Shown here: positions 1-64,000 of the stretch, in pieces
How positions within the stretch are numbered: the first letter of the stretch is position 1
Layout: the number at the start of each line of letters is the position of its first letter
Assembly: GCA_038861395.1 (NCBI GenBank)
Contig: JAWCDE010000001.1
Location: forward strand, 9,144-73,143
Length of the DNA stretch: 64,000 nt
Direction: 5' to 3'
From: Thermoproteota archaeon
Lineage (GTDB): Archaea > Thermoproteota > EX4484-205 > JAAOZP01
Made by a program: the position numbers and the translations under genes
Notes under the pieces: generated by a model
Database searches by the model: none
What the model was told of the DNA's origin: nothing
Seen by the model: the letters and a program-made list of their open reading frames with translations, nothing else

Positions 1-1184
1 TTCTTTAGATAATCCCAAAAACTGTTTTTAATTAGGACTGATATGTTAAAGTTTTCAAGCCTTCCACGTTCAGATTTAGACATTATGAAAGACTCTATGT
101 CAGGATGGTCTATCTCTAGAATACCCATGTTGGCTCCTCTCCTCTTCCCTCCCTGTTTCACCACGTCTGTGACAGTGTCTATTATCCTCATGAAAGATAC
201 GGGGCCGCTTGCTACGCCAGAAGTGCTGGATACGATGTCTCCCGCCGGTCTTAGTTTTGAATAATTTATTCCAACTCCCCCGCCGGACTTGAAAATAATC
301 GCTGCTTGAGTCGCAGCATTCATTATCGATTCAATATTATCATCTATGTCCAGAACGAAACATGCTGAAAGCTGGCCTAATCTGGTTCCAGCGTTAAAGA
401 GAGTAGGTGAGTTGGGCATGAATTTCTTCGAAACCATGAGGTTGTAATAGGATTCGAAATTTTCATAGTAACTATCAAATTCCCCAGAGCCTAACATCTT
501 AATGAAACTGCTCCAAGAAACCTTCATCTTTCCCTGCGAGTTAAGCTCATCGTAGAGAGCCTTCATACGCTCCAGATGATGCTCATTCCATGTTACAGCA
601 TAGCCTTTACCGTTTTTTCCCAGTCCAAACTTATTCGCGTAAGACTTTGCATCAAATTCTTCCTTAGGAAATATGGGTAGTCCCCCGTCTCTATGGAAAA
701 CTCTTGGATCGTATAGTAGATCTGGTATGACTACGATCATAGCAACTCTCTGAAACATTTGCTTGGGGGTTTCTATGAGCTTCCCATTCTCATCTTTAAG
801 CAGGTAACGGTTAACCATGAGCCTTATTGCATTCACCGAAAATTCTTTCTCAACATCATCGATGAAATCCTTCTGGAGGAGAGCCTTCTTCTCATCCCTT
901 AAGCGCTCTCTCTCCTTTCTGTAGAGGATGTATGCTTTAGCAACCTCGTAAAGATCAAACTTAACAAGGGCTAGTTCAACAACATCCTGTATTTCTTCAA
1001 CATGAGGTGTCTCCCCCTCCTCATACTTCTTGTTTAAGATATCGAGAACATAATTCAAAACACTCTCCAAAACCTTTTCATCATACTGTTTCACGCTCAT
1101 CATTGCCTTTGCAATAGCATTCCTAATCCTCGAAAGATCGAAATCAACAATCCTACCATCTCTCTTTACAACTTTCTTATCCAT
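1..1184 (-). CDS. nrdJ: Ribonucleotide reductase, adenosylcobalamin-dependent class II type; N-terminal part only, gene continues past the window start
   Basis: Reverse-strand translation from the ATG at 1184 gives MDKKVVKRDGRIVDFDLSRIRNAIAKAM... (ATP-cone) followed by typical RNR catalytic-core motifs (LSACFVLD, SGGGVG). The ORF is open to position 1. Confidence 0.6.
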   Translation of the reverse strand, partial: MDKKVVKRDGRIVDFDLSRIRNAIAKAMMSVKQYDEKVLESVLNYVLDILNKKYEEGETPHVEEIQDVVELALVKFDLYEVAKAYILYRKERERLRDEKKALLQKDFIDDVEKEFSVNAIRLMVNRYLLKDENGKLIETPKQMFQRVAMIVVIPDLLYDPRVFHRDGGLPIFPKEEFDAKSYANKFGLGKNGKGYAVTWNEHHLERMKALYDELNSQGKMKVSWSSFIKMLGSGEFDSYYENFESYYNLMVSKKFMPNSPTLFNAGTRLGQLSACFVLDIDDNIESIMNAATQAAIIFKSGGGVGINYSKLRPAGDIVSSTSGVASGPVSFMRIIDTVTDVVKQGGKRRGANMGILEIDHPDIESFIMSKSERGRLENFNISVLIKNSFWDYLK

Positions 1185-1345
1185 GTATTTCCAAATAATA
1201 TGAAAGTATTAAAGGATTAAACGAAAGAGTATAGGTGGATGATAAGGTTCGAGGAATGTTTCTACGGTGCTAATATCGTCTATGAGAATATTATATTGCT
1301 GGAAATGAAGCCATAACTTAATCGATTTTAAAAATACTGTATCGA

Positions 1346-1750
1346 TTAAAGAATTTCTGGTTTGATACGTGTTAGGCCAGGTACCTTATCGTAATCCTGG
1401 TCGAAAGAGATTATTTTCCCATCGATGTTTAACGCTGTTGCAGCGTAATGCGAGTCGAAGAAAGTCAGGTTCAGCGTCTGTCTCAGGTACACGCTTGCAA
1501 GCGTTATGTCGGGGGTTAATGCAACGTATTCCACGTTTGGTAATGCCGCAATAGCAGCCAAATCTTTCAGAAGCCTGTCCTCCATCTTCTCACTTTTATA
1601 GATTAGCTCCATCTCAATGAGACTAATACTTGAGATCTCTAGTCTGATTTCCCCCCTTTTGAGTTTTCTGAAAATTCTCTCAGCAATTTCATGATCGGGA
1701 TCTTGTTCATTTAAATACGCAAAGATTACATCGTTTTCCAGCAAAGGCAT
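1346..1750 (-). CDS. vapC: PIN-domain ribonuclease, VapC-type toxin
   Basis: 134 aa; acidic PIN signature residues (DPDHE..., FFDSHYAATAL); start overlaps the stop of the upstream small AbrB-type gene by 1 nt. Confidence 0.7.
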   Translation of the reverse strand: MPLLENDVIFAYLNEQDPDHEIAERIFRKLKRGEIRLEISSISLIEMELIYKSEKMEDRLLKDLAAIAALPNVEYVALTPDITLASVYLRQTLNLTFFDSHYAATALNIDGKIISFDQDYDKVPGLTRIKPEIL

Positions 1751-1989
1751 TAATCATCTTCTCCCGCTTCCTTTTCAACCAGCTGCTCAGCCTGTCTTCT
1801 TAAATCTTTGAATGATTTTTTGGTGTTGAATGCACCATGAAGAGTTTTAAATGGATCGGAGGGAAGCGGTATTATCTTAAGATGATCCCCTGCATTTATA
1901 ACTAATATTTTTCCACTCATGCCGAGCGACTCCCTGACTTTCTTAGGAATAGTTATCCTTCCCTTACTGTCTATTTCCAATATGCTCAT
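1750..1989 (-). CDS. vapB: AbrB/SpoVT-MazE-type antitoxin (VapB)
   Basis: 79 aa; swapped-hairpin DNA-binding N-terminus (SKGRITIPKKVRESLGMSGKILVINAGDHLKIIPL); immediately upstream of the PIN gene. Confidence 0.65.
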   Translation of the reverse strand: MSILEIDSKGRITIPKKVRESLGMSGKILVINAGDHLKIIPLPSDPFKTLHGAFNTKKSFKDLRRQAEQLVEKEAGEDD

Positions 1990-1991
1990 TA

Positions 1992-2053
1992 TCCCACTTA
2001 AATTATATTAACTTAAAAGTGGGATTTAAATTTTATTATTAGAAAAAGTGGGA
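1992..2053. promoter_or_regulatory. Inverted repeat TCCCACTT-N16-AAGTGGGA plus a third AAGTGGGA half-site and an AT-rich TATA-like core; candidate vapBC promoter/operator
   Basis: Perfect 8-bp arms at 1992-1999 and 2017-2024; third copy at 2046-2053; lies directly 5' of the vapB start (minus strand). Confidence 0.4.
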
Positions 2054-2197
2054 ATGATTTCATAGCTCTTTGCCGTATTTATCATTCGGTACTTAACAGG
2101 TTAAGGTTTTATTAATCCAAGGACAAGGCTAAAAATACAGAGATTAATATTGCAAAGCCCGTTGATTAAAGTTTGATTTTGTTTCAAGCTAATGAAA

Positions 2198-2284
2198 CGT
2201 CGGGGGCGGGATTTGAACCCGCACGGCCCGTAGGGGCCACGAGCTTAGCAGGCTCGCGCCTTAACCAGGTTTGGCTACCCCGAC
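2198..2284 (-). tRNA. tRNA-Ser (anticodon GCT), long variable arm
   Basis: Reverse complement folds as GTCGGGG-TA-GCC...GGC-CGAGC-CTGCTAA-GCTCG-[variable arm GGCCCCTACGGGCC]-GCGGG-TTCAAAT-CCCGC-CCCCGAC; 87 nt. Confidence 0.8.
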
Positions 2285-2307
2285 TTCGCTGAATGAATCC
2301 ATCTGTA

Positions 2308-2320
2308 GCTAAATAAAGAT
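2308..2320 (-). promoter_or_regulatory. TATA-like box (TTTATTTAG on minus strand) about 27-34 nt upstream of the tRNA-Ser 5' end
   Basis: AT-rich octamer at the archaeal-promoter distance from the tRNA 5' end. Confidence 0.35.
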
Positions 2321-2476
2321 TACTTTTCTTATAAATCGATAAGATCAAACCGTTTCTGCATGGTATTAATAAAGAAAACGAATTATTCATCCCAGTTGCC
2401 AAAAATCGCTTGATAATCCACGAGGTTTAAACGTATAAATCGAAATACTGCTTACGTACTATAAGCTTAAATACAT

Positions 2477-2848
2477 TTGAGTAATTTAGTATCGATAAAA
2501 AATGGATCTCACAGCATTATTGATACAGATATTGTTGAGATCATAATAGTTGCTCCAGTACTGTGGATTGCAGGAAGGCTTATCGTGGGCAAGGAGAAGG
2601 CGAAGTTCACAGATGCTATTTGGATCGTTGTCCTCGGGGTTATTCTGGGTGCGGTTGTAGGTGCTTTCCTACACGGCTTGATTGGGGCTCTGGTTAGTTT
2701 CATAGTTTGGCTGGCTTTGATCAAGCATTTCTTCGACTGCGGCTGGCTGAAGGCTTTCATCGTAGCCGTTCTAGCAGCAATAATCTTCATAATCATAGCT
2801 GTAATAATAGGTATAATCCTCGGAGTCGCATTGATAGCATTACTATAA
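2477..2848 (+). CDS. Small polytopic membrane protein, hypothetical; start codon uncertain (TTG at 2477 or in-frame GTG near 2584)
   Basis: Highly hydrophobic with 3-4 predicted TM helices; no recognisable family. Confidence 0.4.
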   Translation: MSNLVSIKNGSHSIIDTDIVEIIIVAPVLWIAGRLIVGKEKAKFTDAIWIVVLGVILGAVVGAFLHGLIGALVSFIVWLALIKHFFDCGWLKAFIVAVLAAIIFIIIAVIIGIILGVALIALL

Positions 2849-2887
2849 TCACTCCGTTTCTTTTTTTAAAAAGGTGCTCAGGTATAT

Positions 2888-3286
2888 TTATTCGAGTAAG
2901 ATTGTAATCTCCAATTCATCGCCGTCTCTGAGGCCAAGTGTTCCACGCAGGTTTACTGGAGCTATTACTTCCAGCATGCCTTCAGGATAATATGGTACCT
3001 GTGGGATTACAATCGCGCCTTCGATTCTACCCGCTATTACTGCTTTGAAGCATTTTCCAGAATAGAATCCTTCTTCAGGCTCTATTTCTATTCCCTTATG
3101 ATTATCTATAATCCCCACTATGGCTTTGTATTCTGGCAATAGTCGGATGTTAAGCGTTCCCGGATACGGCTTGAAGCCAAGCTTTTCTGAGAATTGCCTC
3201 GTGACCCAGGGGATGTTTACGAAAAACCTTCCTTTGCCTTCGCCGCTGAAAATACTGCCTTTTACAATTATCCGATTCTCGGTCAT
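2888..3286 (-). CDS. ribK: CTP-dependent riboflavin kinase (archaeal RibK, MJ0056-type), stand-alone
   Basis: 132 aa; GEGKGRFFVNIPWVTRQFSEKLGFKPYPGTLNIRL motif block shared with the C-terminal domain of the ORF at 5192-5875. Confidence 0.7.
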   Translation of the reverse strand: MTENRIIVKGSIFSGEGKGRFFVNIPWVTRQFSEKLGFKPYPGTLNIRLLPEYKAIVGIIDNHKGIEIEPEEGFYSGKCFKAVIAGRIEGAIVIPQVPYYPEGMLEVIAPVNLRGTLGLRDGDELEITILLE

Positions 3287-3290
3287 CGGA

Positions 3291-4397
3291 TTAAGTGCCT
3301 GTTTTTTCCAGCATGGTTTCGATTAAAGCATAGTATGCTGGTTTAGGCCTGTAGTTCTCATCGAAAATTAGGGCTGCGCCGTATCCTGTGAAGGTATATG
3401 GTATCCAAGAGTGTTTATCCGTAAAGCCCCACATAATGAAGGCTTGCGGGCTATCACTATCCAAATACACTTTAAAGATCTCCCTATATATTTCCGCTTG
3501 TTTAATAAGCTCTTCTTCTGAAACTGGAAGTCTAATGGCGACATCCATTTCAGTTATCTCCACTCTTAGACCAAGTTCTCTAAACCTCCTTATGTTTTCC
3601 GCAATGCTCTGCGGATTGGGGTACCATTCAACTCTCACATGCATCTGAAGCCCTATTCCATGTATTGGAACCTCTTTTTCCCGAAGGTTCTTGACAAAGT
3701 TGTATATCGCGTCAGACTTCCTGTTTAAACCTTCCGCGCCATAATCGTTATAGAAGAGCAGTGCATCGGGATCGGCCTCATGCGCCCATCTGAAGGCGAG
3801 CTCAATATACTCTGGACCGATGTTTCTAAGCCAGACAGTATCTCTTAAAGTACCGTCGTCGTTAAAAGCCTCGTTAACAACATCCCAAGCGTATACCTTC
3901 CCCCGGTAGTGTCCGACAACCGTGAAAATATGTTCTCGAAGAATATTAATCCATTCTTCCCTTGTAAAATTCCCGTTAACCACCCAATCCGGTAATTGAT
4001 TGTGCCAGACAAGAGTGTGCCCCCGAACCTTCATACAATGGTTCTCAGCAAATGAAACTATTGCATCTGCCATCGAGAAATTGTAAACAGTCCTATGAGG
4101 GTGAATCATGTAAAACTTCATCTCATTTTCCGGAGTGATAACATTAAATTCACGGACGAGGATACTCGCGTACTCCTCTTCGCTCAAGGGGAAGTAGCTT
4201 ACGGCTGTTCCAATCATTATGCCACAAGACTCGGCAAGCCCTCTCAAAGTATGGTTTTGAAAAGGAGAGTAATGATCCACCATGTTCTCATTATTTTCCC
4301 TCCTCATCTCAAACACTTGCCAGATTATGAAGGCAGCTAAAATAAGCATTATCATTCCAAAGATTATCAGGATTTTCAATCTGCCTGTTTGCAACAT
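3291..4397 (-). CDS. Glycoside hydrolase family 10 endo-1,4-beta-xylanase with N-terminal membrane anchor or signal
   Basis: 368 aa; N-terminal hydrophobic helix; GH10 hallmark blocks ITPENEMKF, GHTLVWHNQLPDWV, WDVVNEA, ITEMDV (catalytic Glu residues in NEA and TEMD). Confidence 0.7.
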   Translation of the reverse strand: MLQTGRLKILIIFGMIMLILAAFIIWQVFEMRRENNENMVDHYSPFQNHTLRGLAESCGIMIGTAVSYFPLSEEEYASILVREFNVITPENEMKFYMIHPHRTVYNFSMADAIVSFAENHCMKVRGHTLVWHNQLPDWVVNGNFTREEWINILREHIFTVVGHYRGKVYAWDVVNEAFNDDGTLRDTVWLRNIGPEYIELAFRWAHEADPDALLFYNDYGAEGLNRKSDAIYNFVKNLREKEVPIHGIGLQMHVRVEWYPNPQSIAENIRRFRELGLRVEITEMDVAIRLPVSEEELIKQAEIYREIFKVYLDSDSPQAFIMWGFTDKHSWIPYTFTGYGAALIFDENYRPKPAYYALIETMLEKTGT

Positions 4398-4594
4398 GCT
4401 ACGGAAATTCAGCCCTGATATTTTAAGACTTTACTACTTGGGAAGGCCTTGGGAATAGATTATCGTTTTCTCCATCATTATTTTATAATTCTAGCTTAGC
4501 GGTATAACGTCGTGGATGTTGAACTTTTTTCAGAAGAGCTACTCCCCGTTTAACAAATTATTTTGATCTTTTCTGTCGTCGTCATTTTAGAAAG

Positions 4595-4668
4595 CGGGCC
4601 CGGAGGGATTTGAACCCTCGACCGTCAGGTTAAGAGCCTGCTGCTCTGCCATGCTGAGCTACGGGCCC
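4595..4668 (-). tRNA. tRNA-Lys (anticodon CTT)
   Basis: Reverse complement GGGCCCG-TA-GCTC-AGCATGGCA-GAGC-A-GCAGG-CTCTTAA-CCTGA-CGGTC-GAGGG-TTCAAAT-CCCTC-CGGGCCC-G; 74 nt. Confidence 0.8.
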
Positions 4669-4689
4669 TAGGCTTCTTTTTCACCCGGG

Positions 4690-4702
4690 ATTTTAAAAAC
4701 TT
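4690..4702. promoter_or_regulatory. TTTTTAAAA TATA-like element between the divergent tRNA-Lys (minus) and ribL (plus)
   Basis: About 25 nt upstream of the tRNA-Lys 5' end and about 40 nt upstream of the ribL ATG. Confidence 0.35.
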
Positions 4703-4740
4703 TTAACTAATGCTCTTCACGACTCTGGTGAGAATCTGGT

Positions 4741-5184
4741 ATGAGTAGGGGTAGTAGGGTTGTTCTCACCACTGGCGTGTTCGACATTATTCATCCCGGT
4801 CACATAAGGTTCTTGGAGGAGGCTAAGAGGTTGGCTGGTAGGAACGGTAGGCTGATAGTTATCGTTGCCTGCGACAGCGTTGTCAAGGAGAGTAAGGGGA
4901 GGAGTCCAATGTTCAAGGCTAAAGATAGGGCTCTCATGATTTCTAGGCTTAAGCCTGTCGACACTGTGTATGTTGGTAGGCGGGGAAGGCTTGAGAAAAA
5001 CATCTCATGGTTTCTCAGGAAGATTAAGCCTGATATTCTCGTATTCGGCTACGACCAGGAGTCAGTCATGAAGAGTACCCTTAAAGTTATGGATGAGCTT
5101 GGGCTTAAGATTAGAGTCGTAAGAATGAGAAAGTTCTACGATATCAGTAGTAGCAAGATAATAAGGAGGATTAAGAAATCCTAA
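4741..5184 (+). CDS. ribL: Archaeal FAD synthetase (RibL-type cytidylyltransferase-fold nucleotidyltransferase)
   Basis: 147 aa; TTGVFDIIHPGHIRFLEEAK (HxGH nucleotidyltransferase motif); size and composition typical of MJ1179-type RibL. Confidence 0.6.
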   Translation: MSRGSRVVLTTGVFDIIHPGHIRFLEEAKRLAGRNGRLIVIVACDSVVKESKGRSPMFKAKDRALMISRLKPVDTVYVGRRGRLEKNISWFLRKIKPDILVFGYDQESVMKSTLKVMDELGLKIRVVRMRKFYDISSSKIIRRIKKS

Positions 5185-5191
5185 TGGGAGT

Positions 5192-5875
5192 TTATTCTTG
5201 GACTGTTGTTTTAAAAAAGAAAGTTACCTTGTCCCCGTCTTCTAAACCCAGTTCCTTCCTCAGGTTGTAGCGCGAGATTATTTCAACCACAGAGCTGTCG
5301 TATATGGTTCTCAAAGCTTTTATCACCGCCCCGTCGTATTTCTCGTTAACAACGACTGGGTAGCAATACACGTCTCCAAACGTTCTCTCCTGGTCTGAGA
5401 AGCCATGTATAACTATAGGTGGCTTAGACATTTTCTCGGCGAGTAGCAACTGGTCCATGTAGCTCTCGATCTTAAGGTTTAGAGTACCTGGGTAAGGATT
5501 GAAGCCCAGCCTCGTGTAGAACTGGTCTAGATACGGCTTCCTGGAAACGTAGTATGCCCCCTCCCCTAGTCCTGTGAAAACCCTGCCGGTGAAGACATGG
5601 GTCACATAGACCTTGTTTACTATCGACATTATTGACCCCACGTGGAGCTTAATCTGGTCGAGTCCCCTGTCGGAGAGCCTTATCACTCTTCCTTTCGGGG
5701 ACATCACTGTCTCTATGAGCCTCTCCTTTTCAAGCTCCTTCAGGTACCTGGAGGCTGATTGATGCGAAGCATCAATAACCCTGGACAATTCTCTGGTAGA
5801 GATATGGGTCTTGCCTTCTTGTATCAGCTTGGCGATTGCAAGCAGCATGTACATCTTCTTATACTCTTTCAGCAT
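5192..5875 (-). CDS. HTH transcriptional-regulator domain fused to a CTP-dependent riboflavin kinase domain
   Basis: 227 aa; N-terminal wHTH (ISTRELSRVIDASHQSASRYLKELEKERLI), C-terminal TGLGEGAYYVSRKPYLDQFYTRLGFNPYPGTLNL matching the 2888-3286 paralog. Confidence 0.65.
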   Translation of the reverse strand: MLKEYKKMYMLLAIAKLIQEGKTHISTRELSRVIDASHQSASRYLKELEKERLIETVMSPKGRVIRLSDRGLDQIKLHVGSIMSIVNKVYVTHVFTGRVFTGLGEGAYYVSRKPYLDQFYTRLGFNPYPGTLNLKIESYMDQLLLAEKMSKPPIVIHGFSDQERTFGDVYCYPVVVNEKYDGAVIKALRTIYDSSVVEIISRYNLRKELGLEDGDKVTFFFKTTVQE

Positions 5876-6503
5876 CTCCAGTAATTGCCTCCATCATTTT
5901 CACGGAGAACCTGTGCGCTACCTCCAATGGAATAGGTAGGTTGAAACCCTCTGGCGTAATTCTTCTGAGAAGGCTACACGCCCCTTCGAGAGTAATCATG
6001 TTGCCAACACTATAATAGAACCTGTCCTGGAACATCCTTAAATTGTTAACGTTATGCTCCGCCTCAAACCCCCCTAAGGGTTTCTTTGCGATACCTATAG
6101 TCGGTTTCTTAAGAATAACCCCCAAATAGGTTGCAAGTCCGCACTTCCTCGGATGTGCTAGACCATGGCCGTTGACTATGAGAGCATCATACTCGTCGAA
6201 GAATTTCCTAAGCGTTTTAAGAACCACGGGTCCTTCTCTGAATGAGAGGAAGGTTGGGATATAAGGCATTTTAACAAACATCCTGGAAACGCTTAAGAGC
6301 ACTATGTTTTTCTTCGAAAGGTCGAATACTGAAAAACCGACTGTTGCCACTTCCCCTCTGTAGGAAGCGTCTACCCCACCAATCCTCTGAATTTTCTCTA
6401 GCGACTCGTCAGAGATTGAAACCTTTTTTGAAAGGAATTCTTGAGCCCTGCAGAGCCTACGGTAGAGAGACTGGTCTATTTCGCGATTGCAAGTTCCACA
6501 CAT
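5859..6503 (-). CDS. nfi: Endonuclease V (deoxyinosine 3'-endonuclease)
   Basis: 214 aa; GGVDASY, YIPTFLSFREGP and NGHGLAHPRKCGLATYLGV...PTIGIAK blocks. Confidence 0.7.
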   Translation of the reverse strand: MCGTCNREIDQSLYRRLCRAQEFLSKKVSISDESLEKIQRIGGVDASYRGEVATVGFSVFDLSKKNIVLLSVSRMFVKMPYIPTFLSFREGPVVLKTLRKFFDEYDALIVNGHGLAHPRKCGLATYLGVILKKPTIGIAKKPLGGFEAEHNVNNLRMFQDRFYYSVGNMITLEGACSLLRRITPEGFNLPIPLEVAHRFSVKMMEAITGDAERV

Positions 6504-6506
6504 TGT

Positions 6507-7142
6507 TTAAAGCCTTTCTAAACGTTTCTCCATTGAGGATAGGAAAGCTTTTCTTCTAAGCTCCTCGTTAAGGATGGTGAAGGCTGACTCTACAGAAGCC
6601 CTGTTAACATCCATCTTCCTCTTGAACCCGGGTAATGCTGCATCTCCCAGCGCTATCGTCGAAATATTTTCATAGAGCTGGGTCATCGCGCTGTACGTTT
6701 CCTCAGCCTCATCCAACTGCCCCCTTCTAAGTTTCTCCATCATCATTCTCTTTAGCTCTCCTATCAGGTCCGATGCTGCGTACAGTATTGAAGCTGGAGG
6801 AGGCCTTACTCTCAGCCTATATTCTTTTCCGGAAGCGAACCAGTATATGAACACGGCTTCCAGAAGCTCCTGGTATGTCTGCACTATCGGTGGCCAAGTA
6901 TTTTGAACCCCTTTCTTAGAGGCTGTCTTCACAATCTTACCTACTTCACGCTGTATTTCGTCAAGCAGTTTCTTTGCTGCTTTAAAATCCTGAGCATAAG
7001 ATGCTTTAATAGATTGCCTGCACTTCTTCAAGGCCACACTTATATCTTTGAGAAGCCCATACTTCGCATCCTCCTGTTTTCTAAGGAATTCGTAGGAGTC
7101 TTTAACAAGCAGGTTTATCCTGGTTTGGAAATCCTTCGGCAA
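6507..7142 (-). CDS. Translin-family-like all-alpha protein (tentative)
   Basis: 211 aa; predicted all-helical; pattern resembles archaeal translin but cannot be confirmed without a profile search. Confidence 0.3.
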   Translation of the reverse strand: MPKDFQTRINLLVKDSYEFLRKQEDAKYGLLKDISVALKKCRQSIKASYAQDFKAAKKLLDEIQREVGKIVKTASKKGVQNTWPPIVQTYQELLEAVFIYWFASGKEYRLRVRPPPASILYAASDLIGELKRMMMEKLRRGQLDEAEETYSAMTQLYENISTIALGDAALPGFKRKMDVNRASVESAFTILNEELRRKAFLSSMEKRLERL

Positions 7143-7145
7143 GAC

Positions 7146-7346
7146 CTACACTATCCTAACTGTTCTTTGAAGAGGCTTAGTCTGCCACGCATACTTCCTG
7201 ATCTTAGAAGTCCTCCCGAAACCGCATGCAGCACAATACTTCTTCCTCACGTTGAAAGACCTTCTTCCACATCTCCTGCATATCTTGTGAGTCGCCTTCT
7301 TATGGAGCCTTCCAAAGGCTGTTGTGCCCGCTGAAGTCTTACCCAA
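7146..7346 (-). CDS. rpl37e: Ribosomal protein L37e
   Basis: 66 aa; C4 zinc ribbon HKICRRCGRRSFNVRKKYCAACGF. Confidence 0.8.
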   Translation of the reverse strand: MGKTSAGTTAFGRLHKKATHKICRRCGRRSFNVRKKYCAACGFGRTSKIRKYAWQTKPLQRTVRIV

Positions 7347-7353
7347 TTCTCAA

Positions 7354-7602
7354 CTACCTCTTCTCCTCAGACTTGTATTCGATAGGTGGCGATATCAGTA
7401 TTACATTGTCTCCTCTTATCACGATGAGGCCTAGCTTAGTTGTTTCATTGCCCTTCAGCTCCTCTGCGTCGGACAGGACTATGTTGAGATGAGGATCATA
7501 GCCATCCAGTATGCCGCGTATCTTCGTTCCGCCTTTCAGCTTCACTATTATGCTCTTTCCGAGAGATGCTTGAAGCAGCTCCATCGTAGTGTCTGTAGAC
7601 AA
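7354..7602 (-). CDS. Sm-like archaeal protein (LSm/SmAP)
   Basis: 82 aa; Sm1/Sm2 motifs (IRGILDGYDPHLNIVL ... IRGDNVILISP). Confidence 0.75.
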   Translation of the reverse strand: MSTDTTMELLQASLGKSIIVKLKGGTKIRGILDGYDPHLNIVLSDAEELKGNETTKLGLIVIRGDNVILISPPIEYKSEEKR

Positions 7603-7691
7603 TTCTCGAGGATTCTGTAAACCGCCTAAATAAATCTTTTTCTCTGTTCAGATGCGATGAAAGAAGGATGAGGGAGAAAAACAGCTACGTT

Positions 7692-9593
7692 TTAAAGGGC
7701 TCTATAAGTCTCTAGGAGCTTCGGGGAATACACGGAGTCGCCGTAGACTCTGCTGAGCATTCTCTTCATATTCTGTATTTTCTTAGCTTCCCCGTGAACT
7801 AGGAACAGGGGTCCCCTCTTAGTGTATACACGCCTTACGTAGTTTAGCAATTGGTTCCTATCAGAGTGCCCTGAGAACCCATCTACCTTTTCAACCGTGC
7901 TCCTTATGGTTAATGCCTCAACCTTCCCACTGGAATTCTGGAGGGTGAGCTCTCTAAGCCCGTTTAAAACCCTGTTGCCCAGCGTCCCCTCTATCTGATA
8001 GTTTACGAATACTATTGTAGACTCTTCTTGCGGTGCAACTAGTTTAAAGTATTCGAGCACCGGCCCGCCTTCCAGCATGCCCGAGGGCGAGAGTATTATG
8101 TTCCTCCTGCTTTCGGTTATCTCTTCTTTTGAAATCGAGTTCTTAACGGGTATTACGTACTCGGATTTGAACGGGTTTAAACCATTGTTCATAAGGCTTC
8201 TAAGGTCTTTCGACAGATAGTTGGGGAACGATGCGTGTATTGCAGTGACTTCTGAAATCATACCATCCACGTATATCGGTACCTCAGGAATCTTCTTGCT
8301 CCTTATAGCGTTGTCCAGTATGAGCATTATCTCCTGAGCTCTTCCAACGGCAAGCGTGGGGATGAGCACGTTTCCATTCTTATCAAGCGTCGAGTTAACT
8401 AGGCTGATAAGCCTGTTCTCCACTTCTTCTCTAGGCGGCATTACATCGTTCTGCCCTCCGTAGGTGCATTCTGTGATAAGCGTCTCAACCCTAGGAAACG
8501 TCGTTGAAGCGTGTTCGAGAAGTATGGAACGGTCATACTTCAAGTCGCCTGTGAAAACAATATTGTGAAGCCCCTCCCCTACGTGTAAATGTATTATTGC
8601 CGAGCCAAGTATGTGGCCGGCGTTCCTGAAAGTAAGCTTTATGTCGGGTGCAATATCCACTACCACGCCAAACTTTACGGGGATGGTGTGTTGAAGTATT
8701 GTCCTAAGGTCTTTCAATTCGAAAAACGGTGTGACACCGTTCTTCTGAAGAACATCATATAGATCGTTTAATAGGAGGAACATTAAGTATACTGTGGGCT
8801 CAGTCATGTAGACTGGGCCCCGGTAACCGTATTTGAAAAGCAGCGGGAGCCCACCCATGTGATCAAGGTGAGCGTGCGATATGACTACGGCATCGATGTT
8901 TTCAACAGGGATCGGAATCCTATCGATCCTTGGAAAGGCGTCTGAGAAAATATTTGCAGCAGGGTTTATCCCGAAATCCATAAGCACGTTACTCTCATCT
9001 GTTGAGACGAGTATGCTAGACCTCCCAACTTGTTCAGCGCCGCCGAGGAAGGTTAGAGTAATACTCTCGGTTTTGAAAAGCGACCTCCTAAAGATTCTCT
9101 CCCCAACCTCCCTGAGTATTTTGAATCTTTCTTCAGCACTCTGGTTGAAAACATACATTACCTGCGGGATGATCGTTGTGCTCAGAGGCGGGATCCTTAT
9201 TACAACCGGTTTCCAGCCTGTTTTAACCAATATCTCGTTAAGAATCTTCTCGCCAAGCTCTTCAACAATATCTGGATTTCTTACTGAAACAAGTACCTCT
9301 CCAAAAACTTCGTTAAACACTGTCGCCTCCAGACCTGCTTCCTGGGGAACTACTTGCCTAATTATCGTTTCCGTCTCCTCCTTAGGCGCCCTGACGGATG
9401 CGGCTGGCCTTACGATTATCCTCTTCCTAAGCTGTTTCGCAACCTCTGCCAGCACTTGTTGCCCCCCGGCTAGGAAGTTAAGATTCTCAACGTAAACCGC
9501 TATGGTAGGACCTTCCATCTCTATGCCGACTATCTTCGCATCCCTAGGAATCTTCTCGAAGATGACTTCTTTAATACTGCTTTCAGAACTCAT
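7692..9593 (-). CDS. aCPSF1: KH-domain plus metallo-beta-lactamase/beta-CASP ribonuclease
   Basis: 633 aa; N-terminal KH repeats; HAHLDHMGGLP MBL motif; conserved archaeal neighbourhood next to proteasome beta. Confidence 0.8.
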   Translation of the reverse strand: MSSESSIKEVIFEKIPRDAKIVGIEMEGPTIAVYVENLNFLAGGQQVLAEVAKQLRKRIIVRPAASVRAPKEETETIIRQVVPQEAGLEATVFNEVFGEVLVSVRNPDIVEELGEKILNEILVKTGWKPVVIRIPPLSTTIIPQVMYVFNQSAEERFKILREVGERIFRRSLFKTESITLTFLGGAEQVGRSSILVSTDESNVLMDFGINPAANIFSDAFPRIDRIPIPVENIDAVVISHAHLDHMGGLPLLFKYGYRGPVYMTEPTVYLMFLLLNDLYDVLQKNGVTPFFELKDLRTILQHTIPVKFGVVVDIAPDIKLTFRNAGHILGSAIIHLHVGEGLHNIVFTGDLKYDRSILLEHASTTFPRVETLITECTYGGQNDVMPPREEVENRLISLVNSTLDKNGNVLIPTLAVGRAQEIMLILDNAIRSKKIPEVPIYVDGMISEVTAIHASFPNYLSKDLRSLMNNGLNPFKSEYVIPVKNSISKEEITESRRNIILSPSGMLEGGPVLEYFKLVAPQEESTIVFVNYQIEGTLGNRVLNGLRELTLQNSSGKVEALTIRSTVEKVDGFSGHSDRNQLLNYVRRVYTKRGPLFLVHGEAKKIQNMKRMLSRVYGDSVYSPKLLETYRAL

Positions 9594-10261
9594 GCTGGCT
9601 TTACGTACCTCGCTTTCTCCTCCGGACTAAGCTCCCTGCAGCCTTTTGAATCAACCACCATTACTTCGAAATCGTTACCGGTTGCAGTATCCCTTTGCAT
9701 CGCCGCCAGTATTGCTTTAATCGCTATGGGTATGGCTGACAAAGTGTCTATTGGAGTTTTAAGCTCCGCCTCCAAATAGCCGAGGGCAACCGGGGACCCT
9801 GACCCGGAGCCCGCGAAAACTTCTTTCGAAAACCCTCCGAGGGGGTCGAGCACGTAGAGGCTAGCGCCATCCTTATCGTAGCCTCCTATCATTAATTGTA
9901 TGTAGAGCGGCGCCATCCGCATGGAGGAGAGTATTATTGAAGCTATGTTTGCAGCAGCCTTAACGGGCATGTTGACGCCTCTCTCAAGCTTGTAAGTCCT
10001 AGCCTCCCATTGAAGCGCTGCTATGAGTGCTTGCGCGTCGGCAACCCCTCCGGAGATGGTTGCAGCTATGTAATCATCTATTTTAAGGATCTTCTTGCCT
10101 TTTTTATGAGCTATGAAATAGTAGCCTTGGACAACCCTAGTGTCGGAGGCGAATATAACGCCGTCTCTGCAGGATATTCCGACTGTAGTAGTCCCCCAAA
10201 CAGGGGAAACGCTTCCTGCTTTACCAAGCCTTTTAGTAATGTTCTCCAAATCTCTTAACAC
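9590..10261 (-). CDS. psmB: Proteasome beta subunit (paralog 1)
   Basis: 223 aa; propeptide then TTTVGISCRDGVIFASDTR with active-site Thr. Confidence 0.8.
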   Translation of the reverse strand: MLRDLENITKRLGKAGSVSPVWGTTTVGISCRDGVIFASDTRVVQGYYFIAHKKGKKILKIDDYIAATISGGVADAQALIAALQWEARTYKLERGVNMPVKAAANIASIILSSMRMAPLYIQLMIGGYDKDGASLYVLDPLGGFSKEVFAGSGSGSPVALGYLEAELKTPIDTLSAIPIAIKAILAAMQRDTATGNDFEVMVVDSKGCRELSPEEKARYVKPA

Positions 10262-10332
10262 CTCTAGAACCTAAGACCGAATCCTTAGGGAAAGGCTTAA
10301 AGATAAACCTTTCCCTGAAAACTGTTAGACTG

Positions 10333-11400
10333 TTGAAAGATAAGAGTAGACATGTAATAAATCTCCCCCGGCGCATAATACTTGGGGACGGGGCTGTAGA
10401 CGAGCTTGGCTCGAGCATAAGGGAGACTGGTGCGAAGAAAGCAATTGTTCTAATGAGCAAAACCCCTTTAAAGATACTGGGTGATAGGGTAAGGAAGATA
10501 CTTTCTGGAAACGGCTTCACGTTTAAAATAGTGCTCGTCGGAAGCGGGGACTCTTTTTCAGAGGCTAAGAGGATTGAAAAACTGCTTTCTCTCCGCAGGG
10601 GGAGGGATAAGGCTGTTATAGTCAGTGTTGGAGGTGGGAGGGTCATAGACGCGGGCAAGATCGTCGCGTGGAGGAGTGGTTTAGAATTCATAAGCGTCCC
10701 CACGGTCCCGTCTCACGACGGGATTGCAAGCCCCTTGGCCTCAGCCCCCCGGGGGAAGAGAAGGTACTCTTTCTATACAATCATGCCCTCTGTGATAATA
10801 GGAGACGTGTCTACTCTCGCTGCTGCACCCGACAGGTACTTCGGCTCAGGCGTGGGCGACCTCGTTGCTAAGTATACTGCAGTAAGAGACTGGCGTCTAT
10901 CCCACTCGCTTAGGGGAGAGTATTACGGAGAGTACGCTGCAAGCCTCGCGGAAAGTATTGCAGATAGGATTATGAAATGCGCAGACATTATTGCAAGCGA
11001 CAAGTTTGAGGGGGCGAGCATACTCATCGAGGCACTCATACACTCCGGTGTCCTCATAGGGATAGCTGGAAGCAGCAGGCCTTGCAGCGGCTCCGAGCAT
11101 CTTTTCAGCCACGCGCTGGACCTCGTCGCGGGATACCCTGCTCTCCACGGAGAGCAAGTTGGTATTGGAACGATAATGATGAGCAAGCTTCACAACTGCG
11201 ACTGGGAAAGAGTGAGAGAAACGTTGTTAGCAGTTAAAGCCCCCGTTGCAGCTAAGGACATCAACGTCTCTGAGAAGAAGATAATCGAAGCACTGACCAT
11301 AGCGCATACGATAAGGCCTGAGAGGTACACTATTCTGGGCGACAAGGGTTTGACGAGGAAAGCGGCTGAAGAGCTTGCCAGAAGCACGATGGTAATATAA
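10333..11400 (+). CDS. egsA: Glycerol-1-phosphate dehydrogenase [NAD(P)+]
   Basis: 355 aa; VPTVPSHDGIASP motif and dehydroquinate-synthase-like fold signature. Confidence 0.7.
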   Translation: MKDKSRHVINLPRRIILGDGAVDELGSSIRETGAKKAIVLMSKTPLKILGDRVRKILSGNGFTFKIVLVGSGDSFSEAKRIEKLLSLRRGRDKAVIVSVGGGRVIDAGKIVAWRSGLEFISVPTVPSHDGIASPLASAPRGKRRYSFYTIMPSVIIGDVSTLAAAPDRYFGSGVGDLVAKYTAVRDWRLSHSLRGEYYGEYAASLAESIADRIMKCADIIASDKFEGASILIEALIHSGVLIGIAGSSRPCSGSEHLFSHALDLVAGYPALHGEQVGIGTIMMSKLHNCDWERVRETLLAVKAPVAAKDINVSEKKIIEALTIAHTIRPERYTILGDKGLTRKAAEELARSTMVI

Positions 11401-11401
11401 C

Positions 11402-11851
11402 TTGAAAATGACGAAGTATGTCTACTTAAGCCGGGGGATCAAACCTGGGAAAGCCTTCACATACATGGGTGAAGCATACGAGTGTATGCAGTGCAGTAAC
11501 AGGAGGCGTTGCCACGGCGCGTTAAGCATAGGCTTCGTATACAGGATTGAGAGGACAACAGATGGAGAGGGTGTATACTGCATTCTTAGGGGTGACGAGG
11601 TAGTCCCCTACGAGGCTTCTCTCGAACCACTGTTCCTTCTCGCACCTTCTGGGAAGGCTAAAGAAGGGGCTTCGATGGAGCTTAAACTCGACGATGCCTT
11701 CTGCAAGACTGATTGCGAGAGAATAGAAGAGTGCCCCATCCTGTTTAACATTCTTGTTGCAGGCCATAGGGTTAAAGTTCTGGAGAAGCTCGGTAGCTTC
11801 GACTGCCCGGAGAGGAAACTGGTCTTGATTAGGGCTGAAATCCTTGATTAA
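11402..11851 (+). CDS. Conserved archaeal hypothetical protein with cysteine-rich segments (UPF0179-like, tentative)
   Basis: 149 aa; CMQCSNRRRCHG and CKTDCERIEECP motifs. Confidence 0.3.
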   Translation: MKMTKYVYLSRGIKPGKAFTYMGEAYECMQCSNRRRCHGALSIGFVYRIERTTDGEGVYCILRGDEVVPYEASLEPLFLLAPSGKAKEGASMELKLDDAFCKTDCERIEECPILFNILVAGHRVKVLEKLGSFDCPERKLVLIRAEILD

Positions 11852-11855
11852 AGCG

Positions 11856-12575
11856 TTAGGAAGCTGTCTTCTCCTCCGGGGTTTTCTCCACAGGCTCTCC
11901 GGGTGTTGTAAAAACGTCCATAAACCTTACAGTCTTAACCCCTTTAATAATGCTTGTAACATCTTCGAAAATAGCCTTCTTGATTTGTTGAATACCTTCT
12001 GAGAACAAAACCTTGTCCGGAAGCCTTATAGTAACGATATCCTCCTCTTTCTCTACGCTAACTTCTTCTACAGAAGCCTCTGGAAGGCGTCTGTTAACCA
12101 GATACTTTACCTTCTCAACATCATCCTCCAGAACCTTAACTATCTTAAACCTGTAGATAAGCGTCTTACCGGCTAGCGGCGGGTTGAAATCAACCTGAAC
12201 CCGTCCGCCACTAATGTTTCTCACGATTCCTATTCTTCCGTCTACCTCCACTAAAGCACCTGGGGCAAGCTCCTGGGGCCTTGAAAACCTTCTCGCAGCA
12301 TACGTCTTAACCTTATTAGGGTCTCTGAAGCCGTATGCTTTCTCCGGGGGTATTTCAACAGTCCTCTCAACACCTACCTCGCTCTTCAGCAATTCTTCCT
12401 CCCAGCTCTCCAGGACCCATTTCCCGCCTAGGTAAACCAGCTTGGGAGAATATTTCTCTCCCTCCTTGTATGTCGATGCCTTCTTCGCCTCCTCTTCTAT
12501 CGTCGTCTCTACGACGCTACCCGTCTCCTTCACTGTGAGCGTGTAGTCCACTAGTATGAGCGATCCGGTTTCCAT
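11856..12575 (-). CDS. FKBP-type peptidyl-prolyl cis-trans isomerase (long archaeal form with IF/flap insert)
   Basis: 239 aa; N-terminal FKBP block (LILVDYTLTVKETGSVVETT...), typical archaeal FKBP26-like layout. Confidence 0.65.
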   Translation of the reverse strand: METGSLILVDYTLTVKETGSVVETTIEEEAKKASTYKEGEKYSPKLVYLGGKWVLESWEEELLKSEVGVERTVEIPPEKAYGFRDPNKVKTYAARRFSRPQELAPGALVEVDGRIGIVRNISGGRVQVDFNPPLAGKTLIYRFKIVKVLEDDVEKVKYLVNRRLPEASVEEVSVEKEEDIVTIRLPDKVLFSEGIQQIKKAIFEDVTSIIKGVKTVRFMDVFTTPGEPVEKTPEEKTAS

Positions 12576-12621
12576 TCTTTGGAGAGTGGCCTGCAGAACC
12601 GTTTATAAATACTCTCCCAGC

Positions 12622-13182
12622 TTAAAAAGCCTCGTCGGAAGACGCTAGAGCCCTTATCCTCTCGACACCTTGAATGCTCTTTATATATTCGAATACCTTC
12701 TTAGGAACCAGTGGGCTCCAGTCCTCGCCTGAGAGTATCCTCCTCCTTATTTCTATGCCAGAGTATTTCTCGCGCTCAAGGAATGGTATGGGTCTGACTT
12801 CGTAGCCGGCTTCGATGAAAAGCCTCTTGGTGAAGGGCTGGTTAGTATACACTATTCCGAAGGGTGGCGACATTGCTTCAACCATCTTGACCCATAGGAA
12901 ATGCATGGCTGGAACATCGGGGACGCCGGTTATGATGCACCTATTGCCCTCTATACCGGTTTCTTCGAAAGCGAAGCGTAGCATCTGAAGCCTCTCTCCG
13001 AATGTAAACGGATTATCCTTCTCATGGCTTGTCAGAGAACTTCCCACAGCTATGATAACACAGTCATGGTTTGAAAGAATGTGTTTTATAGCGTGCACGT
13101 GGCCATTATGAACAGGCTGGAAGCGGCCGATGTACAGGGGGTTCCTTCCCATTCTCGACGCCCTTAGCTTGGCCAGGAGCAT
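12622..13182 (-). CDS. nadM: Nicotinamide-nucleotide adenylyltransferase (archaeal NMNAT)
   Basis: 186 aa; GRFQPVHNGHVHAIKHIL (HxGH) and typical archaeal NMNAT length. Confidence 0.7.
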   Translation of the reverse strand: MLLAKLRASRMGRNPLYIGRFQPVHNGHVHAIKHILSNHDCVIIAVGSSLTSHEKDNPFTFGERLQMLRFAFEETGIEGNRCIITGVPDVPAMHFLWVKMVEAMSPPFGIVYTNQPFTKRLFIEAGYEVRPIPFLEREKYSGIEIRRRILSGEDWSPLVPKKVFEYIKSIQGVERIRALASSDEAF

Positions 13183-13205
13183 TGATAAACATTAGCTTGG
13201 TTCTA

Positions 13206-14306
13206 TTAACGCTTAAAACCTGCTCCACTAACCCTGTAGCCTCCGGGAGAGCCTACTTCACCGTACACTTCGAACCTAACGGGTAGGAAAAGCTCCACGA
13301 GTCGTATTGTCGTCAAAGTATGCAGCGTAACCTCGTGCGTTCTTAATTCTGAAACCCCGTCTGCAAGGGCTGCGTAGACTACAAGCTGGTCGGCCAGATT
13401 CCTGTCTGCAGGAGCCCTATGCTCAACCTGCCTAATGAACTCTGAAGCCGCCTCGCCACCGACCTTCTCAGAAGGCTTACCCCTCTCCCCCAGGGCGCTG
13501 GATGCGAAAACCGTGTCGTCTTCAAGCGTCCCAATTATCAGTATTCCACAACCGGGGTCTAGGGAAGCATTACGCTCCTCCCCGCTCAGAACCTCGTATT
13601 CTACCGTCGGCTCTACCTTAAGCCTGCTCCTTATCTGAGAAGAGGCTGAGCCAGCGATCCTCTCAGCCACGTGCCTCGGCAGCCTGGAGCTGTAGACGAA
13701 AATCTTAACGCTTTTTAAGCCTGGGAAGTCGGTGATGAGGAGGGGCTTGAGGCGTTCAACAGGCTTCGATTTAAACCGTACTATCCCCCCGCCCCTCGGG
13801 TAGAACCCCCTCCGCTCAACGCTTATGTCGACAAAGTATCCCATTCTCGAAAGATTCTTAGCCAAGACCTCTCTAACGTAGTCTATTGGCGGTGCCCTAG
13901 GGTTATCCGTACCCCCTTTGAGAACCAGCGTAACCTCTCTCTTGGAGAATGCTAGAACAGGCATCATCGCCTGAAGAACAAGCGATATACTTCCAGCAGT
14001 GCCCACGTCAAGCTCAATGTCTGAAGCCTTAACCTCGCCCGGGGAGAATAATATCTGACTGGAGCCAACACTCAGCCCTTCAACCCTAGCCCCGGTTAAG
14101 CTCGCCACAGCCTTCACAGCGGCGAGGTGCTGAGGCCTTAAGCCGGGGTTTGAACGCTTAGCCCTGATGTTAAACACTTTAACTGGTTTCTTCAAGAGTG
14201 CTGAAAGAGCCACTGCTGTCCTTAAGACCTGTCCACCACCCTCGCCCATGGAACCATCTATTTCAAGCGTTTCAACCATGCTGATACTCAGCATACACTC
14301 CGTCAT
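13206..14306 (-). CDS. rtcA: RNA 3'-terminal phosphate cyclase
   Basis: 366 aa; LEIDGSMGEGGGQVLRTAVALSAL... and SNPGLRPQH (catalytic His region). Confidence 0.75.
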   Translation of the reverse strand: MTECMLSISMVETLEIDGSMGEGGGQVLRTAVALSALLKKPVKVFNIRAKRSNPGLRPQHLAAVKAVASLTGARVEGLSVGSSQILFSPGEVKASDIELDVGTAGSISLVLQAMMPVLAFSKREVTLVLKGGTDNPRAPPIDYVREVLAKNLSRMGYFVDISVERRGFYPRGGGIVRFKSKPVERLKPLLITDFPGLKSVKIFVYSSRLPRHVAERIAGSASSQIRSRLKVEPTVEYEVLSGEERNASLDPGCGILIIGTLEDDTVFASSALGERGKPSEKVGGEAASEFIRQVEHRAPADRNLADQLVVYAALADGVSELRTHEVTLHTLTTIRLVELFLPVRFEVYGEVGSPGGYRVSGAGFKR

Positions 14307-14358
14307 AAAAGCTTATTTCCGACCCTGGTTATGTGGAGGCAAAGGTGATTTGCAGAAT

Positions 14359-14955
14359 ATGGGTGAGATAGTACCGGGTGCAACGGTCGTCGGATTAGTA
14401 TACGACAGCGGGGTCGTACTTGGGGCTGATAGAAGAGCGGCATACGGCACCTTCGTATTAGGGAAATCGGTTAAGAAGATTTTTCAAATAACCCCGCGGA
14501 TAGGCCTCGCCTCAGCCGGGTTGATCTCGGACGTTCAGACGATAGTGAGGGAGCTCAACTATCATGCTAGAATGTTCAAGTACAATACTTCTAGGGAGAT
14601 AACTGCGAAAGCACTTTCAAAACTATTGTCTAATATTCTCTTTGCGAACAGGCTCTTTCCCCTTATAACGCAGACGCTAATAGGCGGATTCACCTTCGAC
14701 ACCCACGGAATATATGTGCTGGACGCGCTGGGCTCAGTGATAGAGGACAAGTATGCTGCCGCGGGAAGTGGAACAGAGATAGCGCTTGGAATACTGGAAG
14801 CAGAGTACAGGGACGGTATGAACATAGTTGAAGCGAAGGAGCTTGCTTTGAAGGCGATAAGAACCGCCCTGCAGAGAGACTCGGCGAGTGGAAACGGCAT
14901 AGACCTGCTTATACTAGATAAAGCCGGCCCCATCGAGGAAAACTACCCGGATTAG
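14359..14955 (+). CDS. psmB: Proteasome beta subunit (paralog 2). The six-frame ORF starts at 14167, but the likely start is the ATG at 14359 (MGEIVPGA|TVVGL...)
   Basis: GATVVGLVYDSGVVLGADRRA Ntn-hydrolase N-terminus; upstream extension would overlap rtcA. Confidence 0.7.
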   Translation: MGEIVPGATVVGLVYDSGVVLGADRRAAYGTFVLGKSVKKIFQITPRIGLASAGLISDVQTIVRELNYHARMFKYNTSREITAKALSKLLSNILFANRLFPLITQTLIGGFTFDTHGIYVLDALGSVIEDKYAAAGSGTEIALGILEAEYRDGMNIVEAKELALKAIRTALQRDSASGNGIDLLILDKAGPIEENYPD

Positions 14956-15014
14956 AAACACTGAGAGATTCCTCTGGGAGCTTAAAAACAGTTATAGAAC
15001 ACTATTAAAAGACA

Positions 15015-15341
15015 GTGAGCGTAATCCGCTCCGAAGACCTGAAAGACATTGCAAAACACTACGGCGAGCTGAGGCTTAAAACACTAAGTAGCCTCAGAAA
15101 GATAAACGACTATTCGATGATCCTTTTCAAAGCATTCCTGCAGTACGTTGAGAAGAGAAGGGGGGAAGGCCTAGAACTCCACGTCTTATTAGAGGAGTTT
15201 TTATCAGGCGAGCTGGCTCTAAACAAAGAGGAAGATAGGAATACGAGGCTCTCCCTAGCCAGAAGGTTCTGCAATCTTGCTAAGAAGCATGTTCGAAGCC
15301 CTGAGGAACAAGCCAGTATCCTGAAATACCTCGAATATTGA
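15015..15341 (+). CDS. Hypothetical protein
   Basis: 108-aa ORF with coding-like composition; no recognisable family. Confidence 0.3.
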   Translation: MSVIRSEDLKDIAKHYGELRLKTLSSLRKINDYSMILFKAFLQYVEKRRGEGLELHVLLEEFLSGELALNKEEDRNTRLSLARRFCNLAKKHVRSPEEQASILKYLEY

Positions 15342-15488
15342 GATACGTATCGTTTCCTTGGAAAACTAGGCTGGAGTTAAGCACGCATATATAGAAAGAA
15401 GGATTATTCTCCAGCCGCGTGGACAATGGTCTCCAGCGAACAAGCATAATGCTTAGAGCAGTAAGCTTCACACTTCTAAAAATAAGAA

Positions 15489-15775
15489 TTATCCGAAGAA
15501 CTCTGTAACGAGCCTGCGGCAATCCTCTAGCGCTTTCTTCACCTTGGGGAAAGGCTCCTGGGCCACGTTTTCATACAGGAAGCGGCCTACTGCGTGAACC
15601 TTCAGATAGTCCAGCCCGATGCTATCAGCACTGCCTTCACCGCACACTCAACACACTCCTGAAGATATTTCAACGCTCCAGCGTAATCCCTCTCCATTAA
15701 ACACTCTGTTGCATTCCTGAACTCACGCTCCGCGCTTCTGATAACTTCCTTCGCCCTCTCTTCGCTGCTTGACAT
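15489..15775 (-). pseudogene. HEPN-like domain gene split by a frameshift near 15601. N-part MSSSEERAKEVIRSAEREF...AVKAVLIASGWTI, C-part (other frame) LKVHAVGRFLYENVAQEPFPKVKKALEDCRRLVTEFFG
   Basis: N-terminal helices match the HEPN (PF05168-like) pattern; reading continues in the -1 frame after a TGA at 15602-15604; sits 5 nt downstream of a nucleotidyltransferase gene. Confidence 0.4.
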
Positions 15776-15780
15776 CTCGA

Positions 15781-16542
15781 CTACCCTGCCCCTATACTTA
15801 TCGACTCGCCGAAAACAGCATCCGGCTTTAAAACCCAGAAATAAGTTCCATCCGGGCACTCCACCCGCACGGTTCCCAGGGCGATGAGCGCTCTCCGCAG
15901 TTCCTCCATCAACCTCTGAAAGAACCCGTCCTTATCGTAGAGAACAGCCTTGTGAAAAATCATGTCAAGATATACCGGTTGAAACCTTGCAGCATACCCC
16001 CTACGGAACGACGCTGTAGTCACCTCCGGGTAATCGTAAAACCCGCGCATCTTAAACCAATAGTCGCAAGCCCTATACTCCCATGTTGATTTAAATTCTT
16101 TGAATATGCTTGCTTTACGCCTCCAAACCTCTTTAGAATCGTCCTCAACGATGTAGAGCAAGTCAACATCGCTTTCGCCGGGTTTAAAGGAGTCTTCACA
16201 GAGGAACTGTAAACGACGAGGGAAATCAGATCGCCACCAAACTCCTTCAAAAAAAGTCAGACGCTTCAGTGAAATCCTCAGCCACCCGTGCCTGATCCTG
16301 GCTAGCTCTTGACCGGCTGATTTCCAAGCCTCGACTGTCCCAAGCAGGTTGTCGAAATCCTTCTCCGTTATCCTATACTCCAACCCGGCCCTCCGTATTA
16401 GGCCTCCCGCACTCAACTCGTTCAGCCTCCTGGTCAGGGTCCTGCTGTTCCTCACAGCCTCATTCAGCTCCCTAAACCTAGCCCCACCAGTGGAGAGGCG
16501 ATGCAAAATGTCGACAGCCCCAGCCCTTGAAAGAATTTCCAA
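15781..16542 (-). CDS. Winged-HTH (HxlR/MarR-like) fused to a minimal nucleotidyltransferase (MNT-like, GSxD motif GESDVDLLYIVEDD)
   Basis: 253 aa; N-terminal wHTH ILHRLSTGGARFRELNEAVRNSRTLTRRLNELSAGGLIRR; Pol-beta-like NTase motif in mid-region. Confidence 0.5.
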   Translation of the reverse strand: MEILSRAGAVDILHRLSTGGARFRELNEAVRNSRTLTRRLNELSAGGLIRRAGLEYRITEKDFDNLLGTVEAWKSAGQELARIRHGWLRISLKRLTFFEGVWWRSDFPRRLQFLCEDSFKPGESDVDLLYIVEDDSKEVWRRKASIFKEFKSTWEYRACDYWFKMRGFYDYPEVTTASFRRGYAARFQPVYLDMIFHKAVLYDKDGFFQRLMEELRRALIALGTVRVECPDGTYFWVLKPDAVFGESISIGAG

Positions 16543-16685
16543 CTCTCTCGCTGTATCCGAGTAAAGTAAACTCCGTCGCCTAAATAAACGATAGGCTTTG
16601 GAAACAGCCTATAAAGCAGGCGCCCCCATCTTCTTCGCCCCGCTCAGCATGCATTAGAATCGAAACCAGCGCCACAGGAGGCATG

Positions 16686-16748
16686 AAAAACACTACTTAA
16701 AAAACAATAGGGGCGAAAAATAAAAGACGCCGTTAAAAAACCAGAGTG
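16686..16748 (-). terminator. Oligo-T tracts and a short GGCG...CGCC hairpin immediately 3' of tuf (minus strand); probable archaeal transcription terminator
   Basis: Minus-strand sequence GGTTTTTTAACGGCGTCTTTTATTTTTCGCCCCTATTGTTTTTTAAGTAGTGTTTTTC directly after the tuf stop. Confidence 0.4.
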
Positions 16749-18110
16749 CTACTTAGCCTCAAACGGAACCTTTTCAGGAACCTCGGTCACGATGCCGGCG
16801 GCGATGGTCATCCCCATGTCCCTGATAGCAAACCTTCCAAGCTGCGGGAACTCTGAGTAAACCTCGATAGCAATCGGCCTCAAAGGCCTAAACTTAACGA
16901 TCGCAGCGTCACCGGTCTTCAGGAAATCAGGCTTCTCCTGAATAACCGCGCCAGTACGAGGGTCAATCTTCTTCTGAAGCTCCTCGAAAGTACAAGCAAC
17001 CTGCTCAGTATGTACGTGAAGCACAGGAGTGTAGCCGGCGGCGATAGCAGTCGGATGCCTGATAACGATAATCCTGCCTATGAAAGACTTCGCGACAGTC
17101 GGCGGGTTATCAGGATAACCCATAACCATGCCCCTCCTTAACTCCTGCTTGGAAACACCCTTAACAGCCATTCCAACGTTGTCACCAGGCTCAGCCTTCT
17201 CAAGCTGCGTGTGATGCATCTCAATAGTCTTCAACTCAACAATCTTATCCAGAGGCCTAATAACAACCCTAGTATTAGGCTTCAACACACCGGTCTCAAC
17301 CCTGCCAGCGGGAACAGTGCCAACACCCGGGATAGTGAAAACCTGCTGAAGCGGAATCCTCAAAGGCTTGTCAACAGGCCTAGGCGGAGGCTGAAACGCG
17401 TCAAGAGCCTCAATCAACGTGGGACCCTTGTACCAAGGCATCTTATCACTAGGCTTAACAAGATTATCACCAGTCCAGCCACTGATGGGGATAATAGGAA
17501 TCGGGTTCTTCTCAAGGTTGAAACCAATACGCCTCAGCAAATCCTCAACATTCTTCTTAACCTCGTTAAACCTATCCTGACTCCAGTTAACAGAAGGATC
17601 ATCCATCTTGTTAACACCGATGACGATCTGCCTAACGCCGAGAGTAAACAGCAGGAAAGCATGCTCAGTAGTCTGACCCTCAGGACTAGTGCCAGCCTCA
17701 AACTCACCCTTCTTAGCAGAAACAATCAGCAAAGCACTGTCAGCCTGACTAGCACCAGTAATCATATTCTTTACGAAATCACGATGGCCAGGAGCATCAA
17801 TAATAGTATAGTAATATTTCTTTGTTTCGAACTTTACGTATGCCGCGTCGATGGTTACGCCGCGCTCACGCTCCTCCTTCAGCTTGTCGAGAACCCACGC
17901 GAACTTGAAAGTATCGCCGAGACCAGTCTTAGCAGACTCCGCCTCCAGCTCCCTCATCTTCCTCTCGTCAACGTAGCCGGTCAAGTAGAGCAAGTGGCCA
18001 GTAGTAGTACTCTTCCCATGGTCAACATGACCGCAGACCACGAGATTCAAGTGTGGTTTGCTTGACGAACTCATCTTTCTTTTTCCTCCTTGCTGTCCCA
18101 ATAGCTTCAT
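16749..18110 (-). CDS. tuf: Translation elongation factor 1-alpha. The ORF is open from 18110; the likely true start is M13 (MSSSSKPHLNLVVCGHVDHGKST) at about 18074
   Basis: GHVDHGKST P-loop, DAPGHRDF, NKMD GTPase motifs; 453 aa. Confidence 0.9.
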   Translation of the reverse strand: MKLLGQQGGKRKMSSSSKPHLNLVVCGHVDHGKSTTTGHLLYLTGYVDERKMRELEAESAKTGLGDTFKFAWVLDKLKEERERGVTIDAAYVKFETKKYYYTIIDAPGHRDFVKNMITGASQADSALLIVSAKKGEFEAGTSPEGQTTEHAFLLFTLGVRQIVIGVNKMDDPSVNWSQDRFNEVKKNVEDLLRRIGFNLEKNPIPIIPISGWTGDNLVKPSDKMPWYKGPTLIEALDAFQPPPRPVDKPLRIPLQQVFTIPGVGTVPAGRVETGVLKPNTRVVIRPLDKIVELKTIEMHHTQLEKAEPGDNVGMAVKGVSKQELRRGMVMGYPDNPPTVAKSFIGRIIVIRHPTAIAAGYTPVLHVHTEQVACTFEELQKKIDPRTGAVIQEKPDFLKTGDAAIVKFRPLRPIAIEVYSEFPQLGRFAIRDMGMTIAAGIVTEVPEKVPFEAK

Positions 18111-18161
18111 AGAGGGATATTTAAGGTTTAAGGCGTTTGAAGGATGGAAAAAGCTTGTTAA

Positions 18162-18244
18162 AGGGGTGTCTTAAGCGACGCTGATTTCAGCTATTACGAA
18201 CAGGAGCTCAGGGATGCTTTAGGAGGAGACACGAGTTGGCTAGT
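18162..18244 (+). repeat. Repeat L, copy A: 84-nt near-identical copy of the 3' end of the 18937-19395 gene (last ~24 codons ...SVLSDADFSYYEQELRDALGGDTS*), lying in the tuf–Y1 intergenic space
   Basis: Matches 19317-19400 with 2 mismatches. Confidence 0.8.
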
Positions 18245-18271
18245 GATCTGACATGGACTTGAATAATCATT

Positions 18272-18862
18272 TTAATCCCATTTGCAACTAAGCCTCCATC
18301 CTCTTTCCTTTATGAGTTTTTCGGCCTCCTCCTTCGTAAGCACGACGGAAAAAACTGCTTGATCTCCATCCAGGAGCTTATAGTACTGATATCCTGTGTC
18401 CTCAATTAGACCGTTTATCTTACTCATTATGTGATTAATCTGAAGCAGGTCCGTGTAAAAATAAAAATCGATGGTATGCCTTTCTCCCTTGAATGTGAAG
18501 TGGATGTGTGCACCATGGCCAAGCCACTCCTCTCTTATATCCGTTGGTTGAAACACCCCCCTCGAGATCTCAGCAATTTCTTTGAAAATATTTGTGGCAA
18601 GACCTTCATACAGGCTCACCATCTCTATATCTCTTCCCCATATCCTCTTTTTATCATAAATCGCTGCAAGGACATCAACTTCATAAACGCTCATCCTCAT
18701 CCACCTTTCTTCTTCCTCTTTTGTTCCAAAGTACTTTAAAGAAATACTTTTCTCCTTCAATTTCTCGAAAATCTCCTCGGAAGAAAGGTTGGAGTATTCT
18801 TCGAAGAACCCTAGTTTTCTAAGGTATTCTATCGACTCTATGAAGCGCTCCCTCGCACCCAT
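18272..18862 (-). CDS. Hypothetical protein Y1 (196 aa), paralog of 19454-20050
   Basis: First ~39 codons nucleotide-identical to Y2; remainder homologous at ~40% (ISRGVFQPT, TGYQYY, EEAEKLIKERGW blocks). Confidence 0.6.
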   Translation of the reverse strand: MGARERFIESIEYLRKLGFFEEYSNLSSEEIFEKLKEKSISLKYFGTKEEEERWMRMSVYEVDVLAAIYDKKRIWGRDIEMVSLYEGLATNIFKEIAEISRGVFQPTDIREEWLGHGAHIHFTFKGERHTIDFYFYTDLLQINHIMSKINGLIEDTGYQYYKLLDGDQAVFSVVLTKEEAEKLIKERGWRLSCKWD

Positions 18863-18901
18863 CTATTTTAAGTTAAGTAGTGTCATAAGGCTTTTAAGCA
18901 T
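18745..18901. repeat. Repeat R, copy A: ~155 nt covering the 5' end of Y1 (about the first 39 codons) plus ~40 nt of upstream region; near-identical to 19934-20086
   Basis: Direct comparison of the two segments; single 3-4-nt indel in the noncoding part. Confidence 0.8.
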
Positions 18902-18936
18902 AACCAAAATACAGAGAAGGCCTTGCGAGGAAGAAG

Positions 18937-19395
18937 GTGAAGCTTGAGATCTGCGGGTACGTGCCTGAGCTACACTTCCCGAAGCACTTCTCGCTACCCT
19001 TCTTAGAGGGAGATGTTTTCTTAGACCTCGTCGAAGGAAGCCTGAAGGTAAGCGGCTTCAAGGTAGAGGGGTTCGAACTTGGGGAGACGGTTAAGCATTT
19101 TGCAAACAAGGTTAGACATGTCCAATACTTCTTTAAGATAGGTAGCGAGAAATATTTCTTAGACATTGTTCTGGAAAATGCTTTGGTTGAGTCGAAGTAC
19201 TGGCTGACTGGAAGAACCTATAGAGAGCACTTTAACGATTTAGTTGAGCAATTGAGAGAATATAAAAAGGCTGCGAAGCAGCTGGGGAAAGACAAGGTCT
19301 ACTTGGTCTTCGGGAAAAGGAGTGTCTTAAGCGACGCTGATTTCAGCTATTACGAACAGGAGCTCAGGGATGCTTTAGGAGGAGACACGAGTTAG
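18937..19395 (+). CDS. Hypothetical protein X (152 aa), GTG start; convergent partner of the Y genes
   Basis: ORF MKLEICGYVPELHFPKHFSLPFLEG...; its 3' end is duplicated at 18162-18244. Confidence 0.5.
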   Translation: MKLEICGYVPELHFPKHFSLPFLEGDVFLDLVEGSLKVSGFKVEGFELGETVKHFANKVRHVQYFFKIGSEKYFLDIVLENALVESKYWLTGRTYREHFNDLVEQLREYKKAAKQLGKDKVYLVFGKRSVLSDADFSYYEQELRDALGGDTS

Positions 19396-19400
19396 CTAGT
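19317..19400 (+). repeat. Repeat L, copy B (3' end of gene X plus 5 nt downstream)
   Basis: See copy A. Confidence 0.8.
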
Positions 19401-19453
19401 CATTTGCCACGGCTTCGATGAGTTTGATAAAGCATATGCAGAAGGTTAAAACA

Positions 19454-20050
19454 TCACCATATACCTTTGAGAGCCCATCCTCTCTCATTTCTCAGCTTTC
19501 TTGCCTCTTCAGGCTTAAGGACGATGAAGAGATACATATCCGGGTGGCGGATCTGGTAATACCGATATCCAGTATATTGTATCAACCAGTTTATATGGTT
19601 TAGAGCACGGCCGAAGTTCCAGCGGTCTTTCACACTCCAAAGGAATTCAACCATCCTGCCTTCCCTCTTGTAGACGAAGTAAACTCTACAGAAGCCTGTA
19701 TCAAGCCCCAGCACCCTATCTTCCTCGATCCTACATTCTTCACGTAGGTTAGTTGGTTGGAATGCTCCCCTCGATATGCTAGCCAAACCGTTCAAGAACT
19801 TTAAGCCAACATCAGGGTTAGGAGGATAATCGAACTCCCCACCCCATACTCTTTTCTCGTCGAAAATTGCGACAAACCTATCGATTTCAAAATCGCTCTC
19901 TTTAGACCAATCTTCCTTCTCTATTTGAATAACACTTTTCTCCTTCAATTTCTCGAAAATCTCCTCGGAAGAAAGGTTGGAGTATTCTTCGAAGAACCCT
20001 AGTTTTCTAAGGTATTCTATCGACTCTATGAAGCGCTCCCTCGCACCCAT
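19454..20050 (-). CDS. Hypothetical protein Y2 (198 aa), paralog of Y1
   Basis: MGARERFIESIEYLRKLGFFEEYSNLSSEEIFEKLKEKS N-terminus identical to Y1; conserved ISRGAFQPT, TGYRYY, EEARKLRNERGW blocks. Confidence 0.6.
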   Translation of the reverse strand: MGARERFIESIEYLRKLGFFEEYSNLSSEEIFEKLKEKSVIQIEKEDWSKESDFEIDRFVAIFDEKRVWGGEFDYPPNPDVGLKFLNGLASISRGAFQPTNLREECRIEEDRVLGLDTGFCRVYFVYKREGRMVEFLWSVKDRWNFGRALNHINWLIQYTGYRYYQIRHPDMYLFIVLKPEEARKLRNERGWALKGIW

Positions 20051-20086
20051 CTATTTTAAGTAATGTGTCATAAGGCTTTTAAGCAT
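19934..20086. repeat. Repeat R, copy B (5' end of Y2 plus upstream region)
   Basis: See copy A. Confidence 0.8.
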
Positions 20087-20274
20087 TCGAAGCGGTTTAG
20101 CTAAAAGTGTTGTGGAGATAAGAAATCCATGCCTCTCTTCTCTAATTGCAGATGTTGATTACCATTTTTTTAGAGAATATTTTGGTGGAGGCTTTACGTC
20201 ATCGAGTCGCTTAAAGAACGGTTCAGACCGGAATGTATGTTAAATGATATAGAGTATTATCTAAAGGATTAAAA

Positions 20275-20508
20275 TTAAAGGAGCTTTATGAACTCTTCGA
20301 CTGTTAAGCCTGCTTGCCTTATGATTGCTCTTAGTGTTCCCTTGGCTATCTCTTTACGCTTTAGCACAGTTAGTCTTCGATGCGGTTTTTCTCTATGCCT
20401 TAGAATTATGTGGCTTCCAGTCTGATGGTCAACCTCGTAGCCGATTTTAGAAAGTGCTTTAACAACATCCATACCGGAGACTACTGGCAGCTTAGACATT
20501 AACCTCAA
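20275..20508 (-). CDS. hicA: HicA-family toxin (YcfA-like mRNA interferase); probable true start is the ATG at 20499 (MSKLPVVSG...)
   Basis: KLPVVSGMDVVKALSKIGYEVDHQTGSHIILRH matches the HicA dsRBD-like fold signature with a conserved His. Confidence 0.65.
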   Translation of the reverse strand: MRLMSKLPVVSGMDVVKALSKIGYEVDHQTGSHIILRHREKPHRRLTVLKRKEIAKGTLRAIIRQAGLTVEEFIKLL

Positions 20509-20671
20509 CCAGCTCTTCTTCTATGGATGGAGGAATCGGTTCATCATGCTTCTTCAAACTGGCTAAGTAGCCAGCGATAGCATCCTTAATATTTGAGATG
20601 GCTTCCTCTCTCGTCTTACCTTTAATTCTCCATTCTTTGTAAAAAATAGAATCGTTTTCACACCGATGATT
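20492..20671 (-). pseudogene. hicB: HicB-like antitoxin remnant, start-less: open frame ...EWRIKGKTREEAISNIKDAIAGYLASLKKHDEPIPPSIEEELVEVNV* with no in-frame ATG/GTG/TTG; an out-of-frame ATG (MLESSV*) lies just upstream
   Basis: GKTREEA...AI..YL block typical of the HicB/UPF0150 C-terminal half; the stop overlaps the hicA start region. Confidence 0.4.
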
Positions 20672-20735
20672 CTAACATTAGGTTGTTCGTTTTCCTTATC
20701 GTTCAAGTTTTTAATTTTAAATAACTGTTTTGATT

Positions 20736-22172
20736 CTATACCATAGTGCTCTGGCCCACAGTGCTTTTTTCCCTCCGTGAAATGATTCTCACTACCCTCC
20801 CTTTTCTCCTCAACTCTTCGATGTTAGATGCTCCGGCGTAGCCCATTGCTGCCCTTATTCCTCCCGTGAACTCGCTTATTACTGAAGATACGTCTCCGCG
20901 GTAGGGCACCCAGATCTCAGTGCCCTCGGGTATTTCTTTCGCCAGTATTGCATATCTATCCAACGCCATTCTCTTCTGCCTCGCCGACTGGCTTCCCATG
21001 CCCCTGTGCAGCTTGAAGTACTTGCCGTTTATTATAGTCATGGGACTGGGGCTCTCCTTGCAGCCTGCTAACACGTATCCGAGCATGGCGCAGGATGCTC
21101 CTAGGGCTATTGCTAAAGCAACATCCCCCGGGTTCCTGATACCCCCGTCTGCTATCACCGGTATTTTCAAACCGAGCTCTTCAAGGGCGTCTGCAGCCTG
21201 GGCTACTGCGAATAGCGTGGGCGCCCCGGCTTTAGTAATCTCAGTCGTTATGCATACTGAGCCGCTTCCGATTCCTACTCTAAGCCCTGCGACGCTTTCT
21301 ATCTTGGATACTGAGTCTAATACTCCCTGCCTGGTCCCCAGGTTCCCGATTACGACGTCTACGTCAACTTCTTTCACAAGCCTCCGCGTCTCCTCTATCA
21401 CGTTCCTATTGTGGAAGTGCGCAACGTCTATTACTAAGGCATCTGCGTGCTTCGCCAGCATCTTGGCCCTGTCAGTGTCGAACGGTGATACTGCTGCGGC
21501 AACCCTCAGCCTGCCCTCTGGGTCTCTAGTAGCCTCCTTATACTCTCCTCTGAGCGCCACGTCCTTGTAGGTTATTAGTCCGACGAGCCTCTTGTCATCG
21601 TCTACAACCGGCAGCTTCTCAACCCTGTGCTTCTTCATCAGCTCCACAGCCTCCTCGGGAGTGACGCTTGGGCTTGCTACCACGACGTCCTTGGTCATAG
21701 CCTCTTCAACCCTTATCGAGGGGTTTGCGAACCTCACGTCTCTCCCGGTTATTATCCCGATCAGCCTGTTGTCTTCGACAACTGGGAGCCCCGATATCTT
21801 GTGCCTCCTCATTATTTCAGCTGCTTCCCCGACGGTAGCCTCCTTGTTTATCGTTATCACGTCCCTGATTATGAAAGACTCTGCTCTCTTCACTGCCTTA
21901 ACCATCTCCAGCTCCTCCTCTGCGGAACAGTTCCTGTGTACGACGCCTATCCCACCGTGTCTCGCGAGCGCTATAGCCATTTCAGACTCGGTTACGGTGT
22001 CCATCGGCGAGGATACCAGGGGGATGTTTATCGGGATGTTTTTCGAAAACCTTGTTCTCAAGTCTATCTCCCTGGGCTCGGTTTCTGAAAATCCGGGTAG
22101 CAGGATAATGTCTTCAAAATTGAAAGCAGTCTCCGCCTTTTCAAACTTCTCTTGGAACGCCCCCATATTCAA
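20736..22172 (-). CDS. guaB: Inosine-5'-monophosphate dehydrogenase with tandem CBS domains
   Basis: 478 aa; IGIGSGSVCITTE catalytic-Cys loop, GGIRNPGDVALAIALGASCAMLG, two CBS repeats. Confidence 0.85.
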   Translation of the reverse strand: MNMGAFQEKFEKAETAFNFEDIILLPGFSETEPREIDLRTRFSKNIPINIPLVSSPMDTVTESEMAIALARHGGIGVVHRNCSAEEELEMVKAVKRAESFIIRDVITINKEATVGEAAEIMRRHKISGLPVVEDNRLIGIITGRDVRFANPSIRVEEAMTKDVVVASPSVTPEEAVELMKKHRVEKLPVVDDDKRLVGLITYKDVALRGEYKEATRDPEGRLRVAAAVSPFDTDRAKMLAKHADALVIDVAHFHNRNVIEETRRLVKEVDVDVVIGNLGTRQGVLDSVSKIESVAGLRVGIGSGSVCITTEITKAGAPTLFAVAQAADALEELGLKIPVIADGGIRNPGDVALAIALGASCAMLGYVLAGCKESPSPMTIINGKYFKLHRGMGSQSARQKRMALDRYAILAKEIPEGTEIWVPYRGDVSSVISEFTGGIRAAMGYAGASNIEELRRKGRVVRIISRREKSTVGQSTMV

Positions 22173-22251
22173 ATATCTCCGGGGTTCTGATTATAAGTCT
22201 TTCACCAAGAGTGTTAATGGCTCGAGAAAACCGGCGGGGTTGCCCTAGGGT

Positions 22252-22830
22252 TTAACGCGAGGCTTCAGCGTGTCTCTCAAGCTCTTTCTTCCTGGAGACC
22301 GCGTAGCTGGAGTCATCGTTGTTAGCTGCGTTTATTATTTCTTCGGCAAGCGCCTCCGCTATCGTCTTCCTGTTTTTAAAGCTCTTCATCTTAGCCCCGT
22401 CCACGATGTTTCTTATCGCAAGGTCTACTCTCCTACCAGGCGAGATGTCTACAGACTGGTAGTAGACTATGCCGCCGTAGCTTACCCTTGTAGTGTCTTC
22501 CCTCGGGGCGGAGTTTACGATTGCTTCGACGAGAATCTCTATGGGGTTCCTGCCTGTTTGAAGGCTTATTATTTCGAAAGTATCCTTAACTATGTTTATC
22601 GCCTTAGCCTTCCTTCCCCCTGCTCTGGCTGTCTGAGCAATCCTGTTCGTCAAGCGTTCAACAATGTTCACATTATACTTCCAGAATTTCCTTTTCTCAT
22701 GCCTCCCACCTGAATGGGGGATTCGAACGGGTTTAAGGCTTACCACTTGGGCTAGCCCAGGGTCCCTTACTTCGATTCCTTCGAAACTCCACTTGTCGAA
22801 TAGTTTACACTCTATGCTCGGCTTAGCCAA
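22252..22830 (-). CDS. rps7: Ribosomal protein S7
   Basis: 192 aa; KLFDKWSFEGIEVRDPGLAQV and RVDLAIRNIVDGAK blocks. Confidence 0.85.
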   Translation of the reverse strand: MAKPSIECKLFDKWSFEGIEVRDPGLAQVVSLKPVRIPHSGGRHEKRKFWKYNVNIVERLTNRIAQTARAGGRKAKAINIVKDTFEIISLQTGRNPIEILVEAIVNSAPREDTTRVSYGGIVYYQSVDISPGRRVDLAIRNIVDGAKMKSFKNRKTIAEALAEEIINAANNDDSSYAVSRKKELERHAEASR

Positions 22831-22868
22831 GCTGGGCAGTGCATGCGTTGCTGAGCCTATAAAAGTTT

Positions 22869-23297
22869 TTACCTCGTGGGCTTCTGCTTCTTACCCTTCA
22901 GGAGCGCGTCTAGGGATACGCCGTTGACGCTTATAACTTTGTACCTTACCCCTGGAATATCCCCCATCGACCTTCCGAGCGTGCCCCCTATGCCTGCGAT
23001 AATAACCTCATCCCTTTCGTTTATGAAGTTTAGAGCCCCATCCTTGGGCACGAATGCAGTAACCTCTTTCCCGTTTTTTATCAACTGGACTCTGACACAT
23101 TTTCTCACAGCACTGTTGGGTTGCTTACTTGCTATCCCAACTTTTTCCAAAACTATGCCCCTTGCCATGGGAGCCCCCTCTAACGGGTCGTAAAGCTCCT
23201 TAAGCCTCAGAACCCTCTTAGTATAGTATCTGGAGCTCCACCTGAACTTCTTACGAACGAGTACCAGCTTCCTGGCTGCGAATTCTCCTCTTCCCAA
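22869..23297 (-). CDS. rps12: Ribosomal protein S12
   Basis: 142 aa; [25 protein letters not shown]. Confidence 0.9.
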
Positions 23298-23340
23298 TCT
23301 CGAGGGGATTGTTTTAAAAGCACCTTATTAAGCTTCTTGC

Positions 23341-23796
23341 CTAGCGTATTTTAACGTCGATTACTCCAAAATATCTTTTTGCGAATTCCCTTATGCCCTG
23401 TATTCTGAAGCCGTTCTTACCTATTGCCCTGCCCTTATCCATTTCGTTGACTGTCACATAGACTACTCTCCCACCCTTAACCCCGTTTTCAATCTGTATG
23501 TTGAGCACCCTAGCAGGATAGAGGGCTTGCCTAAGAAAGGTTTCAAGGTCTTCGTGGAAACCTATCACATGCACCTCCCTACCTATTCTTTTAGAGAAGT
23601 GTTGGAGTAAAATCTTACAGCTGTTTCTAATCCTTTCAAAATCCTCCGACTTAAGCAGGAAGAAGACCGTTTTATCATTATTGGTTATTAAACAATCAAC
23701 TACTCTAGCTCCAGTAGCATTCTCGAAGAAGCCGATGTAGCTCAGCTCCTGGTTTGACCAGCTTACTTTCACATCACTCTTACTCGACATGTTCAC
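23341..23796 (-). CDS. nusA: Archaeal NusA-like KH-domain transcription factor
   Basis: 151 aa; tandem KH; conserved position between L30e and S12. Confidence 0.7.
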   Translation of the reverse strand: MNMSSKSDVKVSWSNQELSYIGFFENATGARVVDCLITNNDKTVFFLLKSEDFERIRNSCKILLQHFSKRIGREVHVIGFHEDLETFLRQALYPARVLNIQIENGVKGGRVVYVTVNEMDKGRAIGKNGFRIQGIREFAKRYFGVIDVKIR

Positions 23797-24116
23797 TTAT
23801 GGTCCCCCAGTATCCTTGATTCTCCCTGATCTACTATTCCTACAACCGCAACCGGGTATTTTAAGCTTAACGCCTTTCCTAATGCTACGCGAGACCCCTC
23901 ATAGACTATAGACGGAGTCTTGGAAAGATCCAGAGCGTTTTTAAGCATCCCAAGATACGGCTCCGGCAGTTTCGAGACATATATTACTCCCTCCAGCTTA
24001 CCCCGTAGCACAAGCCTATAGACCTCATTGAAACCAGTTACGAAACTACCTGTCTTAGCAAGGAGCTCAAGCTTGCTGCTTAGAGATGCTTTCTCCTCCG
24101 ACATTTTCAGAATCAC
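23793..24116 (-). CDS. rpl30e: Ribosomal protein L30e
   Basis: 107 aa; LAKTGSFVTGFNEVYRLVLRGKLEGVIYVSKLPEP; the six-frame ORF overlaps the rpoA 3' end by ~50 nt in another frame. Confidence 0.8.
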   Translation of the reverse strand: MILKMSEEKASLSSKLELLAKTGSFVTGFNEVYRLVLRGKLEGVIYVSKLPEPYLGMLKNALDLSKTPSIVYEGSRVALGKALSLKYPVAVVGIVDQGESRILGDHK

Positions 24117-27100
24117 TCCTGCTCTTCGTAAAGCCTTCTATATCAACATATACCTTGACCATGCCTGTTCCAGCGTAGATCTCAGAGCCTGCGAGCACTC
24201 TTTCAGTCATGCCGAGAAGCTTATCCTCCATGCCTGCTACAGCCCCTTCAACTAGGACTTGAACCGCTCTTTCGAAAGCTGCTTTAGCCAGGACGCTCTG
24301 CTTGCTCCCGCTTACTCCGTGTCTACCTATCTGTTTAACAGCCCCGTCTTGAGTCATTGCGCTAGCGACAAGCGAGAGGTGTCTCCAGTCAACGTCCAAG
24401 CCCTGTTCGTTAAGCGTCTTCCACATTTCGTTTATTAAAGCAGCCCTGGCTGCTTCTATGCCGAGCACCTCCGCTATCTCATGAATGTCATTGCTCACCG
24501 TCCTTGTGTAATCCACCTCCGGAATATTAAAGACCTCTGCGAGATTGCTTCCCTCCGTTATTATGCAGTACTCCTTGTTCTCCTCCTTCAATAAGACTCC
24601 TTTTACTCCGGTTATTCCGCTTACTGGAGTCTTCCTTATCTTAGCTTCAAACTTCTCAGCATCGTTCTTAATCGGTATTTCAATAGTGCCATCGCTCTTA
24701 ACGTTAAACTTTATGTTGAGCGTCTTGAAGACCTTCTGCACGTCTTCTTCAGAAAGCCCTCTTTCAGCCATCCATTCTTTAACCGGATATATGACGAGAT
24801 AGTCGTATGCCGTGGTTGATTTCAAACTTATTCTAGCCACGTCCTCAATCGTCGTGTAAACCATTTTCTTAGCGACTCTGAGTGCTCTGCTATAATCCTC
24901 GTTATACGGTTTCTTCAGGTAGACTGTCATCATCGGCGTCTTCGGCGTCTTCCTAGCGTCGAGCAGTTCGATAAGCCTCGGCAGTCCCAGGGTCACGTTC
25001 GCCTCCCTTACGCCAGCGTAGTGAAAGGTTCTCAGAGTCATCTGGGTGCCGGGTTCTCCTATGGATTGTGCTGCAACGATCCCAACGCTTTCACCAGCCT
25101 CTACAAGCGCCCGCTTATACTCCTCAACCACCCTTTCCACAACCTTCCTAGCGGCTGAAGCCGGGAGACGCTTAGAGATTATTGCATGGAAAGTCTCCTT
25201 CTTGACGTTGAGCGGAAGTATTCTGCCATGTTCTTCGATCATCTTCTTAATGGTCTGTCTGCTTGCTGGACCACCCTTCTTCGGTAGGGACAGTAAGTAT
25301 TCTTCAACTATTTTGAAAGCATCGACAGATTTTCCATGGTCGCTCTTAGACGGGTCTACGCCGTCTTCGCCGTATATTATGTCAATTATGTTCCCATAGG
25401 AGTCTCTCACAGTCCCGTCGTACTCTACTCTAAGGGATTCCAGTGCATGTATTAGTCTGCGCTGCAAGTATCCGCTCTGCTGGGTTCTAACCGCGGTGTC
25501 CACAAGGGATTCTCGTCCGCTCATGGAGTGATAGAAGAGCTCTATGGGTGAAAGACCCCTGTAATAATTAGCCTTTATGAATCCTCTTGCGAGAGGACCT
25601 AGGTCTCCTCTGTGGAAATGCGGAAGAGGTCTCTCAAAATACCCTTTGAATATTCTCTTACCCCTTAGAGCCTGTTGCCCCAAGCAGCCTGATATCTGCC
25701 CAACATTAAGGTCTGAACCCCTGGCGCCAGTCTTAGTCATCACGACCATACTGTTATCCAGTCCCAAGGCGGAGGAGACGAGGGTTCCAACCCTGCTCCT
25801 AACGTTTGAGAGAGCATCCATTATGTAGGCCTCTAGGCTCTCCTCCTCGCTCATCCCAGGGATCCTCTTTATCTTTCCCTTCTTCCACTCTTCAAGCAGC
25901 TTCTCCACCTCGGCATCGGCCTGGTCCACTTCTTTACTAACTTTTTCCTGAACACTCTTAGGCAGTTCCACATCCCTATAGCTGAAGCTGAAGCCTCTTA
26001 GAAGAAGGAATTCCCTAACCATTTTCTCGAATGCTGAAATGAATCTGTGGCCTTCCTCAGCTCCATACTTTTTTATTATCCTGTGCAGAATAGTATCCGC
26101 TTTCTCAGCTCCTATGGAGGCTTTGTCGATAACTCCGGATACTATTTTACCGTTCTTTATGACTATCTCCGCCTCCTCTTTGCTCGCAGTATCTCCCACG
26201 CTAGTCTTATTCACATAGTTAAAATCCTTCCTAAGCAGAAGGCTGATTGCCTGTCGGCCCGACCACAAAGGTTCCGGCGTCTTGACCTCAGGCTCAGGAA
26301 GCTCACCCTCGTAGCCTGCAGCATACACTATTCTCGCAAACTCCTCTTTAGTAAGATAGGTGTCTTTCCGAGTTAGGAGGTAGGCTCCTGTTATGAAGTC
26401 TCTTATCGCACCCATAATGGGTGCGCCATACCTCGGAGTAAGGTAGTGATTCTTAACTCCCAGGAGCATGCTTGTCTCGACAGAGGCCTCGAGGCTCTGC
26501 GGCACATGGAGGTTCATCTCATCACCGTCGAAGTCAGCGTTGTAAGGCGGGCAGACGCTTGGGTTCAGTCTAAAAGTCTTCCCCGGGAGTACTCTCACTC
26601 TGTGTCCGAGCATTGAGAGACGATGGAGCGAAGGCTGCCTGTTGAAAATCACGAAATCCCCGTCTAGCAAGTGTCTTTCAACAACGAAACCTATGTCGAG
26701 TGCTTCAGCGAGGGAATCCCTGTTCTCAACAAATTGGAGCTTATGCTTAGCGCCACTCGGCCTAATTATGTACTCTGAACCAGGGTGTGTAAACGGCCCG
26801 TTTCTGACGAGCTGCATTAACCAGTCCCTATTCCAGTAGGTGACTCTCTCAGGTACTGTGAGTATTTTAGCAACCTCCACTGGGACACCGACTTCATCAA
26901 TATCGAGATAGGGGTCGGGAGATATTACCGTCCTAGCGGAGAAGTCAACTCTTTTCCCTGAGAGGTTTTTCCTGAAACGCCCCTCCTTTCCCTTCAGCCT
27001 TTGCGCTAGCGTCTTCAGCGTCTTGCGCGTCCTGTGCTGTGCCGGGAGTACTCCCACGGCTTCGTTGTCGAAATAAGTCGTCACGTGATACTGTAGAAGG

Positions 27101-27915
27101 TCCTCATGGTCCTGTATTATCAAGGGAGATGCCCCAGACTCTATGTACTCCCTTATTCTACGCGCTGTCCTTATTATGTCGACAAGCTTGTGCGTCAAAT
27201 CGTCTTCAGACCTCTCGCCGGTTTCAAGTATTATGGAGGGTCTAACCTGGATGGGTGGAACCGGCAGGACTTCTATGACGTACCACGCTGGATGAGCAGC
27301 CTCAGGATCTATGTTTAGAAGCCTAAGGTCGTCGTTGGGGATTGAGTTTAAACGCTCCCTTATTATCCGGGAGTTCAGAAGCCTAAGGGCTCCATCTGGG
27401 TCTCTCTCGTAGAACTTCGTAGGCCTCTCAAGCTTTATCTGGTATTTCTCAGCCCCGCAATGCGGGCACCTATTAGCCCTCCTAACCTCGTCCTTTATCT
27501 GGTCGAAAATCTGCTCGGGCACGATGCCGTATAACTCCTCGTACTCCTTCATTTTCTCCCTGTAATAGTTTATCCTATCGTTTGGCAGCAATATTCTACC
27601 GCATTGTCTGCAAGTTGATTGTAGAACGCGTTCAATTTCCCGTGCGAACGAAACATGTATTACTGGGACGGGTAACTCTATGTGCCCGAAGTGTCCTGGA
27701 CATTTGTCGGGTAAGTTGCCGCAGGTCTTGCACCTTTGCCTCGGCTCTATGGTTCCTAAGCGCGTATCCATTATCCCGCCTGGGACAGAGAGACCATCTT
27801 GGTCATAAGTCTCGTCTGTTGTTATTTCCATCACAGAGAGTCTCCTGATCTCTGCCGGGGATAATACTCCAAACTTTATCGAATCCAGTTGCTTTATCTC
27901 AACTTCCTGGCTCAT
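24067..27915 (-). CDS. rpoA: DNA-directed RNA polymerase largest subunit, apparently unsplit (A' and A'' regions in one 1282-aa ORF)
   Basis: N-terminal zinc-binding CKTCGNLPDKCPGHFGHIEL and NADFDGDEMNLH active site (A' part); trigger-loop AAQSIGEPGTQMTLRTFHYAGV (A'' part) in the same continuous frame. Confidence 0.85.
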   Translation of the reverse strand: MSQEVEIKQLDSIKFGVLSPAEIRRLSVMEITTDETYDQDGLSVPGGIMDTRLGTIEPRQRCKTCGNLPDKCPGHFGHIELPVPVIHVSFAREIERVLQSTCRQCGRILLPNDRINYYREKMKEYEELYGIVPEQIFDQIKDEVRRANRCPHCGAEKYQIKLERPTKFYERDPDGALRLLNSRIIRERLNSIPNDDLRLLNIDPEAAHPAWYVIEVLPVPPIQVRPSIILETGERSEDDLTHKLVDIIRTARRIREYIESGASPLIIQDHEDLLQYHVTTYFDNEAVGVLPAQHRTRKTLKTLAQRLKGKEGRFRKNLSGKRVDFSARTVISPDPYLDIDEVGVPVEVAKILTVPERVTYWNRDWLMQLVRNGPFTHPGSEYIIRPSGAKHKLQFVENRDSLAEALDIGFVVERHLLDGDFVIFNRQPSLHRLSMLGHRVRVLPGKTFRLNPSVCPPYNADFDGDEMNLHVPQSLEASVETSMLLGVKNHYLTPRYGAPIMGAIRDFITGAYLLTRKDTYLTKEEFARIVYAAGYEGELPEPEVKTPEPLWSGRQAISLLLRKDFNYVNKTSVGDTASKEEAEIVIKNGKIVSGVIDKASIGAEKADTILHRIIKKYGAEEGHRFISAFEKMVREFLLLRGFSFSYRDVELPKSVQEKVSKEVDQADAEVEKLLEEWKKGKIKRIPGMSEEESLEAYIMDALSNVRSRVGTLVSSALGLDNSMVVMTKTGARGSDLNVGQISGCLGQQALRGKRIFKGYFERPLPHFHRGDLGPLARGFIKANYYRGLSPIELFYHSMSGRESLVDTAVRTQQSGYLQRRLIHALESLRVEYDGTVRDSYGNIIDIIYGEDGVDPSKSDHGKSVDAFKIVEEYLLSLPKKGGPASRQTIKKMIEEHGRILPLNVKKETFHAIISKRLPASAARKVVERVVEEYKRALVEAGESVGIVAAQSIGEPGTQMTLRTFHYAGVREANVTLGLPRLIELLDARKTPKTPMMTVYLKKPYNEDYSRALRVAKKMVYTTIEDVARISLKSTTAYDYLVIYPVKEWMAERGLSEEDVQKVFKTLNIKFNVKSDGTIEIPIKNDAEKFEAKIRKTPVSGITGVKGVLLKEENKEYCIITEGSNLAEVFNIPEVDYTRTVSNDIHEIAEVLGIEAARAALINEMWKTLNEQGLDVDWRHLSLVASAMTQDGAVKQIGRHGVSGSKQSVLAKAAFERAVQVLVEGAVAGMEDKLLGMTERVLAGSEIYAGTGMVKVYVDIEGFTKSRSDSENVGGESISKQQA

Positions 27916-27919
27916 TCTC

Positions 27920-30900
27920 CTACACCCTCTCCCTAACTCTTAGCCTCGGAAATATTCCGAGGCTCATCAACTCTTGAAGCAGGAGCTTGAACGCATAAGA
28001 CATTTCTACGCCGCTTACATCCTTCCCCTTTTCACATAGTGGGCAGATGTGTTTCTTCTGCTTAGCATCGTAGTAAGCGAAGGTCCCGCATTTCTCGCAA
28101 ACGTACACTATTGTTCTATCAGATTCCTCTAAAAGCCTGTCTTGGAGAAGCCTAGCTGCACCGTGTCCTACCAGACAGTCTCTCTCCATCTCTCCAAATC
28201 TTAAGCCGCCGCCCCTGGACCTCCCCTCAGTAGGCTGATGCGTAAGCATCTGGACCTGCCCCCTAGCTCTTGCATGCATCTTGTCCTTAACCATGTGATG
28301 AAGCCTCTGATAGTAAATTATTCCCATGAAAACCTTTGCTCTAAAGCGTTTTCCGGTGACCCCGTCTATGAAATCGAACTCGCCATACGGTGAGAAACCG
28401 TGTTCTTCAAGAATCTTCTGAACCTCCTGCTCCGGAGTATGTATGAAAGTAGTGCCGTCCATCTGCCTTCCTTCAAGAGCTGCAGCAATACCGAACAATG
28501 ACTCGAGGAAATGGCTTATCGTCATTCTAGACGGGATTGCATGCGGGTTTATCAAGAGGTCGGGGACCAATCCGTCTTCTGTGAAGGGCATATCTGTCTG
28601 GGGGACGAGCATCCCAATAACTCCTTTCTGACCAGACCTGGAGGCAAACTTATCACCTATCTCCGGAATCCTATGGTCCCTGATTCTAACTTTTATCAGC
28701 CTGTTGTTCTCCAAGTCCTCTGTTATCATCACACTGTCCACGTAACCGCTCTCAGACGGTTTCAGAGCGACGGAAGAGTCTCTCCGAGCAGGTGCTTGGA
28801 AGACAAGCTCCTTGTATTCTTCGAAGAATCTTGGCGGGCTTGACCTGCCAACGATGACTTCCCCGCCTTTAACCTCTGCCTCAACCGAGACTATGCCGTC
28901 ATCCTCTATCTTAGCATAAGCCTCGTCCCCCCTATAACCCCTGACTTGCGAATCAGGCTTCTCTATCCTGTCTACTTCACCCATCGGGTACCTTCTAGCC
29001 TCAACCTCGTAAGACTTGTAAGTGGTTGATCTTGCTAAGCCACGCTGAATAGATGCTGCGTTTAAAACTATAGCGTCCTCCATATTATACGGATGAGATA
29101 GTACTGCAACCATGAAATTCTGACCGATAGGCCTCTTATCTAATCCTATGATCGGGTCGACTCTAGAGACTACCAGGGGTATCTGAGGATACGTCATAGC
29201 GTGGAAAGTAGTGTAGAAAGAATTACTGATGTTGGCGAACGGGAGCCCAAGTGCCTGCTTAGCCATCGCTGCCTCGTAAGTATTCCTAGGCGAGTGGTTG
29301 TGCTCTGCGAAGGGGACGGATGATGAGACGACGCCGAACATGAGTATCGGGCTTATCTCCAGATGCGTTGTTTCACTCGTAACATCTTTTAAAGACACTG
29401 CTATGACAGCGTTCTCCTCTTCATCGGCATCTAGAAATTCCACCACTCCATTGGTAACAAGGTCTTCAAAACTCATCTTGCCAAGGGCGAGTTTCGAAGC
29501 ATGATCTTTGGTGAGCTTAACCTGCCCCTCTTCAACAACTATGAGAGGCCTCCTGACCCTCCCAGGGTCGGCGTTGAAATATATCTCCTTAACAATCCTG
29601 CCGCCGTAGTTAAACTCGTAATATGCTACATTTATCTCCGGCGGTATTACCCCCCTCCTCCTCAGCCCCCTGATCTCCTTAACCAGAGCCTCTCCCGAGT
29701 GAGAGTAGCCGACTAGAACGCCATCTATGAATATTTTCGCAGCCGTGGAACGGGTCGCCGGGTCAGCCTTGGTCACAGGCACTAAGCCGAATTTTGAAAG
29801 AATCTTGTCAAGCACAGACTTGTCTGCTGATACAGAGACCTGTGCGCCTATGCTCATATTCTTCACAAGCCCACAATTCACGCCCTCAGGAGTCTCATTC
29901 GGGTCTAGCTTGCCCCATTGAGTAGGATGCAAGTCTCTAGCGTCAAAGTTGGACTGGCTCCTGCTCAACGGCGATTGGATTCTCCTCAGATGGCTTAGTA
30001 CAGAGAGATAATTAGTCCTGTCTAACAGTTGAGTGACGCCGACGAGCCTCTTCCCCCAGTTTCCAGTAGCCATAGCCTGGTTAATGGAATCTGTGATCAG
30101 GCTAGTAGTGATCAGGTTTGAGAAAGAGTATATTGCTCTATGCCTGAGGCTGAACTTTTCAAGCTGGTACCTGAAGTCCCTAACCATCCTCCTGAAGGAT
30201 GTTCTGAAAAGCTCTGCGAGAAGCCCGCCGGCAAGCCTAATCCTCTTATTCTTATAATGGTCCTTGTCATCTGGGGGACGCCAGCCGAGTTTCATAGCTA
30301 GAATTCTCTCAGCCATCTCGCAGAGGAAAAGCGCCTTACTGTATCTTGCAGACTCATCCATACCGATGTGGGGCAGTAGGATCTTGTCAAGAACGTTCTG
30401 AGTCTTGTTCAAACGAACCTTATCAGACTGGCCGTAGGCAACCCTGTTACCTATGTACATTATAGCATCCTCCTTGCTCATAATATTCTGCGCAGCGTCG
30501 AAAGACGGCGCCAATAATTCCTGGATTTCGGGGAATGGTGAAACATGCTCAGCTATCTCCCTATCTGAAACCATTCCAAGAGCCCTCAGCATTATTACAA
30601 AGGGGATCTCCTGCCCGACACCGGGAAGGTAGACCTTGAGCTCGTTGCTCTGCCCCTTCAGCCTCACCTCAACCCTAGTCCTATAGCCTACGGTAGTGGA
30701 GAACACGCGTGCAATGTAAAAGGAGTAGGGCCCTATCTTCTTCTCCTCAAGAATTATCCTGTTCGGAGCAAGGTCTTCAACACCAACAATGACTCTTTCG
30801 GAGCCGTTTATTATGAAGTAGCCACCGGGGTCATAAGGGTCTTCTCCAAGCCTAATCCTCGCCTCCGGACTAAGACCAGCAAGTGCGCAATATCTTGAGT

Positions 30901-31282
30901 TAACCATGATCGGGATCTCGCCTATCAAAACCTCCTGCCTCGTCTCCCTACCGTCTCTCAACTCCTTAATCTCTAAGTAAACTGGAGCGGAGTATGTGAA
31001 ATTCCTCATCCTTGCCTCCATGGGATACACGTTTCTCACAGCACCACTCGGCTCTATGATCCTCGGAACGTGGACACGTATCTCCCCAAACTCTACGCGA
31101 ATAGTCTTATCCTCTACAGTAACCTCTACATTCTTAACTTCGTCGACTATCTTCTGCATATCCTTGTCTACGAACTCGTTAAACGAGTCTATATGATGCC
31201 TCGCCAACCCGATGCTCCTGATATACTGCTCGGCAACCACCCACAGGTCTGATTCACTAAGCTCCTCAGCCATACTCCTCAA
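27920..31282 (-). CDS. rpoB: DNA-directed RNA polymerase subunit B, unsplit
   Basis: 1120 aa; [14 protein letters not shown]-terminal Zn ribbon [10 protein letters not shown]...CPLC. Confidence 0.9.
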
Positions 31283-31509
31283 CCCTCTACCACTACGCGG
31301 TACGCTAGGGTCTCTCCGGCAACTGCGCTTTTCCTAACTACTTCAACAATATCCCCGGGCTTAGCTCCTATTGCTATTGCAACAGGATCGCTGTTAAGCA
31401 TCTTGGGCAACTGGGAGGGCTTAATCTTGTACTTCTTTAGAAGGGCTTCCTTCTCCTCAGTAGATAAAACCCGGTGACGGGGCACTAAAACATGGTCGAG
31501 TATATTCAC
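31279..31509 (-). CDS. rpoH: RNA polymerase subunit H (Rpb5-like). Probable GTG start at 31509; the six-frame ORF extends to 31647
   Basis: [32 protein letters not shown]...DPVA...GDIVEVVR signature; stop overlaps the rpoB start. Confidence 0.75.
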
Positions 31510-31781
31510 TTTACTAATGTTTTTCTTACTAACCAAGCAGCGTCGAGTGGGGGTATGGAAAAGGTGGTAATAAACGTTTCCCCTCGGGAAAAAAGAAGCT
31601 ATGGGGAGATGTTTTTCAACCTGGGAAATAGGGGGATTATCCAACAAACCAAGTATTTCTTATGATAGCAAGTCAGCCAAGGCCTCCATACGATAACAGC
31701 TCGCCGATGATTTAAACCATATTATGCCTTGGACACGGAAGTTCTAGGATTGTTCTCAATCGGGCTTAAAAACTTAGGAAA

Positions 31782-31793
31782 AAAGTTAAATAA
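31782..31793 (+). promoter_or_regulatory. TTAAATAA TATA-like box about 30 nt upstream of the tRNA-Tyr 5' end
   Basis: AT-rich octamer at the expected promoter distance. Confidence 0.35.
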
Positions 31794-31818
31794 GGATATA
31801 GGCGTAGAAGAAAATGTC

Positions 31819-31937
31819 CCCGCGGTAGCTCAGCCTGGTAGAGCTTCCGGCTGTAGTCCTCCACCGCGGGTGGGGGCGTTCAGCCTACCGGGCGAACAGA
31901 AACCGGAGTGTCGCTGGTTCAAATCCAGCCCGCGGGA
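31819..31937 (+). tRNA. Intron-containing tRNA, probable tRNA-Tyr (anticodon GTA), with a ~45-nt intron after the anticodon loop
   Basis: CCCGCGG-TA-GCTC-AGCCTGGTA-GAGC-T-TCCGG-CTGTAG[~45-nt insert]-CCGGA-GTGTC-GCTGG-TTCAAAT-CCAGC-CCGCGGG-A; 119 nt total. Confidence 0.65.
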
Positions 31938-32268
31938 TATTTTTTTCTTCTCCTTAACCTTGGTTACATGGTTTATGAGAACGTTTTTACGTTACCGTGA
32001 ATTGAATAATGGCAAACAGTAAGTATTTTTAATAGTGGTTATTAACGGTAACGGTCTTAACAAATTATGTGTCCAATATGTAACATTATGTCTAGATTCG
32101 ACTTTAAGATTTTAGTAGAATCGATCTGTTTATTATTCCCATTTGGCTTCCATTTATCTTGAGATTTAGAAGCCTCCTTTTTGCGTTGAAGGTATTTAAT
32201 TAATTTTTGTTATTTTTTCTTATTAACAGTAAATACTTAAATATACGTATTCTAATAATACTGGAGCC

Positions 32269-32592
32269 ATGAAGCAAGCAGGGAAAAAACCAGAAGTGTT
32301 CAAAGCAAAAGTGTTCAAGGCTTTGAGCGATCCTGCCAGATTGGAGATCATCGACCTTCTTAAGGGAGGAGGAAAATATGTTAGCGATATTGTTAAGAAG
32401 ACTGGCGTTGTTCAGCCAGCGGTTTCACGCCACCTGAAGATACTTAAGGAGTGCGGGATAGTTGAGGAAAGCAAAGTTGGGAATAAGAGGCTTTACAAAG
32501 TTACTGACGCGAGGATATTCAAAGTCGTTAACTCGCTTGATCCCAACTTAATAGAGGGTCTGAAGAGACACGTGCTTGAGCGCATGGTTTAA
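32269..32592 (+). CDS. ArsR/SmtB-family HTH transcriptional regulator
   Basis: 107 aa; LSDPARLEIIDLL...VSDIVKKTGVVQPAVSRHLKILKECGIV. Confidence 0.7.
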   Translation: MKQAGKKPEVFKAKVFKALSDPARLEIIDLLKGGGKYVSDIVKKTGVVQPAVSRHLKILKECGIVEESKVGNKRLYKVTDARIFKVVNSLDPNLIEGLKRHVLERMV

Positions 32593-32651
32593 AACTCGGA
32601 TTATCTTGAAAAAACCTTGAGGAGACGGCTGCTCGATTAGTATCACGTATT

Positions 32652-33215
32652 TTATGCTTTCCACCATTTAGATACTATGTACTTTACATCATTATTCTTC
32701 ACGTCGGCGATTGCGAAAACAAACAGTTTTTTCACAGATGTTGCAAGCCTTCCTGCGCGAATGAAGTCCGGTGCATCTATCTTGTCACTGGCCTTCTTGA
32801 CTTCGAGTATTGCTGGTGCATGATCTATACCCGGGCCGTGTTCGTAGATTGCAAAATCACATCCAAATTTTATCCCCGGCGTGACTACGAACCCCCTGTT
32901 CCTAAGGTCTCTGTAAACTATGAATTTGCTTTTAAAATCCTCGTGTATTCTGGAGGCTATTCTCAGTAATTGTTCGCAAGTAACTTCCTTTCCCTCTCTG
33001 TCAACTATTTTTATCAATCCTTTTTCCAAAAGGTATAGTCCCTCGAACAAGTCTAACGTTAGGGGAGCGTTGAAATTAAAATCCTTGGGTTTTGGAATGC
33101 CGACAGGCTTGCCGAAGAAGCCCGTTTTGTATAGTTCTTGCGAGTGTGTGATATCCCATATTATCAAGCGGTCTCCCACCAGTTCAGCAATTGTTTCAGC
33201 TGATGTACTGCTCAT
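32652..33215 (-). CDS. endA: tRNA-splicing endonuclease catalytic subunit
   Basis: 187 aa; C-terminal catalytic domain with YRDLRNRGFVV...FAIYEHGPGIDHAPAILEVK (Tyr/His/Lys triad context). Confidence 0.7.
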   Translation of the reverse strand: MSSTSAETIAELVGDRLIIWDITHSQELYKTGFFGKPVGIPKPKDFNFNAPLTLDLFEGLYLLEKGLIKIVDREGKEVTCEQLLRIASRIHEDFKSKFIVYRDLRNRGFVVTPGIKFGCDFAIYEHGPGIDHAPAILEVKKASDKIDAPDFIRAGRLATSVKKLFVFAIADVKNNDVKYIVSKWWKA

Positions 33216-33231
33216 CTCTTAAACACCTTGC

Positions 33232-33891
33232 TTAGAAAACGCTTAGAGATAATACTCTTGCAGCGTCTGCAGCGTCTGCAGCCCTGTCTACGACTTCCTC
33301 GATAAGGTTTGCAACATCCTTTAGGAGTAGGATCGTAGGGGTATCTGCTTTTGAAAATATTATCTTTATCTCAAGGGATCTGAAGAGGCTGTCAACCTCC
33401 TTCTCACATGTTTCAACATTCCTTGCAAAATCCTGTATTTTTGAAGTTTCAAATCCTAGTGTAAATATGGTCTCCCTCATCTTCACAACAGTATCCAGAG
33501 CCTTAATCATTAACTCTTTAAAATGCTCTTTCAAACCTTTCTCCACAGTCTTCTTTCTGAGGAAGAATTCTCTAAGCCTATATATTATTCCTTCGCAGAG
33601 ATCTGGTATTCCAGTTAGCGGCGATGCTAATCTAAGGAAATCCTCCCTGCTTACCATTATGGCTCCTGCTTCAACAAGATCGTTCGAAAGACTTCTCTTA
33701 GTCTCTATCGACTTGTTTTTGAGAGCAACTATATTGTTTAAAGACTCGTCCAGTTTCGAAACATCGTCGTCGAAACATGCTAAAACAAGATTATGGACTT
33801 CTCTCACCGAGTCTACAGCATACCTCGCAAGCTCCTGGCATGTTTGCAGGAGTTGTCGCTTAAGCCGTAGTGTTGTCTCGGTGGGGTACAT
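33232..33891 (-). CDS. Conserved helical hypothetical protein (DUF47/PhoU-like, tentative)
   Basis: 219 aa; all-alpha; C-terminal LIEEVVDRAADAADAARV pattern. Confidence 0.3.
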   Translation of the reverse strand: MYPTETTLRLKRQLLQTCQELARYAVDSVREVHNLVLACFDDDVSKLDESLNNIVALKNKSIETKRSLSNDLVEAGAIMVSREDFLRLASPLTGIPDLCEGIIYRLREFFLRKKTVEKGLKEHFKELMIKALDTVVKMRETIFTLGFETSKIQDFARNVETCEKEVDSLFRSLEIKIIFSKADTPTILLLKDVANLIEEVVDRAADAADAARVLSLSVF

Positions 33892-33993
33892 TTCTCAACT
33901 ATCCTGTTTCTCTAATTATTGACAACGCTACTCAGAGTTTTAAGCTTTTTCTAAGGAGTAGCGATTTTTCAAGTTTTTATAACCGTTTAATTT

Positions 33994-35493
33994 TTAAACC
34001 AACGGTCTGGGCGTTGAAAGCAGTTTAGCGAGCTCCGTAGGCAGGCTGGCTATGCTTATCCTCTTCTGCTCCCTAGTGTCTCTAAACCTTAGCGTTACAG
34101 TGTCGTCTGAAAAAGTCTGGTGGTCTATAGTTACTGCAAATGGGATGCCTATTTCATCGGCTCTAGCATATCTGCGACCGATACTTCCCGAATCGTCAAA
34201 GTTTACTTTGAAATCGCTCAGATAAGATGCTACTTCCTTGGCCTTAGCTATGAAATCCGTTTTTGAAAGCAGTGGGAAAACAGAGACATCAAAAGGCGAT
34301 AGATAAGAAGGTATGGAGAGGTAGATTCGCCCATCCTCCTCGATTCTGAGACTGTATTCGAGGAGAGCGTAGAGGAGTCTTTCTGCGCCGAAGCTAGGCT
34401 CCACCACGTGGGGCACAACCTTCTTATTGGTTGAAGAAATAAAAACGCTCATGTCCTCGCCGCTAACCCTCATGTGTCCAGAAAGGTCATAATCGGTTCT
34501 GTAAGCGAAGCCTGCCACCTCGGTCCATCCCCACGATTCTAGAAGAACCTCGCAGTCGAAGAGTTGTTTAGCGTAGTGAGCCCTCTCATTCGGGAGCTTC
34601 TCCCTAAACCTGTAGGAACCATCCGGTATCCCTAAGGCCTTGAGAAAGCTCTTTGTTAGGACTAGGAAGAAGGGTATCCAGTTGTTGCTGAAAACCCCTT
34701 TTTCAACAGCATCTCTGACCTTGATACTTCGTAATCCTGAGAAACCCTTTTCCTGGTCCTCCGCCGTCAATACGGGTATTGTTTCCTCTAAGTATTTTTC
34801 GTCTAATGGTCCAGTGTTAGTCTCTGGGTCGAAGAAGAATTCGACTTCCATTATGGTGAATTCCCTTAGTCGAATAGGGCCTTGCCTCGGCGAGATCTCG
34901 TTTCTGAAAACCTTGCCTATCTGAGCAACTCCAAGCGGCAGGCTTGACCTACTGTGGACATAGAGCCTCTTAAACTCTGTGAATATGCCTTGAGCGGTTT
35001 CGGGACGCAGGTAGCCGGGGTCGCCTACTCCTATCTCTGTCTTAAACATTAAAAGCCATTGGAAAGCCTTTGAAAAATTCTCGCCGCAATTAGGGCACTT
35101 AACCTTGTTACGTGCAACCAGTTCATCTATATGCTCTAATAATGCTCCCTCAGGAACATTAATACCGACTTCGCTTAACAGATGGTCGGCGCGGAAGACT
35201 GAACCGCATTTCTCGCATTTCAATGCCTTATCTGTAAACTGGGTTTCATGCCCTGAGGCGACGTAGACCGGTCTAGGACCTATTACTGGAGACTCTATTA
35301 TTTGAAAATTCCTAGAGTATACGAAATACTTTATCCAAAGGTTTTCTAAACGCCTTTTTATCTCGAAACCAATGTTCCCTAAGGTTAATAGACCCTTCAC
35401 TCCACCGTATATCTCGTAAGAGGGCCAGAATATTCCACGACGCTTAGCCAATTCTATGAGAACATCTGTTTTCTTCTGCTTCGTTGCAAGCAA
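33994..35493 (-). CDS. glyS: Glycyl-tRNA synthetase, archaeal/eukaryotic alpha2 type
   Basis: 499 aa; RRGIFWPSYEIYGGVKG, class II motifs, C-terminal anticodon-binding domain. Confidence 0.8.
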   Translation of the reverse strand: MLATKQKKTDVLIELAKRRGIFWPSYEIYGGVKGLLTLGNIGFEIKRRLENLWIKYFVYSRNFQIIESPVIGPRPVYVASGHETQFTDKALKCEKCGSVFRADHLLSEVGINVPEGALLEHIDELVARNKVKCPNCGENFSKAFQWLLMFKTEIGVGDPGYLRPETAQGIFTEFKRLYVHSRSSLPLGVAQIGKVFRNEISPRQGPIRLREFTIMEVEFFFDPETNTGPLDEKYLEETIPVLTAEDQEKGFSGLRSIKVRDAVEKGVFSNNWIPFFLVLTKSFLKALGIPDGSYRFREKLPNERAHYAKQLFDCEVLLESWGWTEVAGFAYRTDYDLSGHMRVSGEDMSVFISSTNKKVVPHVVEPSFGAERLLYALLEYSLRIEEDGRIYLSIPSYLSPFDVSVFPLLSKTDFIAKAKEVASYLSDFKVNFDDSGSIGRRYARADEIGIPFAVTIDHQTFSDDTVTLRFRDTREQKRISIASLPTELAKLLSTPRPLV

Positions 35494-35542
35494 GACGTTT
35501 CCGCTAACGAGAATAACCTAATAAACCTTAGTGTCAAACCCC

Positions 35543-35905
35543 TTATAATAGAGATAGCTCTCCAGTAATCCTATTCATCAGCTCTTCTGGAGCTGGGCCC
35601 AAGCCTAGACAGGTTACTGTTCCAGGAGGCAGCTCCGTAAGACCCATGTCGGAAATTAGGCAGGCTACCACCCCTTCTTTTAAAGCCTCATCCCTAACCT
35701 TAAACAACTCCTCCAGGGATTTAACCCTCAGGACTATTTTTCTCTGCCCCTCTTTAAGCCATTCGTCAAACCACTCGGGTTTAAGCCTGCGGGTTTCCTC
35801 AGCTGCTGAGACTGATGCATGCGCAACCTGGGCGCAGGCCTTGCCTAACGACATTTTCAAATCCTCTCTAACCACTATACACTGCTTGAACCTGAAACTA
35901 CCCAT
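35543..35905 (-). CDS. pth2: Peptidyl-tRNA hydrolase, archaeal Pth2
   Basis: 120 aa; KQCIVVREDLKMSLGKACAQVAHAS. Confidence 0.8.
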   Translation of the reverse strand: MGSFRFKQCIVVREDLKMSLGKACAQVAHASVSAAEETRRLKPEWFDEWLKEGQRKIVLRVKSLEELFKVRDEALKEGVVACLISDMGLTELPPGTVTCLGLGPAPEELMNRITGELSLL

Positions 35906-36010
35906 TCGCTTTTTAGAATCATGATAGAGGCTTAAGCTTTTCCAACAGCCTATACCGCTAAGCTTATTAATACAGCTAATTTATATCCGGCGCGCAAAAT
36001 GGTAGTATGC

Positions 36011-36160
36011 ATGTCGTGCAATAGGCCGATAGACCCTTATGAGAGTTACGTGAAGTTCACATGCTTTAACTGTGGCGAAGTAACCATATGGCGTTGCGAG
36101 AAATGTAGAACATTCGCCAGAGAAGTTAAATGCCCGAAATGTGGCTACACGATGCCCTAG
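36011..36160 (+). CDS. Small zinc-ribbon protein (49 aa; COG2888-like 'Zn-ribbon RNA-binding protein involved in translation')
   Basis: Not in the ORF track (<60 aa); ATG...TAG gives MSCNRPIDPYESYVKFTCFNCGEVTIWRCEKCRTFAREVKCPKCGYTMP with three CxxC pairs. Confidence 0.5.
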   Translation: MSCNRPIDPYESYVKFTCFNCGEVTIWRCEKCRTFAREVKCPKCGYTMP

Positions 36161-36284
36161 GTCTTTAAAACGGTTTCTACTGTAATCGTACTTGCTGAAT
36201 ACTCAAGAAAAGCTTTATATAGTTTTTGAAGGAATTGTGGGCTGAGTTGTTGTGTGGAAACATTAAGTTGGTTACGTCGAATCC

Positions 36285-36593
36285 ATGGGCTGGGGGAGAA
36301 GAGCCATGAAGCAAATAATCTACACTATGAGGATTTTCCCCGACGAGAACACTACGGACTTAGACGGGCTCCTTAAGAGAATAGAAGAGAATTTAAAGAG
36401 CGGTAGGATAGTTGCTCACCAAGTGGCAGAATACTTTTTCGGTATGAAAATACTCCTGGTAAACGTAGAAGCTCCTGAAGTAGACGGGGTTTCCGATAGG
36501 ATTGAGGAGGAGATCAGGAATACTAGCGGGGTCTCTGAGATGGAAATATTGAGCGTAACTAGGAAAGTGGAGGTTTGGAAAGAAGGTGGTTAG
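36285..36593 (+). CDS. Translation elongation factor 1-beta (aEF-1B); likely start at the internal ATG near 36327 (MRIFPDE...)
   Basis: IFPDENTTDLDGLLKRIEE...AHQVAEYFFGMKILLVNVEAPEVDG pattern; ~88 aa from the internal start. Confidence 0.65.
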   Translation: MGWGRRAMKQIIYTMRIFPDENTTDLDGLLKRIEENLKSGRIVAHQVAEYFFGMKILLVNVEAPEVDGVSDRIEEEIRNTSGVSEMEILSVTRKVEVWKEGG

Positions 36594-36831
36594 GGCATCC
36601 GAAGAAGACAGGAGGATAATCCCGCTTAGAAACTACATTTTCGACATCCTTGAAAAGAAGAAGAGTATTACTCTCTCGGAGCTTTTAAGAGGTTTGGAGA
36701 AAGACGTGGGGAGGGTAAGCGTCTCTGAGGTCGAGAGAGAGTTGATGGCAATGGAGATAAGAGGAATACTTCGAGTTTTTGCCTCAGGAAAGAAGGATCA
36801 AAGGCTGGAGCTTGTTAACCCCAGCGGTTGA
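36586..36831 (+). CDS. Hypothetical small protein, possibly wHTH
   Basis: 81-aa ORF overlapping the EF-1B stop by 8 nt; no clear family. Confidence 0.3.
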   Translation: MVRASEEDRRIIPLRNYIFDILEKKKSITLSELLRGLEKDVGRVSVSEVERELMAMEIRGILRVFASGKKDQRLELVNPSG

Positions 36832-36886
36832 ATCAGGCTTCTAAACCCGAAACCGTTAATAGCCTCCTGGGCTCTACATACATGTA

Positions 36887-37909
36887 ATGGGTGTTCAACT
36901 GGGGGACATAATCCCTGCGAGGGAGATAAGGCTAGAGAACCTTGCTAATAAGAGGATTGCGATAGACATGTATAATACTCTCTACCAGTTTCTCACTATA
37001 ATAAGGGGGGCTGACGGAAGGCCTTTAATGGATAGTAAGGGGAGGATTACGAGCCATCTCTCAGGGATATTTTATAGAACGTGCAACTTTCTCTCGGCGG
37101 GGCTTAAACCAATTTACGTCTTCGATGGCGAACCTCCGAAGATTAAGAGGGAGGAAGCGGAGAGAAGAAAGATGCTGCGTGAGGATGCTTCTAAGAAATA
37201 CGAGGAAGCCTTAGCAACCGGGAGGATTGAGGAGGCCCGTAAGTATGCACAGATGTCCGTGACCCTAGACGAGTATCTTATTCAATCTGCTGAGAAGCTA
37301 ATCAGCCTAATGGGCATACCTGTCGTACACGCGCCGTCGGAGGGGGAGGCTCAGGCTGCGCATATGGTTGCTACAGGCGTAGCAGACTATGTTGGGAGCC
37401 AGGATTTCGACTCACTCCTATTCGGGGGGAGGATGCTTGTGAGAAACCTCACGATAACTGGAAGAAGGAAGCTACCAGGTAAGAAAGCGTATGTGGAGGT
37501 TAATCCGGAGGAGATTTCTCTGGAAGAGACTTTGAAGACGTTGGCAATCACTAGGGAGCAGTTGATAGATATTGCTCTGCTAGTAGGCACTGATTACACT
37601 GAGGGCATAAAGGGCATTGGGCCTAAGAGGGCGCTGGAGCTTGTTAGAAGCGGGTTAAGCTTAGAAGATGTTTTCAAGAAGTATGGGGAAGACTTGTCTA
37701 AGATTTCGAGATATTACGAGGCGAAGGAATTCTTCTTGCATCCTGAGGTTAAGGAATTGGGTGAGCTAGAGTGGAGAGACATAGATGAGAATGGTGTTAT
37801 AAGACTCCTGCATGACGAGCATGATTTCTCTATAGACAGGGTTGCAAAAGCCATTGAAGAGGTTAAGAAGAAAAAGCCTGCAGAAGGCGTCTTATCAAAG
37901 TGGTTTTAA
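36887..37909 (+). CDS. fen: Flap endonuclease 1
   Basis: 340 aa; MGVQLGDIIPAREI..., acidic active-site clusters, C-terminal PIP-like SKWF. Confidence 0.85.
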   Translation: MGVQLGDIIPAREIRLENLANKRIAIDMYNTLYQFLTIIRGADGRPLMDSKGRITSHLSGIFYRTCNFLSAGLKPIYVFDGEPPKIKREEAERRKMLREDASKKYEEALATGRIEEARKYAQMSVTLDEYLIQSAEKLISLMGIPVVHAPSEGEAQAAHMVATGVADYVGSQDFDSLLFGGRMLVRNLTITGRRKLPGKKAYVEVNPEEISLEETLKTLAITREQLIDIALLVGTDYTEGIKGIGPKRALELVRSGLSLEDVFKKYGEDLSKISRYYEAKEFFLHPEVKELGELEWRDIDENGVIRLLHDEHDFSIDRVAKAIEEVKKKKPAEGVLSKWF

Positions 37910-37910
37910 A

Positions 37911-38600
37911 CTAGAAGCCGTATTCTCCCCTCAGCGGGACAAATATCACCGGTCCTATGTTAACTGTGCTAACCTTTCCCTTCTCGTCTTTACTAACAAA
38001 CAGTAGGTTCTGCTCGAAAAACTCTGATTGAACGGGTATTACCATCCTTCCATTGGGCTTCAACTGCTCTATGAGTGGCTCAGGGATTCTCGGCGCCGCG
38101 GCAGTTACCGAAATACAGTCATATGGCGCCTCCTCCAAATAGCCTTTCGACCCGTCTCCTTCTATTACTTTAACAACCTTGTCAAACCCGAGCCTGGAGA
38201 GGTTTCTCTTCGCAAACTCAACCAGCCTATGGTTTATTTCAATCGTGAAGACCAGGGGCTTTGAAGAGTCTAGAGTAGGACAGGTTAAAACAGCTAGGGT
38301 AGCTGCATGATACCCTCCGCCGGTGCCAACTTCAAGGATTTTATCACCCACTTGGACATTCAAAAGCTCATTCATTAACGCAACCATATGGGGTGCAGAT
38401 ATCGTCTGGTTAGTATCTCCCAGGGGTAGGGGTATATCGTCGTAAGCATGCTTCAACTGGTCTGGCCACACAAACTCGTGCCTAGGTACTCTCAGCATCG
38501 CATTCCTTACCTTTTCTGATTTTATCACTCCTTCCTCAACGAGTTGCTCCACGAGCCTCCTTCTCCTTTCAAAATACGGATCCGAACTACTACCTCTCAT
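37911..38600 (-). CDS. pcm: Protein-L-isoaspartate O-methyltransferase
   Basis: 229 aa; ISAPHMVA and VLEVGTGGGYHAA SAM motif. Confidence 0.8.
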   Translation of the reverse strand: MRGSSSDPYFERRRRLVEQLVEEGVIKSEKVRNAMLRVPRHEFVWPDQLKHAYDDIPLPLGDTNQTISAPHMVALMNELLNVQVGDKILEVGTGGGYHAATLAVLTCPTLDSSKPLVFTIEINHRLVEFAKRNLSRLGFDKVVKVIEGDGSKGYLEEAPYDCISVTAAAPRIPEPLIEQLKPNGRMVIPVQSEFFEQNLLFVSKDEKGKVSTVNIGPVIFVPLRGEYGF

Positions 38601-38647
38601 TCTTCCTAAAACATTATTTTCTTAAATCTAGGATAAAACCGTTTTTA

Positions 38648-39076
38648 TTGAATATGGATACGGTAATAGAGAGGGTTCGTGGAAAGGGGCATAGGAACAT
38701 AAGGGCTACTCACCCGACTACGCTGGCTATTACTAGAGATGTTGAAGTGGGAAGAACTGGAGACTGTTTTCTCATCGTCTCCGCAGATAAGTCTCCGCGA
38801 ACACTATCGGAGGATTTCAAAAACGCTGCTAGAAAACCCGTTAGGATAAGCGTTAAAATAATCGTTGGAGACCTTGTAGACGAGTTTTATTGCTACGGCG
38901 ACTCTGCTCTCACGTTTAAAGATGATCGTACGATGGTATTCAGGAAAAGCTCGTACGTTTGCGACAAGACTGTTGGAGTCAGAAGCAATAAGAGTGCCAT
39001 AGATATAGACCGAAGCATAGTTGAAAAATTGAGAAACGGTTGTGAGGCTATTGTAGAGCTTAGGATCAACTCATAA
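38648..39076 (+). CDS. Conserved archaeal hypothetical protein (DUF371-like, tentative)
   Basis: 142-aa ORF; family assignment from memory only. Confidence 0.3.
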   Translation: MNMDTVIERVRGKGHRNIRATHPTTLAITRDVEVGRTGDCFLIVSADKSPRTLSEDFKNAARKPVRISVKIIVGDLVDEFYCYGDSALTFKDDRTMVFRKSSYVCDKTVGVRSNKSAIDIDRSIVEKLRNGCEAIVELRINS

Positions 39077-39112
39077 TTGAAAACGTTTTGCAACAAATGC
39101 TGATGCTTAAAG

Positions 39113-40174
39113 CTATCTTTCGCGTTCACCTCTTATGAATTCTTCGAATCTTCTCTTAGCCTCTTCATAAGGCATTTGGACTGGAGGATGCTTGAAACAG
39201 TATGCAGACACGCTTATTAAAGGTCCGCTTATACCCCTGTCCAGAGCCACTTTAACTCCTCTTAAAGCGTCTATTATGACTCCCGCACTATTCGGGGAAT
39301 CTATTACTGAGAGCTTAAGATCTATGGTTAAGGGCGCGCCCCCGAAATATTTGCCTTTAATCCATATGTAGCATATCTTCTCGTTTTCAAGAAACGGAAT
39401 GTAATCGCTGGGGCCTATTCTCAGAGGCATCTCGTATGGAGACATCGCTCTAACAGCGGAGGTCTTGCTCTCCCTCTTAGAAACAAGTCTCTGCTGCTCC
39501 AGCATGTTCAGGAAATCTGTATCCCCCCCTATGTTGAGTTGATAAGACTCTTCGACTTTAACCCCCCTGTCTACAAGCAGTTTGATAAGAGTCTTATGCA
39601 GGACTGTTGCGCCAAGTTGGCTCATCACATCGTCTCCAGCTATCGGTAGTCTTCTCTCCTCAAACTTCTTCTGCCAATCTTCAGAGGACGCTATGAAAGT
39701 CGGCATGGCGTTTATGAATGCTACACCTGCCTCCAAGGCTGATTGAGCATAAAACCTGCTCCCCTTCTCGCTTCCCACTGGGAGATAATTTATTAAGACT
39801 TCTGCCCCGGAAGACTTCAACTCTTCAACGACGTCAGCATCATTGCCTTCGTGAAACCTTATAACTTCTTTCAAGTACCTGCCTACTCCATCTAGAACAG
39901 GGCCCTTCTTCACGGTTACTCCAAGCTTAGGAACTTCTTGGAACCTAATCGTGTTATTCGGCTTCTCGAATATTGCTTCACTCAAATCCTTACCGACCTT
40001 CCTACGGTCTACGTCGAATGCTGCTACAAACTCTATATCCTCCGGTCGATATCCCCCTACGTCGGGATGTGCTAAGCCGATTTGCTCTCCCCCCTCCTTA
40101 TAATAGTGGACTCCTTGAACTAGGGCTGATGCGCAATTGCCTACTCCGGCTATTGCTACCTTTATTTTTCCCAA
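39113..40174 (-). CDS. myo-Inositol-1-phosphate synthase (archaeal type)
   Basis: 353 aa; KVAIAGVGNCASALVQGVHYYK Rossmann N-terminus and overall archaeal IPS pattern. Confidence 0.65.
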   Translation of the reverse strand: MGKIKVAIAGVGNCASALVQGVHYYKEGGEQIGLAHPDVGGYRPEDIEFVAAFDVDRRKVGKDLSEAIFEKPNNTIRFQEVPKLGVTVKKGPVLDGVGRYLKEVIRFHEGNDADVVEELKSSGAEVLINYLPVGSEKGSRFYAQSALEAGVAFINAMPTFIASSEDWQKKFEERRLPIAGDDVMSQLGATVLHKTLIKLLVDRGVKVEESYQLNIGGDTDFLNMLEQQRLVSKRESKTSAVRAMSPYEMPLRIGPSDYIPFLENEKICYIWIKGKYFGGAPLTIDLKLSVIDSPNSAGVIIDALRGVKVALDRGISGPLISVSAYCFKHPPVQMPYEEAKRRFEEFIRGERER

Positions 40175-40215
40175 TTCCTACTATGAGAATTATTTTACCC
40201 TTATAAAATTAACTC

Positions 40216-40761
40216 TCACCTCAGTTTTAAACCGCACTTCCTACAGTATCTTATCCCTTCGGTGACAGGAGCTCCGCACCTTGGGCAAAAGCCGATTACT
40301 TCACTGATTTTCTTAGGCTTCTCCTCCTCTTCCTCCCTAAGGGGCTCCTCTTCAACGATCTCCTCGGGCGTGGTTTCCTCATACGCTTGCTCCGTTTCTA
40401 CTTCACCCGTTTCCGCCTCCTCCTGAGCTCCGTACGGGGCCTCTTCAACTTCTTTCTGAGGAGCCTCTTCAACAGCTTCTACGGGAATTAGTATTTTCCT
40501 CCTCTTCGGTTTAATCAATATCGAAATTATCACCACTATCAAGCCGATCCAAAAAAGGAGGGTTGCAAGCGATATGAATGTGTTTTCACCAATGCTATTT
40601 ACTATGGTTTCCCTAATCATTCCCTGAGTGCTTTGAAGATATAGTCCCAATGCTATAAGTAAAACGCCTGTTGCTAGGACATTCGATTTATTCAATTTCC
40701 ATAAATGATGTACTCGGGTGGTAATTAACTTTTTTCCATAATCATGAGAGTGATTATTCAC
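40216..40761 (-). CDS. Membrane protein with acidic linker and C-terminal zinc ribbon
   Basis: 181 aa; 2 TM helices; EE-rich segment; CPRCGAPVTEGIRYCRKCG. Confidence 0.4.
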   Translation of the reverse strand: MNNHSHDYGKKLITTRVHHLWKLNKSNVLATGVLLIALGLYLQSTQGMIRETIVNSIGENTFISLATLLFWIGLIVVIISILIKPKRRKILIPVEAVEEAPQKEVEEAPYGAQEEAETGEVETEQAYEETTPEEIVEEEPLREEEEEKPKKISEVIGFCPRCGAPVTEGIRYCRKCGLKLR

Positions 40762-40768
40762 CTGTTTC

Positions 40769-41161
40769 TCAGAGCATTTTTTGATGCCTAATCATGGCGA
40801 GAGTTATTACAGTCAGGATAATGCAGATTACGCTTAAGATTAATTCCGTCAAGGAAATTATTCCTTGGGCAATCGCGAAATAGAGTGGTAGAGAAACTCC
40901 GGCAACCCCCATCACAATCCCTGTTAAAAACATGTATCGCACAACCCGCTTAAACGCTGTATCGGAAACATACCTTATGCATAGTGAGGCGCCTATTAAT
41001 GTTCCTGCAACAATCAAGTTGTATGCCTCACCTACTGTAAAAATGCTTGCAGAAAAATATGCTGCTGCAAGAATTATCCCTGGCAGTAGGTTAAGCATTT
41101 TGCCTCCTGAGACAAGTTTCTTTTTCAGAGTTGTTTCACTAGCATTCTCTTCCGGGTTCAA
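40769..41161 (-). CDS. Small polytopic membrane protein
   Basis: 130 aa; about 4 TM helices. Confidence 0.35.
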   Translation of the reverse strand: MNPEENASETTLKKKLVSGGKMLNLLPGIILAAAYFSASIFTVGEAYNLIVAGTLIGASLCIRYVSDTAFKRVVRYMFLTGIVMGVAGVSLPLYFAIAQGIISLTELILSVICIILTVITLAMIRHQKML

Positions 41162-41197
41162 TACTACGCTCCCTCTTCAAACAGCTTTTTAAAAAGA

Positions 41198-42145
41198 TTA
41201 CGTACCAATATCTATGGAATTCCCAGTTACTGAGGATTTTAAACTAGCTTCAACTATTTTAAGAGCTTTTACAGCATCCTCCTCCCCGGGACTGGGGTTT
41301 ACGTCATTAACTATGCATTCTATGAAATGTTTTAACTCATAACGTAAAGGCTCACTCCACTCGGAGAACGGGGTTATCCTATCATTCTTAGAGCTTAGGG
41401 TTACTTGTTGCGTAACCAAATCGGCTTCAACCACTCCTTCAGACCCTATTACTTCTATGCTCCTTATCTTGTAAGGAGTTAGCCAGTTCGCCTTAATTAT
41501 AGCCATTCCCCCGCTGGGGAAGGTTAAGACCATTGTAGCATAATCTTCATGAACCCTATGCATGGATCTCCCCATCTTAGCATATACTTTAACCGGGTCC
41601 TCTGAGAAAAAGTATCTCATCAAATCTATGTCGTGTATTGCAGTGTCTAAGAGGACTCCTGAATCGGTGATTCTCTCAGGCCATCTTCTAACTCTCGTTG
41701 CCGAAGCCATGATCACCTCGCCTAAAGCTCCTTCCTCGATGTATCTCTTGACCATTCTTGCAGCGGGATTGAACCTTTCAATAAATCCAACCATAATCTT
41801 AACATTCCTATTTTTTAGAAAGCTAATGAGTTCAAGCGCATCCTTGACGGTAGGTGTGAAAGGTTTTTCGATGAGAAGATGTTTCACATTTTTCAATGCT
41901 AGTTGCATCGCCACCTCCTTATGTGTCGAAGTGGGTGTGGAAACAATTGCCCCCTCGTAAGTGTTTTCAGGTACCTCGGAAACATTTACGTAATAAGGGA
42001 CGTTGTAAAGCTTACCGTAGGCACTAGCTCTCTCCCTATCTATATCACACACGCCTCCGAGACTCCCGAGTTCTGCAAGGACTCTTACATGATTCTTCCC
42101 GAAACCTCCTGCTCCAACGACTATGACACGGGGTTTTCCTACCAT
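41198..42145 (-). CDS. Gfo/Idh/MocA-family NAD(P)-dependent oxidoreductase
   Basis: 315 aa; VIVVGAGGFGKNHVRVL Rossmann motif, EKP motif. Confidence 0.65.
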   Translation of the reverse strand: MVGKPRVIVVGAGGFGKNHVRVLAELGSLGGVCDIDRERASAYGKLYNVPYYVNVSEVPENTYEGAIVSTPTSTHKEVAMQLALKNVKHLLIEKPFTPTVKDALELISFLKNRNVKIMVGFIERFNPAARMVKRYIEEGALGEVIMASATRVRRWPERITDSGVLLDTAIHDIDLMRYFFSEDPVKVYAKMGRSMHRVHEDYATMVLTFPSGGMAIIKANWLTPYKIRSIEVIGSEGVVEADLVTQQVTLSSKNDRITPFSEWSEPLRYELKHFIECIVNDVNPSPGEEDAVKALKIVEASLKSSVTGNSIDIGT

Positions 42146-42167
42146 GCTTACTACTCCCCTGTTACTT

Positions 42168-44639
42168 TCACATGAAGTCTTTAAGCTTTAGGCTCTTCCT
42201 AGGGGGCTCTATCTCTATACCCAAGGGGTCAAGAACCTGTTCGAAAGTGGCTTTCATGACTTCCAGATACTTATCCAAGTCTATCTCTTCTATCCGAGCT
42301 AGTTTAACAGGCTTAACACCATTCTTAACCTTAACGTAAGATATTATGTCGCCAGCCCTAGCCCTAATCCCTAATTCTCTCTCAAGCTGTTTCGCTGCTT
42401 TAACGTGCTGCGGCGTGCTCTTCTCGTAATCGTTTAAAGGCTTGCTTAACATTACGTCGAAAGCAAGCTCCTCCAGGCTAAGTTGCCGGTTAACAAGCTT
42501 CTCAACATACTCGTTTATCATATTCTTTATGCTGGCAACAGCCGTGTTAAACTCCTCTTCGTTTCTAACCTTGCTGAGCACGTTAATCATATCGTGAAAA
42601 GCCTGTTTCACGAACTTTGGTGTTGAACTTTTTTTCCCAACAAGACCCTTTATATCTACGTTACCGTCTTCAGTAACTCCCAAGTAATTCTTCTTACGCT
42701 GGCTGAAAACCCCGTACCTGTAAACCTTGTCGATGTTAAGCTCAATATTATACTTGTTCCTCACGAACTCGATGAGCTTTTCAACCTCCTCAGGCTTAGG
42801 GTCTCTCAGGAATATAGAATCAGTATCTCCGTAGACAACCTCTATGCCAAGGTTATTTGCAGTTTCAACAAGCTCGGTGAAGATTCCCCTCCCTATCCAG
42901 GTTACTGTCTCAGCTGCTGAAGGAGCGTAGAAATGAAAAGTGTCTGCTCCCATGACTCCGTAACTAGCGTTTATGAAAACCTTTATCGCCCTCTGTACAA
43001 CGTCGTAGAAAGCACGCTTCTCCGCGGTTTCAGCTTTCTTGGAAAGAGGCTGGTAGTATTTCACACGGAGTTCTCTCAAGGCACCTATTATAGAGCTCTC
43101 TATCCCTCTTCTCTTCACGCATATCCAGTGCGGAGAATTCATTGGAGTATTGCTTTTACACTCCTCGTGTTTGCATCTAACAGTCTCATAGCTTATGTTG
43201 AAATTCATTATTATGCTTGGGTATAGGGATGCGAAGTCCAGTATTACGAGGTTAAAGTATAGCCCTGGCTTCGGCTCAAGCACTATTGCCCCCCTATACT
43301 TCTTGCCCTTTATGATTGCCTCAGACTTCTTCTCGCTCTTAAGCTGTAAAATATCCTCCTGCCTCGGTATCAGGTAATTGTTTTTTCTATGTAAACTTAA
43401 GAGCATGCTTTTAATCCACGTGGAGACACCATGCCTAACAACATCCTCCATAGGCAGCCTGCTTATCCTCATGAAGAGTATGAGGAGCTTGAGTAGAAGA
43501 TAGTCCCTATTAGCTATCAAGTCGAAGGTTATCTCAGCGTCTCTGAAACAGTATTCGGCAAGCTCCCTCGGCTTCAGCATCCAGATTTCTTCAGTAAGAG
43601 CTACTTTCCCCTTGCCGAGCAAAGCCCTGCCGATAGCATCTAGAGTTACCTCCTTGTAGGCTCCTCCGTAAGCATAGTTTTGTATCGACTTGTTGAAGAA
43701 AACCCTGTAAAGATCTATGTGAACCCCCTCGGTAAGGTCAACGTAGTCCTTGCCTTTTTCTAGCGGGGTCTCCTCATCTAACGATAGCTTGCTAGCCCTA
43801 TTATACAGATAGAGAAGGTCGAATTTGTCACCGTTAAAAGTCACTATGAACGGGTATTTCCTTATCTCCTTGAACACCTCTTTCAAGAGCTTCTCTTCAC
43901 GTGAAACATGGATTATTTTCTTAACCCCATCGTATTCCTCCCCGTCGAAATCGTCAAGAACATAAACCTTGTTTTCTTCCGTGTTGGATTTGAAGGCGAC
44001 GGAAATTATCGGGTCCTCTGCCTTACTAGCATCAGGAACATGATTGGGTCCAGGAGGTTTTACTTCTATGTCGAGTGAGGAAAGCTTCATGAATGGTATC
44101 GGCTGATTCAGTATCTCGATGAGCTCTCTTATCTCCGGGTATTCGGATTCCGGTGGCTTGACGGCTTCTTCAAGTACTGTTTCCAAACGTCTTTCAACAA
44201 GCCTTCCATCTACTACATCGTAATAGAGACCAAGCTTCTTGTCAGTATCGTATATGTAGCACCAGGTGTAGTGAATATCTGCTTCCCAAGCTCTCCCCAA
44301 TATCTCCCTTATGGAGGTTGCAGTTCCTCCTATCGACAGAGGGTCTTTTGCAACAATTTTCCTGAAAAACCTCTCTTCATCTTCAAGCAGGTCGTACTTC
44401 TTAACTTCCTCAATCCTATCAAAGCCATGATGATTTATTAACTGCTGGTTGCTCATCAATTCTTCCATGCTTAAATCGGTTAACAAATACGGCTGATGAT
44501 CCTCGCTAGATGGAATAATCACCATCTCCTGCTTCTCCGGATCGTATAGTTTAAGCAAAACCCTTCTATTGTCTCCGTCGTAGGAGGCAGAGACTAGTAT
44601 CAGCCCCTTCCTTTCTTCCATTTCTCTTTTCTTACTCAA
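42168..44639 (-). CDS. polB: Family B DNA polymerase
   Basis: 823 aa; exonuclease domain; LDFASLYPSIIM (motif A) and VVYGDTDSIFL (motif C). Confidence 0.85.
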   Translation of the reverse strand: MSKKREMEERKGLILVSASYDGDNRRVLLKLYDPEKQEMVIIPSSEDHQPYLLTDLSMEELMSNQQLINHHGFDRIEEVKKYDLLEDEERFFRKIVAKDPLSIGGTATSIREILGRAWEADIHYTWCYIYDTDKKLGLYYDVVDGRLVERRLETVLEEAVKPPESEYPEIRELIEILNQPIPFMKLSSLDIEVKPPGPNHVPDASKAEDPIISVAFKSNTEENKVYVLDDFDGEEYDGVKKIIHVSREEKLLKEVFKEIRKYPFIVTFNGDKFDLLYLYNRASKLSLDEETPLEKGKDYVDLTEGVHIDLYRVFFNKSIQNYAYGGAYKEVTLDAIGRALLGKGKVALTEEIWMLKPRELAEYCFRDAEITFDLIANRDYLLLKLLILFMRISRLPMEDVVRHGVSTWIKSMLLSLHRKNNYLIPRQEDILQLKSEKKSEAIIKGKKYRGAIVLEPKPGLYFNLVILDFASLYPSIIMNFNISYETVRCKHEECKSNTPMNSPHWICVKRRGIESSIIGALRELRVKYYQPLSKKAETAEKRAFYDVVQRAIKVFINASYGVMGADTFHFYAPSAAETVTWIGRGIFTELVETANNLGIEVVYGDTDSIFLRDPKPEEVEKLIEFVRNKYNIELNIDKVYRYGVFSQRKKNYLGVTEDGNVDIKGLVGKKSSTPKFVKQAFHDMINVLSKVRNEEEFNTAVASIKNMINEYVEKLVNRQLSLEELAFDVMLSKPLNDYEKSTPQHVKAAKQLERELGIRARAGDIISYVKVKNGVKPVKLARIEEIDLDKYLEVMKATFEQVLDPLGIEIEPPRKSLKLKDFM

Positions 44640-44703
44640 CGTGGATTCTCATTCTCACTATATAGGTTTATCTCCTTGAGTTAGGAGCAAATAATATAGG
44701 ACT

Positions 44704-45042
44704 ATGCCAGTAAAAGAGTATAAGACAAGATATGTGGTGTTTAAGGTTAAGAACCGTGAAGATTTGATCAAGACGCTTAAAGATGCTCACAGCATCCAAC
44801 CGAGCTTCCGTTTTAAAATAGTCCGCGAGTATAGCGGGATTATCGTCGTAAAGTGCCCGCATAAAGCTGTTCCGCTTCTAAGAGAAATAGTAAACGGCCT
44901 CGTTAAAAACCTTCCTGCCTCAGGGTTGAGAATAATAGGTGTCTCCGGCACTCTGAGAAAGGCTGTTCGCAAATTCTGTATTACGAGGATTTCGAGAGCA
45001 AAGATTATAAGGCTTGAGGATAATAGCTTGAGAGAGTCATGA
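44704..45042 (+). CDS. RNase P protein subunit Pop5 (Rnp2)
   Basis: 112 aa; KTRYVVFKV... pattern and position at the head of the exosome superoperon. Confidence 0.5.
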   Translation: MPVKEYKTRYVVFKVKNREDLIKTLKDAHSIQPSFRFKIVREYSGIIVVKCPHKAVPLLREIVNGLVKNLPASGLRIIGVSGTLRKAVRKFCITRISRAKIIRLEDNSLRES

Positions 45043-45743
45043 TACCCGGTTACGAGCGGATGTACGGTTTCTCTCCCGACGGGAGAATACTCCAAGTAGA
45101 CTACGCCATGGTTATGGTTAACAATAGTCCTACGGCGTGGGGTATTCAGGTCGAGGAAGGCATTGTGCTTGCAGGCATAGAGAAGAGGATAGACATGCTT
45201 CAGGACAGGACTTTCAGCCAGAAACTCTTTCAGATAGATGAGCACATAGCAACTGTCGTTGCAGGCTTTAACTCGGATGCTAGGCTTCTTGTAGAGTATG
45301 CTAGGAATGAGGCACAGATAAACAGGCTCTTGTACGATGAGCCCATGGATGTGGAGTATCTTGTGAGGAAGCTGAGCAATACTGTTCAAGCATATACTCA
45401 GCACGCGGGTATGAGACCCTTCGGTATTTCTATGCTTATAGGCGGTGTCGACATGCTTGGCGCTAGCCTCTACCAATTAGACCCTACTGGCATATACTTC
45501 AAGTATTTTGCATCGGCAATCGGCATTGGGAGAGAGGACATACTCAAATACTTTAGGAACAACTACTCGATAAGCACAAGCCTGGACGAGGCTATAACAA
45601 TGGGGATCAGGGGCAGTATCGAGGTTTTGAAGGATGAAGTGGCTCCGGATAGGCTTAGGATTGGAATAATCAGGACGGACGACAAGAAGTTTAGGGTCCT
45701 AAGCTATGATGAAGTGAAGAAGTATTACGAGGAAGCGAAGTAG
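45039..45743 (+). CDS. psmA: Proteasome alpha subunit
   Basis: 234 aa; YGFSPDGRILQVDYA alpha-subunit N-terminal signature. Confidence 0.8.
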   Translation: MIPGYERMYGFSPDGRILQVDYAMVMVNNSPTAWGIQVEEGIVLAGIEKRIDMLQDRTFSQKLFQIDEHIATVVAGFNSDARLLVEYARNEAQINRLLYDEPMDVEYLVRKLSNTVQAYTQHAGMRPFGISMLIGGVDMLGASLYQLDPTGIYFKYFASAIGIGREDILKYFRNNYSISTSLDEAITMGIRGSIEVLKDEVAPDRLRIGIIRTDDKKFRVLSYDEVKKYYEEAK

Positions 45744-45750
45744 ATGAGAA

Positions 45751-46440
45751 TTGAGCAGGCCTTCTACTATAAGCAGGCTTTCACTAAAGGGTGAAAAGTT
45801 TGAGATAATTGTTGCTCCCGACCCCGCGTTAAACTTCAAGCTTACTGGTAAAGGGGACATAAGGAAGATCCTTTTGGTAGACGAGGTCTATTCAGACTCT
45901 AAGAAGGGGCTGAGAGTGTCTTCGGAGAAGCTGAGGAAATTCTTCGGGACGACTGATGTTTTCAAGGTAGCTGAGAAAATCCTCCTCGAGGGCGAGCTCC
46001 AGCTTACAAGCGAGCAGAGGCGTAGGATGATTGAAAGCAAGAGGCAGCAGATAATAGCAATGCTCTCCAAGATTCTTATAGATCCTTCTCTCGGGAATCC
46101 GATTCCCTCGCTTAGGATTGAGCAGGCTCTTAACCAGGTTGGTGTCTCGATAGACCCTCTCAAACCCTCGGAGGAGCAGGTTAAGAACGTTGTTAAAGCC
46201 CTGAGGCAAATACTCCAGTTTAAGGTTAACGAGGTTTCTCTGACAATAACCTGCCAACAGGAGGAATCTACTGACGTATACGGTTTCGTAAACTCCTTCG
46301 GCGAAGTTGACCAAACGAAGACTCAGAAGGATAAGAGTGTGAAACTACTGGCCAGAATACCGGCTGTCCTAACGTCATATTTCCTTGAAAAACTGAATAG
46401 TAAATACGGGGACCGAGTAAAAGTTGATATAGGGGCGTGA
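45751..46440 (+). CDS. SBDS/Sdo1 ribosome maturation protein
   Basis: 229 aa; LKGEKFEIIVAPDPALNFK FYSH-domain N-terminus. Confidence 0.7.
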   Translation: MSRPSTISRLSLKGEKFEIIVAPDPALNFKLTGKGDIRKILLVDEVYSDSKKGLRVSSEKLRKFFGTTDVFKVAEKILLEGELQLTSEQRRRMIESKRQQIIAMLSKILIDPSLGNPIPSLRIEQALNQVGVSIDPLKPSEEQVKNVVKALRQILQFKVNEVSLTITCQQEESTDVYGFVNSFGEVDQTKTQKDKSVKLLARIPAVLTSYFLEKLNSKYGDRVKVDIGA

Positions 46441-46479
46441 GGGCAGGCTTAAACCGCTTAGGGTGCTGTTTAAGGAGGA

Positions 46480-47184
46480 TTGAAATTGTCCCAAGGTAAT
46501 GAGCAGCAGAGGCAGAGACCTATAGTTGTTCCCGGGGAGCCCGTGGGGGATAGTAAATTCTACATCCCGGGTATGAATACGCTGAAAATCTCAGACAGGT
46601 TTTTCGCAACCACTGTTGGGATAATCAGGGTAGATGGCAAACGTTTAGACGTTATATCGTTAAAATCCTTCTACCAGCCTAGGGTAGGGGACCTTGTAAT
46701 CGGGATTGTTAAGGAGCCTAGTGTAGCAGGCTGGACCGTGGATATAAACTCTCCTTTCCTAGCCTTTCTCCCCCTATCGGAGTATCCTGAGAAAAGGATC
46801 CGTTTGTCAAGGGATAATATCGGCAAGATTCTGGAGAGTGGGGCAGTTATAACAGGAGTCATAAAGGATGCGTCAATATTCTCCTCTCCAGTGATAACTT
46901 TGAAGGGTAAGGGGCTTGGAGTTGTCTCAAGCGGTACCCTGCTGAACATAACTGCGTCTAAAGTACCCCGCCTAATAGGTAAGAAGGGCTCTATGCTGTC
47001 TGTTATAGAGCGGGCAACCGGGGTTAGGCTTACAGTAGGCCAGAATGGCCGTATAATAGTGCACTCTGAAGACAGTAATATTATTGCTAAGATTAGGAAT
47101 GTGATAGAAATGGTTGAAAGAGAATCGCATATATACGGGCTGACGGAGAGGGTTGAGGCATTGCTATTAGGAAGGAAGTCGTAG
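46480..47184 (+). CDS. rrp4: Exosome cap subunit Rrp4 (S1 + KH)
   Basis: 234 aa; S1 domain PRVGDLVIGIV..., KH GxxG (IGKKGSM). Confidence 0.8.
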   Translation: MKLSQGNEQQRQRPIVVPGEPVGDSKFYIPGMNTLKISDRFFATTVGIIRVDGKRLDVISLKSFYQPRVGDLVIGIVKEPSVAGWTVDINSPFLAFLPLSEYPEKRIRLSRDNIGKILESGAVITGVIKDASIFSSPVITLKGKGLGVVSSGTLLNITASKVPRLIGKKGSMLSVIERATGVRLTVGQNGRIIVHSEDSNIIAKIRNVIEMVERESHIYGLTERVEALLLGRKS

Positions 47185-47188
47185 AAGC

Positions 47189-47917
47189 ATGGGGGAAAAG
47201 ATAAGCCTGTTTAAGGAAGACGGTAGGAGGACAGACGGCAGGGATTTAGATGAGCTTAGGCCGATTAAGATTAAGGTAGGCGTATTATCCAATGCTCAAG
47301 GCTCTGCTTACATTGAGCAGGGTAAGAACAAGATACTCGCAGCAGTTTACGGACCTAAGGAAGCGCTTCCTAAGCATATTTCACTGCCTGACAGGTGTAT
47401 TCTAAGATGCAGGTATCATATGGCTCCTTTCTCAACACCCGAGAGGAAAAGCCCTGCCCCGAGCAGGAGGGAAATAGAGTTATCGATGATTATTAGAAAT
47501 GCTCTTGAGCCGCTTGTCATGACTTATCTCTTCCCCAGGACTGTGATAGACATTTTCATAGAGGTTCTGCAGGCTGACGGTGGTACTCGTTGTGCTGGGT
47601 TGACGGCAGCAGTCCTAGCGCTCGCGGACGCTGGCATCCCCTTGAAAGGGTTGACTGCAGCCTGTGCGGTGGGAAAGGCTGAGGGCAAGGTAATAGTGGA
47701 TCTTAATGATCTCGAGGATAAGTACGGTGAGGCTGATATGCCCATAGCTTACAATCCGACTCTAGACGGGATCACGTTGCTCCAGATGGATGGTATAATG
47801 TCGAAGGAGGAGATTGAGCAAGCACTATCCTTAGCTATAACTGCTACTCAAAAAATTCACAAGATGCAGGTTGACGCGTTAAAAGAAAGGTTTTCGTTTT
47901 CACGGAGGGAGGTTTAA
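47189..47917 (+). CDS. rrp41: Exosome RNase PH subunit Rrp41
   Basis: 242 aa; RTDGRDLDELRPIKIKVGVLSNAQGSAYIEQG. Confidence 0.85.
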   Translation: MGEKISLFKEDGRRTDGRDLDELRPIKIKVGVLSNAQGSAYIEQGKNKILAAVYGPKEALPKHISLPDRCILRCRYHMAPFSTPERKSPAPSRREIELSMIIRNALEPLVMTYLFPRTVIDIFIEVLQADGGTRCAGLTAAVLALADAGIPLKGLTAACAVGKAEGKVIVDLNDLEDKYGEADMPIAYNPTLDGITLLQMDGIMSKEEIEQALSLAITATQKIHKMQVDALKERFSFSRREV

Positions 47918-48741
47918 TGTCGATAACTGAGCAGAGGCCGATCATCTCTAAGCTTGAGAAACAGGAGCTTTACCGCTTCCTGGCCGAGGGGAGGAGGATT
48001 GATGGCCGGAGTCTCCTCCAATACAGGAATCTAAGTGTGCAGCTCGGGTATATTGAGAAAGCAGAGGGCTCGGCGCTTGTGGAGCTTGGCAATACTAAGG
48101 TTCTGGCTGCTGTTAAAGTTGGCGTAGCACTGCCTTTTGCAGACACTCCTAACGAGGGTATTTTAATCGTGAACGCTGAACTTGTTCCCCTGGCCTCTCC
48201 CGTCTTTGAACCAGGTCCTCCATCAGAAGAGTCTATTTCTTTAGCACGGTATGTTGATAGAAGCATTAGGGAGTCTAAGACTGTTGACCTCTCTTCATTA
48301 TGCATAGTTCCAGGCAGGTCTGTTTATTCGCTTTACATCGACCTCTATATTCTTGATTATGATGGTAATCTGATAGATGCTTCAGTAATAGCAAGCGTAA
48401 ACGCTCTCAGCACTACGATGCTTCCGAAGTATAGTTTAGAAGGGCAAAACATTAAAAAGCTCGATGAATACTTTAAGCTTGAACTCAAGGATTACCCGGT
48501 CTCATTGACATATGCGTTTTTCGGCGATAAGTATGTTGTAGATCCCTGTCTGAACGAGGAATATGCCTCTGACTTCACCGTCTCGATGACGGTTAAGTCC
48601 GATGACAGGTTCTGTGCAATACAGAAGAACGGCGGGGGAATGCTTTCTCCTAGGAGCTTTTTAGACCTCTTGGAAAAATCTATAACGCTGGGAAAAGAGT
48701 TAAGAAGAGTCGCATACAGCCAGATCGTTAAAAATGACTAA
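47917..48741 (+). CDS. rrp42: Exosome RNase PH subunit Rrp42
   Basis: 274 aa; RIDGRSLLQYRNLSVQLG... Confidence 0.8.
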   Translation: MSITEQRPIISKLEKQELYRFLAEGRRIDGRSLLQYRNLSVQLGYIEKAEGSALVELGNTKVLAAVKVGVALPFADTPNEGILIVNAELVPLASPVFEPGPPSEESISLARYVDRSIRESKTVDLSSLCIVPGRSVYSLYIDLYILDYDGNLIDASVIASVNALSTTMLPKYSLEGQNIKKLDEYFKLELKDYPVSLTYAFFGDKYVVDPCLNEEYASDFTVSMTVKSDDRFCAIQKNGGGMLSPRSFLDLLEKSITLGKELRRVAYSQIVKND

Positions 48742-48994
48742 GAGGAGAAAGGAATCCGGAGCCTTAGGCGTGAAATACGGTTTCTCCCTTAGGGAGAGAT
48801 ACGTGCAGGTTTTAAAGAGGAGGAGGGCAGTTTACAACTGCCCTAGGTGTGGCACAGGTGTTCTTAAGAGGCTTAGCGTGGGTGTTTGGAGCTGTAGGAA
48901 ATGCGAATACACTTTTGCCGGGGGGGCATACGAGCCCTTTACTAAAATGGGCGAGGCTGCTGCAAGAGCTGTAGGCGTTAGGACCACGCTCTAG
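48734..48994 (+). CDS. rpl37ae: Ribosomal protein L37Ae
   Basis: 86 aa; CPRCGTGVLKRLSVGVWSCRKCEYTFAGGAY zinc ribbon. Confidence 0.85.
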   Translation: MTKRRKESGALGVKYGFSLRERYVQVLKRRRAVYNCPRCGTGVLKRLSVGVWSCRKCEYTFAGGAYEPFTKMGEAAARAVGVRTTL

Positions 48995-49234
48995 ATGATA
49001 AAGGTTAAACTGATTTTGAAGTACGAGGATAAATGGATGCCCCATGCAATCTACAGGGCTTGCCTTCAAGAAGTGGTTTCAGAACCTAGGAGCGGAGTTA
49101 ATGCGAAGGCTGTCGACAATAAATTACTACTCCTCTTCAAAGGAAACAAACCTTCTAAAGTGGCTGAAAGGCTTAGGAATATTTTGGGTCTGATTAACTT
49201 GATGGAATGTTCCATAGCTCTCCTCGAGGCCTAA
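48995..49234 (+). CDS. Small conserved protein, probable KEOPS subunit Pcc1-like
   Basis: 79 aa; position between L37Ae and prefoldin beta in the superoperon; beta-alpha pattern AIYRACLQEV...LLLLFKG...AERLRNILGLINL. Confidence 0.4.
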   Translation: MIKVKLILKYEDKWMPHAIYRACLQEVVSEPRSGVNAKAVDNKLLLLFKGNKPSKVAERLRNILGLINLMECSIALLEA

Positions 49235-49292
49235 CCTCATTATGCTGGAAGCATATGTTTTTAAGCACCCTAAGTTATAGGATTTAGGAGCA

Positions 49293-49658
49293 ATGTCTCA
49301 GGAATTGCCCCTTCAACTGCAGGAGAAACTGTCTAGGCTTCAACAGCTTCAACAAACCCTAGAATCCCTCTACATCCAGAAGGAGCAGGCTAAGCTGGAG
49401 GCCAGGGAGTTAGAATCCGCTTTTCAAGAATTGTCTTCTATTGATGAAAACACTCCGGTTTACAGGATAACCGGTAGGATTCTTATTCGGAAGAGCAAGG
49501 CAGACTTAATAAACGAGTTGAACGAGCAAAGGGAGCTTATTAAAGTCAGGATAAGCGCGATCGAAAGGCAAGAGAGCAAGGTTAGGGAAAGGGTTAGTGA
49601 GCTTGAAAACGAGTTAAAGGCAGCTCTTTCGACCAGCAGGAGTGATCTTCCTGCTTAA
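49293..49658 (+). CDS. pfdB: Prefoldin beta subunit
   Basis: 121 aa; coiled-coil–hairpin–coiled-coil (PVYRITGRILIRK hairpin). Confidence 0.75.
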   Translation: MSQELPLQLQEKLSRLQQLQQTLESLYIQKEQAKLEARELESAFQELSSIDENTPVYRITGRILIRKSKADLINELNEQRELIKVRISAIERQESKVRERVSELENELKAALSTSRSDLPA

Positions 49659-49724
49659 GAAATAAATGGTATGCTGATCTAAAGACTTTTTAAATCATTC
49701 CCTGATTCTGAGACAAAACTAGGG

Positions 49725-50591
49725 ATGAACGTAGTAGATCTGAGAAGTGTGAGCTTCCGGTACGCGGGCTCTGATAGAAACGTTTTGTCAGATATTAATC
49801 TTAAGATTGAGGAGGGGGAGAGTGTATTAATAACAGGCCCCTCGGGTTGCGGGAAGTCTACGATAGCCAGAGTCATCATGGGGTTAATACCGCATAGTTA
49901 TCCCGGAGATTTCAGTGGCGAGGCATATGTCTTAGGCATGAACATTCTGGAGAATCCAGTGAGTAGAATTGCAACGAGCTGTGGAATCGTGTTTCAAAAC
50001 CCTGAGAATCAACTTTTCACTTTCAGCGTGGAGGATGATGTCGCATTCGGGCCTGAAAACCTTGCTCTCCCCCCTTACGAGATTTGCAGGAGGGTTGACG
50101 AATCTCTTAGACTTGTTGGAATAGAGCATCTCAGACATGCTTCTCCAAACAGTATTTCAGGTGGGGAACAACAGAAGGCAGCCATCGCATCCATAATCTC
50201 TATGTACCCGTCCCTGATAATTTTTGACGAGCCCACTTCCATGCTAGACCCTTCATCGTCAGCCAGCCTGATTCAAAGCATCTTCAGGCTTAAGGAGAGT
50301 CTTAGAGAGATGGGGAAGGAAATAACTCTGATAATTATAGAGCATAGGATTAATCTCCTTATTAATCATATCTCAAGGATGATTGTTGTATCGGATGGTA
50401 AAATAGTTCTCGATGGAGACCCCATGATGGTTCTCAATGAGAGCTTTGAAAGAGGGATTCCGATAAACATCCCCCCACTTCTCCGAATATATTTCAGGAT
50501 TAAGGATAGGTGCGGCTTAGAGAAGCCTCCGAGAAGCCTCAAAGAGCTTCTCTCTTATTTAAGGGAAGGCGGGTGGGGAAGAAATGGTTGA
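49725..50591 (+). CDS. ECF transporter ATPase component (EcfA-like ABC ATPase)
   Basis: Walker A GPSGCGKST, signature SGGEQQK, Walker B IIFDEPTS. Confidence 0.75.
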   Translation: MNVVDLRSVSFRYAGSDRNVLSDINLKIEEGESVLITGPSGCGKSTIARVIMGLIPHSYPGDFSGEAYVLGMNILENPVSRIATSCGIVFQNPENQLFTFSVEDDVAFGPENLALPPYEICRRVDESLRLVGIEHLRHASPNSISGGEQQKAAIASIISMYPSLIIFDEPTSMLDPSSSASLIQSIFRLKESLREMGKEITLIIIEHRINLLINHISRMIVVSDGKIVLDGDPMMVLNESFERGIPINIPPLLRIYFRIKDRCGLEKPPRSLKELLSYLREGGWGRNG

Positions 50592-51408
50592 AATAGTTGT
50601 CGAGAATCTCTTCTTCAAATATCCGGAGGCTGAGAACTATGTTTTGAAAAACATTAATCTCATCATTAAGGAGGGTGAGAGTATTGCAATATTGGGTGAA
50701 AACGGCGCCGGCAAGACCACGCTGGCTAAAAACCTTAACGGCTTGCTTAAGCCAACCCAGGGAAGCGTTAAGATCGACGGCGTGGATACAAGAAGTCTCT
50801 CAGTTGCGAAGATAGCTAGGAAAATAGGTTTCGTATGCCACAACCCTGACCACCAGTTTTTCGCAGAAACAGTTGAAGAAGAGATCAGATTTGGATTAAG
50901 GAACTTCGGCTTCCCTGAGAATGAGGCTGAGAGAAGCATCCGGGAGGTTTTGAAAACATTCGGATTAGAGGATTATAGGTTTAGAAACCCTTTTCAACTG
51001 AGCGGTGGAGAGAAGAAAAGACTAGCCATAGCTTCAATAATGGTTTGGAATCCGGAGTTATTAATCTTAGACGAGCCGACGATAGGCATGGACTATGCTC
51101 AGAGACTGAATATTCAAAGAGTTCTCAAAAACCTGGTTTCAGAAGGCAGAAGTATAATTGTAATAACTCATGATGTTGATTTTGCTGTAAGCCTATGCGA
51201 AAGAGCGATAATCCTAAGCAAGGGTGAAGTAATTGGAGACGGATGCTTACGTAAGCTTCTTTCAGACAGCGAAGTTATTGAAAAAGCCTCCTTGAGAAAA
51301 CCTTTCTTAATCGAGCTTGAAGAAGAGCTTGGTTTCTCGATTATGGAAGAGGATTTCGATGAGATATGTGATTTTCTGACAAGGGTGTTCCCTAAATGTC
51401 ATTCTTAA
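50584..51408 (+). CDS. ECF transporter ATPase component 2 (EcfA'-like)
   Basis: GENGAGKTT, LSGGEKKRL, LILDEPT. Confidence 0.75.
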   Translation: MVEIVVENLFFKYPEAENYVLKNINLIIKEGESIAILGENGAGKTTLAKNLNGLLKPTQGSVKIDGVDTRSLSVAKIARKIGFVCHNPDHQFFAETVEEEIRFGLRNFGFPENEAERSIREVLKTFGLEDYRFRNPFQLSGGEKKRLAIASIMVWNPELLILDEPTIGMDYAQRLNIQRVLKNLVSEGRSIIVITHDVDFAVSLCERAIILSKGEVIGDGCLRKLLSDSEVIEKASLRKPFLIELEEELGFSIMEEDFDEICDFLTRVFPKCHS

Positions 51409-52130
51409 GAGCATTCAAATACAAGAGGAAAGATTCTTTAATGCATAGGCTGGATCCTAGGTCCAAGTTTCTCCTCTCAATAATGTTAATGTCTTTTTCA
51501 ATAGTTTTTCTTAATGCACACGTACTCCTCGCAATATTGATTTTCCAAATAGTCCTATTAGGTTTGTCGAAGACTCTTAGAGAATGGGTTTATTCGTTAA
51601 GGGGATTGATCTTCTTTTTTGCAATAATATTCATTACACAAATACTTTTCAGCGGGAGCCTTTTTACAGGATTCATACTCTCCTTAAGGCTTATAGTATT
51701 ATCGTCGTCAATGTCTTGGTTTTTCCTCTCCTCTACTCCCGAGGATATTGGTAGAGCGATGAGTGCTGCACGAATCCCCCTGGAGTTAACTTTCTCCTTC
51801 ATAATGGCTATCCGTTTTATACCCGTTATCTACGATGAGTTTCAATCCATATACGATGCGCAGCGTTCACGTGGGCTGGAGCTTGAAAAAGGCGGTTTCA
51901 GGACGAAAATAAGAAATCTCATGCCAATTCTCATCCCCCTGCTCGTCGGAACTATAAGGAGGACTTACGAGATTGCAGACGCGATGGAAGTTAAGGCCTT
52001 CGGAGCCTCGCCGAAAAGAACAAGCTACAAGCCTTTGAAGTTTAGAAGAGGAGACTATTTTCTTTGCTTAGTTTCAGCAATACTGGCTCTAATCATTGTT
52101 TATCTTAAGTTGTTCTTAGGGTTAGAATAG
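51396..52130 (+). CDS. ECF transporter transmembrane component EcfT (CbiQ family)
   Basis: 244 aa; multi-TM; AMSARIPLELTFSFIMAIRFIPVIYDEFQSIYDAQRSRG coupling-helix region. Confidence 0.7.
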   Translation: MSFLRAFKYKRKDSLMHRLDPRSKFLLSIMLMSFSIVFLNAHVLLAILIFQIVLLGLSKTLREWVYSLRGLIFFFAIIFITQILFSGSLFTGFILSLRLIVLSSSMSWFFLSSTPEDIGRAMSAARIPLELTFSFIMAIRFIPVIYDEFQSIYDAQRSRGLELEKGGFRTKIRNLMPILIPLLVGTIRRTYEIADAMEVKAFGASPKRTSYKPLKFRRGDYFLCLVSAILALIIVYLKLFLGLE

Positions 52131-52133
52131 ATC

Positions 52134-53612
52134 TTAAGCAAATCTTATTTGAGAAACCGCCCCGTTCTTAAGCATTAGCACTGCGACAATATTCGGAGTG
52201 GGCATTATTCCAAGCTGCTCTTGATACTTGGTTCTCTCCTGCCACGTACCGCTGTTGATCAGCCTTATCTCTCTATAAACCCCGTTTCTGAAAACGTGTA
52301 CGTGGCCCGTATGAAACACATCTGGAACCTCGTCTATGACAAGATCATCCTGGCCTTGTGCTAGTAAGGGTGTTCTAGACCCGTACACTGGTGCTAGATG
52401 CCTGAGTTGAAGCATTATCTCCATAGCGTTCTCAGGCCTATCGTAACTCGCGTTCTTGGCGAAGGTTGCAATATCCTCCATGCTTGTGCCATGATAGACT
52501 AGGAACTTAACACCGTGCAACGATACCATGCAGGGATTGCTTAGAGATATCAGGTTTCCACTGCTATCGAGTTTCTCCAAATACTCATCGAATATCGGGG
52601 GTTGCGGAATGGCTCGTAGGGTTGCATCATGATTACCAGGTATAACTATAATCTTGATATGCTCAGGTATTTGGTTCAGAAGAGTCGAAAGACCCGCATA
52701 CTGTTCTTCTATACTTCTCACTTTAAGCTCCCTTTCTTGCTGAGGATAGACCCCAACGCCGTCTACAAGATCTCCTGCTATGATTATGTACTTAACCTTG
52801 GAAGATACTTCTTTTTCCTTCTCAGTAAGACCTCCCTCTCTAAGCCAACGTATCATTCTTACGAAAGCTTTCTCAGAGAATTTCTGGCTCCCATAGTGAA
52901 TGTCCGAGGTTAAGATAGCCGCCACATCTTCTTCAGCCGGCTTAAATCTCTTTATCGGCACGTCTGGAAAAATCAGAGACCGGCAGAAAAGCCTGGAGTT
53001 AGAGACGTAGAAGGATACTCCGACTACTGAGTCGGGTAAGAGCCTGCCTATTTTCTCTTTCAAATCCTTATCACAATCCTTGGGAATCAATATCTTAGTG
53101 ATGAAATCAATATCCTCTACTACAAGGTAATTTTCGCGCTTCTCATACACCATGACTACGGTTTTCCCCTCTGAGCGATCTGGGAGACTGCATGCTTTCC
53201 TCAATGGATAGTATGGAACCATGTCCGCTCTGCTCCTTAATATTGAAGAGATCTTTGAATACCTGTCGGCGAAATACCTCCTTCTAGCCTCCAAGTCATC
53301 CGATGCCTGCCTAGCCTCGTAGGACTTCAAAACCTCGATTCTTTCTTCAACATCTTTAGCTAAAACCTGGTTATGCACGCCCAACGATACCTCCGTCTTC
53401 ATAGCACTACCTATAACTCGTTCAACATCCTTCTTTGAGACAACAACCTCTCTCTCCCCGATTTCTTCAACCAGTTTGCCAAGAACCGTATGAATCAATT
53501 TTTCATCATAGTTTTCAACAAGCATTGAAAGCGCCTCCGGGTTTAGAAGTATTCCCAAGCGAGTTGCTTCCGCTAATACCTTCTTCTTAACAGCCTCCTT
53601 ATCCTGACTCAA
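52134..53612 (-). CDS. DNA polymerase II (PolD) small subunit DP1: OB-fold plus calcineurin-like phosphoesterase
   Basis: 492 aa; C-terminal MPE motifs SDIHYGS, IIAGDLVDGVG, IPGNHD, VYHGTS, TGHVHV; domain order typical of DP1 rather than Mre11. Confidence 0.65.
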   Translation of the reverse strand: MSQDKEAVKKKVLAEATRLGILLNPEALSMLVENYDEKLIHTVLGKLVEEIGEREVVVSKKDVERVIGSAMKTEVSLGVHNQVLAKDVEERIEVLKSYEARQASDDLEARRRYFADRYSKISSILRSRADMVPYYPLRKACSLPDRSEGKTVVMVYEKRENYLVVEDIDFITKILIPKDCDKDLKEKIGRLLPDSVVGVSFYVSNSRLFCRSLIFPDVPIKRFKPAEEDVAAILTSDIHYGSQKFSEKAFVRMIRWLREGGLTEKEKEVSSKVKYIIIAGDLVDGVGVYPQQERELKVRSIEEQYAGLSTLLNQIPEHIKIIVIPGNHDATLRAIPQPPIFDEYLEKLDSSGNLISLSNPCMVSLHGVKFLVYHGTSMEDIATFAKNASYDRPENAMEIMLQLRHLAPVYGSRTPLLAQGQDDLVIDEVPDVFHTGHVHVFRNGVYREIRLINSGTWQERTKYQEQLGIMPTPNIVAVLMLKNGAVSQIRFA

Positions 53613-53705
53613 CCGTTAGAAATTAAGCAATAGAGTTTTTATTCTTTTCAAAGCCAATAAAGGATAAGGTTTATTTACCTTGCGTATGGAATAATATTGT
53701 TGTAA

Positions 53706-53891
53706 ATGTCTAAAGAAAGCTCTAAGAAAAAAGGAGGACGTAGGTCTGCTCGTCTCCCTGCAGGGACTGCAGGACTATTCAGTACTTTAGGTGAAAAAGG
53801 TAAGGGTTTCCAGATTAAGCCCATAATAGTAATCGCCTTATCGATAATCTTTATAGCACTCAGCATACTACTGCTTGCGTTGAGAATATAA
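53706..53891 (+). CDS. Preprotein translocase Sec61-beta (archaeal SecG)
   Basis: 61 aa; basic N-terminus, LPAGTAGLFSTLGEKGKGFQIKP, single C-terminal TM helix. Confidence 0.6.
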   Translation: MSKESSKKKGGRRSARLPAGTAGLFSTLGEKGKGFQIKPIIVIALSIIFIALSILLLALRI

Positions 53892-53895
53892 AAGA

Positions 53896-55665
53896 TTGTC
53901 CTCCAGAGATGCGTCTCGTTATGTTAAGTTTCTCTTTTCATTTCCATCTTTACGTGTATTAATGTCTGTAAACCTTTTACTTGAGTTAATTATTTCAATA
54001 TTTATATTAGTTTCATGTCCTATTCTCAGAGGAATCCCTCAAACTTTAATCCTATTTTTTTCACCAACATTATACTCAGTACTTATCTATGAAGGATTCC
54101 TTCGAGGAGATAAAATTCTAACCTTAAAGAGACTGCTGGCACTTCAATCTATCCAAGAGATTCTTTATCTACCGCTTGTTTCAACAGGGTGTTTACTTAC
54201 TTTCGTTTTTAGCCAAAGTCCTTGCTCTACAATATTCTTAATGATTTCGATAGGTATAGCTTTGTCATCCTTCATCTCTACACTAGTAATGCTCGGCTTC
54301 TTGAGAAAAAGAACTCTCATTATCCTCGCAATATCTTTGCTATACACGTTTTTGCAATCATCCCGCTGGCTCATATTAAGTCTGATACTAGTTGAATCAT
54401 GGGTCAAAATAATTCTGCCACTTACAATATCTTTTTCTCTATGCTTACTCTTCTTGTTTATTATAGGTCTTAAATGGGAGAAGTATTCCTGGAGGAATCC
54501 GTTAGAAATCTTCAAAGCATACTTGGAATATTACTTAAACAAAAATCCTGAACCGTTTGAAACCATTCTTGAAGAAATGAGTAAGAAAGAAGACTTAGCG
54601 TTATCCTTACTGCTCTTAATTCCCCGCGCTGGGGAAAGCTTGTCAATCTTCGGCTTATCCGCTCACTTTGGGCCATTCGGCATGATTGGCGGCAGTTCGC
54701 TACCGAGTCGTTTAATTAAGGAGTTTGAAAACAATGGTCTTCGAATAGTTCTGCTCCGTAATCTATCAGACCACCGTTTTAATCTTCCATCAGGGAGACA
54801 AGTTGAGGAGATTAGGAAAAAGATGATGGCGGCGTTAAGTTCCGCTGAATACTTGGGAAAGTGTCGGGCAAGCATAATTCAAAAAGAGGCTGAAGGATAT
54901 TGTATTACCGCGATCCGTATCTGTTCTTACTGTATTGTTCTATTATCCTGCCCAGGGTATTCCGTTGAAGACCTTCCTCCGGAATGGTTGCCGGAGTTTT
55001 CGGATATTGTGAGCCGCCACGGCCTAACTACACTAATAATCGCTGATGCTCATAACTCGATAGATTCTTCAAATTGGAAAGTATCTGAACCCGATAGGGA
55101 AATACTTTCTAGGCTCTTGCATAACGCATTGGAAATACTAAAGGAAGTGCCTCAAAAAGATTTAAAAATTGGTTTTAACAGGATTCTGCCTACTACTCTT
55201 CCTAAAGACGAAATAGGACCTGGAGGAATATCTACCCTGGTTTTCAATACTGAGGGTGAGAATCATGTTCTTATATTGATTGACGGGAACAATATGGTTA
55301 GTGGCTTACGCGATTACCTTATTAACAACCTCAAAAGCCTGCTCGATATATCGACACTTGAGATCATTACTACAGACACCCATCTCCTGACCGGTATTAA
55401 GAAGTCTAAGAAGGGATATTTTCCGATAGGTTTTAAAACAGGGAGAGAGTTTATCCTCCAATCCTGCTTAGAGTCTATTAATGGTGCTATGAAGAGCCTT
55501 TCCCCCTGTTCGGTGAAAGTTTGGATCGGGAGGGTTGATGGAGTCAAGATTACTGGAGAGATTTTTAACATGTTTGAAAACTTCGTGAAATATTGTGATA
55601 AAGTAATACGTATTTTATTTTTTGCTATAACACTACTGAATGCCTTATTGCTTAGCTTCCTTTAA
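53896..55665 (+). CDS. Large polytopic membrane protein with C-terminal soluble domain (DUF2070-like, tentative)
   Basis: 589 aa; about 8 N-terminal TM helices. Confidence 0.4.
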   Translation: MSSRDASRYVKFLFSFPSLRVLMSVNLLLELIISIFILVSCPILRGIPQTLILFFSPTLYSVLIYEGFLRGDKILTLKRLLALQSIQEILYLPLVSTGCLLTFVFSQSPCSTIFLMISIGIALSSFISTLVMLGFLRKRTLIILAISLLYTFLQSSRWLILSLILVESWVKIILPLTISFSLCLLFLFIIGLKWEKYSWRNPLEIFKAYLEYYLNKNPEPFETILEEMSKKEDLALSLLLLIPRAGESLSIFGLSAHFGPFGMIGGSSLPSRLIKEFENNGLRIVLLRNLSDHRFNLPSGRQVEEIRKKMMAALSSAEYLGKCRASIIQKEAEGYCITAIRICSYCIVLLSCPGYSVEDLPPEWLPEFSDIVSRHGLTTLIIADAHNSIDSSNWKVSEPDREILSRLLHNALEILKEVPQKDLKIGFNRILPTTLPKDEIGPGGISTLVFNTEGENHVLILIDGNNMVSGLRDYLINNLKSLLDISTLEIITTDTHLLTGIKKSKKGYFPIGFKTGREFILQSCLESINGAMKSLSPCSVKVWIGRVDGVKITGEIFNMFENFVKYCDKVIRILFFAITLLNALLLSFL

Positions 55666-55929
55666 GTGAGGATTCTCCACAACTATTTCTATCACGGGAG
55701 TTATTCTTGAAGTGCCCCCTCCGCTTTCCTCCAGAATCCTTACTTCAATTATCTGCATGCCCGCTATATTCCTACGCAGAAGATTGGCAACGTCAACTGC
55801 TCTAGAAATGTTTTCTCCCCTTCCTCTTATAATGAGGGTTTTATTCCCGCTATTAAACACAGTGATGCATGCAGTAACATAGTTCCAAGGCTTCTTCCTC
55901 CCCACGATAACTACAGCCTCACTACTCAA
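55645..55929 (-). CDS. albA: Chromatin protein Alba
   Basis: 94 aa; VIVGRKKPWNYVTACITVFNSGNKTLIIRGRGENISRAVDVANLLR. Confidence 0.8.
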   Translation of the reverse strand: MSSEAVVIVGRKKPWNYVTACITVFNSGNKTLIIRGRGENISRAVDVANLLRRNIAGMQIIEVRILEESGGGTSRITPVIEIVVENPHLKEAKQ

Positions 55930-57445
55930 TATTCATCATCTCCACTTCACTGTCACCAGTAACCTCAATGCATAATCTCCCCATACCTCTTTCTCTAACG
56001 TTACACCATTTAATTCTTACTCCCATCCCGGGTTGCAAGCCGAGTATTTTACTGGTGTTTTCGCGCCAAGCCACTACCTCCGCTACCCCCGTGTCATCCA
56101 TTAGGTTTAGGCGGCATGCTCTTATCTTTTCACCGGATGTTAAAATAACTTCTTGTTCTTCTGGGCTTGTTGAAACAATCCCTTCAACATGAACCTTCCT
56201 CATCCCAGGTTCAAGCTCGTTGATTCTATAAGTTTTCTCCGGAACCTTCAGATTTGAAAGATCTTTCTCAACGTCAATTATCGTTGTAGATGATGTTGTA
56301 CTCAGTAAGATCTGCTTCCCCTTGCTTCTTACAAGAATGTTTAGAAAAGCTATTTTCTTTCCCTCGGCATCTACTTGTTTAAGCTTGTCTATAATACTGC
56401 CCCAGCATGTTAATACGGCGTGGGACTCTCCGTCTGAAACAATAGCGTCTACCATCCTCCTCGCCCTGCCGGCTAGGGAGATAACGTTCTCCTTAAACAT
56501 CTTAAGCACGTGGAGCTTCAGATTAACGAGTTTGCCCGGATCTGCTTTAGAAAGAATGCTATACTCTGCTTCCCCTGTCTTGCTCAGTATCTCTAAACAC
56601 CCCATTGAATTAAGCTCCAGCTCTAGGCTTCCACTCAAACCCCTCCTAACTCTGGCTCCAGCTACTAGAACAGTGCTGAAAACATCTTTTTCAGTTATTT
56701 TAGTAGAATGCTCATGCCAAAGGGTTAGCGGTATCCTCAAATCACCCTCCGCTAAGACTATCCTCCTAACAGTACCTTCTCCCCTTATCGGGTCTGAAAA
56801 TTTCTTAATCTCTGAAACCCCTGCCACTACGGCCTTAACATTAACAACATTATCGTCATAACTTAATTCTCCGAGTTTTTTAAAGAAGGCTTCCCTAGTA
56901 GGGATGTCCAAGCTATCTTCAATCCTCGATATGCTTCCAGCGTTTCCTAAATGTATCTCTATGGTTCCCATCCTCCCCTCTTTACTATACGCCCTTGTCA
57001 CTCTAACCACGTCCCCGACATCAATACCAAGCTCCCGAAGCAGATTCGCTTTTTCCCTCCACAGATACAGGTAGCCCCACCCTGAGGAGTCTCCTATTAT
57101 TACTCTCGTTATCATAACCTTGCCGTCAGCAGATTCTATTTCCTTCGGCTCTAAGATTGCAATGACTCTCCCACGCGTCGATATGCTTGTAAGGCCTGAA
57201 ACAATACTGCCAATCTTGATCTCCTTCTCTAGCGAAACCTCTTCTAGTCTTATTCCCAATTCGTTTGCCACGCTGAAGACGGCCCAAACTTCCCTGTAGG
57301 CTTCGCTAACACGCGCATGCTTCTTTTTCTCCTCTATTTTCTGAATAAGCTCTTCTCTAGACATGTCTCTCCTCCTCTCGAGAATAGCCTCAATATACCT
57401 CTGGATAAGCTCCTCCCTAGACATCCTCCCCCTCTCCCATCCCAA
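55922..57445 (-). CDS. Multi-OB-fold protein, RPA-like ssDNA-binding protein (tentative); the N-terminus carries a tandem duplicated MSREELIQ segment
   Basis: 507 aa; at least three OB-fold-like blocks (GDVVRVTRAYSKEGRMGTIEIHLG; GARVRRGLSGSLELELNS; GMGVRIKWCNVRERGMGRLCIEV). Confidence 0.4.
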   Translation of the reverse strand: MGWERGRMSREELIQRYIEAILERRRDMSREELIQKIEEKKKHARVSEAYREVWAVFSVANELGIRLEEVSLEKEIKIGSIVSGLTSISTRGRVIAILEPKEIESADGKVMITRVIIGDSSGWGYLYLWREKANLLRELGIDVGDVVRVTRAYSKEGRMGTIEIHLGNAGSISRIEDSLDIPTREAFFKKLGELSYDDNVVNVKAVVAGVSEIKKFSDPIRGEGTVRRIVLAEGDLRIPLTLWHEHSTKITEKDVFSTVLVAGARVRRGLSGSLELELNSMGCLEILSKTGEAEYSILSKADPGKLVNLKLHVLKMFKENVISLAGRARRMVDAIVSDGESHAVLTCWGSIIDKLKQVDAEGKKIAFLNILVRSKGKQILLSTTSSTTIIDVEKDLSNLKVPEKTYRINELEPGMRKVHVEGIVSTSPEEQEVILTSGEKIRACRLNLMDDTGVAEVVAWRENTSKILGLQPGMGVRIKWCNVRERGMGRLCIEVTGDSEVEMMNIE

Positions 57446-57491
57446 ACCCTAGTCTAATAGGGGGCTTAAGATATTTACGCGCATCCATCGT

Positions 57492-57602
57492 CTAGCGTTT
57501 AACAGCCTTCTTGGCGATGAAGTAGATAATTACTATCATGATGCCAATTGCCAGAATAAGCGTTATCTTCTCTAAATTACCTATGAAATCGCTTAAGCCC
57601 AT
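57492..57602 (-). CDS. Small 36-aa single-TM peptide (MGLSDFIGNLEKITLILAIGIMIVIIYFIAKKAVKR)
   Basis: ATG...TAG ORF below the track threshold; strongly hydrophobic core with basic C-terminus; divergent from the FtsX-like permease gene. Confidence 0.3.
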   Translation of the reverse strand: MGLSDFIGNLEKITLILAIGIMIVIIYFIAKKAVKR

Positions 57603-57673
57603 GCCCTATTAGTCCAGAACAAAGGTTAATAAGCTTTAAATTAGTAGAGAAAACACCTGTAGGTGGAGCGGAG

Positions 57674-58324
57674 TTGAGTAGGGAAGAGAGCGTCAAATTC
57701 CCACTTTCCGAAGCATTCTCGTTCAGCCTAGAGAGTATTAAACGAAGATTTGGCAGAGCTCTCGTAACCATGGCGTCAATAATACTTGGCATATCGTTCT
57801 TGTCCTTCCTTCTCACCACCGGGAGAATAGTATCGATTATGCAACAACAATCCGGTACTGCTGTACAAGCATATCAGATATGGATGGCAATCATAGCGAT
57901 ACTCATCTGCGCTGTGGGAATAGTGAACAGTATGCTGATGAGCGTGACGGAGAGATATAAGGAGATTGGTACCATAAAATGCTTGGGTGCGAGGAACGGG
58001 CATGTGCTGGAGATATTCTTAATAGAAGCCTTCCTCCTAGGGTTGATAGGCGGCGCTATAGGGGCAGTCAGCGGCTGGGGTATAGCTGCCTTATGGCAAT
58101 ATCTCTTACCCCTAATGACGCAGCAGGGGTCTGTGCAGACCGAGGCGTTGATTATTGCAGCAAGATTATGGTTAGAGTTAAACGTTAATGAGCCGTTAAT
58201 CCTTTTGTCGAATCCACTAATAGGCATAGCTCTCAGCGTATTCATTGCACTAATATCATCAATAGTGCCTGCCTATATCGCTGCTAAACTCAGCCCGACA
58301 GAGGCTTTGAGATACGAGGCTTAG
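57674..58324 (+). CDS. ABC transporter permease, FtsX/MacB-like minimal form (TTG start)
   Basis: 216 aa; RALVTMASIILGISFLSFL N-terminal TM and C-terminal FtsX domain ERYKEIGTIKCLGARNGHVLEIFLIEAFLLG. Confidence 0.6.
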   Translation: MSREESVKFPLSEAFSFSLESIKRRFGRALVTMASIILGISFLSFLLTTGRIVSIMQQQSGTAVQAYQIWMAIIAILICAVGIVNSMLMSVTERYKEIGTIKCLGARNGHVLEIFLIEAFLLGLIGGAIGAVSGWGIAALWQYLLPLMTQQGSVQTEALIIAARLWLELNVNEPLILLSNPLIGIALSVFIALISSIVPAYIAAKLSPTEALRYEA

Positions 58325-58327
58325 GAG

Positions 58328-59062
58328 GTGTTTCAAATGGCTATGAGATATGAATATGCTGTCGAAACCGAGGATCTTGCTAAATACTACATAATGGGTC
58401 CTGTGACCGTTAAAGCTTTAGACGGCGTGAGTGTGAAGATAAGGAGATCAGAATACTTGTCTCTCATGGGTCCTTCGGGAAGCGGAAAAACTACTTTCTT
58501 CAACATGGTCGGAGGCTTAGACAGGCCCACCAGGGGGAAGGTTTTCATCGACGAAGTGGATATAGCAAGCCTAGACGCCTACGAGCTGGCGTGGCTAAGG
58601 GCTAAGAAAATAGGGTACGTCTTCCAGACCTTCAACCTAATACCTGTGCTAACGGCGATGGAAAACGTTCTACTGCCGATGATTTTCACGGGTGTTGAGA
58701 GAGATGAGAGAATGAGGAGGGCTAGGGAAATGCTTACTAGAGTGGGACTTGGAGAGAGACTGGACCATAAGCCCGGAGAACTATCAGGAGGACAACAGCA
58801 AAGAGTAGCAATAGCAAGAGCACTAGTCAACGACCCAGTAATAGTCCTGGCAGACGAACCCACGGGAAACCTAGACCTACACACAGGACTGGAAATAATT
58901 AATCTTTTAAAAACATTAAACACAGAGAAAAAAGTAACAATAATCAATGCGACTCACGATCTCAAAATGATCGACGTCTCAGATAGAATATTTTGGCTAC
59001 GCGATGGTAAGATTGAGAGAATCGAAACCAGGGCTGAAGTCGCCGTCAGGGAAGTAGAGTAA
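58328..59062 (+). CDS. ABC transporter ATP-binding protein (MacB/LolD-like)
   Basis: GPSGSGKTT, LSGGQQQRVAIARAL, LADEPTGNLD. Confidence 0.8.
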   Translation: MFQMAMRYEYAVETEDLAKYYIMGPVTVKALDGVSVKIRRSEYLSLMGPSGSGKTTFFNMVGGLDRPTRGKVFIDEVDIASLDAYELAWLRAKKIGYVFQTFNLIPVLTAMENVLLPMIFTGVERDERMRRAREMLTRVGLGERLDHKPGELSGGQQQRVAIARALVNDPVIVLADEPTGNLDLHTGLEIINLLKTLNTEKKVTIINATHDLKMIDVSDRIFWLRDGKIERIETRAEVAVREVE

Positions 59063-59118
59063 ACAATTAAAACCTCAAACGTTCAACTCTTTAACATAAG
59101 TTTAGATAAAACTGTTTT

Positions 59119-60036
59119 CTACACTAAACGCTTAACTATCCTAAACCTCGTTAGCAGTTTGTAAAGAAAAGGTAAAGCTGCCCCCATGAATAGAAGAGCT
59201 AGGAAAAAATGCACACCTTGAACAAAACTGCTTCCCTCCTCTTCCTTCAACTGAGGGAACTCTACAGTAGTCTCTTTGATTTTTATCCAGTCGAAACACA
59301 ATATACCATTCTCTAGCAGTATATCGTCCATATACATTCCACCAAAGACCAGGAGCGAACTATCCCTTTCATACACACTGTTAGTTATAAGGATACAAGG
59401 CGAATTTACATACGGGAGAGAGAGCACTATTTCAGCGTTAACTACAAACACGTATCTGAATGTTCCAAGAGGAGTTTCAAATGGAACGAGTCTCTCTAAA
59501 AAAATATAGTTCGCGTCAACTCTCTCCCCCAAGAAATTTAGGAGAAGAATAGTCCGGTTACGTTGAGACGTAAAGCTTCTCCATAGGGGGAAGATACCGA
59601 TGAATTTTCCGTCTTTATACGTCGCTAAAGTCTCCAGCTCAACATCGCATATGAGTGATGTTTGCAGCATTTTAAACGGGATCCAGATTATTTTCTCACC
59701 GGGCATTATGAGTCGCTTATGCGGTCTCCACGCGTTAAGATCTAGACTAATGTTAAAACGCGCAAAAGTGGCATTCATATCAATAAGTTCAAATCTATAA
59801 GTACCATTGCAGGGGTAAAGACCCATACGTGTTATTTCTCCCAGGCCTGTGAGATTCGGCAGCGAATTGTAGAGGCTGGAGTTAGGGAGCAGCCAAAGTC
59901 CAATACTCGTAGAATCTACGAAATACTCTACGTAAAACCCGGGCTTAAGCCATTCAGGCTCAGGCCTGAGCCTGATGGCAATTAGTTGAGGAAAGATGAG
60001 AAAAAACAGTATTGTTAAAAACAGCAGTCTCTTCAT
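59119..60036 (-). CDS. Secreted/membrane-anchored protein rich in N-glycosylation sequons, hypothetical
   Basis: 305 aa; N-terminal signal/TM, C-terminal TM; at least 6 NxS/T sequons. Confidence 0.4.
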   Translation of the reverse strand: MKRLLFLTILFFLIFPQLIAIRLRPEPEWLKPGFYVEYFVDSTSIGLWLLPNSSLYNSLPNLTGLGEITRMGLYPCNGTYRFELIDMNATFARFNISLDLNAWRPHKRLIMPGEKIIWIPFKMLQTSLICDVELETLATYKDGKFIGIFPLWRSFTSQRNRTILLLNFLGERVDANYIFLERLVPFETPLGTFRYVFVVNAEIVLSLPYVNSPCILITNSVYERDSSLLVFGGMYMDDILLENGILCFDWIKIKETTVEFPQLKEEEGSSFVQGVHFFLALLFMGAALPFLYKLLTRFRIVKRLV

Positions 60037-60040
60037 GTTT

Positions 60041-60424
60041 TCACTTTATACCTGCAAATTCTCCGATTCCGGCGATTGCATACCCAATTGGCCCAACCGA
60101 AACACCACTATCTCTCATATATACTAGAGTCCTAGTATATCCCCCATTTATAGATGTCCCTGGTTCAATTTTGTAATAAAACTGGATATCGGGCCTGAAG
60201 TAGTAAGTACCTCCGCCTGAACCTCTATGCGTAAAGCTGAAATAACCAACGTTAGGTACGTGCCAAGCTCCTACATAAGCATACGCCCACCAAGAATAAT
60301 CGGAGGTATATCCCTTTCTGTAATCATCATCCCAACTGTAATATTGATCACCTATGCTTAGCACCGCTACTAATGGGAGAGTGACTAAAGCTAGAAATAG
60401 GGTTATTCTTCTCTCAAATATCAT
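60041..60424 (-). CDS. Small secreted Tyr/Trp/Gly-rich protein, hypothetical
   Basis: 127 aa; N-terminal signal/TM; aromatic-rich low-complexity. Confidence 0.35.
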   Translation of the reverse strand: MIFERRITLFLALVTLPLVAVLSIGDQYYSWDDDYRKGYTSDYSWWAYAYVGAWHVPNVGYFSFTHRGSGGGTYYFRPDIQFYYKIEPGTSINGGYTRTLVYMRDSGVSVGPIGYAIAGIGEFAGIK

Positions 60425-60539
60425 GTTCCCGCCATCAGCAGTATAAGTCGATGTAACTTATAAATTTTATGTTAAATGTCTAATAACGACATAAAACATA
60501 TTTAAATATCGGTTTTAAAGCATTCTAATTATACTGAAG

Positions 60540-61259
60540 ATGAGCGTGGTAGAAGCATTTAACGTTTCTAAGAGGTTTGGGAAAATCATTGCGCTTGAGA
60601 ACGTGAATCTTTCTCTTAATAACGGGGTCTATGGGTTAGTGGGGCCAAATGGCTCCGGTAAAACAACGTTCATCAGAATCATGCTGGGTCTTCAAAAACC
60701 ATCATCCGGCAGGATCCTCGTATTCGGTAAGGATCCTTTCTACAGTCACGAAGAGGTTTTTTCGAAAATCGGCTATTTAAGGGAGAAATGCGTCTTCCCT
60801 AAATGGGTTAGTGGAATGGATTATCTAAGGCATGTAGCTAGGTTGAAACAGGTGGATTTAGATCAGAATGTTATTCACCACCCTGTTGTTAAAGGAGATT
60901 TCCTAGAAAGAAAGATAGGCACTTACTCCGCAGGCATGGTTCAGAGACTAGGTCTTCTCCAAGCGTTGATTGGAGACCCTTCTCTCATCATACTGGATGA
61001 GCCTTCTACCAACCTGGATCCTCTCGGCAGGATTGAAATGGTCAGGCTCATTCAGGAAATCAAACGCCGCGGCGGGAAGACCATAATAGTTTCAACCCAT
61101 ATTCTGGAAGAGCTTGAACAGATATGCGATTTCATAATTGTTATGAAAAAGGGGAAAATCATTGTGCAGGACGCTTTGGAGAAATTCGTTAAAAGCTTCT
61201 CGCTCGACGGCACTTTAGCAAATGCCTATGCGAGAATCATGGAGGGCACTCAGGTTTGA
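60540..61259 (+). CDS. ABC-2-type transporter ATP-binding protein
   Basis: GPNGSGKTT, YSAGMVQRL, IILDEPSTNLD. Confidence 0.8.
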   Translation: MSVVEAFNVSKRFGKIIALENVNLSLNNGVYGLVGPNGSGKTTFIRIMLGLQKPSSGRILVFGKDPFYSHEEVFSKIGYLREKCVFPKWVSGMDYLRHVARLKQVDLDQNVIHHPVVKGDFLERKIGTYSAGMVQRLGLLQALIGDPSLIILDEPSTNLDPLGRIEMVRLIQEIKRRGGKTIIVSTHILEELEQICDFIIVMKKGKIIVQDALEKFVKSFSLDGTLANAYARIMEGTQV

Positions 61260-62014
61260 ATCTTGAAAGCATCCGCTGGGAGCTCAAGAAACTATTCGCA
61301 TTCCCAATACCGGAAATCATGATCGCCAGCATGATATTCAACGGGACGATAATGCTGCCAAGTCTTATGGGCTCCTTATCCTCAGAAGACGTAGGCTCCT
61401 TAGAAAGTTATACTATTATCTATTTTTTTGCTAAACAAATTCTATATCCAGTAGTTTCTTTTGCTTTCGTAATACAAGGAATACTTATGGGAGTGATAAC
61501 TGCAATTATATTACCGTATGAACGCGAATCCGGTATGTTAGATACGGAACTCGCCTATTCGAGAAATAGAACAGAGCTATTTGCAGCTAAACTTATTGCT
61601 TTAATTCTTTTCGGCATTATATGTCTTTTTACTTCAACCATAGTGCTCCTCGTCTACAACTTAAGAGGGGCTTGGTTAGTAGAAACATTCTTTTCTTTTT
61701 CATTTTCTTGTTTCTCTTTATTAATTCAAACAATATTTATCATATCTTTAAATGTCCTCATCTCTACTGTTTCAGATAGAACCGTTATTTCGATTTTGTC
61801 AAGTGCTTTAATTTTTTACTCACTGGATAACTTGATTAAATATTCTAATCTTCAACCGGGATCCTTCCTGTATAATATTCCGCCAATTTCTACGTCCAAA
61901 TTTCTTATTGTCCCGCATGAAGCAGTTAACAATTTAATAGCCACTTTCACTATTTCTCTCGGATTCTTATTAATCGCTTTTATCTATTTTACCCGTTTCT
62001 ACGAGGTGAAATGA
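61256..62014 (+). CDS. ABC-2-type transporter permease
   Basis: 252 aa; 6 TM helices; translationally coupled to the ATPase. Confidence 0.6.
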   Translation: MNLESIRWELKKLFAFPIPEIMIASMIFNGTIMLPSLMGSLSSEDVGSLESYTIIYFFAKQILYPVVSFAFVIQGILMGVITAIILPYERESGMLDTELAYSRNRTELFAAKLIALILFGIICLFTSTIVLLVYNLRGAWLVETFFSFSFSCFSLLIQTIFIISLNVLISTVSDRTVISILSSALIFYSLDNLIKYSNLQPGSFLYNIPPISTSKFLIVPHEAVNNLIATFTISLGFLLIAFIYFTRFYEVK

Positions 62015-62015
62015 G

Positions 62016-62534
62016 ATGAAGCTAGTACTGAGACTCGGGTTGTTTTTGATCTTGATATCTTTGACATTGATAATTGCGCGTCAACCTTTTTTCAACATTC
62101 CTGGAGGTTTCATTACGGAGCCGTACATGAGAAATGGCGCTATATCAATAGACAATTTCTTCTTTACCCGTGCGTCAAGTATTACTCTTTCTGTGGAGCT
62201 TCCTAGGAATGTTAATTCGACCCTTTTATTCTTAACCACCCAGGGGGAAATAAATGATTACTTGCAGAATCGGTTTCCAACTGGGGTTAGGACAAGCCGG
62301 TACTCGGGTTCTTTCACCACTACTCTCCAGATAGAGCAGAGGGGTGTTCACGCTATTGTTTTAAATTTCAGTAGTCCTATTCAGTCTTTGAGCTTAAAGC
62401 TTTTTTCTCAAGGTGTTTCAGAATCGGAATACACGGATATGCTTATTGTCCTTATTATCGGGATTTTACTGTTATCGTCCTCCCTCTTCCTTAAAAAATT
62501 AAAGCCGATGCTCGCCATGAAAAAGATATTGTGA
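62016..62534 (+). CDS. Membrane-anchored extracytoplasmic protein, hypothetical
   Basis: 172 aa; N-terminal signal/TM and C-terminal TM; NxS/T sequons. Confidence 0.35.
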   Translation: MKLVLRLGLFLILISLTLIIARQPFFNIPGGFITEPYMRNGAISIDNFFFTRASSITLSVELPRNVNSTLLFLTTQGEINDYLQNRFPTGVRTSRYSGSFTTTLQIEQRGVHAIVLNFSSPIQSLSLKLFSQGVSESEYTDMLIVLIIGILLLSSSLFLKKLKPMLAMKKIL

Positions 62535-62585
62535 GAGTTGGCATTCGTTTAAAGCATTAGTAAAAATAATCTTTTTTTTACAAGT

Positions 62586-63680
62586 TTAACGCATGTTGCT
62601 TAATATGGTTTTGAATGATTTGAGGAAGTATTCTATTTCCCTTCTCCCTTCGTATCCGACGTTTCCTATCCTAGTGGTTTCATCTCTTAATCTACCCATT
62701 CCTCTCGCGATAAGTATTCCATACTCCTCATATAGTTTTTTAATTGCTCTAGGAGCATCGAAACTCTTGTTTTTAAAAACTATTATTGATATGGATCGAT
62801 AACCCTTCTCCTGCGGGAAGATTTCAAACCCTTCAGATTCTAAGAACTCGTATATCATTTCAGCATTCTCCCTGTGTCTCCCTATCCTCCCCTCATACCC
62901 TTCTTCCTTAAGTATGTTAAGAGCTTCAGCCATACCGTATAACAGTGTGACGGCGGGGGTAAATGGTGTTTCCCTCTTCAAATGAAACTTGTGCAGTTTC
63001 TCAATGTCGAGGTAAAAGCTTCTCCTCCGCGGATTGCTCAAACCCTTTTCCAAGGCTCTCTCGCTTACCGATACGAAGGATAATCCGGGAGGCCCTCCAA
63101 GCCCTTTCTGACTGGCTGTCACGCAGACATCGACACGCCACTTATCAGTGTAAAAAGGCTCTACGCCAAGGTCTGAAACAGTATCTGCGAAAATAAGTAT
63201 ATCCTTGTTTCCAATAGCGTTACGTATCTCTTCCATCATTCTGAATGTCACGCCAGTAGAGGTCTCATTATGCACTATGAAGATGCTCTTTACATCTTCT
63301 TTCTCGATTGTGTTGATTATTTCCCTTAAGCTAGGGACTCTCCCCCACTCCGCCTTAACAATAACCGGCTTAGCACCAACTTTTATAGCATTCTCTACGG
63401 CTCTTTCTGTAAAATCTCCGAAGTCAGGTATCAGAATTTTCTCTCCTTCATAAACGAAGTTTTGAAAAACCATGTCTACTCCAGCAGTCCCTGAGCCGCT
63501 TATAATGTAAACGTTATTCTCGGTCTGGAAAGCATACTTTAATCCATTTTCTATCTCTTCGTAAAGCTTGTGGAATTCCTCCCCCCTGTGATTTATTATA
63601 GGCTTAGCCATAGTCTTCAAAACCCTCTCAGGAAGCGTTATCGGACCGGGTATGAGTAGCATAGGTGTCTTCTGGAGCAT
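62586..63680 (-). CDS. Class V aminotransferase (serine–pyruvate/alanine–glyoxylate aminotransferase family)
   Basis: 364 aa; PGPITLPERV N-terminus; PLP-lysine region TASQKGLGGPPG. Confidence 0.7.
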   Translation of the reverse strand: MLQKTPMLLIPGPITLPERVLKTMAKPIINHRGEEFHKLYEEIENGLKYAFQTENNVYIISGSGTAGVDMVFQNFVYEGEKILIPDFGDFTERAVENAIKVGAKPVIVKAEWGRVPSLREIINTIEKEDVKSIFIVHNETSTGVTFRMMEEIRNAIGNKDILIFADTVSDLGVEPFYTDKWRVDVCVTASQKGLGGPPGLSFVSVSERALEKGLSNPRRRSFYLDIEKLHKFHLKRETPFTPAVTLLYGMAEALNILKEEGYEGRIGRHRENAEMIYEFLESEGFEIFPQEKGYRSISIIVFKNKSFDAPRAIKKLYEEYGILIARGMGRLRDETTRIGNVGYEGRREIEYFLKSFKTILSNMR

Positions 63681-63736
63681 TTTCTCGACGAGTGGTTTAA
63701 AACCGGTTTATAACCTTTCCGGGTTTTCCAGAGAAT

Positions 63737-64000
63737 CTAAAACCATTTAGTAAAACCCGTCTCCTGTTCATAAGCATACGATATTCTCAGTAGCGTCGCT
63801 TCGTCAAAATGGTTCCCTATTAATTGCAGCCCAACAGGCAGCGAATCTACGAAGCCCGCTGGAATACTTATTGCAGGCAGCCCCGCTAGGTTAACGGCAA
63901 CGGTTTCAATATCCATCATATACATGTCTAGAGGAGAAGGGAATTCCCCTATCTTCCATGGGAGAACCGGCATTGTCGGCGTTGCTAAAGCATTGTAGTT
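63737..64000 (-). CDS. Amidase-signature enzyme, C-terminal end only (GatA-like); gene continues beyond the window end
   Basis: GLPAISIPAGF...LPVGLQLIGNHFDEATLLRISYAYEQ. Confidence 0.5.
   Translation of the reverse strand, partial: NYNALATPTMPVLPWKIGEFPSPLDMYMMDIETVAVNLAGLPAISIPAGFVDSLPVGLQLIGNHFDEATLLRISYAYEQETGFTKWF

Follow-up and report, generated by a model that had tools for sequence, protein, structure and literature searches.

Gene content and repeats of the Y1/X/Y2 array

The window (the whole stretch of 64,000 nt of archaeal DNA that was analysed) contains an array in which an open reading frame, X, lies between two related genes, Y1 and Y2, both on the opposite strand. X runs from 18937 to 19395 (+), begins with GTG and is open throughout its 152 codons, and its translation as quoted in the sequence-only reading was borne out. 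An SD-like motif, GAGGAAGAAG, precedes the GTG. The features of the array are listed below. In this list and in the text, "giant" denotes a large, predicted membrane protein encoded in related archaea, "tail" denotes its C-terminal part, and L numbers denote individual loci.

18160-18263 (+): orphan remnant of the 3' end of a nuclease-type tail, comprising its last ~34 codons, beside Y1 (from repeat and protein match)
18272-18862 (-): Y1, 196 aa, intact Y-family gene of the "Y1 type"
18743-18901 (no strand): repeat copy 1, the Y 5' coding end (39 codons) and the upstream AT-rich, TATA-like region
18901-18903 (+): in-frame TAA exactly where the Y-promoter repeat ends; giant-gene-derived sequence begins at 18904
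18904-19095 (+): N-terminal X segment (X-N), corresponding to about residues 1295-1359 of the L018 giant, 75% amino acid identity (blastx)
18937-19395 (+): X open reading frame, 152 aa, whose GTG aligns with an internal Val codon in the giant gene
19084-19098 (+): internal deletion junction (GETVK), with L018 residues 1360-1597 (238 residues) missing
19084-19449 (+): PD-(D/E)xK-like nuclease core (E50, D76, E85-S-K87) and the ancestral C-terminus, now beyond the stop
19316-19412 (+): repeat copy 2 of the tail 3' tip, containing the identity switch relative to L018, L005 and L003
19393-19395 (+): premature TAG in place of a conserved Trp (TGG), which removes the conserved WLVICHGFDEF...G end
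19454-20050 (-): Y2, 198 aa, intact Y-family gene
19931-20086 (no strand): second copy of the repeat formed by the Y 5' end and its upstream sequence

Two direct-repeat families link the two halves of the array. The tail-tip repeat pairs 18160-18256 with 19316-19412 (97 nt, 94% identity) and consists of the last 25 codons of X plus 17-20 nt, confirming the earlier proposal that the 3' end of X had been copied beside Y1. At the protein level, 18162-18236 matches X residues 128-152 at 96%, and with the X stop read through, 18162-18263 matches residues 128-161 at 88%. The second repeat comprises the Y 5' end and its upstream sequence (18743-18878 versus 19931-20066; 136 nt, 98%) and continues over 18880-18901 versus 20065-20086 (22 nt, 100%). 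Because these were the sole direct-repeat families of at least 40 nt when the whole 64-kb window was scanned, a chance origin of the repeats was excluded. A near-palindromic AT-rich box, GCTTTTAAGC, is found at 18889-18899 and 20074-20084, that is, ~30 nt upstream of each Y start codon and ~40 nt upstream of the X GTG; it could be a TATA-like element that acts in both directions.

The window derives from a metagenome-assembled genome (MAG) and the repeats are about as long as a sequencing read, so we considered whether the 97-160-nt repeats had caused the assembly to join strain variants. An independent MAG contig (L033; JAWBXZ010000018.1, GCA_038867595.1) is identical to window positions 13937-19219 at 99.98%, with 1 mismatch in 5,283 nt, and reproduces the order EF-1alpha, remnant, Y1, promoter repeat and 5' half of X, deletion junction included. 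This contig stops within X, at window position 19219, so that 19220-20086 is represented by the window assembly alone. Against an artefact, the remnant at 18160-18256 shares with X, at 100% identity over 19329-19368, an allele that diverges from relatives, which places both copies in one lineage; moreover, L028 has a comparable head-to-head junction of a tail fragment with a Y 5' end. An artefactual array is thus very improbable in our judgement. The L033 contig breaks ~100 nt before the 97-nt repeat, a possible sign that strains differ, or that coverage changes, in the X-tail/Y2 segment.

The array forms part of an island (18000-20700, containing X, the Y genes and HicA) with a GC content of 0.39-0.46, versus 0.49-0.54 in the flanking EF-1alpha and IMP dehydrogenase genes. 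Within the HicA/HicB region (20275-20508 (-) and 20505-20706 (-)), the HicA toxin gene is intact (Pfam E = 1e-17) and the upstream HicB is split over two frames, a 47-aa ORF at 20563-20706 and a frame that ends at the HicA start; the split HicB is either a frameshifted pseudogene or a sequencing error. On the opposite side of EF-1alpha from X and Y, an 85-aa HEPN-domain ORF (15602-15859 (-)) overlaps a 253-aa ORF (15781-16542 (-)) with a winged-helix N-terminus (HVO_A0261_N/HxlR-like), a layout over 15602-16542 that resembles a toxin-antitoxin pair of the HEPN/nucleotidyltransferase type.

Derivation of X from the tail of a giant gene

Pfam and NCBIfam scans of X, Y1 and Y2 returned no match, and a PADLOC scan of the same three proteins returned nothing but a Csn2 match for X (E = 6e-4). 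The latter was rejected as spurious, since it covers a helical region and is supported by no other member of the family. Relatives of X are rare: there were 3 matches in 5.8 billion proteins and 6 in 1.84 billion cluster representatives, a rarity that rules out X as a housekeeping gene. One relative, P0029, is an uninterrupted ORF of 618 aa, truncated where its contig stops, in which X residues 2-52 are followed by ~230 additional amino acids, then by X residues 50-152 and then by 18 residues past the X stop (...GGDTSWLVICHGFDEFVKAYAEG). Because a profile search of the protein database recovered few tails, further loci were gathered through their Y genes. One of these, L018 (Thermoproteota MAG JZ-2_201709_bins_51), contains a single intact giant ORF of 1716 aa. 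By blastx, window positions 18904-19095 match residues 1295-1359 of this giant (75%) and 19084-19437 match residues 1598-1713 (57%), so that X lacks 238 internal residues relative to it. P0029 and this two-block match rule out X as an intact member of a small-protein family.

Both ends of X are also accounted for by the comparison. Homology to the giant begins 11 codons upstream of the GTG, which makes the apparent start an internal Val codon, and an in-frame TAA (18901-18903) at the exact end of the Y-promoter repeat marks a rearrangement junction. The TAG of X (19393-19395) sits where all relatives have Trp. Past this stop the X frame reads LVICHGFDEFDKAYAEG* to 19449, 4 nt from the Y2 stop; the left remnant has TGG at the corresponding position and its own TGA four codons on. 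The earlier assumption that X is an autonomous 152-aa gene had therefore to be abandoned on three counts, namely the two-block match, the internal Val start and the TAG in place of Trp. Judged from its sequence, X is an internally deleted, prematurely terminated fragment of a gene for a putative giant membrane protein. No parts of that gene other than the remnant and X were found in the 64-kb window, and the giant gene may be present elsewhere in this genome, outside the window.

Consistent signs of decay were seen in the divergence of the X tail, whose dN to L018 is 0.345 versus 0.115 between two intact tails (~3 times higher); a dN/dS value is absent for the X tail because synonymous sites are saturated. 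Decay is also found among relatives: the L003 frame is broken by two frameshifts and one in-frame stop, L001 ends behind the middle domain and L006 retains a 196-aa fragment. X is most likely non-functional or residual.

We examined the tails for conserved residues. In an alignment of 12 tails from different genomes, G-E, D, K and W positions are invariant or nearly so, the motif in X numbering being E50, D76, E85-S-K87 and W89. The first residue of ExK is E, Q or S depending on the tail, and a distant Brockarchaeota tail (L026) displays a textbook GPDF...IDVK. X carries the PD-(D/E)xK signature with E50, D76 and E85-S-K87 all kept, and the statement of the sequence-only reading that X has no recognisable motifs fails for this E...D...ExK core in its C-terminal half. 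The AF2 model of X has a pLDDT of 65 overall; residues 1-52 are poorly modelled (<50) and represent a broken domain, and residues 53-152 adopt an alpha-beta-beta-beta-alpha-beta-alpha arrangement at pLDDT 70-85 (H50-56, E59-68, E71-79, E82-87, H92-116, E120-125, H133-147) that includes the alpha-beta-beta-beta-alpha-beta core fold. A Foldseek search of X against the PDB gave no significant match; the top of the list (E 0.045-0.5) consists almost entirely of PD-(D/E)xK nucleases, including the arenavirus cap-snatching endonuclease, Card1, BstEII, RecE, Nt.BspD6I, Mus81 and EcoT38I. Pfam PDDEXK_9 matched 4 of the 12 tails weakly and NERD matched 1, all below the gathering score, and a PDB sequence-profile search with two tail alignments yielded nothing meaningful (KRas and SMAD matches at E > 0.09). 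The model topology, the weak fold matches and the weak PDDEXK_9 matches suggest that the C-terminal half of X is a PD-(D/E)xK-type nuclease core. The tails resemble that superfamily (PDDEXK_9, NERD, the Card1 nuclease domain) in placing E...D...(E/Q/S)xK on a helix and two adjacent strands, in their predicted alpha-beta-beta-beta-alpha-beta core and in having superfamily members as best structure and profile matches. They differ from it in that no match is significant, in that the domain ends a giant membrane protein and, for X, in truncation at both ends.

The Y genes present a different picture. Y1 and Y2 are full length, and each keeps all 17 family-invariant residues. They are 46% identical overall with identical first 39 residues; Y1 shares 75% amino acid identity with the Y of L009/L022 and 64% with that of L006, and Y2 shares 90% with the Y of L018. 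dN/dS is 0.08 for Y2 versus L018 Y and 0.11 for Y1 versus L009 Y, within a range of 0.08-0.13 against the closest relatives. Y1 and Y2 look intact and constrained, and X looks decayed. The 5' end of Y encodes the best-conserved part of the family (RERFIESIEYLRKLGFFEEYSNLxSEEIFE). With the Y2 model (pLDDT 91) as query, Foldseek returned no PDB or BFVD structure at E ≤ 0.001, and a partial dsRBD-like match over ~79 columns was not significant. Isoelectric points and charges of Y proteins and tails displayed no clear signature of an acidic inhibitor. As the Y model is without known structural neighbours, a neutraliser role for Y would be pure inference, unsupported by homology.

Since X keeps its four putative catalytic residues and an SD-like motif, it could still be expressed and active. 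We therefore weighed whether X might be a functional miniaturised nuclease toxin with Y2 as its antitoxin, in other words a free-standing toxin-antitoxin-like module domesticated from a giant tail. Such a module would fit a frame open for 152 codons with a plausible start, the retention of E50, D76, E85 and K87 in a modelled alpha-beta-beta-beta-alpha-beta core, the intact Y2 directly adjoining X, and the presence of HicA and HEPN/NTase-type modules in the same island. It is disfavoured by the stop at the conserved Trp, with which the terminal strand and helix of X are lost, by a start codon that is an internal Val codon at a rearrangement junction, and by the raised non-synonymous divergence of X. 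Furthermore, the short form occurs in no second genome save the near-identical MAG, and the convergent orientation of X and Y2 precludes co-transcription. Type II toxin-antitoxin systems, such as the neighbouring HicA/HicB, are similar in setting a small putative nuclease gene beside a small acidic partner in an accessory island; they differ from X and Y, which are convergent and match no toxin-antitoxin family, with X derived from a giant gene. A functional mini-toxin thus appears distinctly unlikely to us, and we retain the reading of X as a relic.

The giant-protein/Y system in relatives and its recombination boundaries

In relatives the tail and Y belong to a three-gene core, which was found in L007, L009/L022, L012, L013, L018, L021, L023, L025 and L026, in MAGs assigned to Thermoproteota, Brockarchaeota, Bathyarchaeia and, in one case, labelled Jordarchaeales. 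The first gene encodes ~380-440 aa that include a coiled coil and a signal or anchor segment, the second encodes the giant protein of 1,600-1,700 aa, and the third is Y, convergent with the giant gene and 0-10 nt from its stop (in L013 the two overlap). The giants have a signal-peptide-like N-terminus followed by an ectodomain of ~760 aa with 8-20 N-x-S/T sequons, and 2-3 predicted TM helices at about 760-960. In all giants examined, sequons are absent from the ~700 aa that follow the last helix, and the tail is therefore predicted, with hydropathy as the basis, to be cytoplasmic in the producer. Pfam scans of the giants and of the upstream genes gave coiled-coil noise only, and PADLOC matched none of the giants.

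A convergent Y lies beside the tail in L003, L005, L006, L007, L012, L013, L014, L018, L020, L021, L023, L025 and L026, and one gene separates tail and Y in L009/L022. Every X-tail locus with enough flanking DNA has a convergent, adjacent Y-family gene, and in this survey no X homologue was found without a neighbouring Y, as expected if the two are paired. The suggestion that X and Y form a coupled pair was upheld insofar as the X-type domain and Y are conserved convergent neighbours; the real partner of Y is the giant tail, however, and not X itself. The toxin/immunity or sensor/effector roles suggested for the pair are candidates only. EF-1alpha lies near giant/Y loci or their remnants in the window (16749-18110), L001 (10722-12047), L006 (500-1729), L009 (1-1126) and L013 (4633-5937). 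In MAGs of both Thermoproteota and Bathyarchaeia it is found within a few kb, in two relative orientations; for a locus of accessory appearance, such constancy of position is unusual.

The giants are mosaics. The L001 giant combines an ectodomain 75% identical to that of L009, a TM region 67% identical to that of L007 and an L012/L005-type cytoplasmic module; likewise, the L013 giant is closer to L009 in its TM region and to L007 in its tail. The cytoplasmic middle modules are of at least two unrelated types, and the ectodomain is the most divergent module of all, at 27-75% identity.

Arrays comparable to that in the window were found elsewhere. L009, L010 and L022 carry a giant tail, a co-directional 220-aa gene, an X-type tail remnant of 22-35 codons and a convergent Y1-type gene; L007 is the mirror case, a tail remnant there preceding a member of the 220-aa family; L017 has kept a 30-codon Y remnant; and in L028 a Y 5' end stands head-to-head with a tail fragment, as at the Y1/X junction of the window. 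The 220-232-aa genes (L009 6777-7439, L010 3762-4424, L017 771-1469, L007 1456-2124) form an unannotated second family, co-directional and overlapping start to stop with tails whose ExK is degenerate (QVR or SVK), and may be an alternative partner to Y. In L014 (4309-6762, Thermoproteota MAG), MazE/PIN and AbiEi/AbiEii genes lie between the giant gene and Y; the locus seems to attract toxin-antitoxin insertions. In addition, L015 (6609-7935) and L016 (156-1174) contain a distant Y relative, P0027, among three or four tandem matches to Y fragments, which suggests internal duplication or decay of Y genes; this stretch adjoins an unrelated-looking 2461-aa gene in divergent orientation.

Comparison of the window with L018, L005 and L003 located the boundary of exchange. 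Nucleotide identity is 47-72% over the X tail body (19083-19360) and 80-97% from ~19360 through Y2; L018 and L005 are 65-90% identical to one another across the tail body. The switch occurs at ~19340-19360, about 15 codons before the X stop and inside the 97-nt repeat, and this jump identifies the 3' tip as a real recombination boundary. The proposal that the C-terminal coding region of X and the X-Y spacer form a fixed "left end" of an exchangeable unit was thus right about the tip, which is a boundary both by the within-genome repeat and by the identity switch, but the "spacer" is the decayed continuation of the X frame. The pS of the X tail (0.77) exceeds those of Y2 (0.44) and X-N (0.45), so that simple decay is insufficient and the joining of a different tail allele near the tip is more likely.

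The tails are 21-70% identical and all belong to one family. In a mirror-tree test, tail and Y identities were related with a Spearman coefficient of 0.38, the pairs being non-independent, and individual pairs were discordant: L007 and L013 share 62% in their tails versus 47% in Y, and L006 and L007 share 28% versus 63%. Because of this weak correlation and these discordant pairs, Y bodies appear to have been reshuffled relative to the tails, which, if anything, also argues against strict cognate toxin-immunity specificity. Taken together, the tail tip and the Y 5' end are the exchange points of the locus.

Origin of the array and relation to known systems

We consider it probable that X is a decaying orphan fragment of a giant gene, left by tandem duplication, deletions and exchange of the Y body, and propose that the intact system may pair a harmful tail with Y as neutraliser or regulator. 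In related archaea the intact system comprises a secreted or anchored protein of ~380-440 aa, the giant and a convergent cytoplasmic Y of ~200 aa. The giant gene is no longer present at this locus, which has kept the 34-codon tail remnant with Y1, and X with Y2. The most economical history starts from a tandem duplication of the unit made up of the giant-gene 3' part, Y and the Y promoter; deletions would have come next, and the Y body would finally have been swapped by homologous exchange, with the tail tip (...LRDALGGDTSWL...) and the near-invariant 5' end of Y as the two conserved flanks. X itself consists of the first ~64 codons of the cytoplasmic module joined through a 238-codon deletion to the nuclease core, and is shortened further by the change of TGG to TAG. 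Were the nuclease tail to act as a harmful effector that Y neutralises or regulates in the cytoplasm, this would explain why Y1 and Y2 have stayed intact, like orphan immunity genes, as X decays.

The architecture resembles that of polymorphic toxin/immunity loci (CdiA-CT/CdiI, Rhs, WapA; Zhang et al. 2012, PMC3482391). As in those systems, a giant signal-peptide protein ends in a domain of apparent nuclease fold, a small partner gene stands directly beside its 3' end, the giant gene is a recombinational mosaic, 5'-truncated tails with partners form arrays (window, L009/L010/L022, L007, L017 and L028), and partner genes stay intact as toxin fragments decay. The large exported N-terminal part is found in the intact giants and not in X. 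Key membership features fail, however. The giant tail is predicted to be cytoplasmic rather than exposed outside the producer, a poor fit to a secreted toxin; Y is adjacent but convergent rather than co-directional, unlike the 220-232-aa partner family, which is co-directional; the tails are all of one fold and family instead of many unrelated toxins; tail and Y do not co-diverge tightly; and no delivery apparatus or processing domain was found in the giant/Y system. Furthermore, polymorphic toxin systems have been reported to be generally absent from archaea, except for some methanogens and haloarchaea (PMC3482391), and the hosts of the giant/Y system fall among the lineages reported to lack them in general. 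Function can only be inferred from this likeness of architecture.

The predicted topology also raises the question of whether the intact giant/Y locus is an antiviral sensor-effector of the abortive-infection type, with Y as a brake or regulator and the X and Y genes of the window as leftovers. The variable ectodomain would then sense virus at the cell surface and switch on the cytoplasmic nuclease. A tail that follows 2-3 TM helices and is predicted to lie in the cytoplasm, every N-x-S/T sequon preceding the final helix, would suit such a device, as would an ectodomain that is the most divergent module (27-75% identity) and a lower-GC island with toxin-antitoxin-type genes, together with the MazE/PIN and AbiE insertions in related loci. 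Yet no PADLOC model matched, orphan partners together with truncated tail cassettes characterise polymorphic toxin/immunity systems (PMC3482391) and not known Abi systems, and mobile defence islands would not usually keep one neighbourhood, here that of EF-1alpha, from Thermoproteota to Bathyarchaeia. We regard an antiviral role as a serious alternative, though less likely than not.

A bolder proposal, which we think unlikely, is that giant and Y form a new type of self/non-self or antagonism system of TACK archaea, in which a cytoplasmic PD-(D/E)xK nuclease, anchored in the membrane, is part of a surface receptor that recombines. With similarly low confidence, the nuclease might reach neighbouring cells by membrane fusion or vesicle exchange, or might be triggered from outside. 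The Y proteins could in that event be exchangeable protectors, with Y1 and Y2 retained as an "orphan immunity" repertoire once the weapon had gone, a proposal we make just as cautiously.

The closest archaeal analogue of the giant/Y system is VARTIG of the Thermococcales (Makarova et al. 2021, PMC8416519). That paper defines VARTIG by Ig domains, describes it as confined to that order, likens its organisation to polymorphic toxin systems and gives its function as unknown. The two have in common a large archaeal surface protein, a C-terminal part shuffled by recombination and variable neighbouring genes. The giants differ in having no Ig domain match, a nuclease-type end domain and another partner family (Y), and in occurring in Thermoproteota, Brockarchaeota and Bathyarchaeia.

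Viewed alone, X is an ordinary gene relic; the interest lies in the giant/Y system behind it. This three-gene system (secreted protein, giant with nuclease-type tail, convergent Y) carries no Pfam, NCBIfam or PADLOC annotation, and we found no description of it in the literature. Our analysis points to an undescribed recombining system in hot-spring archaea that varies on the theme of cassette-type conflict loci. It also defines two recombination boundaries, the tail tip and the Y 5' end, which lend themselves to testing with population metagenomes. If the giant/Y locus is a conflict or recognition system, it would extend polymorphic-toxin-like biology to TACK lineages and add a new partner-protein fold.
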